Virus record (IMG/VR): IMGVR_UViG_2751185958_000012
DNA: 6,929 bases
Source: a virus
Lineage: Duplodnaviria; Heunggongvirae; Uroviricota; Caudoviricetes
Reading direction: 5' to 3' (one strand)
Positions 1 through 6,929 of the stretch are shown piece by piece (the first letter of the stretch is position 1; each line of letters begins with the position of its first letter). The translations under genes were made by a program, and so were the position numbers. The notes beneath the pieces were generated by a model. It saw nothing but the letters and a program-made list of their open reading frames with translations, had not been told where the DNA came from and searched no databases.

Positions 1-82
1 GTAGCTGAACAGGAGGGACAGCTGATAGAAACAGAAGCCACTGGAGCACCTCAAAAACACCATCATACACTAAATCAGTAAG

Positions 83-112
83 TTGGCAGCATCACCGGCT
101 GGCTGCTATGAT
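83..112 (+). promoter_or_regulatory. Putative sigma70 promoter for the ygeR-like gene (-35 TTGGCA 83-88, 18-bp spacer, -10 TATGAT 107-112)
   Basis: Hexamers read directly from the sequence. Spacing is acceptable but not optimal. No experimental support. Confidence 0.3.
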
Positions 113-144
113 AAGGCGTCTTGTTTTTTAAGCGAGGAAAGATT

Positions 145-900
145 TTGAGTGCGGGACGCCTGAATAAAAAATCTCTGGGTATCGTGATGTTGTTATCGGT
201 TGGACTGCTTTTGGCGGGCTGTTCGGGTAGCAAATCATCCGATACAGGAACGTATTCCGGCTCCGTTTACACCGTGAAACGGGGGGATACGCTATATCGT
301 ATTTCGCGCACCACGGGAACCAGCGTAAAAGAACTGGCGCGACTGAACGGCATTTCCCCCCCTTACACCATTGAAGTTGGTCAGAAACTAAAACTGGGTG
401 GGGCGAAAAGTAGCAGTAGTACACGTAAATCAACCGCCAAATCAACGACCAAAACCGCATCGGTTACACCGTCATCAGCGGTACCGAAATCTTCCTGGCC
501 GCCAGTAGGGCAACGTTGTTGGTTATGGCCAACGACAGGGAAAGTTATCATGCCGTATTCGACAGCAGATGGCGGCAATAAAGGGATTGATATCTCAGCT
601 CCACGGGGTACACCTATTTACGCCGCGGGTGCAGGAAAGGTGGTGTATGTGGGCAACCAGCTGCGTGGCTACGGTAATCTCATCATGATTAAACACAGTG
701 AAGATTACATTACGGCTTACGCCCATAATGACACGATGCTGGTAAATAATGGGCAAAGCGTGAAGGCTGGGCAAAAAATCGCCACTATGGGGAGCACGGA
801 TGCGGCATCTGTTCGCCTGCATTTCCAGATTCGTTACCGAGCAACGGCAATTGATCCGCTACGTTACTTGCCGCCGCAGGGCAGCAAGCCAAAATGCTGA
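145..900 (+). CDS. ygeR: LysM-domain / M23 (LytM)-family peptidase-like outer-membrane lipoprotein, YgeR/NlpD-like. A TTG start at 145 gives 251 aa; the six-frame ORF extends to 121.
   Basis: Signal peptide ending in lipobox LLAGC. LysM motif YTVKRGDTLYRISRTTGTSVKELARLNGI. Ser/Thr-rich linker. C-terminal LytM-type domain (GNKGIDI...YGNLIMIKH...AYAHN...RLHFQIRY). GAGG at 133-136 sits 8 nt upstream of TTG 145. The 251-aa length matches my recollection of E. coli YgeR. Confidence 0.88.
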   Translation: MSAGRLNKKSLGIVMLLSVGLLLAGCSGSKSSDTGTYSGSVYTVKRGDTLYRISRTTGTSVKELARLNGISPPYTIEVGQKLKLGGAKSSSSTRKSTAKSTTKTASVTPSSAVPKSSWPPVGQRCWLWPTTGKVIMPYSTADGGNKGIDISAPRGTPIYAAGAGKVVYVGNQLRGYGNLIMIKHSEDYITAYAHNDTMLVNNGQSVKAGQKIATMGSTDAASVRLHFQIRYRATAIDPLRYLPPQGSKPKC

Positions 901-934
901 TGGCGAATTAATCAGCAGTCAGCAGCGCGGCACT

Positions 935-962
935 TGCTAAGGAGAGCGTAAGGTTTATAATG
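935..962 (+). promoter_or_regulatory. Putative sigma70 promoter for the tRNA gene (-35 TTGCTA 935-940, 16-bp spacer, perfect -10 TATAAT 957-962)
   Basis: Read directly from the sequence. The -10 hexamer lies 16 bp upstream of the mature tRNA 5' end at 979. Confidence 0.5.
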
Positions 963-978
963 CCTTACGCATCTCGAA

Positions 979-1052
979 GCGGGCGTAGTTCAATGGTAGA
1001 ACGAGAGCTTCCCAAGCTCTATACGAGGGTTCGATTCCCTTCGCCCGCTCCA
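979..1052 (+). tRNA. glyU: tRNA-Gly, anticodon CCC, 74 nt including encoded CCA
   Basis: Cloverleaf folded by hand. Acceptor stem GCGGGCG (979-985) pairs with CGCCCGC (1042-1048). D stem GTTC/GAAC. Anticodon stem AGAGC/GCTCT with loop TTCCCAA, anticodon CCC at 1011-1013. T-loop TTCGATTC. Discriminator T then CCA at 1050-1052. Confidence 0.95.
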
Positions 1053-1186
1053 TGACACTTCTTAAAGTTCAATAACTTACTGAATCCTAAGGGATACGGC
1101 TTAAAGCCTTCCGAGAGTTTTACTCACTGTAACCAACACTGTGACTAACTTTGTTGAAGTAGTGAGCAGACCTAAGGTCTCAGTAC

Positions 1187-3465
<2,279 letters not shown>

Positions 3466-3471
3466 AGGGGG

Positions 3472-3494
3472 ACTAAACTATCACTATAGGGAGA
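3472..3494 (+). promoter_or_regulatory. T7-class promoter-like sequence P2: ACTAAACTATCACTATA|GGGAGA, +1 at 3489
   Basis: The 14-mer TCACTATAGGGAGA is identical to T7 consensus positions -8 to +6. The upstream specificity region (-12 to -9, ACTA) differs from T7 (CGAC). Lies 29 bp downstream of P1 on the same strand. Confidence 0.7.
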
Positions 3495-3845
3495 GACCCT
3501 AAGTCCCCCCGGCTTAATACAGCCACCGACCCACACATTCATTAAATCTCAGGCTTCCGGTAGCGGACCGATTGGAAACCATCCGCAATAAGCCTAGTGT
3601 TAAATCACCTTGGCCTGAGACCATTCCCTTTAACGTAGCAATCTCTCTCCTTTGACAGGCGGAGAACATCAGACCTCAGCGGAACTTCCGTCTATGAGAC
3701 CATCGGTGTGCGAGATTGTGAAGAACCAAGACATCATTGCTGAGGTCTGCCATCCATTGTGGACAGGCGGAAACTCAAAGAGGTTAGACCAGTAGTGGTG
3801 TCTGAGGTCGGACTTTGAGTCCTGACCAGCAGGCTGGAGGAGACC

Positions 3846-4028
3846 ATGAGTTTATCTTGTTATGGATTGTGTTATCACAATTCCAATAAGAAGAACTTTA
3901 AGTCCAGCCTCCACTCCCGCCAACCCGAAGTAAACTATGGTCGCTATGATGTGGTCTCCATGCTTCGGGTCTTACTGGAAGTACTGAACACTTTCGCGTC
4001 AAGTTCTCCGAAGTTCATTCCTGTTTGA
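3846..4028 (+). CDS. Hypothetical small protein, 60 aa
   Basis: Strong Shine-Dalgarno GGAGGAG (3836-3842) with a 3-nt spacer before ATG 3846. Sits about 360 nt downstream of the tandem phage-type promoters. No recognisable domains; could instead be part of a structured leader RNA. Confidence 0.4.
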   Translation: MSLSCYGLCYHNSNKKNFKSSLHSRQPEVNYGRYDVVSMLRVLLEVLNTFASSSPKFIPV

Positions 4029-4050
4029 CTAAACTATCACTATAGGGACC
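4028..4050 (+). promoter_or_regulatory. T7-class promoter-like sequence P3: ACTAAACTATCACTATA|GGGACC, +1 at 4045
   Basis: A 22-nt exact repeat of P2 (3471-3492 equals 4027-4048, GACTAAACTATCACTATAGGGA). Abuts the stop codon of ORF 3846-4028. Confidence 0.7.
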
Positions 4051-4102
4051 ATATCTCGCCTCTGACCTCCTGAGAGACGGCAAGCGAGAAACCGTGGTCC
4101 AC

Positions 4103-4116
4103 GCTAGCAAGCTAGC
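4103..4116. repeat. 14-bp near-palindromic motif GCTAGCAAGCTAGC, copy 1 (two GCTAGC palindromes separated by AA)
   Basis: Exact 14-mer is repeated at 5503-5516. Copy 1 lies 58 nt downstream of the P3 +1 position. Confidence 0.5.
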
Positions 4117-4364
4117 CACCAGCCTAAGGCAAGACAGCCTCTGGTCAGCCTGTGTGTTCTTTGGTCTCGTGACTTAAGTCTATCACCACACACGCTCGGA
4201 CATGCTGTCGAACCTTCATCTCTATGGTCATCGCAGACCACTAACCCCAATTACCTCAAGTCATTCTGTTTGCGTCCTGTTGCCTGCTGGTCTCCCTTTA
4301 CGTGGGGGCTTGAGTAGGTCAGTGGGGTGCGACTTCAGGGTGCAAACAAAAGGAGTACACGTAA

Positions 4365-4397
4365 ATGACCCAACAAGAAATCAGCGTCATTAACTGA
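4365..4397 (+). pseudogene. Probable native 5' end of the Rha-like gene (MTQQEISVIN), cut off by the IS629-like insertion
   Basis: AAGGAG RBS at 4351-4356 with an 8-nt spacer before ATG 4365. The ORF runs only 10 codons, to a TGA that is the first three bases of the IS terminal repeat (4395-4397). Same reading frame as the downstream Rha-like ORF. Confidence 0.4.
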
Positions 4398-4631
4398 ACC
4401 GCCCCGGGAATCCTGGAGACTAAACTCCCTGAGAAAGAGGTAAACAGGATGACTAAAAATACTCGTTTTTCCCCCGAAGTCCGTCAGAGGGCGATTCGTA
4501 TGGTTCTGGAAAGTCAGGGCGAATATGACTCACAGTGGGCGGCAATTTGTTCCATTGCCCCAAAGATTGGCTGTACACCGGAGACTCTGCGTGTCTGGGT
4601 ACGCCAGCATGAGCGGGATACCGGAGGCGGT
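4395..4631 (+). mobile_element. IS3-family (IS629-like) left-end fragment, about 237 bp: terminal inverted repeat plus the first ~61 codons of orfA
   Basis: Begins TGAACCGCCCCGGGAATCCTGGAGACTAAACTCCC, which matches the IS629/IS1203 left end as I remember it. Encoded N-terminus [61 protein letters not shown] is the HTH part of IS629-type OrfA. Similarity stops near 4631; the breakpoint is placed from memory and is approximate. Confidence 0.75.
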
Positions 4632-5336
4632 TCAAACCTCGACCAGCTTGTCTCCATGACCTCAATTGAAATTGCTGAGCTGACAGGCAAGGAGCACCGA
4701 AATGTCCTGCGTGATATTCGCAATATGGCTGAGGAGCTTAACGCGCTCAAAACTGAGCAGTGCTCAAAACTGAGCAGTCATATCGGGGTGACTAAAGATG
4801 TTTATCTAAACGCGCAGGGGAAACAGCAGCCTCTGTACCGTCTCGACCGTAAGCATACTTTTATTCTGGTCGCTGGCTATTCCGTTCACCTCCGCGCCAA
4901 GTGTTACGACCATATTCAGACGTTAGAGCGTCGAGTCCTTCAACTGGAAGACCAGAAGAAGCGAGCAGCCATTCAGTCTGCTAACCGTCGAGGCGTGACT
5001 TGGGGCGACTACTGCAAAACCTATGATCTACCCGCTCAGAAGCTAATGACCGCACTTCTCCAGCATCGTGGCCTCTTTCGTAAGAACCCAATCAGTAACG
5101 AGTGGTCTGTAAATCCGAAGTATTCCGACTGCTTCCGTATCATTAAGCCGTCTGACCAGAAGTTCTCAGCAGGTGGTTATAACTTTCGCTTCAACGCTAA
5201 GGGATTGGAGGTCTTCGGTAAGCCTGCGATAGTCGATAAACTGCGAGGCATCCTTATTGCCTTCACTGGCACCGACCAGCAGAAGCAAGAGCATCTCCTG
5301 AAGCAGGCCCAATCCGGCAAGCTGGAGGGACTCTAA
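4449..5336 (+). CDS. Chimeric ORF, 295 aa: IS629-like OrfA N-terminus (aa 1-61) fused in frame to a Rha / KilA-C (ANT) phage antirepressor-like protein (aa 62-295)
   Basis: Rha signature [22 protein letters not shown] ... [43 protein letters not shown]-terminal KilA-C/ANT-like segment [44 protein letters not shown]. The start codon and RBS are IS-derived. Confidence 0.8.
4745..4778. repeat. Perfect 17-bp tandem direct duplication (GCTCAAAACTGAGCAGT x2) inside the Rha-like ORF
   Basis: Units at 4745-4761 and 4762-4778 are identical. The unit length is not a multiple of three. Confidence 0.9.
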
Positions 5337-5337
5337 G

Positions 5338-5529
5338 ATGATTGACCCGCGCACACCTGAGGGCCGCATGACTCTCCGTTACCGTGGCTACCGGACTGAA
5401 GTCCTCCTCAGAGAGCTTGGTCTAGACCCGGAAGATGAGACCCGCCAGCACCAATCACGAGACGAGCTGATAGTGCAACTGGTCGCTATGAAACTGCCGT
5501 CAGCTAGCAAGCTAGCGCCTAACCGTTAG
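5338..5529 (+). CDS. Hypothetical small protein, 63 aa
   Basis: ATG 5338 lies 1 nt after the upstream stop (TAA 5334-5336). GGAGG at 5324-5328. No recognisable domains. Contains the second copy of the GCTAGCAAGCTAGC motif near its 3' end. Confidence 0.45.
   Translation: MIDPRTPEGRMTLRYRGYRTEVLLRELGLDPEDETRQHQSRDELIVQLVAMKLPSASKLAPNR
5503..5516. repeat. 14-bp near-palindromic motif GCTAGCAAGCTAGC, copy 2
   Basis: Exact repeat of 4103-4116. Confidence 0.5.
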
Positions 5530-5649
5530 CAGCTCACCTACTTAATACCTCATTTTAAACCTTTTGAGATGACCGATGCGGGGAGACGCCGCAGGACTAA
5601 ACACGCCTGTGGTCGACCGATAGTCTCAACCTCAAAGGAGTACCAGCAT

Positions 5650-6141
5650 ATGTTATTCAACAACAACGAATGGAAACTGTCAGTCACCGACATCGACCTT
5701 TACGCAAATACTTGCAAGCTGGACGGTCAGTCCTATCCGTTGTCGCTCGCTATCAAGACCCTCATTCCGGGCTATCTGTCAGGCCTGCCGTCTACCAGCC
5801 GCGAGGCAATGGAGTTACTGGAAGCTCTGGCTGAAGCTGGTGTAGCTATTGGCAACTTCTTCAGTAATGACCTGCTGACCGCCTACCAACGCCGCCAGAT
5901 GAATAAGCGTGTCGAGGCTGAGCGTATCGCTAAAGAGCTGGCGTCTCAGAAAGAGCGTACCCGCGAAATGTTCATGACCGAAGACGAATGGCAGAAAGAG
6001 CTACAGCGCCGCGAACAGGTCAAAGCTGAACGCCGGACATATGGTGAGAACCTCCGCAGTGCTACCCATTCCGCTGGTCGCTCACGTGCATCAATTATGG
6101 CTGACCTCGATAGTGGCGCTAACTGGATGGACAGCTTGTAA
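5650..6141 (+). CDS. Hypothetical protein, 163 aa from ATG 5650 (six-frame ORF begins at 5569); charged, probably coiled-coil C-terminal half
   Basis: AAGGAG at 5634-5639 with a 10-nt spacer before ATG 5650. No RBS precedes the 5569 ATG. Lys/Glu/Arg-rich helical-looking segment RRQMNKRVEAERIAKELASQKERTREMF. No family recognised. Confidence 0.6.
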   Translation: MLFNNNEWKLSVTDIDLYANTCKLDGQSYPLSLAIKTLIPGYLSGLPSTSREAMELLEALAEAGVAIGNFFSNDLLTAYQRRQMNKRVEAERIAKELASQKERTREMFMTEDEWQKELQRREQVKAERRTYGENLRSATHSAGRSRASIMADLDSGANWMDSL

Positions 6142-6224
6142 GCAAGCGACCCTCATCTGAGAACACACGGTCCCTGACTGCCTGTTAGGGACTTCAAGTA
6201 TTTGACTCAAGGAGATTAATTATT

Positions 6225-6479
6225 ATGACCATGACAAAAGACGCTTTACAGTTTGGCATTGAGCCAGTTCGCATTACTGATACTGACAACATGCAGGTAA
6301 ACGAAGGTCTCCCGACTAACGCCGACCCTCAGGTCTATGCCTTCCAGTTAGCTAAGCTGGTGAAGACCATGCTCAATTCTGTACTTAAAGACGCTCAGGA
6401 TAACATTCCGTTCCCTGTAGAAGTCCTGCCGACCCGTAACAGCTTACCGACTCCAATCATTGCTCACACTCTGGCTGGG

Positions 6480-6482
<3 letters not shown>
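6225..6482 (+). CDS. Hypothetical protein, 85 aa; probably a 5' gene fragment truncated by the downstream IS insertion
   Basis: AAGGAG at 6209-6214 upstream of ATG 6225. The stop codon TGA (6480-6482) coincides with the first three bases of the IS3-family terminal repeat TGAAGTGG. Confidence 0.5.

Positions 6483-6929
<447 letters not shown>

What the first reader, a model, noticed from the sequence alone, without database searches (positions are those of the whole stretch)
3489..4364. Long untranslated stretches downstream of the phage-type promoters, possibly structured RNA
About 355 nt separate the P2 start from the first plausible start codon (3846), and about 320 nt separate the P3 start from the RBS at 4351. 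Neither stretch has a convincing ORF. They contain long-range complementary segments, for example AGACCTCAGC at 3670-3679 pairing with GCTGAGGTCT at 3740-3749, and a local hairpin around 3808-3822. T7 early transcripts carry RNase III processing hairpins. These regions could be leader RNAs, processing sites or regulatory non-coding RNAs. The ~1 kb from 3447 to 4448 is the least protein-like part of the element.
Basis: partly seen in the sequence, partly recalled or inferred. Interest (0 to 1): 0.4.

Follow-up and report, generated by a model that had tools for sequence, protein, structure and literature searches.

The report
Structured RNAs in a T7-type satellite
The "untranslated stretches" are two conserved, folded RNA elements with no match in Rfam, read by a T7-like phage's own RNA polymerase from a 6.4-kb E. 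coli island that also carries the RAZR defence gene and its own capsid-fold gene; what the larger RNA does is unknown.

Summary
Three phage-type promoters are real. P2 is 25/25 identical to the phi10 promoter of Kayfunavirus EcoDS1, and P3 is 22/22 identical to phi6.5.

The only candidate gene, ORF 3846-4028, is not conserved as a reading frame. So all of 3489-4364 is noncoding.

Homologues from E. coli, Salmonella, Enterobacter, Rouxiella and Serratia show strand-specific, compensated base pairing.
- **RNA1 (3489-~4028):** 99 consensus pairs, 22 with changes on both sides, against 11.3±1.4 in shuffles and at most 5 in slid controls.
- **Leader 2 (4255-4347):** a pseudoknotted element that ends three bases before the Shine-Dalgarno sequence of the first promoter-driven gene.

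Rfam has no match for either element.

RNA1 has its own promoters and is found in about half of the islands, so it behaves as a separate, optional RNA gene. The leader-2 element is found in essentially all islands.

The host element is a 6.4-kb integrative island. It carries an integrase, RAZR (PD-T7-4), variable cargo, a scaffold-like protein and an HK97-fold capsid protein. This looks like an undescribed satellite of T7-like phages.

The function of RNA1 is inferred only. I think it most likely binds a protein in trans late in infection.

The parts
3443..3465 (+). P1: phage-type promoter of a second specificity (AAAACCCACACTATAGGGGGA), start at 3460. A variable G-run lies between P1 and P2.
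   Evidence: Other islands carry T3/T7-like versions at the same place. The closest promoter matches are in ICP3/N4-type and T3-like phages.
3472..3494 (+). P2: promoter identical to Kayfunavirus phi10 (major capsid promoter), start at 3489.
   Evidence: 25/25 nt to EcoDS1 20817-20841.
3489..4028 (+). RNA1: discrete structured noncoding RNA. The conserved core is 3546-3898. The 5' 55 nt and the 3' 130 nt vary more.
   Evidence: No Rfam hit at E<=1. Present in 163 of 5426 E. coli genomes.
3546..3621 (+). RNA1 domain 1: a closing helix (3546-3555/3612-3621) enclosing a 3-bp helix (3559-3561/3592-3594) that holds the hairpin 3563-3566/3583-3586, and a second hairpin 3597-3599/3606-3608. The loop ACCGAUUGGAAACCA (3567-3581) is conserved.
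   Evidence: helices 1-4; compensated pairs in helices 1, 3 and 4. Reading the Rouxiella sequence by eye, all four stems differ in sequence but still pair, and the loop is kept with one inserted base.
3634..3723 (+). RNA1 domain 2: nested helices 3638-3645/3712-3719, 3646-3653/3658-3665, 3666-3673/3703-3709, 3675-3678/3695-3698, plus an inner hairpin. The first ACAGGCGG motif is at 3654-3664.
   Evidence: 10 pairs with changes on both sides. Two sequence versions (9 and 13 sequences) share one structure. Pair 3676:3697 is U-A, G-C or A-U. Serratia has a third version (read by eye).
3729..3803 (+). RNA1 domain 3: helix 3729-3737/3795-3803 enclosing 3741-3751/3766-3777 and small hairpins. Conserved segment ACAGGCGGAAACUCAAAGAGGUUAGACCA at 3763-3791.
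   Evidence: The segment is kept almost unchanged in Serratia and Rouxiella while the surrounding stems change.
3813..3840 (+). Helix that pairs CUUUGAG with the GGAGG upstream of ATG 3846, sequestering that SD.
   Evidence: helices 14, 15. Only one-sided changes, so support is weak.
3848..3898 (+). RNA1 domain 4: long imperfect hairpin. Its core GGAUUGUG-UUAU-CACAAUUCC (3864-3884) has the same sequence in all 38 loci retrieved, though the loci were selected with that exact 21-mer.
   Evidence: Independent evidence comes from islands found through proteins: the loop varies and the stem is kept in Serratia, Rouxiella and L264.
3846..4028 (+). 'ORF60': an open frame in this copy only; not a conserved gene.
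   Evidence: No Pfam hit.
3924..3969 (+). 3' hairpin of RNA1 (CCCGAAGUA...UGCUUCGGG). Replaced by ACACGAUGU...ACAUCGUGU in L040 and ACACGAUG...CAUCGUGU in L233.
   Evidence: read from the sequences.
4028..4050 (+). P3: promoter identical to Kayfunavirus phi6.5, start at 4045. In several islands a second T3-like promoter sits just upstream, repeating the P1+P2 layout.
4045..4364 (+). Leader 2: 5'-UTR of the first promoter-driven gene. It has a 5' stem-loop at 4046-4100, a variable middle part, and a conserved 3' element.
4255..4347 (+). Pseudoknotted leader element. Helix a is 4255-4260/4309-4314, d is 4268-4279/4336-4347, b is 4283-4289/4320-4326, c is 4292-4296/4304-4308. Helix a crosses b and d. 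The SD AGGAG is at 4351-4355 and the ATG at 4365.
   Evidence: Found in 373 of 5426 E. coli genomes, upstream of different first genes.
2787..3446 (+). Context: RAZR / PD-T7-4 (zinc-finger + DUF4145 HEPN RNase), ending just before P1.
   Evidence: E = 1.3e-102.
1187..2794 (+). Context: island integrase, next to tRNA-Gly(ccc) at 979-1052 (attL).
   Evidence: att repeats and the 6375-bp island length come from the intact copy L002.
6225..6482 (+). Context: first 85 codons of the island's 329-aa HK97-fold capsid-like protein, cut here by an insertion sequence.

Best explanation
The stretch holds two different RNA elements. Both are made only when a T7-like helper phage (Kayfunavirus type, and probably a second type through P1) supplies its RNA polymerase.

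(1) RNA1 (3489 to about 4028) is a separate noncoding RNA gene.
- It has its own tandem promoters, and another promoter set follows it.
- It lacks a conserved reading frame.
- It folds into four conserved domains.
- It is an optional module, present in about half of the islands.
- Because P2 equals the helper's capsid-gene promoter, RNA1 should accumulate to high levels late in infection.
- I infer that it acts in trans as an RNA that binds a protein. The likely contact sites are the sequence-invariant parts that the variable stems hold in place: the ACCGAUUGGAAACCA loop, the two ACAGGCGG motifs, the GGCGGAAACUCAAAGAGGUUAGACC segment, and the AUUGUG/CACAAU hairpin.
- The partner would be a helper or island protein active in late functions, such as capsid assembly, packaging, or control of phage RNA polymerase or RNase. 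This would favour the island over the phage.

(2) Leader 2 (4045-4364) is the 5'-UTR of the first promoter-driven gene.
- Its 5' stem-loop would stabilise the transcript, as in T7 late mRNAs.
- Its pseudoknotted 3' element ends three bases before the SD and most likely sets or gates translation initiation.

Shown: the promoters, the noncoding status, the structures, their strand, their distribution, and the gene content of the island.
Inferred: expression timing, trans action, protein binding, and the translational role of the pseudoknot.
For: - Promoter identity to the helper's phi10 and phi6.5, with many copies per Kayfunavirus genome.
- No sigma-70 promoter or intrinsic terminator in 3300-4500.
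- ORF60 is broken in many homologues.
- RNA1 structure: 98.3% of cells paired against 93.4% in shuffles; 22 pairs changed on both sides against 11.3±1.4 (0 of 500 shuffles reach it) and at most 5 in slid controls; z = -4.16.
- 13.5% of paired cells are G-U. These would be A-C mismatches on the other strand, so the + strand RNA is the folded molecule.
- Read by eye from the sequences, Rouxiella and Serratia copies change the stems and keep the unpaired motifs.
- In Rouxiella both ACAGGCGG copies carry the same A-to-G change. This would fit both copies contacting the same partner, but it is a single lineage.
- Optional module: RNA1 is in 163 genomes, the capsid gene in 309 and the leader-2 element in 373, of 5426. 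Island L268 has P1+P2 joined directly to leader 2. Islands L235, L240 and L269 repeat the tandem promoters after RNA1.
- Leader-2 helices a, b and d have 2, 4 and 2 compensated positions, and a crosses b and d.
- No complementarity to the helper genome beyond the promoters and no antisense copy of the motif in the island. This argues against antisense action.
Against: - There are no expression data, so the 3' end of RNA1 is undefined. No T7-type terminator was recognised, and P2 transcripts may simply run on into leader 2.
- No partner protein is identified.
- Most compensated pairs in domain 2 come from two sequence versions, so they represent few independent events.
- The alignments come mostly from one genus.
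- The structure was derived from the same alignment on which it was counted.
- The invariant hairpin could equally be a DNA operator.
- Leader 2 as a whole is no more stable than shuffled sequence.
Confidence: 0.5

Rival explanations
1. Both stretches are only cis-acting parts of one long phage-polymerase transcript. On this view they are stabilising stem-loops and RNase III-type processing sites like those of T7 mRNAs, and RNA1 has no function of its own.
For: - No terminator was found between RNA1 and P3, so read-through is likely.
- The 5' ends of both transcripts form stem-loops.
- The 3848-3898 hairpin is a long imperfect duplex of the general kind RNase III cuts.
- From general knowledge, T7 late mRNAs use such elements.
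Against: - RNA1 is absent from about half of the islands, which still have leader 2 and the same downstream genes.
- It has its own promoters, and a second promoter set follows it.
- About 350 nt of multi-domain structure with invariant unpaired motifs is far more than a processing site needs.
Confidence: 0.25
2. The conserved features act as DNA: a phage-polymerase-primed replication origin, a packaging or concatemer-junction mimic, or operators for an island protein.
For: - Tandem promoters resemble the T7 primary origin (general knowledge).
- GACC/GGTC, the core of T7 primase sites, reaches 26-28 per kb here and 18.7 per kb island-wide, against 8.2 in shuffles.
- The ATTGTG...CACAAT inverted repeat is invariant in sequence rather than covarying.
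- TTCTGTTTG at 4264-4272 resembles the class II pause signal of the concatemer junction.
Against: - G-U-specific, strand-specific compensation points to RNA.
- The pause-like motif lies inside helix d and covaries with its partner (AUCUG with CAGAU against GUUUG with CAAAC).
- No similarity to the helper's terminal repeat or junction was found.
- The region is not AT-rich.
- Islands without RNA1 exist.
Confidence: 0.12
3. The leader-2 pseudoknot is a ligand-sensing riboswitch. It would gate translation of the island's late genes in response to a metabolite or nucleotide signal produced during infection.
For: It is a compact pseudoknot of about 95 nt with invariant junction bases, ending three bases before the SD. 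It is conserved upstream of unrelated first genes.
Against: No Rfam riboswitch match. No alternative SD-sequestering fold was identified. No ligand can be proposed.
Confidence: 0.08
4. The region encodes small proteins, such as the 60-aa ORF at 3846-4028 or shorter peptides.
For: There is a strong SD (GGAGGAG) five bases before ATG 3846. The first ~29 codons are nearly identical in most copies.
Against: - Frameshifts, premature stops and loss of the ATG occur in homologues.
- The same 29 nt are conserved in L040 and L233 out of frame and without the start codon.
- The SD is predicted to be paired.
- No family match.
Confidence: 0.04

Closest known systems
T7-group late mRNA leaders and RNase III processing sites
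   Same: They are transcribed by the phage polymerase from 23-bp promoters. Transcripts start GGGAGA and carry 5' stem-loops. Long imperfect hairpins lie between transcription units.
   Different: - This RNA lies on a chromosomal island, not in the phage.
- About 350 nt of multi-domain structure has no gene attached.
- No sequence match to any of 50,697 phage records.
- Cleavage was not tested.
Satellite P4 immunity region (CI RNA and its seqA/seqC targets in a long untranslated leader)
   Same: A satellite carries a long untranslated, structured region downstream of its main promoter, containing a repeated short motif.
   Different: - In P4 the repeats pair with a complementary small RNA from the same leader. 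Here no complementary copy exists.
- The promoter belongs to the helper's own polymerase.
- No Rfam match.
phi29 prohead (packaging) RNA
   Same: It is a phage-associated structured RNA made alongside capsid proteins. The island encodes an HK97-fold capsid protein, and phi29 capsid chains are among its fold matches.
   Different: RNA1 has no sequence or Rfam similarity to it and is 2-3 times longer. No portal or packaging ATPase gene is on the island. A role in packaging is speculation.
Small phage satellites (PICMI, cf-PICI, P4, PLE)
   Same: An integrase, att sites in a tRNA gene, a carried anti-phage defence gene, dependence on a helper, and, like cf-PICI, its own capsid protein. At 6.4 kb it is similar in size to PICMI.
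   Different: - Expression is wired to T7-type phage promoters.
- The inferred helper is a virulent T7-like phage.
- No terminase, portal or replication gene was recognised.
- It carries a large noncoding RNA module.
- Transfer has not been shown.
RAZR / PD-T7-4 defence locus (Vassallo 2022, PMC9519451; Nature 2026, PMC13017515)
   Same: The gene at 2787-3446 is this protein. The first paper notes that it 'often overlaps an integrase gene', as it does here.
   Different: A term search of the Nature 2026 paper found no mention of integrase, satellite, genomic context or noncoding RNA, and the term 'T7 promoter' is absent from the 2022 paper. RNA1 also occurs in islands where RAZR is replaced by other genes.

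Membership tests
Any Rfam 15 RNA family | Covariance-model match at or near the gathering score | tested here: not met
   over the whole window, at E<=1, the only hit is tRNA-Gly at 979-1049.
T7-group phage promoter | 23-bp consensus from -17 to +6, matching the promoters of a known phage, in an orientation that drives downstream sequence | tested here: met
   P2 matches EcoDS1 phi10 at 25/25 and P3 matches phi6.5 at 22/22; 8-10 copies per Kayfunavirus genome.
Structured noncoding RNA (generic) | Base pairs kept through compensatory change, above shuffled and slid controls | tested here: met
   22 against 11.3±1.4 pairs (0/500 shuffles), and at most 5 in slid controls. for leader 2.
Structured noncoding RNA (generic) | Absence of a conserved reading frame | tested here: met
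RNase III processing site of the T7 type | A duplex of about 20 bp with an internal loop, cleaved by host RNase III | not testable with these tools
   A candidate duplex lies at 3848-3898. Cleavage needs an experiment.
phi29-type prohead RNA | Match to the pRNA family, and intermolecular loop-loop pairing that builds a ring on the portal | tested here: not met
   No Rfam hit. The only hint is a 4-nt palindrome in one loop (UUAA; UCGA in Rouxiella), which is weak.
P4-type RNA immunity | Repeated leader motifs complementary to a small RNA from the same region | tested here: not met
   two ACAGGCGG copies, and no reverse-complement copy in three islands.
Riboswitch | A conserved aptamer next to an expression platform | tested here: inconclusive
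   A conserved pseudoknot ends three bases before the SD. No known class matches. Ligand response is not testable here.
Phage satellite | An integrative element with an integrase and att repeats | tested here: met
   17-bp repeats 6375 bp apart at tRNA-Gly. A second insertion site lies in ynfE/F.
Phage satellite | Induction by, and packaging through, a helper phage | not testable with these tools
   Helper promoters imply induction. One contig that looked circular was explained by a repeat.
HK97-fold capsid protein (the island's 329-aa protein) | A predicted fold that matches solved capsid or encapsulin shells | tested here: met
   pLDDT 80.9; 214 PDB matches at E<=0.001; the 50 best listed are all capsid or encapsulin shells (one an engineered nanocage). 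One search gives the same picture for viral models. TM-scores are modest (0.3-0.5).

The most novel reading that the evidence does not exclude
RNA1 is an RNA working part of the satellite's takeover of its helper's particle production. It would be made from the helper's own capsid promoter and would bind portal, terminase, scaffold or the island's HK97-fold capsid protein. It would thereby steer assembly or DNA packaging towards the island, much as prohead RNA does in phi29. This would be the first RNA of that kind in a satellite, and the first satellite known for T7-like phages.
Probability: 0.07. Interest if true: 0.9.

Novelty: new variant of a known kind. Interest (0 to 1): 0.65.

Why it matters
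- **Satellites of T7-like phages.** T7-like phages are among the best-studied viruses, yet seven full-text literature searches found no satellite described for them.
- **A new layout.** Here a small island is wired to the helper's own promoters. It carries a known anti-T7 defence gene, its own capsid-fold gene and a large, well-supported RNA with no known family.
- **If RNA1 acts in trans,** it would be a new kind of RNA player in the conflict between phage, satellite and host.
- **If the leader pseudoknot gates translation,** it is a new regulatory motif found in about 7% of complete E. coli genomes.
- **Testability.** Both elements can be tested directly, because sequenced strains carry the island (for example O26:H11 str. 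11368) and sequenced Kayfunavirus phages carry exactly these promoter sequences.

Tried and rejected
- **Rfam scan at a permissive threshold:** nothing.
- **BLAST of the region and of a whole intact island against 50,697 phage records:** only the promoters and a short Rha-gene match.
- **Antisense idea:** the longest match to the EcoDS1 genome outside the promoters is 13 nt, which is chance level.
- **Concatemer-junction mimic:** EcoDS1's junction is CTATCTGT. The similar motif in leader 2 turned out to be one strand of a covarying RNA helix.
- **Terminal-repeat mimic:** none found.
- **Circular excised form:** the 6413-bp contig L266 looked like a circle, but the chromosome copy L265 has a repeat of over 100 bp of the island's left end after attR, which explains the contig.
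- **A 15-mer scan of genome contigs:** too unspecific.
- **First AlphaFold run with a shallow alignment:** failed, pLDDT 35. A profile search rescued it.
- **Profile comparison of the 329-aa family with EcoDS1 gp10A:** no signal.
- **Sequence searches of the 329-aa and 163-aa proteins in Pfam, NCBIfam, PHROGs and PADLOC, and of the 329-aa protein in PDB sequences:** uninformative.
- **The tool's MAFFT alignment of leader 2 (A4):** it put the helix strands out of register between variants. I counted pairs on anchored strands in a script instead.
- **Covariance models:** none built.
Full report
**Setting**

The window is E. coli chromosome. It holds actS/ygeR (121-900) and tRNA-Gly(ccc) at 979-1052, followed by a small island.
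- An intact copy (L002) is bounded by 17-bp repeats of the tRNA 3' end, 6375 bp apart.
- Its gene order is: integrase; a 219-aa DUF4145 protein; about 920 nt with no annotated gene; a Rha-family gene; a small ORF; a 163-aa protein; a 329-aa protein.
- The copy in the window is damaged. An IS3-family fragment interrupts the Rha gene at 4394, and another insertion sequence cuts the last gene at 6483 (identified by reading the sequence).

**Promoters**

- CACTATAGGG occurs exactly at 3453, 3482 and 4038.
- P2 is identical over 25 nt to the phi10 (capsid) promoter of Kayfunavirus EcoDS1. P3 is identical over 22 nt to phi6.5.
- The 17-mer core is found in ~40-kb T7-like contigs, and 8-10 times per genome in K1F-like phages.
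- P1 has a different upstream half. In other islands it reads like a T3- or T7-type promoter.
- No sigma-70 promoter or intrinsic terminator was found in 3300-4500.

**Coding potential**

The only ORF with a good SD is 3846-4028.
- Across homologues it is 34, 42, 60, 66 or 90 codons long, with 1- and 2-nt indels and TAA stops. The ATG is missing in L040 and L233.
- The nucleotide sequence around 3862-3890 is nevertheless identical in those copies, in a different frame.
- I conclude that the conservation is at the nucleic-acid level and that all of 3489-4364 is noncoding.

**Homologues**

- The region is in 169 of 5426 complete E. coli genomes and in no phage record. The RNA1 core alone is in 163 genomes.
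- The island sits at two sites, glyU and inside ynfE/F, with different integrases and different genes in two cargo positions.
- A metagenome scan added 21 loci, giving 30 distinct versions.
- Looking up relatives of the 163-aa and 329-aa proteins gave islands in Salmonella Typhi, Serratia and Rouxiella that contain RNA1, and in Citrobacter koseri, whose island lacks it.

**RNA1 structure**

I aligned 22 sequences covering 3530-3900 (A2).
- RNAalifold gives 99 pairs, 22 of them with changes on both sides.
- Counting on that structure: 98.3% of cells are paired, against 93.4±0.3% in shuffles. The 22 doubly changed pairs compare with 11.3±1.4 in shuffles (0 of 500 reach it) and with 1-5 when partners are slid by 1-3 columns.
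- Caveats. The structure was derived from the same alignment. Domain 2 contributes ten of the compensated pairs through two sequence versions, so independent events are fewer than cells.
- Against those caveats, pair 3676:3697 occurs as U-A, G-C and A-U. Reading the Rouxiella and Serratia copies by eye, most stems are replaced by different sequences that still pair.
- 13.5% of paired cells are G-U, so the + strand is the folded one.
- The single sequence folds with z = -4.16.
- The parts that stay constant while stems change are unpaired or loop segments:
  - ACCGAUUGGAAACCA
  - UUUAACGUA
  - two copies of ACAGGCGG
  - GGCGGAAACUCAAAGAGGUUAGACC
  - the AUUGUG/CACAAU hairpin
- In Rouxiella both ACAGGCGG copies carry the same A-to-G change.

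- The 10-nt complement exists, at 3671-3680 and 3739-3748. It is not conserved: the 13 sequences of the second domain-2 version differ from AGACCUCAGC at two or three positions there, with no change in the partner.
- Both strands sit in other helices that covary.
- The 3809-3821 hairpin is specific to this copy.

**RNA1 is a module of its own**

- The capsid-like gene is in 309 genomes, the leader-2 element in 373, and RNA1 in 163.
- In C. koseri, P1+P2 are joined directly to leader 2.
- In L264 a different ~300-nt sequence replaces RNA1 and keeps only a similar hairpin.
- In L235, L240 and L269 a second tandem promoter pair follows RNA1.
- RNA1 occurs next to RAZR, next to an unrelated 202-aa protein, and next to an HNH endonuclease. 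It is therefore not tied to one neighbouring gene.

**Leader 2**

- The whole leader is no more stable than shuffled sequence (z = -0.48), and its middle part varies.
- Its 5' end forms a stem-loop.
- Its last ~95 nt are conserved upstream of different first genes.
- On nine distinct sequences:
  - Helix d: 10 inner pairs, all paired in every sequence, 2 compensated positions.
  - Helix b: 7 pairs, 4 compensated positions.
  - Helix a: 6 pairs, 2 compensated positions.
  - Helix c: invariant.
- Helix a's 5' strand lies outside d and its 3' strand lies inside b, so the fold is a pseudoknot.
- It ends at 4347. The SD is at 4351-4355 and the ATG at 4365.
- A motif that resembled the T7 concatemer-junction pause signal is one strand of helix d and covaries with its partner.

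**The island**

- The DUF4145 protein matches PD-T7-4 at E = 1.3e-102. This is RAZR, a HEPN RNase that is activated when it assembles around the portal ring of T3 or T7 (PMC13017515). The 2022 discovery paper notes that it 'often overlaps an integrase gene' (PMC9519451).
- A term search of the 2026 paper found no mention of integrase, satellite, genomic context or noncoding RNA. The term 'T7 promoter' is absent from the 2022 paper.
- The 329-aa protein had no sequence-level annotation. A profile search found distant relatives. With these, AlphaFold gave pLDDT 80.9.
- Foldseek then matched HK97-fold capsids and encapsulins: 214 PDB chains at E<=0.001, and the 50 best listed are all such shells. 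The best viral match is a capsid protein of a T7-like Pseudomonas phage.
- The 163-aa protein just upstream is helical and charged. It sits where T7 has its scaffold gene. That reading is inference only.
- GACC/GGTC, the core of T7 primase sites, is enriched across the island: 18.7 per kb against 8.2 in shuffles, 1.9 in the chromosomal flank and 12.2 in EcoDS1.
- Together this looks like a satellite of T7-like phages. Seven full-text literature searches found no description of one.

**Function**

Nothing computed here shows what RNA1 does.
- It is not antisense to the helper or to the island.
- It is not required for expression of the downstream genes, because islands without it exist.
- It is not DNA-like in its pattern of change.
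- The best-supported reading is a trans-acting, protein-binding RNA made in large amounts late in infection.
- I put about 0.9 on 'conserved structured RNA', about 0.6 on 'separate RNA gene rather than leader', and no more than 0.3 on any particular partner.
- The leader-2 pseudoknot most likely controls translation initiation of the first late gene. Whether it senses anything is open.

Noticed in passing
window 2787-3446: The gene ending just before P1 is RAZR / PD-T7-4, a published anti-T7 HEPN RNase triggered by phage portal rings. It sits in an island whose remaining genes are driven by T7-type promoters. A term search of the 2026 RAZR paper found no mention of integrase, satellite or genomic context.
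   Followed up: partly
window 6225-6482; intact in L002 9534-10523: The island's last gene (329 aa, unannotated in the records examined) is predicted to have an HK97 capsid/encapsulin fold. No portal, terminase or protease gene was recognised on the island.
   Followed up: yes
window 5650-6141: A 163-aa helical, charged protein lies directly upstream of the capsid-like gene, where T7 has its scaffold gene. It is widespread in Enterobacterales, including Salmonella, Enterobacter, Yersinia, Serratia, Photorhabdus and Kluyvera.
   Followed up: partly
window 4394-~4628 and 6483-6929: By reading the sequence, two insertion-sequence remnants damage this copy. An IS3-family left end is fused in frame into the Rha gene, giving the chimeric ORF 4449-5336. 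An IS911-like element cuts the capsid-like gene. Locus L027 has an IS end at the same position in the Rha gene.
   Followed up: no
window 3443-3472, and the same place in other islands: P1 has a different specificity region from P2 and varies between islands (ACCCACACTATAGG, ACACCTCACTATAGAGG, ACCCTCACTATAGGG). The island may therefore answer to more than one group of T7-like phages. The G-run between P1 and P2 varies from about 4 to 12 G.
   Followed up: partly
whole island (L002 4589-10963) and window 3489-4364: GACC/GGTC is over-represented at more than twice the shuffled expectation across the island, as in the helper genome and unlike the chromosomal flank. This could reflect T7 primase sites or descent from a T7-like genome.
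   Followed up: partly
L265 5651-5660 and 5754-5763 (Rouxiella): Both copies of the ACAGGCGG motif carry the same A-to-G change in Rouxiella.
   Followed up: no
window 3597-3608; L265 about 5593-5605: The loop of the small hairpin in domain 1 contains a 4-nt palindrome in both divergent versions (UUAA in E. coli and Serratia, UCGA in Rouxiella). This could allow loop-loop dimerisation. It may be chance.
   Followed up: no
window 4743-4776; L002 8067-8100: A perfect 17-bp tandem duplication (GCTCAAAACTGAGCAGT x2) lies inside the Rha-family gene.
   Followed up: no
L265 3078-3200 and 9541-9661: In Rouxiella, more than 100 bp of the island's left end is repeated after attR. This suggests a tandem or remnant second element, and it explains a 6413-bp contig that looked like an excised circle.
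   Followed up: yes
L233, L237, L238, L240, L040, L263, L267: A second family of these islands is inserted inside the ynfE/ynfF selenate-reductase gene region instead of at glyU. In those examined (L237, L238, L240) the integrase product has a different accession from the glyU islands.
   Followed up: partly

Follow-up and report, generated by a model that had tools for sequence, protein, structure and literature searches.

Codon 10 of a Rha-family regulatory gene is the site of an IS629 insertion in the DNA analyzed here (the window), a stretch of 6929 bp that makes up the entire draft contig MDGW01000118.1 (GCA_001712525.1; L016). Judged from its ends and from the duplication that flanks it, the insertion appears to have begun as a complete element whose interior was lost afterward, rather than as a stray piece of an IS. 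What is left places the DNA-binding domain of the IS629 protein OrfA in frame ahead of the Rha body, in a single open reading frame of 295 codons. This hybrid is probably a by-product, the accidental scar of one IS629 transposition into Rha codon 10 that was followed by loss of the interior of the element. The empty site, the target duplication, and the deletion junction were all found, giving a clean reconstruction of an IS gutted in place that left an in-frame domain swap behind.

Genomic setting and identity of the interrupted gene

The Rha-type gene sits within a small integrase island that adjoins tRNA-Gly(CCC). The other features of the window are as follows.

121-900: actS/ygeR
979-1052: tRNA-Gly(CCC)
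1187-2794: tyrosine integrase gene
2787-3446: zinc-ribbon/DUF4145 gene
Between the zinc-ribbon/DUF4145 gene and the Rha-type gene: a stretch of about 920 bp without a called gene
After the Rha-type gene: two small ORFs (163 amino acids, and a truncated one of 85 amino acids) that match no family
Contig end: IS911 fragment

An Rfam scan of the window returned nothing besides the tRNA-Gly. The equivalent locus is found in many E. coli genomes, where it lies between actS-glyU and the ygeQ/ETT2 remnant and holds an intact gene for a 242-amino-acid "Rha family transcriptional regulator."

The initial annotation had described the interrupted gene as encoding a Rha/KilA-C antirepressor, and the first half of that description is well founded. 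The Pfam family Phage_pRha (PF09669) matches residues 70-160 of the chimera with a score of 64.9 bits (cut-off 29.9; 1e-17), covering model positions 1-90 of 91. The general antirepressor class is supported by the PHROG family phrog_10324, "anti-repressor Ant," which matches over the whole protein (4.7e-69), and by a Foldseek search of the predicted model, which returned phage regulatory and antirepressor proteins in BFVD, some of them annotated as KilAC (E = 3.5e-5 to 2e-3 for these). The KilA-C half fares less well: the ANT/KilA-C domain (PF03374) stays below the threshold of 25.3 bits with a score of 15 bits and an E value of 0.033; the match spans just positions 21-67 of the 108 in the model and is a resemblance rather than an established membership. 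Searches of the PDB by sequence and by Foldseek gave no informative relative.

Anatomy of the insertion

Aligned with three intact E. coli alleles, the window has one clean inserted block of 243 bp that they lack. The block consists of a 240-bp IS629 derivative (4395-4634) and a second copy of the 3-bp target AAC, so that the layout reads AAC / IS(1-237)+TCA / AAC. The features of the interrupted gene, in order of position, are these.

4350-4355, + strand: AAGGAG, the Shine-Dalgarno sequence of native Rha, 9 nt upstream of the ATG, in a flank conserved in intact alleles
4365-4397, + strand: orphaned leader ORF, MTQQEISVIN (codons 1-10 of native Rha) and TGA
4392-4394: target-site duplication AAC, left copy (Rha codon 10); single in the empty site, double in the window
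4395-4634, + strand: internally deleted IS629, 240 bp, with IS positions 1-237 joined to TCA, the end of the right inverted repeat
4395-4419, + strand: left inverted repeat (IRL) of IS629, intact, about 25 bp; the AP000422.1 label "inverted repeat from left end of IS629" lies under the match
4437-4440, + strand: GAGG, the ribosome-binding site of orfA, 8 nt upstream of the ATG, as in full-length IS629
4449-5336, + strand: chimeric ORF, 295 codons and stop, made up of OrfA 1-61, Ser62, and Rha residues 10-242
4449-4631, + strand: OrfA-derived codons 1-61, with a complete helix-turn-helix (HTH); the end lies in the Gly-rich linker that leads to the leucine zipper
4626-4631: GGCGGT, 6 bp of microhomology where the internal deletion was joined, equal to IS 232-237 and to IS 1302-1307
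4632-4634: TCA, the final 3 bp of the IS629 right end and the hybrid codon Ser62
4635-4637: target-site duplication AAC, right copy (Asn63 of the chimera)
4635-5336, + strand: Rha body, native residues 10-242 and stop, with Phage_pRha, a long central helix, and an antirepressor-like C-terminal part

In its positions 1-237, an IS3-family element of 1310 bp in E. coli 720632 (L006:1441-2750), which carries its own 3-bp duplication, CAT, is identical (100%) to positions 4395-4631 of the window, and the same part of the window shows 97% identity to IS629 elements annotated by depositors. Full IS629 copies that are 100% identical across positions 1-237 are also present on S. boydii plasmids. The initial annotation had placed an IS segment of about 237 bp here; the homology does run exactly from 4395 to 4631 and ends in frame, as had been set beforehand as a test that could refute the proposal, but the inserted unit is 243 bp, namely 240 bp of IS sequence and AAC. 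A start of the IS to the left of 4395 was considered and rejected: the top matches in one search, to plasmid nikB::IS3 junctions, began 15 bp farther upstream, and the alignment there is a chance partial match to the flank.

Both outer ends of the remnant are those of IS629, with TG...CA termini that match its terminal inverted repeats, and the flanking AAC copies, which had been proposed as something to look for, form a 3-bp target duplication; those of IS629 are 3-4 bp long (PMC3271280). The initial view of the block as a bare IS629-like fragment has to be given up in favor of an insertion with both termini and a target duplication, the interior of which was probably deleted later. In the full element, IRL and the right inverted repeat (IRR) agree at 23/25 of the first positions. 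The right end of the remnant retains GGCGGTTCA, of which just 3-9 bp are true IRR sequence, the remaining match being fortuitous orfA sequence. Positions 232-237 of the IS, in orfA (...ACCGGAGGCGGTGATGG...), and positions 1302-1307, in IRR, both read GGCGGT; IS 215-260 of the reference reads ...CCGGAGGCGGTGATGG, and the IS ends with ...CCCGGGGCGGTTCA. The bases around the two GGCGGT copies are also alike, which explains why the remnant termini (4395-4413 and 4616-4634) are complementary at 16/19 positions. Deletion between the two repeats takes out 1070 bp (IS 238-1307) and leaves exactly 240 bp, a unit marked by the sequence GGGATACCGGAGGCGGTTCA.

Of the protein-coding part of an autonomous IS629 (orfA-orfB, a programmed -1 frameshift, and a DDE transposase), just orfA codons 1-61 are left. 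There is no orfB and no DDE domain, and the remnant is thus a nonautonomous derivative and not a functional IS.

The uninterrupted allele

Four draft genomes reached through the neighboring 163-amino-acid protein (L018, L021, L025, and L027) carry intact alleles that begin MTQQEISVINLDQL. Their Rha gene is the window gene minus 243 bp, identical at 729/729 nt, and in two of these genomes (L021 and L027) comparison with the flanks of the window shows 1 substitution in 4831 nt. In the same two genomes, the BLAST segments on either side of the insertion overlap on subject bases 2986-2988, which identifies AAC as single in the empty site. The intact-allele protein (P0135) occurs in 64 contigs named for Escherichia coli.

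These alleles bear out the earlier proposal that intact homologues begin with the 4365 ORF, and they correct its details. Deleting 4395-4631, as had been suggested, does rejoin the gene in frame; the real unit is 4395-4637, two codons longer, and the proposed join ...VIN-SNLDQLV is replaced by the native N terminus of the empty site, MTQQEISVIN-LDQLV.

The gene (729 nt) has not diverged at all since the insertion. V20I, E63K, and G140D, which are unique to the window in comparison with three E. coli alleles and affect positions at which 114, 123, and 121, respectively, of 123 homologues keep the conserved residue, were considered as signs of relaxed selection after the insertion. This interpretation was rejected, since the intact alleles of the four draft genomes (P0135) already carry all three changes, which are therefore older than the insertion.

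The chimeric reading frame

The native Rha start codon, preceded by AAGGAG, now opens only the 10-codon leader ORF. Its stop, TGA at 4395-4397, is formed by IS bases 1-3, at the start of the left inverted repeat, just as the initial annotation had noted. The orfA ATG at 4449 lies 84 nt from the native ATG in the same frame, and the only stop between the two is the TGA that opens the IS. From this ATG, which the IS supplies together with the GAGG site and 61 OrfA codons, the frame is open through to 5336, with Pfam matches to both HTH_Tnp_1 and Phage_pRha in one ORF; on these points the earlier reading was accurate. HTH_Tnp_1 occupies chimera residues 1-64 (model positions 1-56 of 75).

In OrfA, the Gly-rich stretch in which the fusion point falls (DTGGG|DGG) is followed by the leucine-zipper region. 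Alignment with full OrfA shows that the zipper region itself (LTTAERQRLKELERENRELRR...) is missing from the chimera. Of the two parts of an IS3-family OrfA, an N-terminal HTH and a C-terminal leucine zipper, the chimera has therefore kept the first and lost the second. In the related element IS911, the HTH is a specific DNA-binding domain, the leucine zipper is a multimerization domain, and OrfA is a regulator of transposition (PMC2909936).

Predicted expression and structure of the hybrid

The orfA translation signals of the chimera are those of an active IS. Transcription would come mainly from the untouched Rha promoter and read through the remnant, so that the hybrid protein is probably made; a scan of positions 3400-5600 for a consensus sigma-70 promoter and for a terminator-like site found neither. 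In the predicted mRNA fold, the two ends of the remnant pair with each other (z = -2.4), and this pairing could lower translation from the orfA site.

For P0003, a close intact allele, the AF2 model gives residues 1-8 a pLDDT below 50 and places the first structured element from residue 11 onward, suggesting that the insertion point falls in a floppy N-terminal tail of Rha. In the model of the chimera, the Rha secondary structure is unchanged and stands behind three low-confidence predicted helices and a floppy linker. Two conserved residues are lost in the fusion, Ile9 (invariant, 122/122 homologues) and residue 8 (Val or Ile in 121/123), so the fold or function of Rha could nevertheless be impaired.

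Distribution of the hybrid

The exact 295-amino-acid protein is present in 31 Shigella contigs named for S. boydii. An identical junction is found in several complete chromosomes (CP001063.1, of the carrier strain S. boydii CDC 3083-94, CP026795.1, CP026797.1, CP026814.1, and CP049281.1), and each Shigella locus that was fetched contains exactly one copy of it. The chimera-bearing loci are near-identical to the window and differ in later IS insertions: one has an IS66-family element near 3340, and IS911 lies at 6478 or at about 3905 or is absent in others. These nearby IS66 and IS911 insertions vary while the IS629 remnant is constant, which makes the remnant older than they are. The remnant is fixed in a clonal Shigella lineage and can serve as a lineage marker for this Shigella clade. 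In one genome (L019; GCA_002968185.1), the OrfA part has lost 1 bp from its C5 run (4473-4477), which has led to the gene being called from Met18; the deletion may represent decay or a sequencing error.

None of 5,426 complete E. coli genomes has the deletion junction; every match in them stops at query base 77, which corresponds to IS position 237. Among the matches listed for 72,556 plasmid and 50,697 phage records, all likewise end at IS position 237, and the junction was not found in GTDB species representatives or in JGI metagenomes. Separate scans for the left and right junctions in GTDB representatives and complete E. coli genomes returned just ordinary IS629 copies and intact alleles, and no complete E. 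coli genome carries IS629 at the Rha site in either orientation. A speculative and improbable reading would make the AAC site a hot spot for IS629 that also took a separate insertion, oppositely oriented, in S. flexneri, in which case disruption of the regulator would be convergent.

Origin of the hybrid

The structure of the locus is best read as the outcome of two events. A full 1310-bp IS629 would have inserted in the orientation of the gene and duplicated the target AAC, and a 1070-bp deletion between the GGCGGT repeats in orfA and in the right inverted repeat would then have emptied its interior, so that IS 1-237 and TCA stayed behind. With a net gain of 243 bp and with orfA and Rha sharing a frame, the native start would yield a 10-residue peptide, and the orfA ribosome-binding site and ATG would open the 295-codon ORF for the OrfA HTH, its natural Gly-rich linker, and an essentially complete Rha body. 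Most likely, we infer, the hybrid is a neutral or mildly Rha-impairing accident and not a new regulator favored by selection.

The deletion itself probably arose by replication slippage or by microhomology-mediated joining. That the right-terminal TCA still adjoins the right flank is consistent with a deletion between direct repeats but not with strand transfer from an IS end; self-attack by the transposase was rejected as the origin of the deletion by this logic. Microhomology-mediated joining has been documented around IS629 excision in EHEC, in connection with the IEE protein (PMC9943667), and could in principle have acted here.

A different order of events would have the 240-bp unit exist beforehand as a miniature, MITE-like derivative of IS629 that was mobilized in trans by IS629 transposase and inserted ready-made. 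The target-site duplication and the two recognizable ends, complementary at 16 of 19 terminal bases with the first 9 perfect, would suit such an element, and the same strains hold IS629 copies that could act as helpers. A mobile unit would be expected to recur, however, and no second copy of the junction was seen in the E. coli, plasmid, phage, GTDB, and JGI collections or in the fetched Shigella loci. Moreover, the apparent right end owes most of its match to chance orfA likeness, with just 3-9 bp of true IRR. We consider this origin unlikely and prefer that of a full-length IS629 emptied after it had inserted.

The initial annotation had left open whether the gene is an inactivated regulator or a neofunctionalized fusion. 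In a fusion of the latter kind, the OrfA HTH, the domain by which IS3-family elements recognize their ends, would sit on the Rha body and bind to the ends of IS629, or direct Rha activity to them, and so influence transposition of IS629 or the expression of genes in a Shigella genome rich in IS copies. Several features are compatible with this idea. The deletion junction lies in the natural linker between HTH and zipper and retains the whole HTH module; the ribosome-binding site and start codon of the IS are kept; and matching full IS629 copies reside on S. boydii plasmids. The HTH of IS911 binds DNA specifically and its OrfA regulates transposition (PMC2909936). The chimera is also intact in nearly all 31 contigs while adjacent DNA gained IS insertions, although in a near-clonal lineage with zero divergence such retention is uninformative about selection. 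The leucine zipper with which IS3-family proteins dimerize on the ends is missing (PMC2909936), but the long central helix of Rha may supply multimerization in its place. Against the idea also stand the frameshift of the HTH part in one genome (L019) and the fact that an in-frame hybrid requires a coincidence of only about 1 in 6 (orientation x frame). Taken to its conclusion, the idea would make the hybrid a two-headed DNA-binding protein, with the Rha body dimerizing the OrfA HTH in place of the lost zipper, that damps or redirects IS629 or re-targets the Rha protein of a tRNA-Gly defense island to IS629 copies. We regard the neofunctionalized fusion as very unlikely, and the two-headed protein as equally improbable. 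Binding of the hybrid to IS629 ends, if shown, would make it a rare instance from nature of a transposase DNA-binding domain recruited onto a host-element regulator.

An artifact of assembly or annotation, in which a chimeric contig fused an IS read to the Rha gene, might be suspected of a short draft contig that is bounded by IS sequence at both ends and whose right end is about 82 bp of IS911 short of the complete genomes, but it is refuted by the identical junction in independent assemblies that include several complete chromosomes.

Comparison with known elements and regulators

The remnant shares with IS629 (IS3 family; isoforms IS1203 and IS3411) the left 237 bp, the TG...CA termini, the 3-bp duplication, and the ribosome-binding site, ATG, and HTH of orfA. 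What sets it apart from IS629 is the loss of 1070 bp. Gone with them are the zipper-coding part of orfA, the frameshift site, the whole of orfB including its DDE domain, and the greater part of the right inverted repeat, and the remnant is a single-copy sequence that is unable to transpose alone. It resembles MITE-like elements in its size of 240 bp, its terminal inverted repeats, its target duplication, and its lack of a transposase. It differs from them in that its right "repeat" is, for the greater part, orfA sequence that resembles the inverted repeat by chance, and in that one copy is known from the collections searched and the fetched Shigella loci, as opposed to multiple dispersed copies.

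The palindromic elements of Rickettsia are mobile segments whose length is a multiple of three and which lie inside ORFs with the downstream frame kept, and in these respects the remnant is alike. Here, however, a stop codon closes the frame of the native start and translation would reinitiate at the IS ATG, which makes the event an N-terminal swap and not an internal insertion.

With the phage Rha/Ant regulators (PF09669; phrog_10324), the interrupted gene has in common a full Phage_pRha domain, full-length PHROG similarity, and the predicted fold. It differs in that it lies in a small chromosomal integrase island and not in an intact prophage, and in that the first 9 residues have been swapped for a transposase HTH in the Shigella lineage. 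Overall, the locus is a precisely explained transposon scar, probably accidental, and not a new kind of system.

The origin of the gene also bears on its annotation. The 295-amino-acid protein is listed in RefSeq as an ordinary Rha regulator ([quoted passage not shown]) and in one source as a transposase ("transposase [Shigella boydii]"); it is really an IS629::Rha hybrid.

A possible second IS629 insertion at the same target

The AAC target of IS629 in the phage-type Rha regulator gene appears to have been used more than once. In S. flexneri VA-6, the first 31 residues of a 264-aa "Rha family protein" (P0011; EGK16401.1) correspond to the IS629 left end translated from its reverse complement, and the IS629-to-Rha join of this protein falls exactly at the junction point in the window (GGT TCA/AAC CTC; window 4632-4640). 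As judged from these sequences, the reversed N terminus and the shared join together imply that IS629 entered this AAC site a second time, independently of the insertion in the window and facing the other way. The AAC site is a possible hot spot for IS629. The target (TTAACCTCGACC) and the IS end (TGAACCGCCCCG) are alike at 7 of 12 positions.

IS629 has also inserted in or beside an antirepressor gene of an unrelated element, the Stx2 phage VT2phi_272, where the features underlying the IS629 match (H78; HQ424691.1, 33977-34213) are annotated as "IS629 transposase orfA" and "anti-repressor protein Ant".

Variation within the chimera and the Rha gene

L019:2712-2912 (GCA_002968185.1), equivalent to window 4473-4477: C-run variant in the OrfA part of the chimera
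4745-4778, plus strand: 17-bp perfect tandem duplication, two copies, in the Rha gene

One genome carrying the chimera, represented by locus L019, has a run of four C residues in the OrfA part where the window has five; as a result, its helix-turn-helix (HTH) is frameshifted and the gene call starts at Met18, giving a product of 278 aa (P0136). Either the chimera is at an early stage of decay in this genome, or the missing C is a sequencing error in the homopolymer.

Further downstream, the Rha gene carries two copies of the unit GCTCAAAACTGAGCAGT. The first copy is also seen in intact E. coli alleles, at the point where their alignment to the window ends. Homologues vary in length (forms of 233, 242, 247, and 252 aa) exactly at this repeat, with varying ELNALKTE-like repeats, and this region is thus a hypervariable linker following the Rha domain.

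Genomic context of the Rha gene

2787-3446, plus strand: PD-T7-4 homologue gene, directly after the integrase gene
3447-4364: unannotated stretch of about 920 bp, from the RAZR gene to the Rha gene
6478-6929, minus strand: IS911 fragment at the end of the contig

The first of these genes overlaps the integrase stop by 8 bp. Its product is homologous to PD-T7-4 over its full length: the PADLOC match to this anti-phage system (2.7e-102) covers model positions 1-209 of 211. PD-T7-4, recently renamed RAZR, is a zinc-finger/HEPN RNase (PMC13017515), and the homologue has the catalytic R146 and H154. Given this gene directly after the integrase, the Rha gene belongs to a small defence island that is integrase-borne and located at tRNA-Gly.

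The stretch between the RAZR and Rha genes is conserved in E. coli, where it is likewise unannotated, and scans revealed no convincing ORF, Rfam match, or consensus promoter or terminator within it. The Rha promoter is presumably located here, perhaps with further regulatory elements.

At the contig end, the IS911 fragment breaks a gene for a 328-aa hypothetical protein, leaving 85 aa (6225-6482). Relative to complete Shigella genomes, some 82 bp of IS911 are missing from the window, and the two aligned segments share a 10-bp overlap; both features are probably an assembly artefact. The position of the IS911 insertion varies among strains.

Beyond the island, the Shigella loci L008-L013 (locus coordinates about 13000-20000) carry YecR-like genes, IS1, and ABC-transporter genes, whereas the E. 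coli counterpart has the ygeQ/ETT2 type III secretion remnant downstream of the island. This difference suggests an IS-associated loss or rearrangement of ETT2 in this Shigella lineage.

Follow-up and report, generated by a model that had tools for sequence, protein, structure and literature searches.

Slipped-strand contingency loci, formed by simple-sequence repeats inside open reading frames (ORFs), are known from Haemophilus, Neisseria and Campylobacter. The locus described here, a 17-bp tandem duplication in the coding region of a Rha-family regulator gene, resembles them in having an intragenic tandem repeat with a unit that is not a multiple of three, so that a change in copy number shifts the frame and turns the gene OFF, and in being polymorphic for copy number among near-identical isolates. 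It differs from them in carrying two copies of a 17-nt unit rather than many copies of a 1-7-nt unit, and in having a single open state (n = 2) rather than one at every third copy number, because the unit, when read in its third frame, contains a stop. The switching rate here is probably much lower as well, since two copies of a 17-mer probably change far less often than the classical simple-sequence contingency loci. On sequence anatomy and natural variants alone (a tract inside an ORF, a frameshift on gain or loss of one unit, and polyphyletic copy-number variants), the site may be classed with contingency loci as a candidate and not as a proven member.

Three further systems are close to this one. 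The CTGG x3 frameshift hotspot of lacI, said to go back to Farabaugh et al. in 1978, reportedly dominates the spontaneous mutation spectrum of that gene through gain or loss of one unit. Like the present locus, it affects a regulator gene through one-unit changes of a short tandem repeat, with no purpose implied; here, in contrast, the unit is a hairpin-forming 17-mer and the wild type itself depends on two copies read in two frames. In pneumococcal cap3A, duplications of tens of bases occur in the ORF and exact loss of one copy toggles the gene (Waite et al. 2001, as outlined in PMC11163986). As far as that outline goes, an intra-ORF tandem duplication with exact copy loss toggling the gene is common to both, whereas the polarity is reversed: in cap3A duplication is OFF and loss is ON, while here two copies are ON and loss or gain is OFF, so that the present locus is not of the cap3A type (PMC11163986). 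Promoters of Mycobacterium tuberculosis undergo phase variation through the copy number of tandem repeats with larger units, and the variants are polyphyletic (PMC12817950). Larger units and polyphyletic variants are shared with the locus studied here, but the M. tuberculosis repeats lie in promoters and tune expression, whereas the present one is intragenic and acts by frameshift (PMC12817950).

We analysed the repeat in a 6,929-nt stretch of DNA filed as a virus record (IMGVR_UViG_2751185958_000012), referred to below as the window, and in its relatives. The locus is a natural example of an unusual logic, in which the gene works in its duplicated form, the same 17 nt specify two peptides and a single copy number is permissive. 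Our results identify it as a recurrent mutational off-switch and not a fixed oddity, although the gene of the window is already disrupted at the 5' end.

A 17-nt unit translated in two frames

Direct comparison revealed two head-to-tail copies of GCTCAAAACTGAGCAGT with zero mismatches. The copies and the hairpins that they contain are located in the window as follows.

4745..4761, + strand: repeat copy 1 (GCTCAAAACTGAGCAGT), starting at codon position 3 and read (A)LKTEQ(C)
4745-4758, + strand: hairpin of copy 1, GCTCA-AAAC-TGAGC, within repeat copy 1
4762..4778, + strand: repeat copy 2, identical in DNA to copy 1, starting at codon position 2 and read (C)SKLSS
4762-4775, + strand: hairpin of copy 2, within repeat copy 2

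Tandem Repeats Finder returned 4745-4778 with a period of 17, 2.0 copies, 100% matches and a score of 68, and the identity between the copies does not extend into the bases on either side. When the window was shuffled 100 times, no perfect tandem exceeded 11 bases, compared to the 17 observed. Both results support the preliminary description of this DNA, which had reported a perfect 17-bp tandem duplication in a Rha-like ORF and judged it unlikely to arise by chance.

A length of 17 nt is ≡ 2 mod 3, so that the ribosome reads the first copy as LKTEQ and the second, though identical, in another frame as SKLSS. The third frame of the 17-nt unit reads AQN followed by a stop (TGA), and a third copy falls in that frame; the gene is therefore open at two copies only. 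Adding or removing one unit frameshifts the ORF. On the background of the intact gene, one copy leads to ...KTEQSYRGD-stop and a product of 56 aa, and three or more copies lead to a premature stop and a product of 60 aa. The two Rha blocks that flank the repeat are thus joined in frame only at two copies and a change of one unit inactivates the gene, as had been proposed, leaving stumps of 56 and 60 aa. Programmed ribosomal frameshifting was also considered and was rejected, as no slippery heptamer of the form X XXY YYZ can be read in the unit.

The AlphaFold2 model of the intact protein has a mean pLDDT of 78.6. In the N-terminal domain, where confidence is 85-91, helix 30-47 is separated from the beta-hairpin 61-80 by a loop of low confidence (pLDDT below 50), residues 49-57, and it is exactly these residues that the units encode. 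Such a position accounts for the variety of insertions that the segment tolerates. As part of the explanation that we favour, the unit probably encodes a flexible loop of the DNA-binding domain, with the long helix on one side and the beta-wing on the other. No solved structure was matched significantly by fold or by sequence, the hits being weak and winged-helix-like. The intact relative matched phrog_10324, 'anti-repressor Ant', with E = 2.4e-69, and the name 'antirepressor' is accordingly a putative one, taken by homology from the PHROG annotation.

Recurrent gain and loss of one unit in natural strains

The gene is present in 131 of 5,426 complete E. coli genomes. Copy number was typed with synthetic one-copy and three-copy queries, for which ungapped matches were sought in complete E. 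coli genomes. The one-copy query was matched without a gap only by strain 104 (NZ_CP029164) and by two independent assemblies of E166 (NZ_CP032066 and NZ_CP095801), and the three-copy query only by 7_12_30A (NZ_CP074845). Among the matches listed, the remaining genomes of the window's allele type had a span of 261 bp, corresponding to two copies. One- and three-copy variants hence account for 4 of about 122 complete-genome records, representing two one-copy strains and one three-copy strain. PGAP labels all one- and three-copy variants 'frameshifted', and copy-number differences thus account for near-identical genomes being annotated sometimes with a 'Rha regulator' and sometimes with a 'frameshifted pseudogene'.

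The surroundings of these variants are identical to those of two-copy loci. A three-copy locus (L004) aligned to the two-copy locus of O26:H11 strain 11368 over 9,278 bp with 0 mismatches and a single 17-nt gap, and one-copy draft loci (L077, L078) aligned to two-copy O26-type loci (L018, L017) over about 5,537 bp, again with 0 mismatches and a single 17-nt gap. Flank haplotypes were defined from 665 bp of flanking sequence in 30 loci. Haplotype 2 comprised one-, two- and three-copy loci and haplotype 1 comprised one- and two-copy loci; two further haplotypes also had one-copy alleles, and one of these haplotypes belongs to an island that has another integrase and is located elsewhere on the chromosome (ynfE/F). 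The variants are therefore polyphyletic, being spread over four flank haplotypes, with near-identical isolates differing in copy number. The presence of one-, two- and three-copy states on identical backgrounds indicates a recurrent slippage hotspot that inactivates the gene. Loss and gain of one unit is recurrent and recent in natural strains.

These comparisons bear on whether the duplication is a fixed ancient feature without instability, which the preliminary description had tied to homologues all sharing the same two-copy arrangement. Two copies are indeed found in the great majority of genomes, and the KTEQ...SKLSS reading is preserved in distant alleles. Comparison of homologues for unit number nevertheless revealed one-, two- and three-copy alleles on otherwise identical backgrounds, and variants on zero-difference backgrounds in several haplotypes refute a stable feature, the probability of which we regard as negligible. 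Artefacts of sequencing or assembly could in principle produce the same variants, many of the contigs being from short-read drafts, and are highly improbable: four complete-genome records carry variants, the two independent E166 assemblies agree, and the variants recur across NCBI, ENA and Logan. The array of 34-51 bp is also shorter than the read length, and a two-copy array should offer no repeated k-mer of at least 21 bases to collapse. Both a fixed stable feature and an assembly artefact are effectively excluded by the identical-background loci and by the agreement on E166.

Truncated products were also found in a collection of 15 billion proteins. The 56-aa (one-copy) product was on 141 contigs and the 60-aa (three-or-more-copy) product on 743, the latter being set against counts of at least 1,000 contigs for each of the two commonest intact 242-aa sequences, lower bounds from which no ratio can be formed. 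The 743 contigs might stem mainly from one heavily sequenced clone. The one-copy product occurred on five protein backgrounds, Salmonella enterica included, and no truncated product is on record in this collection on the L006-type, Klebsiella 29-bp-type or MTQQ-type backgrounds.

Taken together, we consider it likely that a slippage-prone tandem duplication brings about stochastic, recurrent OFF mutation of the Rha regulator in E. coli, Shigella and Salmonella. In this mechanism, translation of the two copies in two frames brings the ribosome back into the frame of the Rha block that follows. One unit would be added or deleted when the copies misalign in replication or exchange unequally, and the 5-bp hairpin in each unit may favour misalignment. 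A step from two copies to one, or from two to three, would turn the gene OFF and leave the 56-aa or 60-aa stump. A return from three copies to two would use the same mechanism as the step from two to one and is thus to be expected, so that changes between two and three copies are plausibly reversible. A return from one copy to two would need a fresh duplication and should be rare, the frame otherwise being restored by a 1-nt change in an A run; the step from two to one would hence be close to one-way unless re-duplication or a second-site indel occurs. We infer this mechanism, together with the contribution of the hairpin, the reversibility and any physiological use.

Origin of the duplicated segment and its hairpin

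Species-representative genomes contained five loci, a number too small for tracing the alleles, and the allele set was instead drawn from metagenome and viral sequences and from individual protein records. The segment between the ...RDIRNM.EELN and Y(R/H)LDRKH blocks is hypervariable across the family. The commonest alleles (233 aa) have a single unit, in frame. Diverged 17-nt pairs are found with 15/17 identity (L006, P0085), 14/17 (P0031) and 10/17 (P0088, P0091), a Klebsiella allele has a perfect 26-nt repeat with a period of 29 that is read LKTEQPESR and then SKLSSQNLG, and other alleles have in-frame repeats of 36-57 nt. Diverged alleles thus have out-of-frame pairs of 17 or 29 bp where the window has its repeat, and the architecture is therefore old.

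The length difference between long alleles and short in-frame ones is 27 or 42 nt. This excess equals a 17- or 29-nt duplication (≡ 2 mod 3) plus 10 or 13 nt (≡ 1 mod 3), indicating at least two mutually compensating frameshifts. One locus (L079 301-1086, protein P0094) has three ELN units, the last of which is a single 17-nt-type unit with A3 and not A4; its frame is restored (ALKLSSPIG) by -17 -1 = -18 nt, and the allele is a natural second-site rescue of the one-copy state. The suggestion made earlier that the duplication had compensated a previous frameshift fits both the 27/42-nt excess and this rescue, but the compensation is old and shared across genera and is not an event of this strain. 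The linker was also aligned for its ancestral frame, another point raised at that stage. According to the short alleles (ALKTE-LVGEEVY), the ancestral frames are the copy-1 frame upstream and the HIGVTEDVY frame downstream. The copy-2 frame as the ancestral one on the left side was rejected, as it is contradicted by the same short alleles.

Such a history raises the question of whether selection keeps the repeat because the island or the host gains from reversible ON/OFF switching of Rha, which might govern how a defence island or satellite is induced, is excised or interferes. A single open copy number would give a clean binary readout, and one-unit events in both directions have occurred repeatedly on identical haplotypes. 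Pairs that are out of frame still occupy this position in alleles with as little as about 65% protein identity, and several of these pairs are close to perfect. The two L006 copies differ from the window unit by the same two substitutions, pointing to copy turnover, which would be in line with a switch, or to parallel change. However, the pair has decayed to 10/17 identity in some alleles, the commonest alleles with their one in-frame unit have no switch, and no OFF-to-ON event has been seen directly among natural alleles. In addition, the gene is disrupted in many cases by IS1 insertions and other frameshifts, and with so many unrelated inactivating events it may be simply decaying under weak selection, a possibility that also weighs against the explanation favoured above. 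We regard an adaptive switch as unlikely and favour stochastic OFF mutation at a slippage-prone site.

The unit forms a hairpin, GCTCA-AAAC-TGAGC, with a 5-bp stem (ssDNA dG -4.3 kcal/mol, z -3.9). Covariation of the hairpin was scored in 30 distinct instances taken at fixed offsets, whether pairing or not. Stem cells were paired in 94% of cases, compared to 83% in shuffles (0/500) and 11-43% in slid controls, and three of the five stem pairs showed double changes (GC to CG, UA to CG and CG to UA). The signal was weaker for the orthologous first positions alone, with 87.6% paired (1/500). The stems observed were GCTCA/TGAGC, CCTCA/TGAGG, CCCCA/TGGGG and GTCCA/TGGAC. Every allele examined keeps at least one perfect hairpin, the most distant one (L064, 56% identity) with a 4-bp stem and a G·T pair, while the peptides encoded over the hairpin change between alleles, from LKTE to PNSG, LSFE or SKFG in one frame and from SKLS to PKLG, STLR or PTLD in the other. 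Related sequences can beat shuffles without any structure, and we therefore regard a constraint on the nucleic acid as suggestive. A conserved hairpin in a hypervariable, repeat-prone coding loop offers a tractable model of DNA secondary structure shaping indel evolution in genes.

The conservation of the hairpin could alternatively mean that the 14-nt dyad NNNCA-N4-TGNNN is a DNA or RNA element and the protein a passenger. The element might be a binding site, an iteron-like site or an RNA hairpin, and duplication would alter the number of sites, which ranges from one to five per allele. In phage lambda, the origin iterons lie within the linker-coding part of gene O, and the dyad read as a cis-acting element is comparable in that its sites would be inside a coding region. 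The excess of stem pairing over shuffles, the double changes and the retention of a perfect hairpin under changing peptides are in line with such an element. Against it stand the weaker signal at the orthologous first positions and the fact that kinship alone can beat shuffles. Copies of the dyad (GCTCA-N4-TGAGC, CTCA-N4-TGAG and, for L006, CCCA-N4-TGGG) were sought outside the repeat in the window and its relatives and none was found, bar one match with one mismatch in the integrase gene; the dyad has no second copy elsewhere in the islands and an operator was rejected on this ground. A search of Rfam at E ≤ 1 with window positions 3400-5600 gave no match.

Moreover, proteobacteria keep short perfect inverted repeats through template-switch correction without any function (PMC5941160, PMC7202029). 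Those repeats resemble the hairpin studied here in being short, kept perfect across orthologues and marked by paired changes (PMC5941160; PMC7202029), and differ from it in that the present one lies inside a tandemly duplicated coding unit, in whose duplication and deletion it would have a role. The conservation of the hairpin may thus reflect function or template-switch upkeep of a short inverted repeat. A cis-acting element with the protein as passenger is in our view quite unlikely. The dyad might more specifically be a functional cis element of the island, such as a candidate site for Rha or another island protein, with the duplication coupling site number to the frame of the regulator; this is a shade more doubtful again, and if true would provide a heritable, reversible ON/OFF state for a defence island or satellite.

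Several other features of the family were observed. An in-frame 57-bp unit, ELNGSKTEQRDSGSSTLSS, occurs twice in strain MSB1_9D and once in other alleles (L002 2810-2950 and L035), and each such unit holds a diverged copy of both 17-nt motifs, 12 nt apart. At the 5' end, P0175-P0179, P0184 and P0091 are polymorphic for the number of in-frame 9-nt QQP units, giving the N-terminal versions MSQQEIS, MSQQPQQEIS, MSQQPQQPQQEIS and MSQQPQQPQQPQQEIS. Two relatives (L057, L061) share the coiled-coil and C-terminal domain and have an unrelated, non-Rha N-terminal domain, indicating a modular family. Independent IS1 insertions lie within a few bases of hairpin 1 (L068/L069, ~301-440; P0149, P0171, P0175, P0177 and P0179). 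In S. flexneri (strain M90T among others) and in two viral contigs the insertion point is after ELNA, and on a different background, in 32 contigs, it is after ELNALK; the surroundings of the hairpin may additionally be a hotspot for IS1 insertion. In Leclercia adecarboxylata NCTC13032 (L023), the Rha homologue is frameshifted just upstream of the hairpin (…RDIRNMAGGA-stop), possibly by a genuine mutation and possibly through a homopolymer error in long reads.

The interrupted gene and its defence island

The gene that holds the repeat in the window lies on an island at a tRNA gene and is cut near its 5' end by the remnant of an insertion sequence (IS). The features concerned are listed below.

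979..1052, + strand: tRNA-Gly(CCC), the island integration site; intact relatives have its last 17 bases (3' end) again at the distal island boundary
1187..2794, + strand: island tyrosine integrase, 535 aa
2787..3446, + strand: PD-T7-4 / RAZR anti-phage defence gene, zinc ribbon and DUF4145/HEPN, with R146 and H154 present
4365..4394, + strand: native 5' end of the Rha gene, severed after ATG and 9 codons by the IS remnant, which opens with TGA as the next codon
4395..4634, + strand: IS3-family remnant TGAACC...GGTTCA, 240 bp, with an AAC target duplication at 4392-4394 and 4635-4637
4449..5336, + strand: chimeric ORF, 295 aa, made of IS OrfA residues 1-61, a junction Ser and Rha from residue 10
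4635..5336, + strand: body of the Rha-family regulator gene, codon 10 to stop, with 98% DNA identity to the intact 242-aa E. coli gene (WP_000082600.1)

The ORF at 4449-5336 had been described as Rha-like throughout. This holds for the part from about residue 63 onwards, which contains Phage_pRha (PF09669, residues 70-160) with 64.9 bits against a cut-off of 29.9 and so belongs to that family; residues 1-62 are OrfA of an IS3-family element, Pfam placing the IS transposase HTH (PF01527, the IS3-family OrfA N-terminus) at residues 1-64. The IS interruption of the Rha 5' end had been missed. Megablast likewise splits the window DNA at about 4632-4635, with IS3-family transposase genes upstream (more than 1,500 records) and 'Rha family transcriptional regulator' at 98% identity downstream. 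The intact gene from E. coli (L001, 729 bp, WP_000082600.1) served to locate the Rha start at 4365. An intact start codon of its own is absent from the Rha gene of the window, which is cut after 10 codons, and is present in the E. coli relatives.

Positions 1-237 of an annotated IS3-family element match the remnant with 96% identity. An internal deletion, with GGCGGT as the microhomology at the joint, has fused this stretch to the final bases of the IS right end, and the remnant has the TG...CA terminal inverted repeats and 3-bp target duplication of the IS3 family. No complete orfA/orfB transposase is present in the 240 bp that remain at 4395-4634. From the IS orfA start at 4449, the frame runs into Rha codon 10. 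The exact 295-aa chimera is on record in Shigella only, on 31 contigs that include CP001063, which we take to be S. boydii CDC 3083-94, and the IS/Rha junction was found in no complete E. coli genome. One-copy or three-or-more-copy truncated products are not on record on the Shigella chimera background, which comprises just these 31 contigs. The chimeric ORF of the window is possibly non-functional, its repeat sitting in a gene already cut at the 5' end.

The product of 2787..3446 matched PADLOC PDLC04109 with E = 2.7e-102 over residues 1-209 of 211, and its translation includes R146 and H154, which are catalytic positions in RAZR (PMC13017515), placing it among the RAZR proteins. A full-length RAZR gene beside an integrase identifies the tRNA-Gly element as a small defence island. 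The island spans ~6.4 kb at tRNA-Gly(CCC), as measured in E. coli H2 (about 6.4 kb), and carries the tyrosine integrase, PD-T7-4/RAZR, the Rha gene and several uncharacterised ORFs. It is bounded by a 17-bp direct repeat, TCCCTTCGCCCGCTCCA, from the 3' end of tRNA-Gly (641-657 and 7033-7049 in L001; also in L015, L074, L011 and L012). The Rha gene is the only recognisable regulator on this RAZR island of pathogenic E. coli (O26, O103 and O111) and Shigella, and strain differences in its ON/OFF state could thus affect the behaviour of the island.

The same type of element is found in the ynfE/F region of other strains (L005, L006, L075). A fragment of an IS3-family OrfB (rve integrase core; 6510-6917, - strand) interrupts the distal island at the end of the window, and the far attachment repeat therefore lies outside the window. 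At the other end, an IS1 terminal inverted repeat is present at about 61-96, upstream of actS, and related Shigella loci (L009-L012) have a full IS1 in that position.
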